This document shows positions 1-64,000 of a DNA stretch of 64,000 bases, in pieces (within the stretch, counting starts at the first letter, position 1; each line of letters opens with the position of its first letter). The DNA is taken from the NCBI GenBank assembly GCA_964016885.1, contig OZ024740.1, positions 25,978,001-26,042,000 of the forward strand. The letters are read 5' to 3'. This stretch comes from Eledone cirrhosa. Lineage: Eukaryota. The notes below the pieces were generated by a model, which made no database searches, was not told the origin of the DNA, and saw nothing but the letters and a program-made list of their open reading frames with translations. Position numbers and translations under genes: made by a program.

Positions 1-37
1 TCATGCAGACTAGAACCCACAACTTACCGTTGACATC

Positions 38-68
<31 letters not shown>

Positions 69-731
69 TTGATAGAAAATTTATGTATATATATTTGATT
101 GAAAATTTAACGGTTGATCAAATATAGTCTATGAATATGAATTCATTAAGACTAATGTACAATCCATTCCTGTAACTAACTTAAAACATTCAATATAAAC
201 AGTAACTAAAATTTAATTCAACATATGTCATAGAAACGTCTGCAAAAACTGTTTGTTTCTCAACACATTAATTCGAACACTATCAACATTCAACATCCAC
301 CATAGATTCTAATACATTAACATATTTGCTTAAAGTGCAGTATTTATTCATCTATATACGCATAATAGCTTTGCTCATCTCCTTCTCATGTATATGACTT
401 ACGCAGTTGCACTATCCATACGCCTGCATATGAATTGTTAATGCACTCTTCCTTTCTCAAAACTACTTTCTCGATGCCACTTTAATAATTGGACTATTCT
501 CTTGTTTTAGCTGTTGCATGTATTCCACTCCGTGCTTTGAGTTTAATTTAATTTGAATTTGAATTTGAATTTGAACTTGAATGTTTGTACAATTATTGTA
601 CAATTCTCGTAAAATATATGTCACATCTATTCCACCCTGACAATACGAAATTGTTGCTCACAACATCAATTTATATGCATCTATATTATTGTCCAGTTGA
701 ATAGGAGGTTAATTATATGTGCAAACATTGA

Positions 732-786
732 TAATACTCCGATGAACTGAAATGAGAGTTTGGATGAAACGATTGTCAGCTATTAA
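732..786 (+). ncRNA. Degenerate hammerhead ribozyme motif (3' end of an old PLE remnant)
   Basis: TAATACT-CCGATGA...GAAAC-GATT-GTC-AGCTATTA, followed by ATTAAA and (TA)n. The core has a U-to-C change and stem II pairs poorly. Confidence 0.4.
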
Positions 787-824
787 ATGATTTGAACACA
801 ACTTTGATAGTTATATAATTTATG

Positions 825-888
<64 letters not shown>

Positions 889-893
<5 letters not shown>

Positions 894-997
894 ACCAGTA
901 AGACCCCGACAGCTGAGCTCAAGCCGTTTCGACGGCTAATTCTGGACTGAATTAGCCGTCGAAACGGCTTGAGCTCAGCTGTCGGGGTCTTACTGGT

Positions 998-1002
<5 letters not shown>
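889..1002. mobile_element. Perfect hairpin (54-bp arms, 6-nt loop) in (TA)n; half-hammerhead fold-back family, copy 1
   Basis: 889-942 is the exact reverse complement of 949-1002, with loop TGGACT. Each arm carries GAAAC-GGCTTGAGCTCAGCT-GTC. Confidence 0.85.
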
Positions 1003-1044
<42 letters not shown>

Positions 1045-1172
1045 AAGTTATATTTAAAATTGTTGGGTTACAACTAGTAAATATTTATAACTGATATAAA
1101 AGCACTCGACAAATATTTGGAGTATATTTACAATATTAAATAAATGGAAAACTATATTTATAAAACCATATT

Positions 1173-1238
1173 TATTTCATTATATATATTTCGGGGATAT
1201 CATATTAACAATATGCTATGCCTTCATCAGACAAAATA
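1173..1238 (-). ncRNA. Minimal type I hammerhead ribozyme, inverted pLTR copy
   Basis: Reverse complement of 4496-4561. Confidence 0.75.
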
Positions 1239-1374
1239 CAATATAAACAGTTTTATAGATAAATAGATTCGACATACCGTAATAACACCGACTTCATTTG
1301 AAGAGGTTTACGCTGGCAGTGAAAAATGTTATACAGAGAGAAAGAAAGAGAGAAAAAATGACCTGCCAGTTAGA

Positions 1375-2997
1375 TTGATCGCACCTTCAAAATCGGACCT
1401 GGGCAAATTAAGCAAAAACATTCTTGACAGGGTGATACAGCAAATTAAGAACTTGGATTGTGTATCCAACCTGAGCTTGTGGAAGGGAACTGGAGAGGTT
1501 GTTGAGTGGTTTAGGCAAATTAAATATAACAATAATAATAGGTTTATTCAACTTGATATAGCTAACTATTATTCTTCTATTACCCCTAGTCTACTAAATA
1601 AGGCACTGAATTACGCATTCAAACATACTGACCTAACTAGCAAAGAAATGCATATTATATTATCGGCTAGGAAAACTTTGATAGAATTTAATGACAAATT
1701 ATGGACCAGAGCAGATAGAGATAGCAATTTTGACATAACTATGGGATCTTCCGACTCAGCTCAGGTAACTGACCTTGTGGGCTTATTTTTAATCAATTCG
1801 CTACATAGGAAAATACCTGGTACTACCGGAGGTTTATATAGGGATGACATGCTTTTACTTATTAATAATAATAACCCTGAACTAAATAGAAAATGTAAAC
1901 AAATTACAAATTTTTTTAATTACTTTAACCTTAAAATAGAAATTGAGAACAACCATAGAATAGTCAATTTCCTAGATATAACATTAAATCTCAACACATG
2001 TCTCCACTATCCTTTTCACAAGTTGAATGAAAACTTAAACTATGTCAACTTTAACTCTAACCACCCCAGATCTGTCAAAAACACTATAGTAAACTCAATC
2101 CAAAAACGTATCTCTAGGATCTCGTCGAATAGAAAGATTTTCGACGAAAAGACCCAATACTATAATGAAGCACTAGCTAGGGCAGGATATGCTGATAAGA
2201 TTGTGTACATAGATAATGATAGACAAACTAAACAAAGTAACAACTTTTTTAATTACGGCAACAACATTAACAACATTAATAGAAAGCATTACAATAATTC
2301 CAAAGGACAAAAAAGAAATAGAACTAGGAACATAATTTGGTTTGCCCCCCCTTTCTCACTAAACATTAAAACCCACATCGCTAAATTATTTTTCAAAGCT
2401 CTTGATAATCGCTTCCCTAGAACACATAGGTATCACTCAATTTTCAATAGGCATACAATTAAATTAACCTACTCATCCACCAAAAATTTAGCACAAAATA
2501 TTAATAGAATAAATAATAGGAACTTAAAACCTACTGATAATAGCATAAATAATATACAAGTTAACAAATGTAACTGTAGAGATAGATCTAAATGTCCGTT
2601 AAATAACAACTGCTTAGTTAAAAATATAGTATACAATTGTAATGTTAATACTGACTCTAATTCTTTTAACTACGTCGGTTCCACATCGACGGAATTTAAA
2701 CTTCGCTATAATAACCACAAGAATTCTTTCACAGATCCAAGTAAAAATTCTTCAACGGCACTATCAGGCGTACTCTGGCAACTTAAGCTAGATAACGTTA
2801 GATATTCGACGGCTTGGAATATAGTCTCAAGAGGGATTCCTTTTAATTCATCCTCTGAGACATGTGACCTCTGCGCAGAGGAGATATTCTTTATACTAAA
2901 ATCTAAAAATTCCCTTAACCTACGGACAAATTTATTCAGTTGTTGCAAACATAGATTAAACTCAACGTTTAAATATAAATTTAAATTTAAAATGTAG
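1375..2997 (+). CDS. Penelope-like (Naiad-type) reverse transcriptase with C-terminal GIY-YIG endonuclease, N-terminally truncated
   Basis: RT motifs LDIANYYSSI, TMGSSDSA, YRDD, FLDITL. Linker CNCRDRSKCPLNNNC. GIY-YIG motifs IVY...YVG, RYNNH, CDLCAEE, CCKHR. There is no ATG start, and the homology-like frame runs up to the inverted repeat. Confidence 0.92.
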   Translation: MIAPSKSDLGKLSKNILDRVIQQIKNLDCVSNLSLWKGTGEVVEWFRQIKYNNNNRFIQLDIANYYSSITPSLLNKALNYAFKHTDLTSKEMHIILSARKTLIEFNDKLWTRADRDSNFDITMGSSDSAQVTDLVGLFLINSLHRKIPGTTGGLYRDDMLLLINNNNPELNRKCKQITNFFNYFNLKIEIENNHRIVNFLDITLNLNTCLHYPFHKLNENLNYVNFNSNHPRSVKNTIVNSIQKRISRISSNRKIFDEKTQYYNEALARAGYADKIVYIDNDRQTKQSNNFFNYGNNINNINRKHYNNSKGQKRNRTRNIIWFAPPFSLNIKTHIAKLFFKALDNRFPRTHRYHSIFNRHTIKLTYSSTKNLAQNINRINNRNLKPTDNSINNIQVNKCNCRDRSKCPLNNNCLVKNIVYNCNVNTDSNSFNYVGSTSTEFKLRYNNHKNSFTDPSKNSSTALSGVLWQLKLDNVRYSTAWNIVSRGIPFNSSSETCDLCAEEIFFILKSKNSLNLRTNLFSCCKHRLNSTFKYKFKFKM

Positions 2998-4495
2998 TAT
3001 ATTTAGTTTGATTTATATTTATATGGGAAACTAGCCGATAAATTTTTTGATTCCTAAATCTTTGATTCCCTCTTTTTACTCTTTTTTTATTGTTTATTTT
3101 TATTTTATTTTTATCTAAACATTCCTCATGAAAAATTAAGCTACCCTAAAAGCTGATGCTCCAAATTTTTTGAATTAACCTTACACTAGATAAACTTCTA
3201 TATTAAATATAAGAACATATGTAGACCTAATTGGACATCATAATCTTTTTGAAATGATCTTTGCTAGATGTGATTTGATAGATAATTTTTGGCTTTGTCT
3301 TGTAATGAACTTGGCAATATATTGTCAATTAACTTTGAAGGGTTGTTCTTTGTGGTTTATTTTTATTTTTATTTATTTTTATTTTTATTTTTATTTTTAT
3401 TTTTATTTTTATTTTTATTTTTATTTTTATTTTTTATTATTGTAGTATTCTATAATATTTTTTATTTTTTATTTTTTATTTTTTATTTTATTTTTAATAT
3501 CTTTAATATGTAAATTTTTAATACGTAATATTTTTTAATACGTAGTATTTTTAATATGTAATATTTTTATTATGTAATATTCTTTCGTAATATTTTTTAT
3601 TTTTTTAGTTTTTTTATTTTTTTATTTTTTATTTTTTTTTTTTTTTTTAGTTTTCTATTCTATATTTTTACTTATTATTATTATTGTTATCTTTTTATTT
3701 TTAGTTTTGTTTATAATATATATTTTTATTAGTATATTGAAATCTGCTCTCTATTTCTGCTTGATAGATAATCTTGTAGAGTAATGACAGGAATAATAAT
3801 ACGCTCAAATTTTTATACCACATTGAGAATGTTTTCCGTGAACTTAGAGTTTGCAGAGTGAATCAGTTGGATTCGCATGGATGTTTGTAGCTGTCACATA
3901 AACATATGAATTTTTTAAAACTAAACATAAGATAATTAATTTTCACACATTATGGATACTTGTCTCATTCAAGAATACTGATATTTACAATATAGTGTAA
4001 GTTTTATAAATACTAATACATTAAAACATAGGGTTTTTGCGCCTCGAATATGTCTGGCTATTTTTAAATTTTTTTCTCTCGCTATTTTTTCCTCTCTCTA
4101 TATTTTTTTCTCTATATATATCTCCCTTACATTAATACCTGAGCTAAATAAATAAATAAATAAATAAATGTATCATTGGTACATTTACTCAAAATGACCT
4201 TCCACTACCTAATTTTCTATATATATATGTATCTATCTCTATTTCCTCTCTCTATATATATATATGACTCTTTCTGTTTCTTTACATGAAGTTCTTCGCT
4301 TTATCTATCTTTCCATCTCTCTATTTTGTTCCATGCATTTCTTCTTTTTCTTTTTCTTATTTTTCTTCCTTTTCTTCGTTTTGTCTTTCTTTCTCTCTGT
4401 ATAAAATTTTTTCACTGCCAGCGTAAACCTCTTCAAATGAAGTCGGTGTTATTACGGTATGTCGAATCTATTTATCTATAAAACTGTTTATATTG

Positions 4496-4561
4496 TATTT
4501 TGTCTGATGAAGGCATAGCATATTGTTAATATGATATCCCCGAAATATATATAATGAAATA
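4496..4561 (+). ncRNA. Minimal type I hammerhead ribozyme in the PLE 3' pLTR
   Basis: Stem I TATTTTGT/ATGAAATA (8 bp with 2 GU), CTGATGA at 4504, stem II AGG..CATATT-GTT-AATATG..CCC, GAAA at 4542, palindromic stem III ATATATAT, AUA triplet at 4551-4553. Confidence 0.8.
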
Positions 4562-4599
4562 AATATGGTTTTATAAATATAGTTTTCCATTTATTTAAT

Positions 4600-4667
<68 letters not shown>

Positions 4668-4670
4668 TAT

Positions 4671-5120
4671 ATAAGATCAAAAGATGGTTAAAAGAGTTCC
4701 ATGTATTTTATTATGCGCATTTCAAAAACAAATATCATCATGCAATAACATTTGCGTTTTCGTCAGATAAAATAGGGAGACATGATATGAAGGTTAAAAA
4801 ACACTTGTGAATAGTGCAGTTTTAAATCAACATATGAAAAGTAGTTTTAGATTGATGTGTGATATTTGGAAAAAAAAAAAAATTGAGGGGGGGGGGGATG
4901 AAAAAGAGGAGATGATATTTTCCTAATATCACACATCAATCTAAAACTACTTTTCATATGTTGATTTAAAACTGCACTATTCACAAGTGTTTTTTAACCT
5001 TCATATCATGTCTCCCTATTTTATCTGACGAAAACGCAAATGTTATTGCATGATGATATTTGTTTTTGAAATGCGCATAATAAAATACATGGAGCTCTTT
5101 TAACCATCTTTTGATCTTAT
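4671..5120. mobile_element. Fold-back element with ~200-bp inverted arms, each carrying a hammerhead
   Basis: 4671-4872 is the near-perfect reverse complement of 4919-5120, with a ~46-nt A/G-rich spacer. Left flank is (TA)n. Confidence 0.88.
5017..5087 (+). ncRNA. Minimal type I hammerhead ribozyme (mirror copy at 4704-4774, - strand)
   Basis: Stem I TATTTTAT/ATAAAATA, CTGACGA at 5025, long stem II, GAAA at 5068, palindromic stem III ATGCGCAT, AUA triplet at 5077-5079. Confidence 0.85.
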
Positions 5121-5213
5121 ATATTATTTATACTCCAGTCATACAAACTGTAGAGTGCTACTTATCCGATATCTGCATTGCTTTATTGTACTACAATAAA
5201 ACTCACCACCTAC

Positions 5214-5672
<459 letters not shown>

Positions 5673-5854
5673 TAGATATATATATATATTCTCTTTCTCT
5701 TTTTCTCTCTCTTTCTTTCTCTTTCTCTCTCTCTCTTTCTATTTATATGTATGTATATGAATATATATATGTATATATATACATCATATATATATAGATA
5801 GATACACACACACACAAACACACACATACAGACTCACACACACACACAGATACA

Positions 5855-5958
<104 letters not shown>

Positions 5959-6585
5959 GTTGAACGATTATAATTGAGTTGCCATGATTTTAAAACGTAA
6001 CAAGCATTAATGACCGTTTGTCGTGTTATTACGAATTACATAGACGAAATATTTAATAACATCTCCTGTTTGGGTAATTACTTGCTACATTTACTTTAAT
6101 TGTATATCTGTAACACCCTTTCTAAATGTACTCTTCGAGGACCATCAATCAATTTATTAACGTAACAACCAGCTAACCACTTTCGAAATTACCGTGAGAA
6201 AATAATCAAGTTGAAAATAATATTAAAATAAAAGAGAGACATATGGAATAAAATGAAAAATTGAAAAGATTAAATAAAATAACATGAAAAATGAAAGAAA
6301 AGATTACAAATTTGAATAATACTCGTGATTATGATGGAGATGATAACAACACCACCAACAACCACATCAGCAACAACAACTGCAGCAGCAGCAACAGCAA
6401 CAACAGCGACAAGAAAAAATAACAACAACAACAATAATAATAATTATTATTATCATTATTATTATCTCTGTTATCAACTCAAGAGCATTGATTATCATTA
6501 GATACCATAGATTGGACCAAAGCAGATTTAGAGGTTTTGGTTCGCAAAACGAGGAAGCTGTTGATGGTGCGGCCACACTTAGAAT

Positions 6586-7888
6586 TTGTATCACCCAGTC
6601 TGGAACGCCTATCTTGCTCAGAACATTGACAGCATGGAAACTGCTCAGAGACGTGTAACCAGGCGAATACCCTCCATCATCAATCTACCATTATCTGAAC
6701 GCCTTACTTCCCTGGGCATGGATACATTAAAGCTCCGACGTCTTGCAACTAACTTGGAAAACACCCATAACATTATTAACCATCTTGCCAACAACAACTC
6801 TGAGTACCTTTTTGATTTGCATGTGTCTAACACACGTGGATATGCCCACAGAGTCAGAAAACAGCACAGCTCCCATGACTTTCGGAAACATTTGTTCATG
6901 CTCAGAGTTTCTGAAGCATGGAACAAACTACCTGCATCAGTTGTTAGTTGTCAAGACACTGCATCCTTTAAAACCTCCATGGAACAAACTACCTGCATCA
7001 GCTGTTAGTTGTCGAGACACTGCATCATTTAAAACCTCCATGGAACAAACTATCTGCATCAGTTATTAGCTGTCGAGACACTGCATCCTTTAAAACCTCC
7101 ATAGAACAAACTACCTGCATCAGTGGTTAGCTGTCTAGACACTTCATCCTTTAAAACCTCCATAGAACAAACTACCTGCATCAGTTGTTAGTTGTCAAGA
7201 CACTGCATCCTTTAAAACCTCCATGGAACAAACTACCTGCATCAGTTGTTAGTTGTCGAGACACTGCATCATTTAAAACCTCCATGGAACAAACTACCTG
7301 CATCAGTTATTAGCTGTCGAGACACTGCATCCTTTAAAACCTCCATAGAACAAACTACCTGCATCAGTGGTTAGCTGTCGAGACACTGCATCCTTTAAAA
7401 CCTCCATGGAACAAACTACCTGCATCAGTTGTTAGTTGTCAAGACACTGCATCCTTTAAAACCTCCATGGAACAAACTACCTGCATCAGTTGTTAGCTGT
7501 CGAGACACTGCATCCTTTAAAACCTCCATAGAACAAACTACCTGCATCAGTTGTTAGCTGTCGAGACACTTCATCCTTTAAAACCTCCATAGAACAAACT
7601 ACCTGCATCAGTTGTTAGCAGTCGAGACCCTGCATCCTTTAAAACCTCCATAGAACAAACTACCTGCATCAGTTGTTAGCTGTCGAGACACTGCATCCTT
7701 TAAAACCTCCATGTTTCCTGAGATTCGCCAGCACTACACCTAATATTCCCCCTCCATACATACGCACACATGTACATCATGACTCATACACTATTCACTT
7801 TCCTGACATTTGTACATTATTCTATGTACTATACATGCACCTTTGGTGAGTTGTAGAGCACTGAGCACTGTACACAATAATTTTATTA
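6586..7888 (+). mobile_element. CR1/L2-group LINE 3' fragment (ORF2 C-terminus plus 3' UTR) with an internal minisatellite
   Basis: PVWNAY...METAQRRVTR...ERLTSLG...LRRL...TRG...RVSEAWNKLP...SFK matches the CR1-type ORF2 tail. Short TTA tail near 7880. Confidence 0.8.
6917..7713 (+). repeat. 61-bp minisatellite, 13 copies
   Basis: Unit CATGGAACAAACTACCTGCATCAGTTGTTAGTTGTCAAGACACTGCATCCTTTAAAACCTC. 6917+13x61=7710, where CATG recurs. Confidence 0.95.
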
Positions 7889-7892
7889 TATA

Positions 7893-8542
7893 GTAGCAGT
7901 TGTACCCGGCGTTGCATGGGATAAGTTATTTTGGAACGCGGGCCGCCAACAGACCTAATCGTGGAAAAACTCCATGCCTGGACAATATGTAAAGAAAATA
8001 AACCGAATATTCTGATGGCTTGATAATCTTTAATATTTTCCTCGATAAAGGAGGAAAAATGCAGGTTTTCACCTAATGCGGGCCCTAGGGGATCAAGAAA
8101 GTGAATTTTTTTATGTGCATAATATGCCTTGAAATTTCGGGAAAATCGGCTAGACTTAACGCCTCAAAAAAGCCCTAAGAAGCTGAACAAATGAAGTTTT
8201 CCACCTAATGTGGGCTCTAGGCCATAAAAAAGTTGGATTTTATTTGCTCACAGTATGAAGAAGAGACTGAATAATACATAGTTACAATTTCAAGGAAATC
8301 GGTCTGACGTAACGCCTAAAAGAAAACCCCCAAACCTGAAAAAACGCAGTTTTTCATCTAATGCGGGCCCTAGGGGATCAAAAAGTTGAATTTTTTTATG
8401 TGCATAACACTCCCAGAAACATAAGTAATACACATGTAAAGTTTGAAAAAATCGGTTGAGTACTTCTCGAGTTTTAGGGATTCAAACTCACAGACACACA
8501 CTCACACACACTGACAGACACCCTAAGTTTTATATATATAGA
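7893..8542 (-). mobile_element. Non-autonomous Helitron-like element
   Basis: Minus strand begins TCTATATATATAAAAC and ends with hairpin CCCATGCAACGCCGGG followed by CTAC (decayed CTAG). Three internal subrepeats lie near 8061, 8193 and 8346. Confidence 0.65.
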
Positions 8543-9267
8543 TTATATATTATAGATTATAGATTATATATAGAACAGATCACTCGAAGGTGAATGTGGA
8601 ATGATTATATACGAAAACAGCAAATGGAGGCCGAGGATTTACTGAGAGTAGTGAACGGAGAATATTGTTTGGAACTAACACTGGCGAGAAAGGTAAAGAA
8701 GGGGTACAGAATGAACATGGAACTGCATATGAAAGCAAGAAACTACAAGAGAATTTCAGAACAGCAATTGATGAAGTGAGAGGTATAAGTAAATGTTGGA
8801 TACCGAAGCGCTTCGAGCCTTCACGACTTGGCAGCTATGGTTCTCTATGGAACTGCATGGAGTTGCGTCTCTTCAATTAAGTTTTCTGGGTTCTGGAGGG
8901 CCATACATCGGCCATACCTTTTGACAATTTTCTTGACATCTTCTACTCGGTCTTCATCGTTTGTTATCTTTTCAAAAATGAAGCAGGTTTGTTATAGGAC
9001 TGAGCGGTAAATCGGTTTCCAATTTGGCTGACTGGCTGGTTGGATGGTAGGCTAGTTTATTGAGCATCTGGTTGGTTGACTGTTTGGCTGACTGGTTGAA
9101 AATTGGCTTGTTTGTTGGCTAGCTGGATGTTAGGCTGATTGGAGGGCTGAGACGGTGGGAATTAGTTCTTTTGAGAAATTATCGTGTTTTTGTTTTTGCT
9201 ATTGTTTCTGCTGTTTTTGTTGCTGCTGCTGCTGGTGGGTGTGGATATGTCGGTAGATTTTGAGATC

Positions 9268-9450
9268 TGGCAGTATCAGTAGAGGGTCGGATACCATGCT
9301 TTCTAGCATAGAGTTACGGCACTTGTCATTCTGAGTTCAAATCCCGCTGAGGTTAACTTTGCCTTTCATCCTTACGGGGTCGATAAAATAATGTACCAGT
9401 AATGCACTGGGTACCTGCTACCCTTGTGCCAAAAGTAGAAATAATTATTA
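9268..9450 (+). mobile_element. tRNA-derived SINE, family 1
   Basis: A-box-like TGGCAGTATCAG, B box GAGTTCAAATCCC, conserved core GCCTTTCATCCTTACGGGGTCGATAAAATAA. Seven copies in the window. Confidence 0.85.
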
Positions 9451-9451
9451 T

Positions 9452-9645
9452 GTGGATTGGCAGTATCGGTAGAGAGTCGGAAGCTATGATTTGCAACAAA
9501 GAGTTACGGCCATTTATTATCTGAGTTCAAATCCCGCCGAGGTTAACTTTGCCTTTCATCCTTACGGGGTCGATAAAATAAAGTACCAGTAATACACTGG
9601 AATAATTGCTGGCCTTGTGCCAAAAGTAAAAATAATAATTATTAT
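9452..9645 (+). mobile_element. tRNA-derived SINE, family 1 (tandem second copy)
   Basis: Same motifs, head-to-tail after the previous copy, with an ATT tail. Confidence 0.85.
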
Positions 9646-9935
9646 TCCTCCTCGGATTCAAGATATTTAACAGGTATTTATTTCACGGAACTTGTAGATG
9701 TTACATTTTGTAGTTGTTTCGTTTTGTATAAAGAATGTGCTCAAACACAGAGGTGCTCGAAATACAGCTTATATAAAATATGGTGAATACCATTAAAATA
9801 CGGGAAAAGATGTCAAAGGTCACTATGAGGATTTGGGCCCCATATCTTCCATATATATAATTAGACACACACACACACACACTCATACACACACACATAC
9901 ACACACGCGCACGCACGCATACACACACACACACG

Positions 9936-10038
<103 letters not shown>

Positions 10039-12721
10039 CTATATATATATATATCTATATGCAAAAGGCAAACAGAATAAACAAAGCAAACGAAACTGTA
10101 CAATGAAGACATATATTAATTTTATGCTTGATATAGTAGGAACAGAGTCTAAGGCAAGGTTTATTGTTTATTGTATAACATTTAATTGACTTATGTACGT
10201 TTCACTAGTCAAACAACAATGGAAATGTTCATTCCCGGAAGAGTAACTTATCAGAGTCAAATAAAATAAAATAATATAGCTTACATATTTGCATGTACCA
10301 ATGGGAGATATTAACTTCGTAAAATAAGTCGTAAATAGATAACGTTTAAAAATATATTAAAAAGATCGTTAAATTTACGGAAGCCTAAAACAATAATATA
10401 TAATTTAATATTTCAATTCAGTGACATACAATATTTCACTAACTGAATTATATCAGCACACGTATGACAACCTCCCCAAAATATAAAGCTAGAGATATAA
10501 CTTAGGTATGGGTTGTATAATATGGGACTCATTTATCGAGTAGATACATGTCGACAAAAACGTGATCGTGTGCCCGACTTGTCTGTTAATTAAATATAAT
10601 GCTAAAGATTTGATGGGGATCTCCGCACTGGGGAGCTAGAGCGTTCTACCGCTTGCCTAAGGCGGACACCCAGACTAGCGGATTCAGCGGAGGCATCTTA
10701 ATTCTCCCACCCGGATTTATTTATCCGGCGGCTCATCAAGTTAGTCACGGTTAGTCGAAAACACAAAAAACGAAAAGAACTTGCAGACCTTTGCGCGAGG
10801 GTAAAACATAATAATAATAATAATAAAAAAATAATAATAATAATAAATAAATAAAAATCCGAGGCAATCACCTCTCGGACCCGGTAAGGGTTCCACCGGA
10901 TCATCGGGGATCCAGATGACAGGCAGCCACAGTGGTGGGGGTCTTCATACAAGTTTCCTTAGCTGGCTGTCAGGTTGATTGGCTGGTCATTTAAAAGCTA
11001 TGCGCTTGGTGGTTTGACAGAGACGGAAAGTCGGTCTTTTGAGAAATGATCGTGGTTTTAGTTTCGTTATTGTTTCTGTTGTTGTTGTGTGGTGTCTCTT
11101 TTGGCTAGTTTAACTTCTATTATTTCGTTGGGTCGGGTGGCACTTATCTATTTTAAATTGATTAAAAGAGAGCGATTGAAAAAAGAGCGATTTATTACAA
11201 TTAATGGGCATGGTAGATCCCTATGAACGTATACAGATATATTATATTTGTTTAAATGTGTTTTATTGAAATATCTGACATTTTATATTTACCTAAAGCC
11301 TGTAAATTTCTCTTTCTCACAGAATGGTTAAGAAATTTGCTTCAAATTAATGCTGTTTAACTGTATGGAATCATGAAAAGCAACATTTACCATAATTTCA
11401 GGTTGGTTCTAGCCTCGTAATTTAAAGAGTTTGGCCGTCCATGTGATGGGCCTTATTTCTAGTTCAAAACCCAGCCTTTTCTCATAACAGGAAAGTGAAT
11501 ATCCGCGAGAATTGGCCCTATAGACATTTTAATATGGACATAGAAACTGCGTGTGTTTTGTTCCTAACTGTTCTGTCAATGTGAAGGACACAGATGACTG
11601 TAGGATACTGGGCCATTTAAACTGAAAGACTCATCAACAAAATTGTTTCTTCGTTTCGTATAGGATACAAAAACATAGTCTTCCATGAAATATAACGACC
11701 AAATTCCCTGAGCTATTTGAACTGCCGCACATATAATTAAACTGTAGCCAATCGGTAATTTAACACTATTTCTGTAAAGACAATTCGTTGACTAAAATAA
11801 CTTAAATGTGGTTACATTTGACACCAAATTGCTGTAGACAAATCGTTTATACAATTTGTATAAACATAGAGTCACGTCAGTAGCTGTCTACAGATTCTAT
11901 ATAACTATCTCTGTCTATATTTGTATGTGTGTGTTCGCGTATCTTTCTGTGTGAAGACGTTAAGTGTAATCTCTTAAGAGGAGGAAAAAGGTGTGCTTTT
12001 TCCTTTCATATCCAAAGTACGTGTGAGACGTTCCTCGGGATGTGTAAAGTATTATGAAGCTATATAATTATAATGGAAGATACTTAACTAAGGAAAATTT
12101 CTTTTCAAACCTCTTGTGTATTTTGAAAGTAAGGAAATTACCACAAACCTGATTGGTATGTGTATCAGATAATACATTGTTATGACTAATAGCCCTATAG
12201 ATATGTTAATATGGACATACAAGCTGCGTGTGTTTTGCTCTTAACTTTACATCCAAGTGTTTATTTAAGTGGTGAATGTGGCCGGACAATTACAGTTTTT
12301 CATTTCCAAATCCGTATTTATAGATTCACACTTAAACATTTAGTTTCTTTCATTTCACCTGTATCAACGCATTAATAGCTGTAGTTTTTCTTAAATCCTA
12401 GATGGACCAACATTGTGAAGATATATGATCAAATGATTTTCAGTCCGTGCCATCCTGGGTGTGACTCTATCATATCATGTCTTCCTCTCTTCCGAGCAGA
12501 TAGGGTGTGCTATGCTAGAGATAGCAGCTCTCGAACCAAATCTCTAGCCTGAGGATATCTGAATGATCGTGTGGGCTGGTCCGTTTCTCCCACCCGCCTC
12601 TCATATCAGACACCTCACGAAATAAAATTGTGGGGCCAGCATTCACATCTCCGATAACGACAATAAAATAGACCGGAAATATATATAATACTGCCTAGAA
12701 TATTGTCTTAAGTTTGCAACG

Positions 12722-13020
12722 AATTCAGGCCCTGCTGCACTTCGGGCTGAGGAGAGTAAACTCTCCAAGTATCCTTTGCTCACCGATGGAGTTGCGGTCG
12801 AGCCTGTAGCAGTGGAAACGTCTGGTGTCGTTGGCCCTAAGACTTCCTACCAACTCACCACCATTGACACAGAGTTGGCTACCTGCCAGTGTGAGCTTAG
12901 CGAGCTGGAATGACTCTTCCAACGTTCTCCTTCACCATCCTCCAAGGAAAGGCCTTCTCTATTCTGTCCACTGGGGCCGTGGGGCGGCCAGCGTGTGGGC
13001 TCCCATTTGCCTATAGTAGT
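12722..13020 (+). pseudogene. CRE-clade non-LTR retrotransposon 3' fragment (restriction-like endonuclease C-terminus)
   Basis: Manual translation gives GPAALRAEESKLSKY...EPVAVETSGVVGP...ELE*LFQR, then after a frameshift LSFTILQGKAFSIL. This matches CRE motifs AExxKxxKY, PVAVET.G, LFQRLSxxIQRGNA. Confidence 0.7.
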
Positions 13021-13167
13021 AAGAGATGGAGAGAGTGAGAGAGACGGTGGCAGTGAGAGAAAGTATTTTATTACATCTTGTTTGGTGTATGACCATAGAC
13101 ATATTTATAGTCATTAACTTGTTTTTGATATATTGTAAATGGAATTGATAAGAGTAGAAATAATAAT

Positions 13168-13353
13168 TGTTTCTACTTTTGGCACAAGGCCAGGAATAAC
13201 CCAATGCATTACTGGTACTTTATTTTATCGACCCCGTAAGGATGAAAGGCAAAGTTAACCTTGGCGGGATTTGAACTCAGGATGTCACGGGCAGTAACTC
13301 TTTGCGTTAAAGCATAGCGTCCGACCCTCTACCGATACAGCCAATCGACCGCC
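13168..13353 (-). mobile_element. tRNA-derived SINE, family 1, with 17-bp TSD
   Basis: Reverse-complement SINE. AGAGTAGAAATAATAAT occurs at 13151 and 13354. Confidence 0.88.
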
Positions 13354-13952
13354 AGAGTAGAAATAATAATAATCAATGTAAGTGAACATCCAACCAGCGT
13401 GCGAAAATGCGCTTTCCACATGTTCGATCAAGTGAACGGAATTCTTGTGACATTAACAGACAAGTATCAATGTATTTACCTTGACACAGTATAACAAGGC
13501 ACGTCATTTGAATTACAGGTAAAACTCAATTCTACCGGTTTCGAAATAGTTTCCGTTTACCAAATTCATGTACAATTATTTAGTCGTTTGAAAGATATAG
13601 TAAAGTCACTTGCCCATCTTAACATTCAATGGGATCGAATACGGGAGCTCATGATTGTGAATCAATTATATCTGTGTCAACAAATTATATAATCTATTTT
13701 TAAAATAACACCTTTATGTATATATATGTTTTACATATTATAAAGAATCGGGACGCGACGACTGAGCTCTTGTCGTTTCAAAAGTTAGTTCCAGATGCTG
13801 GAACTAGCCCAAGTATCGAGGATTCTGTTGAGTAATGGTCTAACCAGCCTCAAACCTCTTTGCCTCTCTCTTACTCTCTCTCTAAATATATATATATATA
13901 TATAATTTTTTTCTGGCAAGGTTTTTGATATGAAATCGTGTGTCGAAATAAA

Positions 13953-14310
13953 TATCGTTATACATGGGGGGGGGGGGGTAGTCATATTGTTATAATATGG
14001 CCAGAAATAATAACAGAACACGCTCATAAAAATGGCATAGATTTTACAATACAATGGGAGTGAACGTAATAGTACCACTGATGATGTCGCAGATGTGTGA
14101 CGAAAGAACTTTGATAGCCTATATATATATATTTATATCTGTATTTTTAACCGCTTGTCAATCAATGATAAACATTGATTGCAAAATAAATTAACTATGG
14201 AGATATAAAAGATACAGAAGCGAAAACCAACCCAAACTAAACAGTGAGTGGGTTCTGTTATTATTTCTGGCAATATTATAACAATATGACCATCCCCAAG
14301 TATAACAATA
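13953..14310 (+). mobile_element. Non-coding pLTR-like element with a hammerhead-like core and an inverted 3'-end copy at its 5' end
   Basis: 13953-14026 is inverted relative to 14245-14310. CTGATGA-T-GTCGCA-GATG-TGTGAC-GAAA at 14078-14105, with weak stem I. Ends in (TA)n. Confidence 0.7.
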
Positions 14311-14553
14311 TATATATATATATATATATATATTCCTTCGAATGAAACAGTTATAGTCCTGTAGAAGCCATTTCTATATATATAAAATACAAACGACAAA
14401 TTTTATTTCAAAATCTATTTAACATGACATTATTCATATCAAAATTAATAGGTTTAATTTAAATGTGTGTGTTATGCAAATAATAAACAAATAACCAATA
14501 GCCAATACAGAATCTCTTGCGAATATACATACACTCATTTGTAACTGATAGAA

Positions 14554-14638
<85 letters not shown>

Positions 14639-15264
14639 TGGAGGGAGAGAGAACGTGGTGGAATATATACATATTAAACGCCATCTACTTTGTAGTTTCA
14701 AAATATGTTTCAAATGTTGCGGTTCATTGGTTTAACATAGGGGACCGACATTTTCTATATAAAATGTTTCCTTTTTATATATTTATTTATCCTAGAAGCC
14801 CCACCGCCGCCACCACCATTCCAAAAGAAAATCAGATATGAAAATATCGATAATACTTATGAATGAATGATCATAAAGACTGGGGTACCATATTTGCCAT
14901 ATATTCTTTATATTATAATTCTGAAATACTTCGATGATTTGGTATTGATATGTCGAAAATGAAGTAAATCAGGCAATTATAGCAATACAAAAAAGATGGT
15001 CGCTAACGTAATTTCGATGTCTATAAATGATTTGAGCTAACAGAAATTTTAAGGAGAAAGGCAGCATTCCGAATTAAGGGTTGATGTCTTCTTGTATAGA
15101 AGGGAATTAAAAATGCTAATAATCGGAAGAGATTTTGCATAAATGTCTAACACATTTACATATGCAATTGTACAGCCATTAACACGTAAAAACTACAAAT
15201 ATACATACATACAGTCATTCAAATATATACTATATATATTATATATATGTATTTATATACAATA

Positions 15265-15334
<70 letters not shown>

Positions 15335-15347
15335 ATATAAGAAGATA

Positions 15348-15384
<37 letters not shown>

Positions 15385-15412
15385 AGAAGATATGCATATA
15401 TATATATATATA

Positions 15413-15693
15413 TATTGTTATATTTGGGGAGGGTCATATTGTCGTAATAATATTGCCAGAAATAATAACAGAACACACTCACTGTTTGGTTGGTTTTCGC
15501 TTCTGTATCTTTTATATCTCCACAGTTAATTCATTTGGCCCTCAATATTTATCATTGACTGGCTAACGGTCAAAAATACAGATATAATATAGATATAAAC
15601 ACATATATATAGTCTAACAAAGGTCTTTCGTTACACATCTGCAACATCATCAGTGGTTCCTCCTGTTGTATTGTATGTCTGCGCCATTTTTAT
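15413..15693 (-). mobile_element. Second copy of the 13953-14310 family
   Basis: Reverse complement is homologous to 14026-14310 and includes CTGATGATGTTGCAGATGTGTAACGAAAGACCTT. Confidence 0.75.
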
Positions 15694-15861
15694 TTTATCT
15701 GTTTATTTATTTATTTATTTGTGTCTTCTTCTCTGCGCATGGATTTGCGTATGTGTATAGTGTTTGGTGTGTGTTCGCGTTTGGGTGACTGTGTTTTAGT
15801 TATTATATTCTATCTTAGTTTATGTGTTTGTTGTTATTGTGCTTGTGTATATATTTATTTG

Positions 15862-15918
<57 letters not shown>

Positions 15919-16032
15919 ATAATAATAAATTTGAAGACTAAAATCCAAAGAGGGCTCGATAAGGATAAATATATATCAAATATATAAGAACCGTAGAGCA
16001 AATATTTATTAATTTATTTAATCTGTTTTTTA

Positions 16033-16087
<55 letters not shown>

Positions 16088-16088
<1 letters not shown>

Positions 16089-16291
16089 CAAAAAGTATTA
16101 CCACGACGGCAGAACTGAAGCCGTTTCGATGGCTATTTCTGGACTAAATTCAGTCCAGAAATAGCCGTCGAAACGGCTTGAGCTCTGCCGTCGGGGTCAT
16201 ACTTTTTTCCTATTTCCCACTCTACTACCCTAAGTATTGAGTACTCTGGTGCGTTATAGTCCATCTGGTTCCTTACCACAATTCCTTTGTT
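16088..16291 (+). mobile_element. Half-hammerhead fold-back family, copy 2 (asymmetric arms)
   Basis: Palindrome centred near 16149. GAAAC-GGC-TTGAGCTCT-GCC-GTC at 16170-16192. The right arm extends ~80 bp further. Flanked by (TA)n. Confidence 0.82.
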
Positions 16292-16469
16292 ATATATATA
16301 TATATATATATATTTATTTATTTATTTATTTAGGTTTATTGGTTCACCATTTGATAGAACTGGTCATTCCGTATGGTCAACCTCGATGTAATATTAAGGA
16401 GAGCACTCAACGTAATGCAACTCACCCGTCTCCGTTTGTGTAGATGGTGGTATGAGTACAGAGTAAATA

Positions 16470-16807
16470 ATTATAAAATAACAGGGGGTTGGACTGGTGT
16501 AATTCCTTAAAAGGTTTATTATATTATGATCATTTCAATGACCGGGTTCAGTATGAATCCGGTGACATCATCAGGTATTCTAAATATAACAAAGGAATAT
16601 AATAGTAAAATCCATGGGGCTGAAAATCAGAGACATGAGTGCCACCGCATATTTAGTAGCGTCTACCCCGGTCGGCCGTCCTCTGTCTATTATTTTCCTT
16701 TGTTATATTTCGAATACCTGATGATGTGATCGGATTCATACTGAACCCGGTCATTGAAATGATCATAGTATAATAAAGGAATTACACCAGTCCAGCCTCC
16801 TGTCATT

Positions 16808-16814
<7 letters not shown>
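16470..16814. mobile_element. Fold-back element with ~130-bp inverted arms, each carrying a hammerhead
   Basis: 16470-16604 is inverted relative to 16687-16814, with an ~80-nt spacer. (TA)n on the right. Confidence 0.85.
16714..16771 (+). ncRNA. Minimal type I hammerhead ribozyme (mirror copy at 16521-16578, - strand)
   Basis: Stem I ATAC/GTAT, CTGATGA at 16718, stem II GTGATCGG..TTCA-TAC-TGAA..CCGGTCAT, GAAA at 16756, palindromic stem III ATGATCAT, AUA triplet. Confidence 0.85.
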
Positions 16815-16838
<24 letters not shown>

Positions 16839-16979
16839 GCGTATGTTCTTTTTTTGTTGCATTATCTATATGTAAAGCGAGCCTGAAATCGTGTCAGTAG
16901 TGTATACATATAAAAAAATAATATATTCGGTCGTGGCACTTACTTATCAGTTATGTCTGCGACAGCAGTTGTATGTGCA

Positions 16980-17116
<137 letters not shown>

Positions 17117-17614
17117 GCATATATTCATATATGCATATATATATGTGCATATATGTGCATCCACTGCTAAACGTATGATTGTATAACATATGAAATTATA
17201 TCATTACATTATTCTTAAAATGGCGTATGTTACCTTGTGTGGTGTGGGGACACAACAGAAGCATGTAAAACAAGGTTATAGACGGTTTGAAAATGACCAT
17301 GCAAAAGGTTCTTTTTTTTTAGTAATCTCTCTAAATCTCTTTGGGAGGTTACAAACTGAAACCGCTGGAACTCCCAGTAGAATTTCCACATCGTTAATAT
17401 AACCACTCTACATCCCACCCAACATTGAATACTATTCGGATTTGTTATCTACCCGGCTTTTGCGCCGCCGATATACACGGTATATATATATAATTGGTGT
17501 TGGATGCGTTAAGCGTCCGTATGCGGTTGGCCGCTTAAGCATTCGATGCTCTCATAGAGCAGAGTATGATATCACAGAAAAAAAGAGAATGTGTTGCGAC
17601 GAATGGAATTTATT

Positions 17615-17710
17615 GGACATAGTACAATCGTTTCTCTGGCAACCAGCTCGAGGCACGATCGATGTAGTTATCGAACCTGACTCTGAAAATCGCAAGGTCC
17701 TCAGATACCC
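17615..17710 (-). ncRNA. Degenerate hammerhead-like motif related to 20204-20294
   Basis: Minus strand reads CTGAGGA-CCTTGC...CTCGAGCTGGTTGCCAGA-GAAACGATTGTA...CAATAAATT and shares blocks with the 20204 motif. Confidence 0.45.
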
Positions 17711-18243
17711 CTTGATTCTACAAAGCAGATTTTCTTAATGTCCTTTTACATCGATATCCTTCGCCTGTCGGCTTAGATCCTCTTGTTGTCATTCTACGAG
17801 TGGTCAAGAATTGTACACGTCATCGATATTTCTAGCCACTCATGGTTATCCACTATTTGGTTCTTATCATTCTCCAACCGTCAATCAAATTTGTTTTTTA
17901 GGTCGGAATTACTACTGTAGTAGGTAAGGGGCTGTATGCTTGAACTGCTGGCGGCACTTCGACGTCTTCACTGTCTTTAGGCGCCCTCTTCTACACCGAT
18001 CACGTACACACCCGCAACTGTATTGTATGCGACGATCACCGTAAATAATGCTTGGAGGAAAGTTTAAAACAAATTAAAAAAATATTAGAAAAATATTTAG
18101 CATAACGTTTCAAGAACACAGCCTCAGAATACCTTGAAACTTACATATTTCAAAAGGAAAAAGAAAAAAAAATCTGTACAAAGAACGTTTTTAAATGAAT
18201 GCTTGAAACAGCCTTTCATAAAAAGTTATTTCGAAGGTATTAT

Positions 18244-19652
18244 TGATAAATATACACATATCTACACTCACACACTGTACTCAGGGCAGTGTGTACAGTT
18301 GATATACACATATCTACACTCACACACTGTACTCAGGGAAGTGTGTACAGTTGATATACACATATCTACACTCACACACTGTACTCAGGGAAGTGTGTAC
18401 AGTTGATATACTCATATCTACACTCACACACTGTACTCAGGGCAGTCTGTATAGTTGATATACACATATCTACACTCACACACTCTACTCAGGGAAGTGT
18501 GTACAGTTGATATACACATATCTACACTCACACACTGTACTCAGGGAAGTGTGTACAGTTGATATACTCATATCTACACTCACACACTGTACTCAGGGCA
18601 GTGTGTACAGTTGATATACTCATATCTACACTCACACACTGTACTCAGGGAAGCGTGTATAGTTGATATACTCATATCTACACTCACACACTGTACTCAG
18701 GGCAGTGTGTACAGTTGATATACTCATATCTACACTCACACACTGTACTCAGGGAAGTGTGTACAGTTGATATACTCATATCTACACTCACACACTGTAC
18801 TCAGGGAAGTGTGTACAGTTGATATACTCATATCTACACTCACACACTGTACTCAGGGCAGTGTGTACAGTTGATATACTCATATCTACACTCACACACT
18901 GTACTCAGGGAAGCGTGTATAGTTGATATACACATATCCACGCTCACACACTGTACTCAGGGCAGTGTGTACAGTTGATATACTCATATCTACACTCACA
19001 CACTGTACTCAGGGCAGTGTGTATAGTTGATATACACACATCTACACTCACACACTGTACTCAGGGAAGTGTGTACAGTTGATATACACATATCTACACT
19101 CACACACTGTACTCAGGGCAGTGTGTACAGTTGATATACTCATATCTACACTCACACACTGTACTCAGGGTAGTGTGTACAGTTGATATACACATATCTA
19201 CACTCACACACTGTACTCAGGGTAGTGTGTACAGTTGATATACTCATATCTACACTCACACACTGTACTCAGGGAAGCGTGTATAGTTGATATACACATA
19301 TCTACACTCACACACTGTACTCAGGGTAGTGTGTACAGTTGATATACACATATCTACACTCACACACTGTACTCAGGGTAGTGTGTACAGTTGATATACA
19401 CATATCTACACTCACACACTGTACTCAGGGTAGTGTGTATAGTTGATATACACATATCTACACTAACACACTGTACTCAGGGAAGCGTGTATAGTTGATA
19501 TACACATATCTACACTCACACACTGTACTCAGGGCAGTGTGTATAGTTGATATACACATATCTACACTCACACACTGTACTCAGGGAAGCGTGTATAGTT
19601 GTTATACACATATCTACACTAATACACTGTACTCAGGGAAACGTGTATAGTT
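18244..19652. repeat. 52-bp minisatellite, ~27 copies
   Basis: Unit TACACATATCTACACTCACACACTGTACTCAGGGCAGTGTGTACAGTTGATA (starts at 18253, 18305, ...). Confidence 0.95.
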
Positions 19653-19926
19653 AAGACGCTACACATATATACACAGATGAAAAAAAGAAAGATCTACACA
19701 TAGGCATTGATACCCTCACACAGACATGTTCATACAACTACATCCACCCAGATATGTGCACACACGTGCGCATGCGTATCTTCGTCGACGCATATACATA
19801 CGTGTACCCGCGTATGTTCATATCGAGGGCGCATACTTGATGAATACCCTCCCATCCGTACACACACGCTCAGCTGTATTATATGGGACAACGTTCTTGA
19901 GGCTTGGACCCAACCCGATCATGTGA

Positions 19927-20006
<80 letters not shown>

Positions 20007-20007
<1 letters not shown>

Positions 20008-20343
20008 GTACAAAGAAAACGAAAAATCAGTGATGCATCCGGACTTAATTTATTGCGTGTTACAATTGTTTCGCCGGCAGGTAGCTCGAGACATGGTCCT
20101 TGTATGGATCTGGCTGATTCTACTACTGCAGGTTCTTTCTGACACGGGTATTTCGTTCGGAGCAAATTTTATCACTGATAAAATTTGCTCCGAACGTACT
20201 ACCCGTGTCTGAAGGAACCTGCAGCCGTAGAATCAGCCAGATCCATACAAGGACAATGTCTCGAGCTACCTGCCGGCGAAACAATTGTAACACGCAATAA
20301 ATTAAGTCCAGTTGCATCAGTGATTTTTCGTTTTCTTTATACT
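20007..20343. mobile_element. Spacer-less 337-bp palindrome with a hammerhead-like motif in each arm
   Basis: Symmetric about 20175. On +, CGTGT-CTGAAGG...CGAAA-CAATT-GTA-ACACG at 20204-20294, with palindromic stem III ACAATTGT. (TA)n on the left. Confidence 0.85.
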
Positions 20344-20423
20344 GTCTACACTCTATTCTGCTGAATATCAAGTGCTAATTTTGGCATACCGCCAATGGAA
20401 GCAGTATAGCTACCATTATACTC

Positions 20424-20485
<62 letters not shown>

Positions 20486-20492
<7 letters not shown>

Positions 20493-20868
20493 GAGAAGAA
20501 AGAATACTGCGTGGCTGCACATGGGTTACATATGATAAAAATAGTCCTTCGTCAGTGATTTTCCAACCTTCATTGGTATTTCATCGCATTAAAACTCATA
20601 TACCTCCGGTTGGTGTGAGCAATAGCTAAATAAAGCTATTGGGACAAGTAAATCGCGTAAAGCGAGTGAGACAAGTAAACAACATAGAAGGTTGAAAGCA
20701 ACGCAAAGATAGGAATAAACAAGCAACATGGTTATCCGGTCAGCATAAGCTGGGTGGATCTCATGAACGAGAGAGATATACAGACCATGCGACGTGAGTG
20801 AGATGTGAGCAGGAAGAGAACCCACTACATGCCAAACGGGAGGAAGTGAGAAACAGAGAGTGAGTGAG
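20486..20868 (-). repeat. Dispersed (TA)n-anchored repeat, copy 1
   Basis: Reverse complement is homologous to 56689-57086. Both copies end at the same position against (TA)n. Confidence 0.75.
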
Positions 20869-20936
<68 letters not shown>

Positions 20937-21045
20937 AATAGAGAGGGGGGGTTGTAAAATCCTCATCGCGGCGCCAAGCTGCATTTCCCCATTCATTGAG
21001 TACTCCCATGATAAGTAGTCTCCCCGGTCTCAGCACCACAGATTG

Positions 21046-21076
<31 letters not shown>

Positions 21077-22033
21077 CAACACACACACGCGCACGCACAC
21101 ACACACACACGCACGCACACACACGCACACACACACATATATATATATATATTTACATACACACATATTGGATAAATCATGTAGCGTTTTCTCATATATT
21201 TGAATTTGGAAAATGAATAAAAATAAAATTAAACCTAAAAAATTAATGAAAAATTGAAACGTTTAAAGTAAAATTAAATCATAGGGAAACTGATACCACA
21301 ATTTAGAATTCCTGACTATAGTTGGCTGGTTGCTTACCTCTTTGGAATGGAACTGGGTAATTTACTGGTGTATTGTCGTAACAATCTATATTACATTACA
21401 TTGATTGTGGACGCAGCTCCGTTCATTAGTTAATATTTCTATAGCACATCAAATTATTAATAGCAAGTTTCTCGCTTCAAAACGAATCTTGCCTCCTGCT
21501 TTCACTGGGAATATATCTTTGATGATATATATGGAACGATAAACATAAAGTACAAAGTGAGGAACGGGGAGAAAGTTGGTGTGATTGAAATACGCTGAAA
21601 GAATGCGCTTTGTGTCAAAATGGATGACATGAATAATATCTGTCAGTTGTAAGTCATTAAAGACGCTAACACATCGCTAGATTGTAATGGTGTAGGAGAG
21701 AATGTTTTTACGAGTGGAAATTGAGATAAATAGGACGATGGGTTGTTGATCAGTCATTCCTCTACAGAGACAGTAGCACAGAAATAGAATCCACGAAAAG
21801 AGATACCGATGGAAAGGAAACGAGCTCACAAAATATGCAAAAACAAAAATAAAAATAAAAATAACGCATTAATATCATTAGGAACGCCAAACTTGTAATG
21901 AGGGAATACCGGCTTTGATGTATATATATACATAGGCGCGCGTGGACACACCACACACCCGCGTATACATTCACACAGACACATACGCAAACGCATACAC
22001 AGCACAAAAACACATATACACACATCAATATGT

Positions 22034-22103
<70 letters not shown>

Positions 22104-22128
22104 ATATATATATATATATAAATATATA

Positions 22129-22245
<117 letters not shown>

Positions 22246-22699
22246 TTATGTATGTATGTATAAATTCGATTTTATTGCAACGATACAATAGAGCTACTGT
22301 TATTATAGATAAAACCAAGAACAACACCAATAATATTACTAATAATGAAGATGAAGATGATGTTGATGATGATGATGGTGGTGGTGGTGATGATGAAGAT
22401 GGTGATGATGATGGTAATGATGATGATGATGTTAATGATGATAATGACGATGATAACTACAGCAACCTCAACAGCAATATCGACAACAACAACTACAACA
22501 GCAACTACAACTAGAATGTGTTGTTCTTCACCATTTGCTAAATTTAAATCAACACCAAAATATATAATTTTGAATCTGTCTTATTTTCTGTTTTGGCTTT
22601 TCAGATACTTTTTTCAATAAATCATTTCTGTGGTCTCACATTATAATTTTATCGAGTTTTTCAGACAAATGCACTATTTCCAGATTGGTGCTAATGAAG

Positions 22700-23380
22700 T
22701 GTATTAAGTTGAAACAAAATCAGTATATTATTGATACGTCTCTTGTACTTTTCCTGGTGAATTAATCACATGATGTTTTTCAATTCGATGACCCAAAGAA
22801 ACAGTCTCCATGGGCATGGAGTAACGTCCTCTGAACTTCTATGTGATATGTGTATAGTGATGAAATCCTGAGTGCACAAAAACTAGAACAGGCCTTGAAC
22901 ATTGCTGATATGTGTTGTTATATCAAAATTGGAAATGGGTTGTTGTATGTAGGACATCTCTAGTTATGAGTCGAGATCTTTATGAAGATCACTACGCTTT
23001 CTTTTAATCGGAAAATGTCGACATTTTTATATTTTCTAATTGATTTGAATCACAGTGGAGTTCCGGTACTCAGACATGCGCAGAATGTGTTCAGCCAGTT
23101 TCAGGTAGCTTTCGCTGATGGTGTCAACCAGTACCCTCTGTTTACTTCTCTTCAGCACCTCTACATTAGTAATCCGCTCTCAATAAGTGATTTTCATGAT
23201 TTTTCTTAAGCATCTTCGTTAGAAAACGTTGAGCTTCTTTAGAAACAGGCTGGACACATTCTGCCTATGTCTGAGTACCGGAAGCCCTCTGTGGCAATGA
23301 GATGGAGCCCAGTCTGTGGTAAGCAGAAAGAAAGGGAGACCCAATAAAACCTGGCGTTCAACTTTCAAAGGTCTACAGAT
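22700..23380 (-). pseudogene. Possible highly decayed Penelope-type RT relic
   Basis: Frameshifted minus-strand motifs ARFY/GLP (~23335-23357) and VLHTTTHFQF*YNNTYQQ/QGL (~22890-22960) appear in the expected order. Confidence 0.3.
23051..23293. mobile_element. MITE-like element with ~52-bp imperfect terminal inverted repeats
   Basis: CACAGTGGAGTTCCGGTACTCAGACATGCGCAGAATGTGTTCAGCCAGTTTC versus GAAACAGGCTGGACACATTCTGCCTATGTCTGAGTACCGGAAGCCCTCTGTG. No clear TSD. Confidence 0.55.
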
Positions 23381-24005
23381 GAAGGGACTCGGCTGGGAAA
23401 CTACAAAATATGCTGCATCTGATCGTGTAAATTAAAGAATACTCATTGCCGAATATGCCCCAAAGGACCCAAAATTAAGACTAAAATATATATGAAGGAA
23501 AAGGTTGTTCGGTGAATACGATATGAAATGACTAAGAGTAGAGACTTTCAGTAACATCGAATTACTCATCAATTTGTGAAAGTACTAAAAACTAAATCAA
23601 GGGTGGAGATGCAAGTGCTTCCCTCTCTTACAATTGTGGAAACGGGGGTGAATGTAGCGTATGTAGTCATTTGAAATGACCTACAATAATATGTTATTGC
23701 AGGTCACAGTTTGTTTCATATTTGATCTCTGACCCTCCATTTTGTTATATCCATTCCAACAACATTGAAATGTCTTTTTGTATTATAATGCCCTCCATTA
23801 TTCGTGTAGCAATGATACAGAAAATAATTATTATTTCTTAACTCGTTCCATACAATATGGCACCGTGTCACCTGGCGCAACGATGTCCGCAGTATTTGTT
23901 TTAATGTTTCGAGGGAGATGGAGTTGTATATACTTTTTTGTTAGTGTACCATATTAGTATTTGCCCTGGCTCTTAATGATTCGAGTTCAGCATTTCAAGC
24001 GCCTG

Positions 24006-24038
<33 letters not shown>

Positions 24039-24252
24039 GAATGCTATGGTTTACGGAGGCTCGGCTCTGTAAGGTATTGTAAATTTTGACCGCTATAACA
24101 ATTGTAAATTGTTTAAAACTTTAACCAACTTGTAGAAAAAAACACTCTCCTCCTCGTGAGAGGGGTCTTTCTGCCCGTTATTTGGCCCTTCGGGGTTAAA
24201 TAACCGCTTATTGGGGTTTTATGCCCAATATTTATTTTAAACAAAAAAACAA

Positions 24253-26389
24253 CATGGCTACGAAAAAGAATTTTCATAGGTCACTCCCACTCATTCCGTC
24301 TTCTTCTTCCTCAATCGTCACTACAGCAGAGAGAAGATTGTTTCTCTCCCTCATTTCTCTAAATGTGTCTCTCTACCTCCCTTCTCTTTCGCAAGCAACG
24401 CCAGAAAAGAAAAATCACGTGCAAAGCGAGCAAGATTGCTCCACGACGACGACGACAACGATGAAAAAGGTGAGCGGGAAATACGAAAACCCATTTTATT
24501 CGTCTGACGTCATGAATAATAGCAGTAGCAGCCGTAATAACAGCAGCAACAGTGACAAGGAAAACAACAGTAGCAGCCGCAACAGCATCAGCAGCAACAT
24601 AAACAACAACAGCATTAGCAGCAACAACAACAGCAGCAGCAGCAACAACAACAACAACAGCAACAGCGGTGGCGGCAGTAGTCGTAGTACCTGCAGCAAC
24701 AACAAAAGTAACAGCAGCTCTGACGACAACAACAACAACAACAGGAGCAAAGAAAAACCAATCTTGTTTGCAGGTATCGAAAAGAACCTGGAAACCATCC
24801 TCATAAGAAATGAGGAATTAGAGGAAGCGAAGAAGATGGTGACAAAAACTGGACACCGAGCAATCTGCAAGGCAGCCGAAAATTTTTTCGAAACCCAACA
24901 GCACTGCACGGTCACGTACCGTACAGTAAGTACAAAATCCCGTAGGGTTGAAAGAGCCACAGAGGCTCAAATACAAAAAGCCTTGGGGTCTGTGTCGCAG
25001 CGGAAAACGCACATCACCCGAGGCAAGAAATATGCCACCGTAGACGTACATTTTGCCACACCCAGGAGGCAAAGGCTCAATCCTTAGTGACCCTAAGGAG
25101 CGAGGAAATGGTGTTGGTGCCCTCCTACTGCGGGCAAAAAATTGTGAGGGTCAAACTGACCCACGTCCCCCCCCCCCCCCCCCCGGTATTGCCTCTTCTT
25201 GGCTAGCCGCGTTTGTCCGCGTCGGAATCGAGGACAAAACAACTGTACTGCAAGTACAGAAAAAAGTAAGAGAAGATTGGGTCGGCACCTCCATTGAGAT
25301 GTTAATCCAAACCAACCAGGAGTGCATTGAAGCTATCCCGGATGTGATAGACTTCGATAACGGCACTCAACTGCCCATAAGTGTTGAGGGCAAACGCCCG
25401 AAATGCTTTCGCTGTGGATCGAAGACTCACCACAGGGCCTTCTGCAACGAGAAGACCCTGAGAAAGGAGAAAACCCCCCTTCTCTGAAACCTGCTCCACG
25501 GCTACCAGCAACAGGACAAGCGGCAACCAGGAACGATAGGTCCGTGGCACCCATACCCACGCCACGGAAATCAAAAACAGCAACAGCAGTGGAGGTATTA
25601 ACAACAACAACAGCAATACCAAATGCAGCTGCAACAGAGACTCCAGTGCAAACATCACCAACAACAACAAGTGAAGGAGTGGAGCTGGTACTCCTCCCTG
25701 ACCTCACAGAATCAGACATGGAGTGTGAGGTGGGAGAGGGATGGCAAAAGGTCGTAAGAAGGCACAAACGCAGAAGCAGCGCATCGTCGCCTTCGAAAAG
25801 GGAGGAAATAAATGAAAAAAGGGTAAAGGCTACTGCAAAGAGACTCACAGCAGCAACACCACCAACACCATCACCACCCACACTAGCACCACCATCACCA
25901 CCGGCGACAACCCCACCGCCAACAACAACAACACCTTCAACACCACCACCACAACCACCAACATCTCAAACACAACAACAAAACACACACACCCAACAAT
26001 AACGACAAGAAAATAGCAGAACCCCACCCCACCCCCAGAAAAACAAATACACGGCAATAAATACACACAACAAGAAACTAATGAGTTACATAATTGAACA
26101 CACAGACATTTCACAACACGACTACATAATACCAACACCAATCAAAACGCCAACTAACATAAGACTGCTAAAAATAGCACAGAAACAATACACAAACATT
26201 AAAACGAAATTCCCCAACGCAGTTGGTGATTTCAGAGACCTAGGAGGGACTCTCAACCGAAGAGTATATTCGGACATACTCATAGAAGAGCCGAGGACCA
26301 GCCGAAGGGACGATTCAACCGTCCCTTCACCAGACGATCAAGTGAAAAGGGATGTAAAAACCATCCCTCCTCTACGAAAAGTACGGTAA
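24253..26389 (+). pseudogene. LINE ORF1 (CCHC knuckle), disrupted
   Basis: Fragments 24221-25087, 25053-25487, 25403-26002 and 26081-26389 match the intact ORF1 of copy 2. Contains CFRCGSKTHHRAFC. Confidence 0.85.
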
Positions 26390-26424
26390 GTGGTCTTTCC
26401 CATCTTTTCCACTCTATTTTAAAC

Positions 26425-29400
26425 ATGACCTCACTCAGAATAGGCAGCATAAATGCGCGTGGCTTGGGGTTGTCATGGAAGCAGGGTCACCTGCTCAACG
26501 ACATCAGGTCACTAAACATAGATGTAGTGGCCATCAGCGAGACCAGAATCTCCGAAGCACGGGTCTTCGCACCGATCTTCGGCGGCTACGATGTGTACGC
26601 ATCTCCCAGCCGTCCTAGATCGGGGGGAGGAGTGGCTGTGCTTTTTGGGAGATGTTTGGATCTCGCCATACGGGCCATCTTCCTGGACCCAGAGGGTAAG
26701 TTGGTGGTGCTGGACGTGACCAGCGGAGACGGGCAAGCTTTCAGGGTAGTGGCCGTCTATGCCCCGACAGGAGCAGGGCGGCCGCATTTCTTCCGGCGTC
26801 TGGAGACCGTTCTTGGAACGTCCCGCTCTTTAGTGTTAGTGGGCGACTGGAACGGGATCTTAGATGCACGCCGGGACTGTGTGGGATTAGCGGATAGTGG
26901 TGGAGGGTGCAAGAGCCTCACCAACCTACTCAGGCGTTTTGAACTGTCTGACAGGCACCGATTGGATTTCCCGAATGTGCCAATGTGGACTTGAACAAAT
27001 CGCATAGGGTCATCCAGATCATATCTAGATAGAGTATTTTGTAGGGAAATAGATAGGTCTAGCATAGGCTGTCCACAATTCAAAATAGTCAGCTACACGG
27101 ACACAAATTCGTGATCTGTGTGCTTGACTTAGATAGGCTTCATAGACGAGGACCCGGCTACTGGAAGCTAAACGCGTCCTTACCAGCGCACAAGGCCTAC
27201 AGAGACCGGATTAGCGAACTAGTTAAGCGGGCGTTGACGGGGGCCATCGTCAACAATGATGGTTTGCTCTGAAAAGAGCGATTAGAATAGAATCGATTAG
27301 GTTTAGTAAGGCTTTGCAATGGAGAAAAATAGTGCAGAGGGAGAACTAGTTAGAAAATTAGACGAGGCGCTTAGCAAATGCATTGCGACCGACGTGCTTG
27401 CGGCGAAATTGGCCCTTGACCAATTCTTCAATGCAAAGCACGAATGCTGCGTTGTCAGAGCTAGGGTGCGTGCTCTCAGACACGAGGGGACGAAAGCCGT
27501 TCAATGGGCCCGAGTGGCGGAGGCGCGTCATGGCAACAAAGACACGATCCGGTCTTTGGTGGACCACGACGGTCGCATGCTACTCGATCCCGGGCAAATG
27601 TGTGAAGCTTTTTCAGCGACACTTCGCTCAGCCGTTCGGGGGCATCGGTGGCCTTGTCGGGGGATGGACTTTAGTGTCTACCTCGACGGACTGCCGCGGC
27701 TCTCAGCCACAGAGGCGGAGTGTTGCGAAGAGCCGATAACAGCCGATGAAGTAAGGGAGGCAATGACTGGCTGCACAGGGGGGAAATCGCCTGGTTTGGA
27801 TGGTCTGCCCTATGAACTTTACGTACAGATGCCAGATTTGTTCGGAGGCCTCTTGGCGGACGTCTACTACAACTGGCAACAGAACGGGAGAATTCCCAGT
27901 TCTGTGAGCCGAGGAGCGGTGGCACTGTGGAGAAAGGATCCGAACAAGGGAGATATCATAGATAATTTCCGGCCCATAATTCTGCTAAACACAGAGTTCA
28001 AGATGTTGGCCAAGGTGCTAGCAAAGAGGTTAGAGCTTGTCGTTGGTGGTCTGGTGGGAGAGGCGCAGACATGCGCCATTCCCGACAGATCCATCCACGA
28101 CAACCTCCACCTCATGCGATACATCGTAGAGAGGGTAGCTAGGGAACCTGGAACGGGTGGGACCCTGATCAATTTAGATCAGTCGAAAGCTTTCGATAGG
28201 GTCGACCATCGTTACCTAGAGGCAGTCCTGAGGGCGGCTGGCTTTGGCCCCGTCTTCAGAGGCTGGATCGCTGCCATGCACAGCGACATCTGCTCTGTGG
28301 TGAGAGTGAACGGTCACCTTTCGGAACCGTTCAACATCATGCGCTCGGTCCGCCAAGGATGTCCCCTCTCGTCCCTCTTGTACGTATTGACTCTCGAGCC
28401 ATTACTGCACAAACTGGAGACGTTGAGGGGCGTACCGCGCGAACTAGGATGCGGAAGATCCGTGTCAGCATATGCGGACGATGTCACCGTAGTGGTGTCG
28501 AACGCCAAACACATCGGGGCGATCGGCATTACACTAAGAGAATACGAAGCGATGACAGGAGCAATGATCAACCAGGAAAAGTCAGTGGGCCTGCAGCTCG
28601 GCACCTGGAGAGGCAGGTCCATGCCGTCCAACAGCGTCGTCGGACGCTGGACGGACGGACCGGTTAAATTGCTAGGGGTCTGGTTCGGTCCGGACCTCCA
28701 GACGGACAGAAACTGGGACGAGGTGACGAGCAGGGTGGCTTCTCTCACCCAGAAATGGGCGGAGAGAAAGCTATCCCTGAAAGGTCGAGCGGAGGTGGCT
28801 AACGCGTACATCGCGGCTGTCATCTGCTACCGCCTGACTGTCGTACCTTGTCCTAAGCCCCGCCTGACTGCGCTGGAGCGTTTGCTCTTTCGCTTTTTGT
28901 GGAAGGGACGCGCTCCGATGGTCAGGCGGTCCATCTGCTGTCAACACCCGCTACTGGGGCTGGGAATGCCGTGGCTGATGATGCGCAGACACGCGCTCAG
29001 GCTACGACATCTCCACCTCTTCCTCGACGGTGATCAGGTGTGGTCGCCATTTGCTAGATACGTATTTCCCCAGCTCGTTTCCTTGACGGAGCTGCAGTCC
29101 TGGGTCAAGCGAAGACCGAGGGGAGCGCCTGGAGACTGGAATGTCTTCAGACGCTCACAGCCCTTGACCGATCGGGCAATGTGATCGGTGGAAACTCCAC
29201 CTCGGCGTTCTATAGAGGATTAGTGGAGGGGAAGAGCGACGACGTACTTGGAGAAACTCTAGGCGTCGACGAAAATCAACTAGCCAATCTCTTCGGAAGA
29301 ACTTTCGGGCCAGGGCCTATGGACAACTTCCAGAAATCTCTGGCCTGGCAGTGCTACCGAGGAGCCTTGCCAGTTCGGGATAAACTCTATAGGCATGGAG

Positions 29401-29834
29401 GTGCCGTTAGCCGGGCATGTCCGAGATACGCGCAGGGCGACGAAACCGTCCTGCACGCACTCGTCCAGTGTCCGAAAATTGCTGACTTGTGGGTTTATGT
29501 CGAACACCTGCTGTCGCGTGTAGGACGGATCCCGCTATCATCTGAGTCCATCGTGAGGATTTCCCCACCCTCCTCCTTTAGCCGGGAAGGGCAGGTAGTT
29601 TTTATCTGCCTGGTGGCCATGGCGAAAGAGATAGTATGGTGGACACGTTTGAAAGGGATGAAGATGAGCACTTACCTCTTCGGTGATGTTCTGATTGACT
29701 TTTTCAAATTTCATTTGAGAAGGAAAATCAGAGTAGAGAGGGAAGTGATCTCTTCCCAGCATTTTGTTGAAAGATGGGTGAGAGAAGCAAGAATGGCCCG
29801 AGTGAATGGGCCTACTCTGAGTATATATCTGTAA
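26425..29834 (+). pseudogene. LINE ORF2 (APE-RT-zinc finger), disrupted
   Basis: TGG-to-TGA stop at ~26992 plus frameshifts. Motifs SINARGL, GDWN, KSPGLDG, RQGCPLS, YADD. Confidence 0.9.
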
Positions 29835-30108
29835 ATTAAAGGTAGAAAACTGGGAGAGGGCAATTGCCTTGGTGGTCAGGGTCACTGTGGCCTTTTACTG
29901 GGCTTTCTCCACAAATGTGCCTCGGAAGTCTCCCCCCTATTGGGGAATTTTTCATTGGTATTTTTTGTTACATCCTGTTTTTGTTTTTTACACGCAGAAA
30001 TGCCCATTTGTACCGTACTGTATTGTCCTGCACTGCCCTTAATGTCTACTTTATGTAAACCCTTGTGGTTAATAAATAAATCATTATTATTATTATTGTT
30101 GTTATTAC

Positions 30109-33100
30109 TCTTTGAGTCTCAGTCATTGATGTTAGTTAACTGGAAAGATTGTTGAAATGAATATCAAGCCACTACCTGCAGCCTCAGATATTCAGGACGT
30201 ATCGGAGGGTTCTTGCTGTTCCCAGCAAGCATACCTTTTGAAGCGTTCCAAAAAGCGTGAAGGGGCCAATTTCCTTTAACCATCCCTGGACACTTTTTGA
30301 GATAGTCCCTAGTGCGCCTATGACAATCGGGATCACTTTGACTTCATGGCAGTTCCAAATCCTTTTTACCTCCCACTTTAAGTCTTGGTATCGGTTAATT
30401 TTCTCCCTCTCCTTCTCTTGCACTCTCGTGTCGAATGGGCAGGACATATCCACAATCAGACACGATCTTTTTTCTTTGTCCACAACCACCAGGTCAGGTC
30501 TATTGTGTTCCAGTTTCTTGTCCGTCTGTATCATGAAATCCCACAGCACCTTCACCTGATCGTTTTCTATCACCGACTCTGGCTTATGCTCATACCACTT
30601 CTCAGAATGTGGTAAATTGTTTAGTTTGCATAGGTGCCAGTGGATCACCCTGCACATCACATCATGTCTCCAGCCCTTATAGTGAGTCTGGGCTAGGTGT
30701 TTACATTCGGATACAATATGAGCCACAGTCTCTCCTCTCTCTCCACAGATCCTGCACAGTGGGCTAGCGTCATCCTTGTAAATATGGTGTTTCAACCACT
30801 TCGTTTTGAGGGCCTGCTCCTGCGCAGCCATTAACATTCCTTCTGTAGCCTTTTTAAGGTCTCCTCTTTTCAACCAGTTCCATGTCTGTGGATCTCTAAA
30901 TTCAGTTTTCTCAAAGAAGGTACTATGAAGGTGTTTTTCCTGAAAGCTGCTCTTTCTCCTTGATGTTATTTCCTCCTTGGACATCCCCTGGCCTATTGTC
31001 CCCTCCTTCAGTACAGTTCTGAGCATTGGCTCCTTACTATCAGTCACGTAATTGTGTAGGTTGTTTTTCTCCATCTGAACACAGTCCTCTATGCTGATAA
31101 AACCTCTTCCACCCTCAGATCTCCTTAAGTAGAGTCTATCGACATCACTCCTCTTGTGGAACATGTTGTAGATAGTCAAAAGCTTCCTAGTCTTCCTATC
31201 CATTTATTTCTGTTCAGCAACATTCCATCTCAGAATTCCCGCACTGTACCTAATAATAGACACAGATCGGGAATTTACTGCACTTATGGCATTCCTACTG
31301 TTCAGGTGTGACTTTAATACGCTCTTTACTCTCCGAATGTATTCAGTTCTTATCAATTCCTTCATTTTTTTGTTCTTGATGTCATCAGCCTCCAGAACGC
31401 CCAATACTTGTATCCTTTTTCAGAGTCAATTTCCTTTATCATCTCACCCGTTGGTACCTGGTTTCCGTTACTTCTGCTCAACTTAACCCTCTTCATCACA
31501 ATGACTCCACACTTACTAATACCAAATTGCATGCATATATTATTGCTGGAAATACGGACAGTGTCAACAAGCACATCCAACTCCTTCTCACTCTTCCCGA
31601 AGAGCTTAAGACCGTCCATGAAGAGGGGGTGATTGATGGTAAGCCCTCCATTTCCCAACCTGTATGCTGCTCTCACTTTTTCGCAAATGCCTTTTTGTAG
31701 TCTATCCATCCCATGGCAAGACCAGTGTGTCTCCTCTTGCAATTCCTCATTACCATCTTATCAATAAGTAACTGGTCCTTTGTACCACGTGACTTCTTTC
31801 GGCATCCTTTCTGTTCGTCCGGTAACAAGTTGTTTGTGTGGAGGTGATGGTAGATTTCCTCAGACATAATGCTTGTCAACAGTTTCCACATTACGGACAG
31901 ACATGTGATAGGTCTATATTTGGTAACATCATTAGCCTTGATTCGGTCTTTCATTATCAGAACTGTGGTACCTTTTGTCAACCACTCTGGTACCTCACCT
32001 GACATCAAGCAGACATTGAACATGGTTGTCAGTTTCGGGTGGAGGGATGTTATATTTTTTAATCCAATACTCCTGCACACCATCTGGGCATGGTGATTTC
32101 CAGTTGGTTAGTTTTTTGACCTGCCCCTTAAGAGTTTCAACTGTGATACTCAAATCAGTTTGATGGTGTGCCTATTCACTAATCTCCTTCTGTACTGTCT
32201 CAATCCACACTGCCTGGTCATTATGTTTAACATCCTGCTCCAATATTCCTCTCCAGAATGTTTTAGTTTGTTCCGCCTCAGGGATCAAGTCGTTGCCTCT
32301 TTCTTTCCCTTCAAGCTGTCCAAACAGCATCTTCTGGTTGTTGTCGAACATGCGGTTCTATCTATACTGGCTGACTCTGTTCTCGTATCGCCTGATTTTT
32401 GCACTCTTTGCTACAATGCGTTGCTTCAGTTCCTCTATGATAATATTTAGCTTTTCCTCCGAGTTTTGTACTTTATTTCCAGTCTATTTTTAGTGTCTAT
32501 GTTTTTTAGTGTCCCATTCAGTAGGGACTCAAGCTTTCCAATGTCATTTCTCATTTCCCTGATTTGACCACTCAGTCGTTTCTTCCACCAAGGCTCTGCT
32601 CTTTCTTGTCTGTTGTTTCCTCTCGCTTTTATACCAAGTAGTTTCCTCACCGTATTTGCTGTTGCTTTGAGGATATTGTTGCACTGGTGAAGGCTCCTCG
32701 CCTCAAGGTATGGGATGACTTTGTTTACCTTAGTCGTTGTTTCTTTTAACTTTTTCCTGTCTACAAATCTTAGGTTCATAGGTCTCCCACTATCATTGTT
32801 CAATTCATCTACCACTAAGTTTAGGATATCAACCAAATCTTGTCCTAGCCCATCAGCATTCATCTCCTCAGTGGCCGTATCTCTGTTCCAGGTATTATTT
32901 ATCTCAGCATTCAGATCATTGTCTGCTTCAGGTGGTTCCTCCGTTCTCTCGACCTCTTCACCTTCATTTCCTACTGGCTCGTTTGCCTGGCATACTCCAC
33001 TCTCCATCTCCAAGCTAATCTCTCTGCTCAGTTCCTCCAGTTCCAGCTCGCTTATCCACCCATTAGTTCTTATTACCCGAGCCTGCCCGGCCAATTTTTG

Positions 33101-34340
33101 TTCATCTAATTTAAATAGACCAATCTCGTTCCAGATGTTATGCATCCGTTTCCGATAGCCTTTCTCCTTGGGGTTACTCTTCAGGTAACATTGCATAACA
33201 GTTCTATTCAATTATTTCGTCCAGTTGGTTCTGGTCTCTTTCCTTCTTCTTGTTCCTCCGACACCAGCAGTATTTGGTTGACAGCCAGGTCCCTGCTGCT
33301 GAGCCAGGGAGCACCTGTTGGGTGAGAGTCTGTCACATGACTATCTAGTCTCCATTTCACCGTTATTCGAACTGTTTAGGTTCGACATTTAAACACTCTT
33401 ATCGAGGATTGGCGAATGTATGGTTACATAACCACCGGTGAATTCATCGTCTCCGGTGGTTCCATCACTCCACGTGATTTTTGTGTGGCATTATCACGCT
33501 GTAGACGAACATAAATAAACAAACAAACAAACAGGCAAAAAAAACCCCCAAAAATGAATAAGCATAAGTTTCATTGTAATGTAGTGTTTGAATGTCTGAC
33601 TTAGTTTTTCCCTTCCCTTCTCTGTCCGTCTGTTTGTTTTTCTCTTCATTTTTCTTTTCTTTACGTTTTTCGTTGTTGCTGTGCTGCTTTGATTTTGATT
33701 TTTGTTTTTTTTATTTTGACCGGGTCATCAATTCAGTCTATTTATATATTTTGATGCCTTCCTCTTTTAGTGGGGTTTCTACGATGTAGCAGGGGGTAGC
33801 GGAAGAGAATAGCGGCGGTAGTGATAATGAGGCAGTGGTGGTGGTGGCGGTGCTGTGCTAGCAGCAACTAGCAGGAGGTAGTGGGAGAGAATAGCGGCGG
33901 TAGCGATAAATCATTATTAGGCAGTGGTGGTGGTGATGTGGTCGTATTACTTTAGTGATGGTGTGGGCGGTGGATTGGCAGTATCGGTAAGGGTCGGACG
34001 CCATGCTTTGAAGCATAGCGTTACCTCCCTTTATGATCTGAGTTCAAATCCCGCCGAGGTTAACTTTGCCTTTCATCCTTACGGGGTCGATAAAATAAAG
34101 TACCAGTAATGCACTGGAATAATTGCTGGCCTTGTGCCAAAAGTAGAAACAATTACTTTAGTGATGGTGTTGAAGTGAGAGTAGAAATAGCGGTTGAGTC
34201 GACTTAACCAGAGTTTTCCTCGTGGTAGGGTGGTGGTGTTGGTGGTGAAATTATCTTTAGTTATTTAGTCATTTTGGCATCTTCCTCTTTTTCGACTCTA
34301 ACATTCCTGATCCAAAATTAAATATTAATCTTGTTTATTA
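30109..34340 (-). mobile_element. R4/Dong-clade RLE retrotransposon, family I copy A (degenerate, internal RT deletion near 31686, SINE in 5' UTR)
   Basis: ORF fragments 30184-33211 match copy D. CRICG...HIVSEC knuckle, RHD, NRPDL..D endonuclease. (TAA)n at both ends. The 5' boundary is approximate. Confidence 0.88.
33965..34151 (+). mobile_element. tRNA-derived SINE, family 1, with 19-bp TSD
   Basis: ATTACTTTAGTGATGGTGT occurs at 33946 and 34152. Confidence 0.9.
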
Positions 34341-34381
34341 ATATTGTTATTATTATTATTATTATTATTGTTATTGTTATT

Positions 34382-35132
34382 CCTTGAATCTCAGTCATTG
34401 ATGTTGGTTAACTGGAAAGTCCGTTGGATTGAATATGAAGCCACTACCTGCAGCCTCAGATATTCAGGACGTATCGGAGGGTTCTTGCTGTTCCAAGCAA
34501 GCATGCCTTTTGAAGCGTTCCAAAAAGCGTGAAGGGGCCGATTTTCTTTAACCATCCCTGGAAACTTTTGGAGATAGTCCCCAGTGCGCCTATGACAATC
34601 GGGATCACTTTGACTTCATGGCAGTTCCAAATCCTTTTCACCTCCCACTTTAGGTCCTGGTATCGGTTAATTTTCTCCCTCTCCTTCTCTTGCACTCTCG
34701 TGTCGAACGGGCAGGCCACATCCACAATCAGGCACGATCTTTTTTCTTTGTCCACAACCACCAGGTCAGGTCTATTGTGTTCCAGTTTTTTGTCCGTCTG
34801 TATCCTAAAATCCCACAGCACCTTCACCTGATTGTTCTCCATCACCGCCTCTGGCCTATGCTCATACCATTTCTCAGAATGTGGTAGATTGTTTACTTTG
34901 CACAGGTGCCAGTGGATCCCCCTGCCCATCACATCGTGTCTCCAGCCCTTATAGTGGGTCTGGGCTAGGTGTTTACACTCGGACACAATGTGAGCCACAG
35001 TCTCCTCTCTCTCTCCACAGATCCTGCATAGTGGGCTAGCCTCCTCCTTGTAGATATGGTGCTTCAACCACTTCGTTTTGAGGGCCTGCTCCTGCGCAGC
35101 CATTAGCATTCCTTCTATAGCCTTTTTGAGGT

Positions 35133-35135
<3 letters not shown>
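34382..35135 (-). mobile_element. Dong family I copy B, 5'-truncated
   Basis: ORF 34456-35109 encodes the CCHC+RLE region. Flanked by (TAA)n. Confidence 0.9.
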
Positions 35136-35171
<36 letters not shown>

Positions 35172-35387
35172 GAATGCCATGGTTGACGGAGGCTCGGCTC
35201 TGTAAGGTATAGTAATTTTTAACCGTTAAAACAATTGTAAATTGTTTAAAACTTGAACCAAATTGTTGATAAAGACACCCTCCTCCTCGTGAGAGGGGTC
35301 TTTCTGTCCGTTATTTGGCCCTTCGGGGTTAAATAACCAGTTATTGGGGTTTTGTACCCAAAATTTCATTTTAAACAAAAAAACAAC

Positions 35388-37484
35388 ATGGCTACGAAAA
35401 AGAAATTTCATACGTCACTCCCACTCATTCCGTCTTCTTCTTCCTCAATCATCACTACAGCAGAGAGAAGATTGTCTCTCTCCCTCCCTTCTTTAAATGT
35501 GTCTCTCTCCCTCCCTTCTCTTTCGCAAGTGACGAAAGAAAAGAAAAGTCTCGTGCAAAGCGTGCAAGGTCTCTCCACGACGACGACGACAGCGACGAAA
35601 CAGGTGTGCGGGAAATACGAAAACCCAGTTCATTCGTCTGACGTCAGGAATAATAGCAGTAGCAGCCGTAATAACAACAGCAACAGTGACAATGAAAACA
35701 ACAGTAGCAGCCGCAACAGCATCACCAGCAGCATAAACAACAACAGCATTAGCAGCAGCAACACCAACAACAACCACAGCAACAGCGGCGGAGGCAGTAG
35801 TCGTAGTACCTGCAGCAACAACAAAAGTACCAGCAGCTCTAACGACAACAACAACAGCAGAGAAAAACCAATCTCATTTGCAGGTATTGCGAAAAACTTG
35901 GAAACAATCCTCATAACAAATGAGGAATTAGAGGAAGCGAAGAAGATGGTGACAAAGAACGGACACCGAGCAATCTGCAAGGCAGCGAAAAATTTTTTCG
36001 AAACCCAAGAGCACTGTACGGTCACGTACCGTACAGTAAGTACAAAATCCCGTAGGGTGGAAAGAGCCACAGAGGCCCAAATACAAAAAGCCTTGGGGTC
36101 TGTGTGGCAGAGGAAAACGCACATCACCCGAGGCAAAAAATACGCCACCGTAGACGTACTTTTTGCCACACCCCAGGAGGCAAAGGCCCAATCAGTAGTG
36201 ACCCTAAGGAGCGAGGAAATGGTGTTGGTGCCCTCCTACTGCGGGCAAAAAATTGTGAGGGTCAAACTGACCCACGTCCCCCCCGGAATGACCCCTTCTT
36301 GGCTGGCCGCGTCTGTCCTCGTCGGAATCGAGGACAAAACAACTGTACTGCAAGTACAGAAAAAAGTAAGAGAAGATTGGGTCGGCTCCTCCATTGAGAT
36401 GCTAATCCAAACCAACCAGGAGTGCATCGAAGCTATCCCGGATGTGATAGACTTCGATAACGGCACTCAACTGCCCATAAGTGTTGAGGGCAAACGCCCG
36501 AAATGCTTTCGCTGTGGATCGAAGACTCACCTCAGGGCCTTCTGCAACGAGAAGACCCTGAGAAAGGAGAAAACCCCCCTCCTTCCGAATCCGGCTCCAC
36601 GGCTACCAGCAACAGGACAAGCGGCAACCAGGAACGATAGGTCCGTGGCACCCATACCCACTCCACGGAAATCAAAGACAGCAGCAGCAGTGGAAATATT
36701 AACAACAACAACAGCAATACCAAATGCAGCTGCAACAGAGACTCCAGTGCAAACATCACCAACAACAACAAGTGAAAGAGTGGAGCTGGTACCCCTCCCC
36801 GACCTTACAGAATCAGACATGGAGTGTGAGGTGGGAGAGGGATGGCAAAAGGTCGCAAGAAGGCACAAACGCAGAAGCAGCGCATCGTCGCCTTTGAAAA
36901 GGGAGGAAAGAAATGAGAAAAGGGTAAAGTCTACTGCAAAGAGACCCACAGCAGCAACAACACCAACACCATCACCACCCACACTAGCGCCACCATCACC
37001 ACCGGCGACAACCCCACCGCCAACAACACCTTCAACACCACCACCACAAGCACCAACATCGCAAACACAACAACAAAACACACACACCCAGCAACAACGA
37101 CAAGAAAATAGCAGAACCACACCCCACCCCCAGAAAAACAAATGCACGGCAATAAACACACACAACAAGAAACTAATGACTTACATAATTGAACACACAG
37201 ACATTTCACAACAGGACTACATAATACCAGCACCAATCAAAACGCCAACTAACATAAGACTGCTAAAAATAGCACAGAAACAATACACAAACATTAAAAC
37301 GAAATTCCCCAACGCAGTTGGTGATTTCAGGGACCTAGGAGGAACCATTAATCGAAGAGTATATTCAGACATTCTCTTAGGAGAGCCGACGACCAGCCGA
37401 AGGGACGATTCAACGGTCCCTTCACCAGACGATCAAGTGAAAAGGGATGTAAAAACCATCCCTCCTCTACCAAAAGTACGGTAA
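35388..37484 (+). CDS. LINE ORF1 protein (CX2CX4HX4C knuckle, low-complexity N/S and T/P tracts)
   Basis: Open frame 35352-37484. First ATG (MATKKK) at 35388. Contains CFRCGSKTHLRAFC. Confidence 0.85.
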   Translation: MATKKKFHTSLPLIPSSSSSIITTAERRLSLSLPSLNVSLSLPSLSQVTKEKKSLVQSVQGLSTTTTTATKQVCGKYENPVHSSDVRNNSSSSRNNNSNSDNENNSSSRNSITSSINNNSISSSNTNNNHSNSGGGSSRSTCSNNKSTSSSNDNNNSREKPISFAGIAKNLETILITNEELEEAKKMVTKNGHRAICKAAKNFFETQEHCTVTYRTVSTKSRRVERATEAQIQKALGSVWQRKTHITRGKKYATVDVLFATPQEAKAQSVVTLRSEEMVLVPSYCGQKIVRVKLTHVPPGMTPSWLAASVLVGIEDKTTVLQVQKKVREDWVGSSIEMLIQTNQECIEAIPDVIDFDNGTQLPISVEGKRPKCFRCGSKTHLRAFCNEKTLRKEKTPLLPNPAPRLPATGQAATRNDRSVAPIPTPRKSKTAAAVEILTTTTAIPNAAATETPVQTSPTTTSERVELVPLPDLTESDMECEVGEGWQKVARRHKRRSSASSPLKREERNEKRVKSTAKRPTAATTPTPSPPTLAPPSPPATTPPPTTPSTPPPQAPTSQTQQQNTHTQQQRQENSRTTPHPQKNKCTAINTHNKKLMTYIIEHTDISQQDYIIPAPIKTPTNIRLLKIAQKQYTNIKTKFPNAVGDFRDLGGTINRRVYSDILLGEPTTSRRDDSTVPSPDDQVKRDVKTIPPLPKVR

Positions 37485-37519
37485 GTGGTCTTTCCCATCT
37501 TTTCCACTCTATTTTAAAC

Positions 37520-40500
37520 ATGACCTCACTCAGAATAGGCAGCATAAATGCGCGTGGCTTGGGGTCGTCATGGAAGCAGGGTCACCTGCTCAACGACCTC
37601 AGGTCACTAAACATAGATGTAGTGGCCATCAGCGAGACCAGAATCTCCGAAGCACGGGCCTTCGCACCGATCTTCGGCGGCTACGATGTGTACGCATCTC
37701 CCAGCCGTCCTGGATCCGGTGGAGGAGTTGCTGTGCTTTTTCGGAGAGGTTTGGATCTCGCCATACGGGCCATCTTCCTGGACCCAGAGGGTAAGCTGGT
37801 GGTGCTGGACGTGACCAGCGGAGACGGGCAAGCTTTCAGGCTAGTGGCCGTCTATGCCCCGACAGGAGCAGGGCGGCCTGATTTCTTCCGGCGTCTGGAG
37901 ACCTTTCTTGGAACGTCCCGCTCTTTAGTGTTAGTGGGCGACTGGAACGGGATCTTAGATGCACGCTGGGACTGTGTGGGATTAGCGGATAGGGGTGGAG
38001 GGTGCAAGAGCCTCACCAACCTGCTCAGGCGTTTTGAACTGTCTGACAGGTACCGATTGGATTTCCCGAATGTGCCAATGTGGACTTGGACAAACCGCAT
38101 AGGGTCATCCAGATCATATCTAGATAGAGTATTTTGTAGGGAAATAGATAGGTCTAGCATAGGCTGTCCACAATTCAAGATAGTCAGCTACACGGACCAC
38201 AAATTCGTGACCTGTGTGCTTGACTTAGATAGGCTTCATAGACGAGGACCCGGCTACTGGAAGCTAAACGCGTCCTTACCAGCGCGCAAGGCCTACAGAG
38301 ACCGGATTAGCGAACTAGTTAAGCGGGCGTTGACGGGGGCCATCATCAACAACAAATGGTGGTTTGCTCTGAAAAGAGCGATTAGAATAGAATCGATTAG
38401 GTTTAGTAAGGCTTTAGCAATAGAGAAAAATAGAGCAGAGGGAGAACTAGTTAGAAAATTAGACGAGGCGCTTAGCAAAGGCATTGCGACCGACGTGCTT
38501 GCGGCGAAATTGGCCCTTGACCAATTCTTCAATGCAAAGCACGAAGGCTGCGTTGTCAGAGCTAGGGTGCGTGCTCTCAGACACGAGGGGACGAAAGCCG
38601 TTCAATGGGCCCGAGTGGCGGAGGCGCGTCATGGTTTGGATGGTCTGCCCTATGAACTTTACGTACAGATGCCAGACTTGTTCGGAGGCCTCTTGGCGGA
38701 CGTCTACTGCAACTGGCAACAGAACGGGAGAATTCCCAGTTCTGTGAGCCGAGGAGCGGTGGCACTGCTGAGAAAGGATCCGAACAAGGGGGATAACATA
38801 GACAATTTCCGGCCCATAACTCTGCTAAACACAGAGTTTAAGATTTTGGCCAAGGTGCTAGCAAAGAGGTTGGCGCTTGTCGTTGGTGGTCTGGTGGGAG
38901 AGGCGCAGACATGCGCCATTCCCGACAGATCCATCCACGACAACCTCCACCTCATGCGATACATCGTAGAGAGGGTAGCTAGGGAACCTGGCACGGGTGG
39001 GTCCTTGATCAATTTAGATCAGTCGAAAGCTTTCGATAGGGTCGACCATCGTTACCTAGCGGCAGTCCTGAGGGCGGCTGGCTTTGGGCCCGTCTTCAGA
39101 GGCTGGATCGCTGCCATGCACAGCGACATCTGCTCTGTAGTGAGAGTGAACGGTCACCTGTCGGAACCGTTCAACATCATGCGCTCGGTCCGCCAAGGAT
39201 GTCCCCTCTCGTCCCTCTTGTACGTATTGACTCTCGAGCCATTACTGCACAAACTGGAGACGTTGAGGGGAGTCCCGCGCGAACTAGGATGCGGAAGATC
39301 CGTGTCAGCATATGCGGACGATGTCACCGTAGTGGTGTCGAACGCCAAACACATCGAGGCGATCGGCACTACACTAAGAGAATACGAAGCGGTGACAGGA
39401 GCAATGATCAACCAGGAAAAGTCAGTGGGCCTGCAGCTCGGCACCTGGAGAGGCAGGTCCATGCCGTCCAACAGCGTCGTCGGGCGCTGGACGGACGGAC
39501 CGGTTAAATTGCTAGGGGTCTGGTTCGGTCCGGACCTCCAGACGGACAAAAACTGGGACGAGGTGACGAGCAGGGTGGCTTCTCTCACCCAGAAATGGGC
39601 GGAGAGGAAGCTATCCCTGAAAGGTCGAGCGGAGGTGGCTAACGCGTACATCGCGTCTGTCATCTGCTACCGCCTAACCGTCGTACCTTGTCCTAAGCCT
39701 CGCCTGACTGCGCTGGAGCGTTTGCTCTTTCGCTTTTTGTGGAAGGGACGTGCTCCGATGGTCAGGCGGTCCATCTGTTGTCAACACCCGCTACGTGGAG
39801 GGCTGGGCATGCCGTGGCTGATGATGCGCAGGCACGCGCTCAGGCTACGACATCTCCACCTCTTCCTCGACGGTGATCAGGTGTGGTCGCCGTTTGCTAG
39901 ACGCGTTTTTCCCCAGCTCGTTTCCTTGACGGAGCTGCAGTCCTGGGTCAAGCGAAGACCGAGAGGGAGCGCCTGGAGACTGGAATGTCTTCAGGCGCTC
40001 ACAGCCCTCGACCAATCGGGCAATGTGATCGGTGGAAACTCCACCTCGGCGTTCTATAGAGGATTAGTGGAGGGGAAGAGCGACGACGTACTTGGGGAAA
40101 CTCTAGGCGTCGACGAAAATCAACTAGCCAATCTCTTCGGAAGAACTTTCGGGCCAGGGCCTATGGACAACTTCCAGAAATCTCTGGCCTGGCAGTGCTA
40201 CCGAGGAGCCTTGCCAGTTCGGGATAAACTCTACAGGCATGGAGGTGCCGTCAGCCGGGCATGTCCGAGATGCGCGCAGGGCGACGAAACCGTCCTGCAC
40301 GCACTCGTCCAGTGTCCGAAAATTGCTGACTTGTGGGTTTATGTCGAACACCTGCTGTCGCGTTTAGGACGGATCCAGCTATCATCTGAGTCTATCGTGA
40401 GGATTGCCCCGCCCTCCTCCTTTAGCCGGGAAGGGCAGGCAGTTTTTATCTGTCTGGTGGCCATGGCGAAAGAGATAGTATGGTGGACACGTTTGAAAGG

Positions 40501-40678
40501 GCTGAAGACGAGCACTTACCTCTTCGGTGATGCTCTGATTGACTTTTTCAAATTTCATTTGAAAAGGAAAATCAGAGTAGAGAAGGAAGTGCTCTCTTCC
40601 CAGCATTTTGTTGAAAGATGGGTGAGAGAAGCAAGAATGGCCCGAGTGAATGGGCCGACTCTGAGTATATATCTGTAA
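37520..40678 (+). CDS. LINE ORF2: APE endonuclease, reverse transcriptase, C-terminal zinc finger (in-frame 261-bp deletion versus copy 1)
   Basis: SINARGL, SETR, GDWN, SYLDR, TDH; NFRPITLLN, KAFDRV, RQGCPLS, YADD; CPRCAQGDETVLHALVQC. Confidence 0.93.
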   Translation: MTSLRIGSINARGLGSSWKQGHLLNDLRSLNIDVVAISETRISEARAFAPIFGGYDVYASPSRPGSGGGVAVLFRRGLDLAIRAIFLDPEGKLVVLDVTSGDGQAFRLVAVYAPTGAGRPDFFRRLETFLGTSRSLVLVGDWNGILDARWDCVGLADRGGGCKSLTNLLRRFELSDRYRLDFPNVPMWTWTNRIGSSRSYLDRVFCREIDRSSIGCPQFKIVSYTDHKFVTCVLDLDRLHRRGPGYWKLNASLPARKAYRDRISELVKRALTGAIINNKWWFALKRAIRIESIRFSKALAIEKNRAEGELVRKLDEALSKGIATDVLAAKLALDQFFNAKHEGCVVRARVRALRHEGTKAVQWARVAEARHGLDGLPYELYVQMPDLFGGLLADVYCNWQQNGRIPSSVSRGAVALLRKDPNKGDNIDNFRPITLLNTEFKILAKVLAKRLALVVGGLVGEAQTCAIPDRSIHDNLHLMRYIVERVAREPGTGGSLINLDQSKAFDRVDHRYLAAVLRAAGFGPVFRGWIAAMHSDICSVVRVNGHLSEPFNIMRSVRQGCPLSSLLYVLTLEPLLHKLETLRGVPRELGCGRSVSAYADDVTVVVSNAKHIEAIGTTLREYEAVTGAMINQEKSVGLQLGTWRGRSMPSNSVVGRWTDGPVKLLGVWFGPDLQTDKNWDEVTSRVASLTQKWAERKLSLKGRAEVANAYIASVICYRLTVVPCPKPRLTALERLLFRFLWKGRAPMVRRSICCQHPLRGGLGMPWLMMRRHALRLRHLHLFLDGDQVWSPFARRVFPQLVSLTELQSWVKRRPRGSAWRLECLQALTALDQSGNVIGGNSTSAFYRGLVEGKSDDVLGETLGVDENQLANLFGRTFGPGPMDNFQKSLAWQCYRGALPVRDKLYRHGGAVSRACPRCAQGDETVLHALVQCPKIADLWVYVEHLLSRLGRIQLSSESIVRIAPPSSFSREGQAVFICLVAMAKEIVWWTRLKGLKTSTYLFGDALIDFFKFHLKRKIRVEKEVLSSQHFVERWVREARMARVNGPTLSIYL

Positions 40679-40942
40679 ACTAAAGGTGGAAAACTGGGAG
40701 AGGGCACTTGCCCTGGTGGTCAGGGTCATTGTGGCTTTTTACTGGGCTTTCTCCACAAATGTCCCTCCGAAGTCTCCCCCCTATTGGGGAATTTTTTTTT
40801 CATTGTTATTTTCATTGTTATTTTTGTTACATCCTCTGTTTTTGTTTTTTTACACGCAGAAATGCCCATTTGTACCGTCCTGCATTGTCCTGCACTGTCC
40901 TTAATGTCTACTTTATGTAAACCCTTGTGGTTAATAAAGAAA

Positions 40943-41007
<65 letters not shown>

Positions 41008-41008
<1 letters not shown>

Positions 41009-41264
41009 CTTGAATCTCAGTCATTGATGTTGGTTAACTGGAAAGTCCGTTGGATTGAATATCAAGCCACTACCTGCAGCCTCAGATATTCAGGACGTAT
41101 CGGAGGGTTCTTGCTGTTCCAAGCAAGCATGCTTTTTGAAGCGTTCCAAAAAGCGTGAAGGGGCCGATTTTCTTTAACCATCCCTGGAAACCTTTGGAGA
41201 TAGTCCCCAGTGCGCCTATGACAATCGGGATCACTTTGACTTCATGGCAGTTCCAAATCCTTTT
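41008..41264 (-). mobile_element. Dong family I copy C, ~260-bp 3' fragment
   Basis: Near-identical to the 3' ends of copies B, D and F. Flanked by (TAA)n. Confidence 0.9.
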
Positions 41265-41285
41265 ATTATTATTGTTATTGTTATT

Positions 41286-44200
41286 CCTTGAATCTCAGTC
41301 ATTGATGTTGGTTAACTGGAAAGTCCGTTGGATTGAATATCAAGCCACTACCTGCAGCCTCAGATATTCAGGACGTATCGGAGGGTTCTTGCTGTTCCAA
41401 GCAAGCATGCCTTTTGAAGCGTTCCAAAAAGCGTGAAGGGGCCGATTTTCTTTAACCATCCGTGGAAACATTTGGAGATAGTCCCCAGTGCGCCTATGAC
41501 AATCGGGATCACTTTGACTTCATGTCAGTTCCAAATCCTTTTCACCTCCCACTTTAGGTCCTGGTATCGGTTAATTTTCTCCCTCTCCTTCTCTTGCACT
41601 CTCGTGTCGAACGGGCAGGCCACATCCACAATCAGGCACGACCTTTTTTCTTTGTCCACAACCACCAGGTCAGGTCTATTGTGTTCCAGTTTTTTGTCCG
41701 TCTGTATCCTAAAATCCCACAGCACCTTCACCTGATTGTTCTCCATCACCGCCTCTGGCCTATGCTCATACCATTTCTCAGAATGTGGTAGATTGTTTAC
41801 TTTGCACAGGTGCCAGTGGATCACCCTGCCCATCACATCGTGTCTCCAGCCCTTATAGTGGGTCTGGGCTAGGTGTTTACACTCGGACACAATGTGAGCC
41901 ACAGTCTCCTCTCTCTCTCCACAGATCCTGCACAGTGGGCTAGCCTCCTCCTTGTAGATATGGTGCTTCAACCACTTCGTTTTGAGGGCCTGCTCCTGCG
42001 CAGCCATTAGCATTCCTTCTGTAGCCTTTTTGAGGTCTCCTCTTCTCAACCAGTTCCATGTCTGTGGATCTCTAAATTCATTTTTCTAGGAAGTGCTATG
42101 AAGGGATTTTCCCTTAAGGCTGCTCTTCCTCCTTGATGTTATTTCCTCCTTGGACATCCCCTGGCCTACTGTCCCCTCCTTCAGTACAGTTCTGAGCATT
42201 GGCTCCTTACTATAGGTCACGTATTTGTATAGGTTGTTTTTCTCCATCTGAACACAGTCCTCTATGCTGATAAGACCTCTTCCACCCTCAGATCTCCTTA
42301 AGTAGAGTCTATCGACATCACTCCTCTTGTGGAACATGTTGTAGATAGTCAATAGCTTCCTAGTCTTCCTATCCATTTCTTTTTGTTCAGCAACATTCCA
42401 TCTCAGAATTCCCGCACTGTACCTAATAATAGACACAGCTCGGGAATTTACTGCGCTTATGGCATTTCTGCTGTTCAGATGTGACTTCAATACGCTTCTT
42501 ACTCTCCGAATGTATTCAGTTCTTAACAATTCCTTCATTTTTTTGTTCTTTATGCCATCAGCCTCCAGAACGCCCAAATACTTGTATCCTTCCTCAGAGT
42601 CAATTTCCTTTATCATCTCACCTGTTGGTATCTGGATCCCGTTACTTCTGCTCAACCTACCCCTCTTCATCACAATGACTCCACATTTACCAATACCAAA
42701 CTGCATACATATATCACTGCTGAAAATACGGACAGTGTCAACAAGCACATCCAACTCCTTCTCACTTTTCCCGAAGAGCTTAAGATCGTCCATGAACAGG
42801 AGGTGATTGATGGTAAGCTCTCCCCTTCCCAACTTGTATCCTGCTCTCACTTTTCGCAGCATAATGGTCAAGGGCATCAGGGCAAGGACAAACAACAGAG
42901 GGGACAGGCTATCTCCCTGGAAGATACCTCTCTTGATCTTCACGCTTCCCAAGGATACTCCAGTTGATGTCAACTCTGTCTCCCAGGACCCCATACTCCT
43001 GCCCAGCAACTGTCTGATGTTATCTGCCACCCTGAAGACCTCCAGTCTTTTGGTGATCCAGGAATGAGGCACCATGTCAAATGCCTTTCTGTAGTCTATC
43101 CATCCCATGGCAAGATCAGTGTGTCTCCTCCTGCAATTCCCCATTACCATCTTATCAATAAGCAACTGGTCCTTTGTACCACGTGACTTCTTTCGGCATC
43201 CTTTCTGTTCGTCCGGTAACAAGTTGTTTGTGTGGAGGTGATGGTAGAGATCCTCAGACACAATGCTCGTCAACAGTTTCCACATTACGGGCAGACATGT
43301 GATAGGTCTATAGTTGGTAACATCATTACCCTTGATTCGGTCTTTCATTATCAGAACTGTGGTACCTTTTGTCAACCACTCTGGCACCTCACCCGACACC
43401 AAGCAGTCATTGAACATGGCCGTCAGCTTCGGGTGGAGGGATGTTAAATGTTTAATCCAATACCCCTGCACACCATCTGGGCCTGGTGATTTCCAGTTGG
43501 TTAGTTTTTTGGCCTGCCCCTTAAGAGTTTCAACTGTGATACTCAAATCAGTCTGTTGTTGTGCCTTCTCACCGATCTCCCTCTGTACTGTCTCAATCCA
43601 CCCTGCCTGGGCATTGTGTCTAACATCCTGCTCCCATATTCCTCTCCAGAATGTTTTAGCTTGTTCCGCCCCAGGGATCAAGTCGTTGCCTCTTTCTTTC
43701 CCCTCAAGCTGTCCAAACAGCATCTTCTGGTTGTTGTCGAACATGCGGTTCTGTTTATACTGACTGACTCTGTTCTCGTATCGCCTGATTTTGGCACTCT
43801 TTGCTACAATGCGTTGCTTCAATTCCTCTATGATAATATTTAGCTTTTTACTCCTAGTTTTGTATTTTATTTCCAGTCTATTTTTAGTGCCTATGTTTTT
43901 TAGTGTCCCATTCAGTAGTGACTCAAGCTTTCCTATGTCATTTCTCATTTCCCCGATTTGCCCACTCAGTCGCTTCTTCCACCACGGCTCTGCTCTTTCT
44001 TGTCTGTTGTTTCCTCTCGCTTTTATACCAAGTAGTTTCCTCACCGTATTTGCTGCTGCTTTGAGGATATTGTTGCACTGGTGAAGACTCCTCGCCTCAA
44101 GGTATGGGATGACTTTGTTTACCTTAGCTGTTGTTTCTTTTAACTTTTTCCTGTCTACAAATCTTAGGTTCATAGGTCTCCCACTATCATTGTTCAATTC

Positions 44201-45839
44201 ATCTACCACTAGATTTAGGATGTCAACCGAATCTTGTCCTAGCCCGTCAGCATTCATCTCCTCAGTGGCCGTATCTCTGTTCCAGGTATTATTTATCTCA
44301 GTATTCAGATCATTGTCTGCTTCGGGTGGTTCCTCCGTTCTCAGGACCTCCTCACCTTCATTTCCCACCGGCTCGCTTTTCTGGCATACTACACCCGCCA
44401 TCTCCAAGCCATTCTCTCTGCTGAGTTCCTCCAGTTCCAGCTCGCTTATCCACCCATTAGTTCTTATTACCCGAGCCTGCCCGGCCAATTTTTGTTCATC
44501 TAATTTAAATAAACCAATCTCGTTCCAGATGTTATGCATCCGTCTCCTGTAGCCCCTCTCCTTGGGGTTACTTTTCAGGTAGCATTGCATAACAGTTCTA
44601 TTCAATTCTTTCGTCCAGTTGGTTCTGGCCCCTTTCCTTCTTCTTCTTCCTCCAACATCAGCAGTATTTGGTTGACAGTCAGGTTCCTGCTGCTGAGCCA
44701 GGGGGCACCTGTTGGGTGAGAGTCTGTCACATGACGTTCTAGTCTCCATTTCACCGTTATTCGAACTGTTTATGTTCGATATTTAAACACTCTTATCGAG
44801 GATTGGCGAATGTATGTTTACATAGCCATCTGTGGATCCGCCATCCCACTTGGCCCTTGTGTGGCATTATCACCACGCTGTATACGAACACACATAAACA
44901 AACAAACACACGGGCAGAAAGGGCCCCAAAAATGGATAAGCATAAGTTTCATTGTAATGTAGTATTCGAATGTCTGACTTAGTTTTTGTTTTTTAAGTTT
45001 TACTTTTTCCCCCCTCTTCTCTGTCCGTCCGCCTGCTTCCCTCTTCATTCTTATTTTCTTTACGTTTTGGGGGTTTCTTTTTTTTGTTTTTGTTTTTCTC
45101 TGTTTGTTTTTCTCGTTTTTTGCTGTTGTTGCTGTGCTGCTTTGGTTTTGTTGTTTGTTTTTTCTTTTTTCTTTTGAGTCTATCTATATATTTTGATGCC
45201 TTCCTCTTTGTTAGTAGTAGGGATTCTATAATGTGGAAGTAGTAGTAGCAGCCAGCAGGGAGAAGTGGGAGAGGGCGGCGTTGGCGATACTGAGACAGTG
45301 GTGGTGGTGATGTCGATACCGAGGCAGTGGTGGCGGTGATGCGACCGTATTACTGTAGTGATGGTGCTGTAGCGGTGGCAGCAGCAGTGAAGGAGTCAAG
45401 GGGTGGTGGCGGCGGTGATGGGATAGTGGTGGTAATGATGGCCGTAGTGAGCGGTGGCGGTGAAGGTGAAAATGCTGTTGTGTTTAGTGTACACAGATGA
45501 TGGGGTGGATGGTGTATCTAGTTTCTGGTGTTGGTGAGTTTAGCTGTCCTATATAGTGTAGCCAGAGGAGAGGAAGGGGGGGGGGGTTCTTCTTCTTCCA
45601 TTTATAGCCATTTTTTTTTTTTTTTTTGGATATACAGTGTACAATACAAAGTTGAATATTTGAATATTTGAGCCTTATAACAATATATTTTGGGTCCGAA
45701 TTTTTTGGGGCTCAAGCCGGGTGCTTTACGTAGCATTTGTACTAAGAGTTGTTATTTCACAAATGATTTAAATATGTTAAAAATTCAAAACTTACGGGAG
45801 CGATTTCATGACCTCCGTCACCTCGTGCGTCTTCTTCCC

Positions 45840-45840
<1 letters not shown>
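41286..45840 (-). mobile_element. Dong family I copy D, full length
   Basis: Single long ORF with an ~1.1-kb 5' region. Flanked by (TAA)n. Confidence 0.92.
41360..44749 (-). pseudogene. Dong RT-CCHC-RLE polyprotein with two in-frame stops (42086, 41525)
   Basis: R4-type N-terminus WTKELN..CY...EQKLAGQARVI; [20 protein letters not shown]; RHD, NRPD. ORFs 42086-44749 and 41525-42049 are in the same frame. Confidence 0.9.
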
Positions 45841-45890
<50 letters not shown>

Positions 45891-45891
<1 letters not shown>

Positions 45892-48800
45892 AGTTGCATT
45901 TATCTTGCTTTATGTTCATACGAGTTATCACCAAGTCACAACCAGTGACCTCAAGAGACAACAAGGTCCGCCATGTTCAAGAAAGAACATACATACTCAC
46001 ACATGCATCTTTAGTGTTTAGACTTGTGATGTACTTATATTGACAGAATATTCCTTAGTATATGGGCAGTTCCCATTAGTACTATCTTTTGTTTTTCTCC
46101 GATACGCGGGTTTCCTGGGATTTGCGATAAGTAATCATTAGACCCCTTAGGTATCATTCCCAGAGCGCCTACAACCACTGGTATTGTTTTAGTTCTCAAT
46201 TTCCACATTTTTCCAATTTCTATCTCCAGGTCCTTATACTTGCTCAATTTTTCAAATGTTTTTATAGATACATTCTTGTCTATTGGAACAGACATATCAA
46301 TTAGCAGGCATACCCTCTTTTTGAAGTCCTTCAATATTATATCAGGTCTATTTGCATCTATTTTTCGGTCTGTTTGGATGCTAAAGTTCCACAAGATTGA
46401 GATGTGATCTTTTTCAAGTATGGGAGGTGGTTGATGCTCCCACCAATTCTTTTGATGGGGCAGGTCAATATGCTTACACATTATCCAATGTATGTATTGT
46501 GCAGCTCTGTCATGCCTGTTTAGGTATTCGGTTGGAGCTATAGGACTGCACATTGAAATTATATGGTCAATGGTCTCTGGTTGTTTTTTGTATACACGGC
46601 ATAATGGGCTGCATCCATTTTTTATTATGTTGGCTTGGTAATTTTTTGTTGGCAGACACTGATCTTGTGCTGATATAATCAGTCCTTCAGTCTCCGATTT
46701 CAGTCCAGAGGATGCCAACCACTGATGGGTTAAAGTTTTGTCAACATCAGGATTGTTAGCTCGCTCTGGATATTTTCCATACAGAAGCTTTTCTTGCCAT
46801 TTCTTAGCCAGTTTCTGTAGCAGTTCTTTCTTTGCAGTTACTTTTACCTGCTTCGCTTTTTCTGTGTTTTCCATTTCAGCAGTAAATGGGACTTCTGAAA
46901 TTTGTAGTCCATTACTGTATCTGTGTGCATCTTTTGTAATGGAACATGATCTTTTGATGCTTTCGTGTTTCAAAACGAGTTTGATCATCCAATGATGTGA
47001 TTCCCTTAGATATGTAGATAATCCAATTGTTGCAGTTTTCAACGCAATGTCTAACTGGATTAACCCACGTCCTCCTTCTTTCCTAGAGAGATATATTCTA
47101 TCTATATCTGCCTTAGGGTGATGCATTCTGTGCATGGTTAAGAGTTTTCAAATTTTTGTATCGAGCCTACGGATCTCTGTGCTTGACCAGTTGATGACAT
47201 TGTAACTGTAGGTTACTACTGGTATGGCCAGCGTGTTTATGGCATCGATCCTATTCCTTGCATTCAATTCCGTTCTTAAGATTGCTCTTACTCTGCGGTA
47301 ACATTCCTTCCTTATCCTTTCCCTCATTGTCGAGTGCTTGATTCCGTCTCCTTCACAAACACCTAGATATTTGTAAGTTATTTCTTGATCAAGTTCTCTT
47401 ATCACGTTCCCCCGATCAAGATTAATGTCTGAACTCTTCAGCAGCTTTCCTCTGGTGAACGTTGCTTTGGCGCATTTGTCTAGTCCAAACTCCATTTTAA
47501 TGTCATCACTGAACTGCTCCACAGTGGATAATAGCCCTTGCAATTGTTCATCATTTTTTGCAAATAGTTTCAGGTCATCCATGTAGAACAAGTGATTAAT
47601 GGTTTTGTCATAGACTTTATATCCATGTTTTGTTTCATTAAGCATTTTACTTAATGGTATAAGTGCGACGCAGAATAAAAGCGGTGATAAAGAGTCACCC
47701 TGAAAAATTCCACAATTAATATTAACTTCTCCAGCTTCCAGTGATTTTGTTTCAGTATTCAAAAGGAGTGTCGTTTTCATGTCTTCATACTGAATGACAA
47801 AAACCTCCTGACAACGGGGGATATTTTGAAAATCTCTAAACATTTTTCAATCCAACTGTGTGGCAAACTATCGAATGCTTTTTTATAATCTATCCAAGCA
47901 ATCGATAGAATTTTGCGTCTAATATGACAATCTTCCAGTATCATTTTGTTAACCAGAAGCTGATCCTTACAGCCATATGAGCCTCGTTTACACCCTTTCT
48001 GCTCAATGGGAAATAGGTCATTTGTTATCAGGTGGTCATATGTGTATTCAGTTAGGACTGATGTTAAAATTTTATACATTGTGGTCAAGCAAGTTATTGG
48101 TCTGTAATTTTTGGGATTGTTTGTCTCATCATTCTTCGGAAGCAGGAATGTAATGCTGTTAACTAGCCATGATGGTATCTTTTCTGGCTCCTTAACTATT
48201 TCATTGTAAAGTTGGGCTAACAGCTCATAAGACTCTGTGAAGGCATTTATCCAAACATTTTGTATTTTGTCTTTTCCTGGGGATTTCCATTTGCTGGTTT
48301 TTCTTAGAGCCAAGCGCAACTGTTCAACTGTTATATTTTCCCATATTTGTTCCTCAAGGTGAGCTGTATCTTTCATTTGTCTGTCTATCCATGGGGCATG
48401 CATGTTATGAACTTTTTCTTCGGCCCAGATCTTTTCCCAGAATTCTTGCACTTCCTCCTTGGGTGGTATTGATTTAGCAGTTATTGTTGACTTACCAATT
48501 TTTCTGTAGAAGTTTCTTTGGTTGTTTTTGAACATATTATTGTCCTTATCGAATCTAGAACGTTTTTCAAAGCGCCTTATACGAGCAGCTTTGGCCGACA
48601 CTTTTTGTTTGATTATTTCTATTAGCATGTCTATGTCACTTGTTGATTTTATACTGTACTTTTTGTTCAATTTTCTAAGTTTAGTTTGTTTAACATGTTC
48701 ACCTACTTTATAGTTTGTTAAAATTTCTATGTCAGATCGGAGAAGGTTTATTTGGCGATTGATGTTCTCTTGCCAAGTAGATTTCTTGTGGGAATTCCTT

Positions 48801-50381
48801 TGTTTTTTCATCTTCACTCCACATAAGTGAGTGGTGACTTTAACCGATGCATAATAGAGATGATTTAAATCAGTAATGTTTAGTTTGTTTGTGATGATAA
48901 TGTTTTTGAGAATTATGTTAGTCTTGTGTATTATCTTTTGGTTCTGTTTGGAGTTCTGGATCTTAGGGAGGGTGTCTCTTTCATTTTTATCCATTCGATC
49001 ATAATTTCATCCTTCAAGTTGGCAAGTTCATTCTCATTCATTTCTTTATCATTTACGATCTCATTATTTTCATTTGGAGTTTCATCTTGAGCATGCACTC
49101 CCTCCACTTTTTCGATCCTTTCTTTAATTTGTTCTGTTGCCAGTGATTCCGCCCCAACCCTGGGATTCGAAGTGTTACAATTTACCTCGTTTTCACTGAC
49201 ACATGTTTCATTTTCCCTTCGCTGACTTTGTGCTAATAGCTTGATCTGATCAATTTCTATATCAGTTAGTAACTTTTTTCTTACAATATTTCTTCGTATA
49301 TTGGCTAGTTTGTTGCTGTCAATATAGCCTCTGTTTTCGGGATGTTTCTTTTTCCAGTTGATATATTTCTATTCTGTATTCGATGTATTTGATGGGTAGT
49401 ACATGGCAGTGTAGAAAGCCTCAAGGAATTCTTTATTATCTTCCCTTGACCATTCTTCTCTCTTTTTCTTTGGATTTCTTGGTGGTGAGCATGGAGGGCC
49501 AACAGTAGGAGTATTCCGGTTATGGGAGGTCTCCAGCTCCGAAGTGATGGGAAGGTTTGAACCATTAGCTGATTTTTCGACCCCAGTCTGGTTCTTCTCT
49601 GAGGGACGCGGCCCTTTTTTACCCGGGTGACGGCCGATCCGGTATGAGATTTTATCATTAGACATTTACTTTATCTTGTCAATCTATTTATATCTTTTGC
49701 TAGCTTCTCCCTTGTCTAGTGATACCGCCACCTTCCCCTTTCTCTCTCAAGTTAACAGGGGAATAGTGGTGGTAGCAATGAAGGAGTGGTGGAAGCGGTG
49801 ATTGGATAGTGGTAGCAATGATGGATGGGTGGGGTGGTGGCGGCGGTGGCTTTGACGTTACTGAGTTTTGAAATATGTAGTATATATGAATGTGTGTCGC
49901 GTATGTTTAATATATATTGTGTTGACATATTCCCGTAAAATTGGGATTAAACATTTTTTTAAAAAACTTGAGACAATAATAATAGTAATTATTATTATGA
50001 TGCTGGGATTGGTGGTGGTGGTGGTGGTGAAATTGCCGTTATCTGGCTGTTATATTTAGTGTGATGGGGTAGGTGGTGTATCAAGTTTCTGGTGTTGGTG
50101 AACTTGCTGTTATTTGGCTGTTCTATATAGTGTAGACAGAGGGTGTTTTCTTCCATTTATAACCATTTTCTTTTTTGAATGCAAAATATATAATACAAAA
50201 TTGAATATTTGAGCGATATAACAATATAATATGGTTCCGAAATTTTATGGGACTTGACTCGATGGTTTATGCAACATTTGTACTAAGAATTGTTATTTCA
50301 CAATTGATTTAAATATGTTAAAAATCAAAAACTTATGGGAGCGATTTCATGACCTTCTACCACCTCGTGCGTCTTCTTCCC
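45891..50381 (-). mobile_element. R4/Dong-clade RLE retrotransposon, family II (copy E), full length, frameshifted
   Basis: ORF pieces 49369-49665, 47777-48994, 47148-47843 and 46035-47135 with [28 protein letters not shown]. Protein is clearly divergent from family I. Confidence 0.9.
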
Positions 50382-50499
<118 letters not shown>

Positions 50500-50503
50500 T
50501 ATT

Positions 50504-52517
50504 CCTTGAATCTCAGTCATTGATGTTGGTTAACTGGAAAGTCCGTTGGATTGAATATCAAGCCACTACCTGCAGCCTCAGATATTCAGGACGTATCGGA
50601 GGGTTCTTGCCGTTCCAAGCAAGCATGCCTTTTGAAGCGTTCCAAAAAGCGTGAAGGGGCCGATTTTCTTTAACCATCCCTGGAAACCTTTGGAGATAGT
50701 CCCCAGTGCGCCTATGACAATCGGGATCACTTTGACTTCATGGCAGTTCCAAATCCTTTTCACCTCCCACTTTAGGTCCTGGTATCGGTTAATTTTCTCC
50801 CTCTTCTTCTCTTGCACTCTCGTGTCGAACGGGCAGGCCACATCCACAATCAGGCACGATCTTTTTTCTTTGTCCACAACCACCAGGTCAGGTCTATTGT
50901 GTTCCAGTTTTTTGTCCGTCTGTATCCTAAAATCCCACAGCACCTTCACCTGACTGTTCTCCATCACCGCCTCTGGCCTATGCTCATACCATTTCTCAGA
51001 ATGTGGTAGATTGTTTACTTTGCACAGGTGCCAGTGGATCACCCTGCCCATCACATCGTGTCTCCAGCCCTTATAGTGGGTCTGGGCTAGGTGTTTACAC
51101 TCGGACACAATGTGAGCCACAGTCTCCTCTCTCTCTCTCCACAGATCCTGCACAGTGGGCTAGCCTCCTCCTTGTAGATATGGTGCTTCAACCACTTCGT
51201 TTTGAGGGCCTGCTCCTGCGCAGCCATTAGCATTCCTTCTGTAGCCTTTTTGAGGTCTCCTCTTCTCAACCAGTTCCATGTCTGTGGATCTCTAAATTCA
51301 GTTTTCTCAAAGAAGGTACTATGAAGGGATTTTCCCTTAAGGCTGCTCTTCCTCCTTGATGTTATTTCCTCCTTGGATATCCCCTGGCCTACTGTCCCCT
51401 CCTTCAGTACAGCTCTGAGCATTGGCTCCTTACTATAGGTCACGTATTTGTATAGGTTGTTTTTCTCCATCTGAACACAGTCCTCTATGCTGATAAGACC
51501 TCTTCCACCCTCAGATCTCCTTAGGTAGAGTCTATCGACATCACTCCTCTTGTGGAACATGTTGTAGATAGTCAATAGCTTCCTAGTCTTCCTATCCATT
51601 TCTTTTTGTTCAGCAACATTCCATCTCAGAATTCCCGCACTGTACCTAATAATAGACACAGCTCGGGAATTTACTGTGCTTATGGCATTTCTGCTGTTCA
51701 GATGTGACTTCAATACGCTCCTTACTCTCCGAATGTATTCAGTTCTTAACAATTCCTTCATTTTTTTGTTCTTTATGCCATCAGCCTCCAGAACGCCCAA
51801 ATACTTGTATCCTTCCTCAGAGTCAATTTCCTTTATCATCTCACCTGTTGGTATCAGAATCCCGTTACTTCCGCTCAACCTACCCCTCCTCATCACAATG
51901 ACTCCACATTTACCAATACCAAACTGCATACATATATCACTGCTGAAAATACGGACAGTGTCAACAAGCACATCCAACTCCTTCTCACTTTTCCCGAAGA
52001 GCTTAAGATCGTCCATGAAGAGGAGGTGATTGATGGTAAGCTCTCCCCTTCCCAACTTGTATCCTGCTCTCACTTTTCGCAGCATAATGGTCAAGGGCAT
52101 CAGGGCAAGGACAAACAACAGAGGGGACAGGCTATCTCCCTGGAAGATACCTCTCTTGATCCTCACGCTTCCCAGGGATACTCCAGTTGATGTCAACTCT
52201 GTCTCCCAGGACCCCATACTCCTGCCCAGCAACTGTCTGATGTTATCTGCCACCCTGAAGATCTCCAGGCTTTTGGTGATCCAGGAATGAGGCACCATGT
52301 CAAATGCCTTTCTGTAGTCTATCCATCCCATGGCAAGATCAGTGTGTCTCCTCCTGCAATTCCCCATTACCATCTTATCAATAAGCAACTGGTCCTTTGT
52401 ACCACGTGACTTCTTTCGGCATCCTTTCTGTTCGTCCGGCAACAAGTTGTTTGTGTGGAGGTGATGGTAGATTTCCTCAGACACAATGCTCGTCAACAGT
52501 TTCCACATTACGGGCAG
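50504..52517 (-). mobile_element. Dong family I copy F, 5'-truncated within RT
   Basis: ORFs 51087-52520 and 50578-51153, with a frameshift in a CT run. Flanked by (TAA)n. Confidence 0.92.
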
Positions 52518-52523
52518 CATTAC

Positions 52524-52573
<50 letters not shown>

Positions 52574-52922
52574 GTCTTCTTCTTTACACACACACATATG
52601 GCTAGATAATGCGTCTTCTTACACCTATTTGAGAAATATTACAAAAGTCTGTTGGGGGAAACAGATTTAATTCTTCCAATATGTATGCATGTATGTTGCA
52701 GCTCACACCTATGCAGGTTTAGCTGGCCTCCTCCAAGGTATATCTCGCTGGAGGTATCTTGGGTAAGGCCACAGCATAACCATATCATGGCCATCGGTCG
52801 CAAGATGGCACTGTCAAAAGTGTAGAAATGTATTAAAAAAGTGGCCGCAAATATACTTTAGATCCGAACTCGTAGCATGCATTCTTATTTATGAAATTAT
52901 GATATGGGGGTGTGGATATAAT

Positions 52923-53162
52923 GGGCGGTGGATTGGTAGTATCGGTAGAGGGTCGGACGCCATGCTTTGCTACACAGAGACATAGAGTTACGGCCCTTTA
53001 TGATCTGAGTTCAAATCCCGCCGTGGTTAACTTTGCCTTTCAACCTCACGGGGTCGATAAAATAAAGTACCAGTCATATATATATATATTTATTTATGTA
53101 TATATATCGACTTTCCCCTCCCCAAATTTGCTGGCCTTGTGCCTATATAAGAAACCATTATT
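52923..53162 (+). mobile_element. tRNA-derived SINE, family 1
   Basis: GAGTTCAAATCCC B box and the conserved GGGGTCGATAAAATAAAGTACCAGT core. Confidence 0.85.
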
Positions 53163-53418
53163 ATATGGGGTGTTGGGCAAGGCGTGGATGTGCATGATGT
53201 TGCAACATACATTATGTTTAAATTCAAGCAGAACTAGATCAGTTGAACAGTTGTTCAGAGATTAACTTGTCAAAAAATGTCAGACATCGAAAAACTTCAA
53301 GAGATTAGGATACAGTATTTCATTGGATAACCATGTGATGTCTCTTTGCAGAAACTATGTCAAGGCAGACAGGTCGGTACAGAGTGTGTGTGTGGGGGGT
53401 GGGGGGGTATTGTAGGTC

Positions 53419-53552
53419 GAGAAGAAGAAGAAGAAGAAGAAGAAGAAGAAGAAGAAGAAGAAGAAGAAGAAGAAGAAGAAGAAGAAGAAGAAGAAGAAGA
53501 AGAAGAAGAAGAAGAAGAAGAAGAAGAAGAAGAAGAAGAAGAAGAAGAAGAA
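53419..53552. repeat. (GAA)n microsatellite
   Basis: Pure trinucleotide run. Confidence 0.97.
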
Positions 53553-53959
53553 TGTAATCCAGTTAGAAATAAAGACAAACTACTTTATAATACTGCGGCT
53601 ATTACAAATGCCATCCTAAAAATATATGTTTTTAATCTTTAAAGGAAACTTCTGCTGGAAATAGACGTCTTGAGGGCTCTGCCCTTCTTCTGGGGATATA
53701 TTTGTGGCCATTATAGAGGAAAATAGAACAAACTAAATGTCGTCGTCATCATAATCCACCTCCTCCGCATCATCACCATCGTCGTAGTCATTGTTGTCAT
53801 CTCATCATCATCGCCGTCGGCAGGAGAGCGGGTCAAGAGGAGAATACTAAGTTTTGAGGCCCACATGGCAACCCCTACAGAAACTGTTTTTTTCTTCCGC
53901 CTCCTCCTCCACATCATCATCATCGTGGTAGTCATTGTCAGCTCATCATCATTGCCGAC

Positions 53960-53991
<32 letters not shown>

Positions 53992-54143
53992 GATCATCAA
54001 CGTCGTTGTCATTGTCATCTAATCATCATTGCCGTTGTCGTCATCATTAACGTCATCGTTGAATCCACTTCCTTAGATTACCATTATTAGGATTTGACCA
54101 TCAGAATTGTCATGTTTACGATGATGATGATCATCATTATCAT

Positions 54144-54179
<36 letters not shown>

Positions 54180-54184
54180 TTGGC

Positions 54185-54508
54185 CCCACTCGGTTAAGAA
54201 TGACTATGGTTTGAACCTAGAAAGATTTCCTCCGAGGCACAAGCCTGGGCAGTTTGTTTTTGTGGAAGACCACCAGTCGCCCTTGCATACCAGTCTCCCC
54301 TCTCCACGCCACCGATGTTGTCCAAGGGAAAGGCACTGACCGATACAGCTTGGCACCAGTGACGTCGCAACTCATTTCTACAGATGAGTAAACTGGAGCA
54401 ACGTGAAATAAAGTGTCTTGCTCAAGGACACAATGCTTCACCCGGTCCGAGAATCGAGCTCACAACCTCTCAATTGCAAGCCCAATGCTCTAACCACTAA
54501 GCCATATG

Positions 54509-54512
<4 letters not shown>
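54185..54512 (-). mobile_element. tRNA-derived SINE with CORE-like domain
   Basis: Minus strand TGGCTTAGTGGTTAGAGC (A box), a decayed B box, and TGTGTCCTTGAGCAAGACACTT. Confidence 0.75.
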
Positions 54513-54582
<70 letters not shown>

Positions 54583-55487
54583 CAAACACACAAACACACA
54601 CACACACATATATATGTGGTTTGTATTAACTTATATAACAGCTGTGTTTTAGGGAGCAACATCAGTAATCAGCCTGTGACATATCACTGAATTGTAGCAG
54701 CATGAGTAAATTTCATCTTAAATTTTGTTCATGTTATCTTGTTTATAACCATATGATTTCTGTTGAGGTAATAGCTGCCTGATGAGGTCGTAACTGTTAC
54801 ATAACAGTTAGCGTTGAAATAAAGAAATCGTATGTGCAACAAAAATTGAGTTAAATTCAAACCTATTCACTTATACTTCATTGTTATACAAACCATTTGA
54901 AATACACAAACCTACATGTATACTACTAATATTACTATATATATATATAAATATATATATGTGTGTGTGTGTGCGCGCGCGCGTATGCGTATGTGTGTAA
55001 ATTATAGACATATAATGTTATACGGAGATATATACCGACAACGGTTATACATAAATAGATAGATACATACATATATACATACATAAATGCATAATACATA
55101 CATATATACATACATAAATACATACATATATGCATATATACATAAATACATATATATATATATCCAACACATAAATGCATGCACACATATATAAATATCT
55201 ACAAACATACATAGATACATACATAAATAGATAGAAACATACTTACATACGTATGTAAATAATTAAATAAATAAGTACTGTCAGATTGCTATAGAAGCAT
55301 GAAAAGACATATAAATGTAGATATAGAGATAAATTGATAAAACTAGATGTGTTTATATATTTAAAACATAAATAAATGATATATTTGTTATAGGCAGCAC
55401 AAATAAATATCTAATATAATTCTGGAGAGAGGTGTAAACAATAACGTGTAATGTTAGGAAATTTGGTGACGATGATGATGATGATGG

Positions 55488-55519
<32 letters not shown>

Positions 55520-55726
55520 GTCGTGATGATGGTAGTGATAATATTATTACTACTTACATACATACACACATATGTATATATATATACATATATGAGTGTG
55601 TGTGAGGTGTTTATTGACATATATATATATATTATGGAATACTGTTGGCTTCTTGCTACTTTAATCTCTATACATTTCATTTATATTTATTATATATAAA
55701 TATACATATAGATACATATAAATATG

Positions 55727-55769
<43 letters not shown>

Positions 55770-55770
55770 T

Positions 55771-55865
<95 letters not shown>

Positions 55866-55916
55866 GTATATATATATGCATATATATTTTTATATATATA
55901 TATTTATTTATTTATG

Positions 55917-55975
<59 letters not shown>

Positions 55976-55988
55976 TTATTTATTTATG

Positions 55989-56043
<55 letters not shown>

Positions 56044-56050
56044 GTATATA

Positions 56051-56117
<67 letters not shown>

Positions 56118-56126
56118 TTATTTATG

Positions 56127-56174
<48 letters not shown>

Positions 56175-56286
56175 CATGTGCGTGGGTGTGTGCCTGTCTG
56201 AGTGGTTCTATGCATGCGTATGTGTGTGTGTCTGTTAGTAATTCTGCGTAATTTGTACATTTCTATATATAATTACACACACACAC

Positions 56287-56391
<105 letters not shown>

Positions 56392-56688
56392 TGTATATGT
56401 ATATATATATATATATGACAAGTATGTATGTTTTGAAACGGTGAGCAGGTTTGAAATTAGAAAATAGAATAGCTTTCACCGTATTTTTGACTAAAGAAAT
56501 GTTAGCCTGATAATGAGATTTAGAATCCTCAGATAAATGGAAAAGGGTGAGTATTGACGTACACACATATATATGCTGCGTTTGTCTGTTTCTCTCTTGC
56601 TGCTTCCCTGCTCTCTCTGTTTCTCTCACCTTCTATCGCCCCCTCTGTCAATTACACTTTCTCTCGACTGACCTCTTCCTCACACTTC

Positions 56689-57079
56689 CACTCATTCACT
56701 CTCTGTTTTCTCCCCTTCTCACTTCCTCCCGCTTGGCTTGTGTGGGTCTCTTCTTGCTTACATCTCACACACATCGAAACGGTCTGTACCTTCTCTCGCT
56801 CATGAAATCCGCCCAGTTTATGCTGATCGGACAACCATGCTGCTTGTGTATTTTCCTATCTTCGGTTTGCTTTTATCCTTCTATGTTGTTTACTTGTCCG
56901 CCTCGCTTTACGCGAATTACTGGTCCGAATCACTTTTTTTAGTTATTGCTCGCACCAACCTGAGGTATCTGATTTTTAATGCGATGAAATACCAATGATG
57001 GTTGGAAAATCACTGACGAAGGACTATTTTTATCATATGTAACCCATGTGCAAACCACGCAGTATTCTTCTTTCTTCTC

Positions 57080-57086
<7 letters not shown>
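56689..57086 (+). repeat. Dispersed (TA)n-anchored repeat, copy 2
   Basis: Inverted homolog of 20486-20868. CTGACGAAGG at 57013. Confidence 0.75.
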
Positions 57087-57120
<34 letters not shown>

Positions 57121-57155
57121 GTGTGTATAAATATATATATATGCATATATATATA

Positions 57156-57207
<52 letters not shown>

Positions 57208-57237
57208 ATGTGTGTGTGTATAAATATATATATATGC

Positions 57238-57329
<92 letters not shown>

Positions 57330-57397
57330 GTATAAATATTTATGTATGTATAAATATATATATATATATGTATATATATATATGTGTATATATATAC

Positions 57398-58003
57398 GTC
57401 AGGTCACCACTTGGTGCTACTGGTAACATGTATCCCAGTACAACCTGTTTCATGGTCGGGTTGTTGACGACTAAACTGGCAACCCCACCAAGGTTTCTTG
57501 GTGAGGAGGGTGACTTTGGGTATCCTGCAGGACTAAAAACAAATCCTGTCAAAGGCAAAAGGAGAGCTTAAGAGTCAATGGCCATCCAAAATCAGCGGGA
57601 GAGATGACCCCTTAGCCTTTGTCAAGGCAGAATTCTAGGAGAAGGAAAACTCTGATATAACACCTGCAACCCTGATGGTATCCAATGATGTTGACTTGTT
57701 CTTCTTTTTGGTAAATATCATCTTGGTTAAGAGACTGGGACTGGCTTTGTGCAGTGCCTTTGCTCACTATAAAAGCTTCACGGCACAGGCATTGCTTTAT
57801 ATCTGCAGATCTCTCTGCACTTGTCGTCACATGGTACCATGGGCCCAGCACTGTGTCAATAACTGTCACAAGTGTAGTGTTTGTACCAGAGTTTTCAAGT
57901 CGTTGGCTGGACTAAAAAGTCACACTCGTTCAGCGCATCGGTAAGTGTTCTCCTACATGGATATAAAGTAGTGGCAGTACTCGAAAACGAGTTGGCTGCC
58001 ACC
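57398..58003 (+). mobile_element. Probable non-autonomous RTE-derived element (5' UTR-like part joined to the ORF C-terminal C2H2 and 3' stem-loop)
   Basis: [22 protein letters not shown] ends at 57944. 3' hairpin GGCAG-TACTCG-AAAA-CGAGT-TG-GCTGCC. (TA)n on both sides. Confidence 0.5.
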
Positions 58004-58028
58004 ATATATATACGTATATATATATATG

Positions 58029-58223
<195 letters not shown>

Positions 58224-58235
58224 ATATATATACAC

Positions 58236-58273
<38 letters not shown>

Positions 58274-58279
58274 ATATAT

Positions 58280-58338
<59 letters not shown>

Positions 58339-59154
58339 CTGTCTACAAAACAAAAGGAGTGAGAGGGGTGTAAGGGATGGTGAGGTGTGAGGAGAATCAA
58401 ATACAACTTATTGATATTAATTTCTTAGAAACACAACACAATATTTCTTTCACCATTTTCCAGCCATTTCTTCATGTTATGTCTCTCTGATATGTTTTGC
58501 TTTTATAATATTTTCATATTTATTTATTCGGGAATTTCCGGTTGTTTTCGGATTTCGATCTCTGGTTATTTTTCTTTGTTTCGTCATGTTTTTCTTTTGA
58601 TTGTTGTGTGCGTGTCTGTGTATGTGTGTGTGTGTGTGTGTTTGTGTGTATGCGTGTGTATATATGTGTATATATATGTGTGTGTATGTGTGTATGTGTG
58701 TGTATGTGTGTATATATGTGTGTGTACTTGTGTGTATATGTGTGTGAGTATATATATATGTGTTTGTGTGTATATATATGTGTTTGTGTGTATATATATA
58801 TGTGTGTTTGTGTGTGCGGGTGTGTGTTTGTGTGTGTGTATATATATGTGTGTGTGTGTGTATATATATATGTGTGTGTGTGTATGTGTGTATGTGTGTG
58901 TCTTTGTCTGTGTGTTCGTGTGTGTCTGTGTGTGTGTTTGTGTGGTGTGTGGGCATGTGTTCGTGTCTGTGTGTGTGTGTCCGTGTGTGTTTATTTGTGT
59001 ATCTTTTGCTCCGTTTTGCTATTTTTTCCTTGTTTTATCAATTATTAAAATCAACAATAACATCAGAAGGATATTTTTTTTATATTTGTTCACTCCGACA
59101 GTAATAACTTTATCAAAGAAAACATTAAGAACAGGAATAACAACAAAAAAACAC

Positions 59155-59185
59155 CTACTACTACTACTACTACTACTACTACTAT

Positions 59186-59217
<32 letters not shown>

Positions 59218-59218
59218 T

Positions 59219-59259
<41 letters not shown>

Positions 59260-59545
59260 TTACTAATGCTACTAATGCTACTACTACTACTACCACCACC
59301 ACCGCCCCCAATACTAATACTAATGATTGTTTCTACTCCTGGCACAAGGCCAGCAGTTAACCAGTACATTACTGGTACTTTATTTTATCGACCCCGTAAG
59401 AATGAAAGGCAAAGTTAACTTCGGCGGGATTTGAACTCAGAACATAAAGGGACGTAACTCTAGGCCGTAAAGCATGGCGTCCGACCCTCTACCGATACTG
59501 CCAATCGCCCGCCCTTGTGCCGATCCCTAACGCCTCCACCACCAA

Positions 59546-59588
<43 letters not shown>

Positions 59589-59594
59589 GCTACG

Positions 59595-59627
<33 letters not shown>

Positions 59628-59767
59628 GCCGCCACCACCACCAATACTACTACTACTACTGCCGCCACCACCACCAATACTACTACTACTACTACGACTA
59701 CTACTACTGCTACTACTACTACTACTACTGCTGATGCTACTACTACTACTACTACTACTACCACTAC

Positions 59768-59803
<36 letters not shown>

Positions 59804-59822
59804 TATTACTGCTGCTGCTACG

Positions 59823-59882
<60 letters not shown>

Positions 59883-59932
59883 GCTACTGCTGCTACTACT
59901 ACTACTACTACTACGACTACTACGACTACTAG

Positions 59933-59969
<37 letters not shown>

Positions 59970-59982
59970 GCTGCTGATGCTG

Positions 59983-60020
<38 letters not shown>

Positions 60021-60049
60021 GCTGCTGCTGCTACTACTACTACTACTGA

Positions 60050-60083
<34 letters not shown>

Positions 60084-60096
60084 GATGCTGCTGCTG

Positions 60097-60155
<59 letters not shown>

Positions 60156-60156
60156 G

Positions 60157-60193
<37 letters not shown>

Positions 60194-60199
60194 CACTAC

Positions 60200-60235
<36 letters not shown>

Positions 60236-60254
60236 TATTACTGCTGCTGCTACG

Positions 60255-60305
<51 letters not shown>

Positions 60306-60353
60306 GCTGCTACTGCTGCTACTACTACTACTACTACTACTACGACTACTACG

Positions 60354-60389
<36 letters not shown>

Positions 60390-60399
60390 GCTGCTGCTG

Positions 60400-60473
<74 letters not shown>

Positions 60474-60493
60474 ACTACTACTACTACTACTGA

Positions 60494-60548
<55 letters not shown>

Positions 60549-60558
60549 GATGCTGCTG

Positions 60559-60596
<38 letters not shown>

Positions 60597-60597
60597 G

Positions 60598-60654
<57 letters not shown>
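59155..60654. repeat. Compound (CTA/CTG)n microsatellite interrupted by a SINE
   Basis: About 1.3 kb of trinucleotide repeat with variant units. Confidence 0.95.
59325..59514 (-). mobile_element. tRNA-derived SINE, family 1
   Basis: Reverse complement of the family 1 motifs. Confidence 0.85.
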
Positions 60655-60656
<2 letters not shown>

Positions 60657-60984
60657 GCACATCTACCACTGCCAACATCGCCAACTACACTAATAAAAAC
60701 AACAATTCCTATGACTATCAACAACTTTCGATATCTGCCCCTTCAAAAGCACCACCATCACCACCGCCATTGTCTCTACAATCATAGTGACAACGATATC
60801 AACAACAACAACAGCAACATCAGCATTGCTCTACAAGAGAATCCTAAACACATCCTTAAATATATTATTGAGTGTTGATCTTTGCATAAATGTTGTAGTC
60901 CTAGATATATGAATACGACGGTTATAGGTTCAGCTGGAACACCTTCGATCAGGGCACACAAGTCTAAAACATCTGAATACGAAT

Positions 60985-61170
60985 ATTGGCAGTATCGGTA
61001 GAGGGTCGGACGCCATGCTTTGCAGCTAAGAGTTACGCCCCTTTATTGTCTTTGTTCAAATCCCGCCGAGGTTAACTCTGCCTTTCATCCTTACGAGGTC
61101 GATAAAATAATAATACCAGTAATACACTGAGATAATTGCTGGCCTTGTGCCAAATGTAGAAACAATTATA
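60985..61170 (+). mobile_element. tRNA-derived SINE, family 1
   Basis: TGGCAGTATCGGTAGAG...GTTCAAATCCC...GTCGATAAAATAA. Confidence 0.85.
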
Positions 61171-62179
61171 TAAAGGCTGAAAATACTATACAAGGAGATT
61201 AAAACTGCTAACAATAGCAGTCAAATTTTCTTTAAATGACACTATCATTTTGAATAGAGAAAATATTAGGCAATATATTATATGTTATATAAAACACATT
61301 TACGTTGGTCAAAGCTGGAACGACATTATTCAAACGTCTGCTCAGAGTTGAGCCGCAGCTAGACAGCAACATTGCATAACGTATTATATATATATATATA
61401 TATACTAGCTCGCCCGCCCGGCTGGGGTACGGCTAGGTATACCGGCATTTTATCTTTTCAGGAATCCCCTCTACACTCCAGTGCAAAGATACCGCACGCC
61501 CTCTCAAGTCAGCGAGGGGGGGGGGGGGGTTAGCGTACTCTGATGTTGGGTTTGAATAGTTTTTAGGGTTCCCCAGTTCAGCAGACAGTACTTTAAATAA
61601 AATTGATAGTTACAACAATAAAGGCTGAACAGAGAACACATTTTTTAACAAACAATAATTTGTACAACCATAATGGAAAAGCCAAGTAACAGAAACTATT
61701 TAAATTACATTGTTAGAGCCTCAGAGTATACAATGTTTTTTGTTCGGCCCTCCGGAGCAAAGATGAAGAGATTGTTTGGCGAGCTCACCTTAGAGCATCC
61801 TATATACAATTGACCATGGGAGAATCACTGATCTCGTAGCTCGTCTCGCAGAGAGGCCCTGTAGACGTTTACCTCTGGACACTCCTGTCAAGAGCAGGTA
61901 AGCTGTAGTGACTTAAAGGCCTACCACTAATCTCCAGGACAGTGTTTTCAAGACAAATGAGCGCCTCATTGAAAACGACATCGTATGTTACGTTTGGATT
62001 GTGTCTGCGTGTGCGGTGGAGGATGTCCTCAGCTAGTCTTTCACGGTGGTTGTTCGATAGAGCTTGTGAGTACTCTGTACTATGGATAGTTTTAACCTGA
62101 TCAATGAAACAATTGTTTGATACTGTAAATAAAACGCTATTTGTACAGGCGACAATGTTATCCTACACTCTTTCACGAC

Positions 62180-62558
<379 letters not shown>

Positions 62559-62599
62559 ATATATATATAACCAATGGTTAATATGGTTCGTTGACTAAT

Positions 62600-62732
<133 letters not shown>

Positions 62733-63473
62733 TCAGGTTATCAATAATGTATTGATAATATCGTTACGTTAGAGATGAACAGCGTACGTGCAGGTTTGCT
62801 CAACGAGTATAAATTATATTCCGGAGAAATGTAGAAAGGATGAATATAAAATGAAAGTGCTTTTGTTAAAAAAAGGAATTTATTAGGTATTGACATATGT
62901 TTCTGTAACAGACCGAATACCTATGTATCGCTGCTTGCGTAATCATATAATGTTAGCAAGTATTCGATAGCAAATGTATAATCAGTTGTCACTTCTTCAG
63001 AGATTTTGGATAAACTGGATAAAATCAGAAAAATTGAAGTATTTATATTAGTAAAAGAGGAAGGAACAGAGGGGATAGAATATGACAGATGGTAAAATAA
63101 TTTACTGCTAAACAAGTATATAATGGGTTTTTAATGAGAATACCATGAGTAAATCTAAATAAGAATTTTGGGGGTGCCGATTTTAATCTCTACTTGACCA
63201 ACTGGACAGTGGACAGGGCTGGTCATTTGGTGCAGTAGTATTAATCATAAAGTGTCAATTGGGGAAGGGGGAGATTTCGATTGCTACTAAATAACATCAA
63301 TGCTAGTAGTCAGCTGGTATTTGCACTAGGGAATTGAATCAAAAAATCAGAAATCTCATTTTATCTATAGCAGTTTGTATTAAAAGGTAAATAATAGAAG
63401 AGTTGATAGAATTAAGACTAATAAAGAATGTTCATATCTATTTTGACAATCAAACGGGGATAGAGACAGGCGT

Positions 63474-63860
63474 TCAATCCTGGTAGTATTTATAATATGA
63501 AAATGTAGATTTTAAGCGATGGTTACAGTATAACGATCGCTCTATTCTGTTATTTAATAAAATGTTTTTGGATTTCATAATACAAAATAATTCTACATTA
63601 CATAATCTACAAAATTCCTGTCCATTGAAATATGGGGGGGCAGACGCTATTATATCCCATTTTAGGTGAAATTGTTGGTTATTTTCACGCAGCTGCCAAG
63701 CTTTGTCTGCGAGTGTTGTTACATAACGCTGGTTTTCATGTTTTATCGAATAACGATGTCTATAAAGGCGTGATTTAAAGGAGGTGGCTGTAGATCCCAC
63801 ATAGTACCACTTCTGTCTATCCGATTCGATAGTACATTTGTATAGTACATTTATACATTT
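63474..63860 (-). pseudogene. Second Naiad-type PLE, GIY-YIG domain only, 5'-truncated; 3' UTR runs toward the (TA)n at ~62730
   Basis: KCINVLYKC...YYVGSTATSFKSRLYRH...CRLCNVE...CNHR is homologous to the C-terminus of 1375-2997. Confidence 0.85.
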
Positions 63861-64000
63861 GTAGATTATGTAATGTAGAATTATTTTGTATTATGAAATC
63901 CAAAAACATTTTATTAAATAACAGAATAGAGCGATCGTTATACTGTAACCATCGCTTAAAATCTACATTTTCATATTATAAATACTACCAGGATTGAACG
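63857..64000 (+). repeat. Inverted duplicate of 63471-63613 (5' inversion of the second PLE; runs off the window)
   Basis: TTTGTAGATTATG...GGATTGAACG is the reverse complement of 63471-63613. Confidence 0.9.

What the first reader, a model, noticed from the sequence alone, without database searches (positions are those of the whole stretch)
889..1002. Hairpins that fold back inside hammerhead stem II, leaving two 3' half-ribozymes
Seen: each arm reads stem-GAAAC-stem III-GTC. In the 16088 copy stem III is a clean ACGGC/GCCGT followed by C. No CUGANGA is present, and the symmetry centre lies where stem II would be. The three copies (889, 16088, 62284) have different centres: loop TGGACT; a longer centre that crosses that loop and turns at AATT; and an AT-rich centre. 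Arm lengths also differ. Inference: nascent cDNA snaps back on the ribozyme's own stem II and self-primes, replacing the 5' half of the ribozyme with a mirror copy. This would give a concrete mechanism for PLE 5' inversions, and the different centres suggest independent events.
Basis: partly seen in the sequence, partly recalled or inferred. Interest (0 to 1): 0.82.

Follow-up and report, generated by a model that had tools for sequence, protein, structure and literature searches.

The report
Head-to-head stubs of a Penelope retrotransposon
This hairpin is one of many thousands of tiny head-to-head insertions of a Penelope-type jumping gene, likely made when both cut ends of the target DNA copy one RNA up to its likely capped start and the two copies are then joined, which would explain the long-puzzling inverted ends of this group.

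Summary
The palindrome is real (54-bp arms, 6-nt loop). Its 24-mer has 52,348 exact genomic hits. It derives from the pseudo-LTR of a Hydra-like Penelope retroelement. The parent hammerhead has core YUGANAA; CUGANGA has no match. Of 101 arms, 82 stop 0-17 nt upstream of stem II, mostly at -9/-10. Snap-back on stem II does not fit most copies. 96% of short palindromes pair one short outer end with one tailed end. Either arm can be the longer. 7 of 60 junctions have arms that do not overlap. Only 11 of 91 centres allow a fold-back primer of 2 bp or more. cDNAs ending at -10, an initiator-like A, carry an extra C, the mark expected of a capped RNA end. A second family shows the same C at its own initiator, 90 nt upstream of its ribozyme. 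Best reading: twin priming from two internal start sites, run-off at the capped 5' end, then end joining. The architecture is known; this mechanism was not found in my searches and opposes a published self-priming proposal. No RNA data were available. The 889 copy is a rare short-short type in which one arm may have been copied from the other.

The parts
889..948 (-). Left arm: pLTR fragment from the short (S) outer end to position -10, the inferred RNA 5' end (0 = first T of TAGCCGTC)
   Evidence: parent loop in L035
949..1002 (+). Right arm: pLTR fragment from -4 to the S end; 3' half of the hammerhead (stem II strand 953-960, GAAA 961-964, stem III 964-982 with palindromic loop, GUC 981-983, stem I strand 984-988)
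830..888 (.). (TA)n target, left flank
1003..1039 (.). (TA)n target, right flank
16088..16292 (+). Typical S-L copy: inverted S arm 16088-16149 (to about -14), then the direct arm with the 80-nt tail to the L end
62284..62560 (.). Diverged L-L copy (arms 81% alike) with an AT-rich inserted centre
1040..4604 (+). Neighbouring element of a second Hydra-like family, used as control: inverted tailed arm 1040-1325, RT/GIY-YIG ORF 1267-2997, pLTR with initiator-like A at 4414 and CUGAUGA hammerhead core at 4504, S end at 4604

Best explanation
The palindromes are ultra-short inverted insertions of a Penelope-like retroelement, likely made by twin priming: both ends of the cut (TA)n target likely prime reverse transcription on one RNA, at two internal sites 80 nt apart, both copies likely run off the RNA's likely capped 5' end inside the stem II loop, and host end joining likely fuses them head to head. 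Shown here: the parent element, the two fixed ends, the one-S-one-L rule, the stop at -9/-10, the extra C, the junction spectrum, and the same pattern in a second family. Taken from published in vitro work on another PLE: nicking and extension of both strands, and two internal start sites. Inferred: that the extra C is a cap copy and -10 a transcription start; that one reverse transcriptase displaces the other's cDNA; that the join is made by NHEJ or polymerase-theta-type repair. Long copies would arise when priming uses the sites of a downstream pLTR in a longer RNA. The ribozyme half would be a bystander: the promoter happens to start inside it.
For: S-L 8,674, S-S 110, L-L 241 by matched patterns; 5 of 8 inspected S-S hits are really S-L. 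12 of 12 assessable long inverted copies have one S and one L end; the S arm is longer in 6, the L arm in 4. 82 of 101 arms stop at 0 to -17, 3 between -18 and -295, 16 beyond. In 14 junctions L stops at or downstream of 0 while S passes it; the reverse occurs in 3; 7 of 60 have no overlap. Base after -10 in the cDNA: C 2,795 versus T 569. In un-inverted junctions to (TA)n, -10+C is 24 of 100 rows and no other position has more than 3 (hand tally). Second family: extra C at its initiator A in 10 of 30 rows, parental base in 0. Junctions: 23 blunt, 25 with 1-nt overlap, 12 with 2-4 nt, 31 with inserted bases, of 91. Arms share a haplotype in 36 of 64 against 11.5 shuffled, so one template is usual. 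A full-length copy starts at -14, and 12 of 14 tandem junctions restart at -7 to -13. PMC11167929: a PLE protein extends both strands from two internal sites that bound the tail.
Against: No RNA 5'-end data were available, so cap and start site rest on DNA signatures. An RT can add an untemplated C at any template end (own knowledge). Shared haplotypes fit copying of one arm from the other equally well. L runs further more often than S (46 versus 30). 30 of 91 centres allow a 1-bp fold-back. The 889 copy has a private base in both arms, unique among 15 genomic hits, which twin priming explains only with a mutant template. Central deletion after insertion could make some non-overlapping junctions. 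The 101-arm sample is the first 15.5 Mb of one contig, where the family is sparser than the genome mean.
Confidence: 0.72

Rival explanations
1. Snap-back self-priming (first reader; also proposed for PLE junction palindromes in PMC3846280): one cDNA folds on itself near stem II and copies itself out to the second end.
For: Arms share haplotypes. The tailed arm is more often the longer. The 889 copy has a mirrored private base. Short antisense inserts at some centres look like local snap-back synthesis. cDNA snap-back is reported for R2 insertions (PMC11371274 passages).
Against: 7 of 60 junctions have no overlap, and 14 have S far longer than L. Loops of 0-2 nt occur in 44 of 99. A primer of 2 or more bp with a loop of 3 or more is possible in 11 of 91. 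Un-inverted copies stop at the same place. The second family does not centre in stem II.
Confidence: 0.07
2. Hairpin first, trimming later: a full snap-back hairpin forms at the RNA end, then cruciform opening and deletion reshape the centre on either side.
For: It would give variable centres, short loops and identical arms. Long palindromes are known to lose their centres (own knowledge). It could explain the 889 copy.
Against: Some centres keep the extra base on both arms (rows with C-G or C-T-G between two arms ending at -10). Long copies have an S arm kilobases longer than the L arm. In non-overlapping copies S still ends at -4 to -11 in 6 of 7.
Confidence: 0.08
3. Twin priming, but the stop is an RT stall at the folded stem II extension, or a nuclease-made RNA end, rather than a capped transcription start.
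For: The stop lies at the foot of a predicted inner hairpin of the stem II loop. No RNA data exclude it.
Against: The extra C is specific to -10. Both families show it at an initiator-like A, in the second family 90 nt from the ribozyme. Arms that pass -17 mostly run on for hundreds of bases.
Confidence: 0.1
4. A MITE-like DNA element, or a fold-back assembly artefact.
For: Short, palindromic, very abundant, sits in (TA)n.
Against: The ends are asymmetric (S versus L), the centres vary, and the sequence is continuous with an RT ORF. Short-read contigs of public runs show both ends followed by (AT)n (these runs may include the assembly's own sample).
Confidence: 0.02

Closest known systems
Hydra clade of C-terminal EN+ Penelope-like elements (PMC8557442, section 11 read)
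   Same: RWR, DKT, CxCx5C linker, CxxC and CxH motifs, (TA)n target, hammerhead in the pLTR
   Different: Unit of 3.1-3.6 kb rather than under 3 kb; variant ribozyme core; most copies are stubs of about 200 nt
Inverted 5'-truncated PLE copy with a tail at one end (PMC8557442 and PMC3846280, passages read)
   Same: Head-to-head inversion, tail on one end only, palindrome at the junction, initiator-like motif in the pLTR
   Different: Tail of 80 nt, not 30-40. Those papers ascribe the tail to endonuclease resolution and the palindrome to self-priming; the data here point to two cDNAs meeting at the RNA end.
PAc/Poseidon in vitro system (PMC11167929, parts 1-2 of 4 read, whole text searched for terms)
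   Same: Both target strands extended, two internal RT start sites bounding the tail, ribozyme cleavage not needed
   Different: Different clade. The paper does not address the inverted junction. Here both ends share 3 nt (TAT) with the target, while PAc starts without homology.
L1 twin priming (as described in PMC11702581, passages read; the 2001 original not read)
   Same: Second primer from the reciprocal target end, end-joined inversion junction, extra G from the cap
   Different: In L1 the two cDNAs cover adjacent RNA parts and the event is occasional. Here they overlap, use fixed sites, and it is the default outcome.
U3-A8 hammerheads of Cercyon PLEs (PMC4209133, passages read)
   Same: U3-A8 core, unpaired base(s) next to G10.1, palindromic loop 3, opposite-strand pairs noted
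   Different: Here about 38 of 100 listed parents have a C3-A8 mismatch; stem II carries a loop of about 40 nt; stem III has 5-6 bp

Membership tests
EN+ Penelope-like element | Single ORF with RT and C-terminal GIY-YIG | tested here: met
   786-codon open frame in L035 with YRDD, VIYQC and YIGLT; Atlas neighbours carry GIY-YIG and RVT_1. The Pfam scan itself gave 0 families.
EN+ Penelope-like element | Partial tandems forming pLTRs | tested here: met
   L035; 14 tandem junctions
EN+ Penelope-like element | Inverted 5'-truncated copy and tail at one end | tested here: met
   the tail is 80 nt
Hydra clade | RWK-type, DKT, CxCX5C, CxxC, CxH motifs; no CCHH | tested here: met
   only one Cys lies between the GIY and YIG halves (read from the sequence)
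Hydra clade | Insertion into (TA)n | tested here: met
Hydra clade | Generally shorter than 3 kb | tested here: not met
   unit 3,118 nt in L035 and 3,646 nt in L384
Hydra clade | Phylogenetic placement of the RT | not tested
   no reference sequences fetched, no tree built
Type I hammerhead (parent) | Stems I, II and III around a three-way junction | tested here: inconclusive
   The junction is the MFE fold in 2 of 4 parents, z 0.3 to -1.8; 95.9% of cells pair in 12 copies, but with no covariation; Rfam lists no hammerhead in the window
Type I hammerhead (parent) | Core CUGANGA | tested here: not met
   0 matches; the core is YUGANAA, 1,782 matches, A at position 8 in all 100 listed rows. U3-A8 is a published variant.
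Type I hammerhead (parent) | GAAA and NUH cleavage triplet | tested here: met
Type I hammerhead (parent) | Self-cleavage | not testable with these tools
   needs an in vitro assay
MITE | Symmetric fixed terminal inverted repeats and a fixed body | tested here: not met
   96% S-L ends; 71 distinct centres in 99

The most novel reading that the evidence does not exclude
Obligate twin priming is the normal transposition mode of endonuclease-bearing Penelope elements. A dimeric protein primes both target ends at the two tail-bounding sites of one RNA, both cDNAs run to the cap, and host end joining makes the inverted pLTR. Tail, inversion, junction palindrome and the need for tandem sources would then be one mechanism, and every inversion centre would map the element's transcription start.
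Probability: 0.5. Interest if true: 0.8.

Novelty: new variant of a known kind. Interest (0 to 1): 0.64.

Why it matters
How PLEs make their inverted repeats is named as an open task in PMC8557442, and the 2024 in vitro study leaves it open. This genome holds thousands of independent junctions. They separate self-priming from two-cDNA joining and give sharp predictions: one S plus one L end, a centre at the RNA start, and an extra base there. These can be tested at once in the existing PAc assay and in any genome with PLEs. The family would also be a large source of near-perfect RNA hairpins if transcribed (not tested).

Tried and rejected
The literal parent CTGANGA...GACGGCTA has 0 matches. 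Rfam gave only chance miRNA hits on the hairpin. Pfam gave 0 families for both ORFs. No RNA holder was listed, which says nothing on expression. Depth was not used, because contigs cannot rank parts. Covariation in the ribozyme was absent, as the copies are too alike. A 3' splice site at the stop was considered and rejected: arms keep the bases upstream of the AG and no common upstream exon or leader appears. Two independent RNAs per event is rejected as the rule, although L050 and L043 differ by common alleles. One search counted reverse-strand loci several times, so only its forward count and distinct loci were used. The C versus T totals are confounded by partner arms, so one search was used as the clean test. 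Earlier findings: none returned. Literature searches for this mechanism in PLEs found no statement of it. Subscription papers and all supplements were not seen and may bear on novelty.

Full report
Observation. 889-1002 is a perfect inverted repeat with 54-bp arms and a 6-nt loop between (TA)n tracts. Two related copies lie at 16088 and 62284. The 24-mer it proposed has 52,348 exact matches in the 3.0-Gb own genome and the reversed control has 0. Coordinates below: 0 is the first T of TAGCCGTC.

Parent. Non-palindromic copies continue upstream into the 5' half of a type I hammerhead and a long 3' region, and downstream through an 80-nt tail into an ORF. L035 holds a tandem copy with a 786-codon open frame. 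It has RT and C-terminal GIY-YIG motifs and the RWR, DKT, CxCx5C, CxxC and CxH motifs that PMC8557442 lists for the Hydra clade. Pfam scored nothing; Atlas neighbours carry GIY-YIG and RVT_1. No tree was built. The predicted CTGANGA parent has 0 matches. The core is YUGANAA, with 1,782 matches: A at position 8 in all 100 listed rows, C at position 3 in about 38 by hand count. U3-A8 is a published PLE variant (PMC4209133). The three-way junction is the MFE fold in 2 of 4 parents. 95.9% of cells pair in 12 copies, without covariation. Activity is untested.

Two fixed ends, used one each. Arms end at S (about +50) or L (about +130), both at a TAT next to (TA)n. Matched patterns give S-L 8,674, S-S 110 and L-L 241, so 96% are S-L. 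These patterns cover only copies with one spacing and one tail start. Of 8 S-S hits inspected, 5 are S-L with a damaged tail. Of 13 long regions, 12 could be assessed and all have one S and one L end. The S arm is longer in 6, the L arm in 4, about equal in 2. PMC11167929 shows for another PLE that the protein nicks and extends both target strands and starts at two internal sites that bound the tail.

Where the arms stop. In the first 15.5 Mb of contig C1, 82 of 101 arms stop between 0 and -17 (mode -9/-10), 3 between -18 and -295, and 16 run further. That is 67 short insertions: 7 un-inverted (3 of them one duplicated event) and 60 with an inverted partner. I dropped one mis-called row (L019) and one duplicate (L038). 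L then stops at or downstream of 0 in 14 and S in 3. In 7 the L arm stops at +50 or later, so the arms share no sequence. Among 99 of the first 100 S-L palindromes there are 71 distinct centres. S runs further in 30, L in 46, equal in 23, and the loop is 0-2 nt in 44. In the 91 with both stem II strands intact, a fold-back with a loop of at least 3 nt is possible with a 1-bp primer in 30 and a 2-bp primer in 11, even when the most favourable parent variant is allowed. Junctions are blunt (23), overlap by 1 nt (25) or 2-4 nt (12), or carry inserts (31), some of them short copies of nearby sequence. This is an end-joining spectrum like that described for L1 inversion junctions (PMC11702581 passages).

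The stop looks like an RNA 5' end. Position -10 is the A of TYAGTC, which resembles the animal initiator (consensus recalled; PMC3846280 notes an initiator-like TCACT in a PLE pLTR). After -10 the cDNA carries a non-parental C 2,795 times and T 569 times; these totals are confounded by partner arms. In clean junctions to (TA)n, -10+C makes 24 of the first 100 of 897 rows, and an extra C at any other position at most 3 (hand tally). Some centres keep the extra base on both arms. An extra G from the mRNA cap is a known TPRT signature. Of 23 copies whose centre leads into the ORF, 20 were fetched. One is full length from -14, and 14 have a tandem junction, 12 of them restarting at -7 to -13.

Control family. 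The neighbouring element (1040-4604) has a canonical CUGAUGA hammerhead and 4,277 hits. It also has S and L ends. Its short inversions centre at TTCACTG, whose A (4414) is 90 nt upstream of the core. In un-inverted junctions 10 of 30 rows show an extra C at that A and none show the parental base. The centre therefore follows the initiator-like site, not stem II.

Mechanism. Shown: parent, end rule, stop site, extra base, junction types. Inferred: the protein cuts both strands of (TA)n; one end primes at L and the other at S on the same RNA (arms share a haplotype in 36 of 64, shuffled mean 11.5); the L enzyme must displace the S cDNA and fails more often, hence 14 versus 3; both run to the cap; repair trims and joins them. 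Priming in the 5' copy of the pLTR gives stubs, and priming in a downstream copy gives long elements. Whether the stubs can also propagate themselves was not tested.

Against. There are no RNA data. Shared haplotypes also fit arm copying. L is more often the longer arm. The 889 copy is a rare S-S type with a private base in both arms, the only such pair among 15 hits. Arm-to-arm copying during or after insertion, or a local assembly error, remains open for this one locus. Later deletion could explain some non-overlapping junctions.

Known versus new. The inverted copy, tail, pLTR ribozyme and two start sites are published. I found no paper that states obligate S-L twin priming with run-off at the cap. 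Subscription papers and supplements were not seen. Papers seen: PMC8557442 passages and section 11; PMC11167929 parts 1-2 of 4 plus a term search; PMC3846280, PMC4209133, PMC11702581, PMC11371274 and PMC5625713 passages; bioRxiv 2026.07.22.740005 part 1 of 5. Verdict: an ordinary family that offers an unusually direct test of an open mechanism. Interest 0.64.

Noticed in passing
window 4672-5210: Third hammerhead-bearing family as a head-to-head pair (cores at 4766 minus and 5025 plus), with one short and one tailed end
   Followed up: no
window 16490-16800: Fourth family: head-to-head pair of CTGATGA hammerhead cores (16574 minus, 16718 plus)
   Followed up: no
window 14078 (+), 15653 (-), 20555 (-), 57013 (+): Further repeated CTGANGA motifs of two more families, possibly pLTR ribozymes
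   Followed up: no
window 63474-63890 (-): GIY-YIG end of another Hydra-like ORF running off the window
   Followed up: no
L370-L389: Three-piece insertions: inverted arm, a fragment from -10 into the ORF, then a terminal arm restarting near -10; template jumping or capture of a third cDNA
   Followed up: partly
L050, L043: The two arms differ by alleles common in the family, so two templates may sometimes be used
   Followed up: partly
L013: The flanks outside the insertion are themselves a long inverted repeat
   Followed up: no
parent stem II 3' strand and stem III 5' strand: These two can pair as an alternative 6-bp hairpin that would block the ribozyme fold; it is in the MFE fold of 2 of 4 parents
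   Followed up: no
window 18094-19745 and 6795-7826: Tandem arrays with 52-nt and 61-nt periods
   Followed up: no
window 24200-52600: Several near-intact non-LTR retrotransposon copies of other types, with ORFs up to 1,108 codons
   Followed up: no
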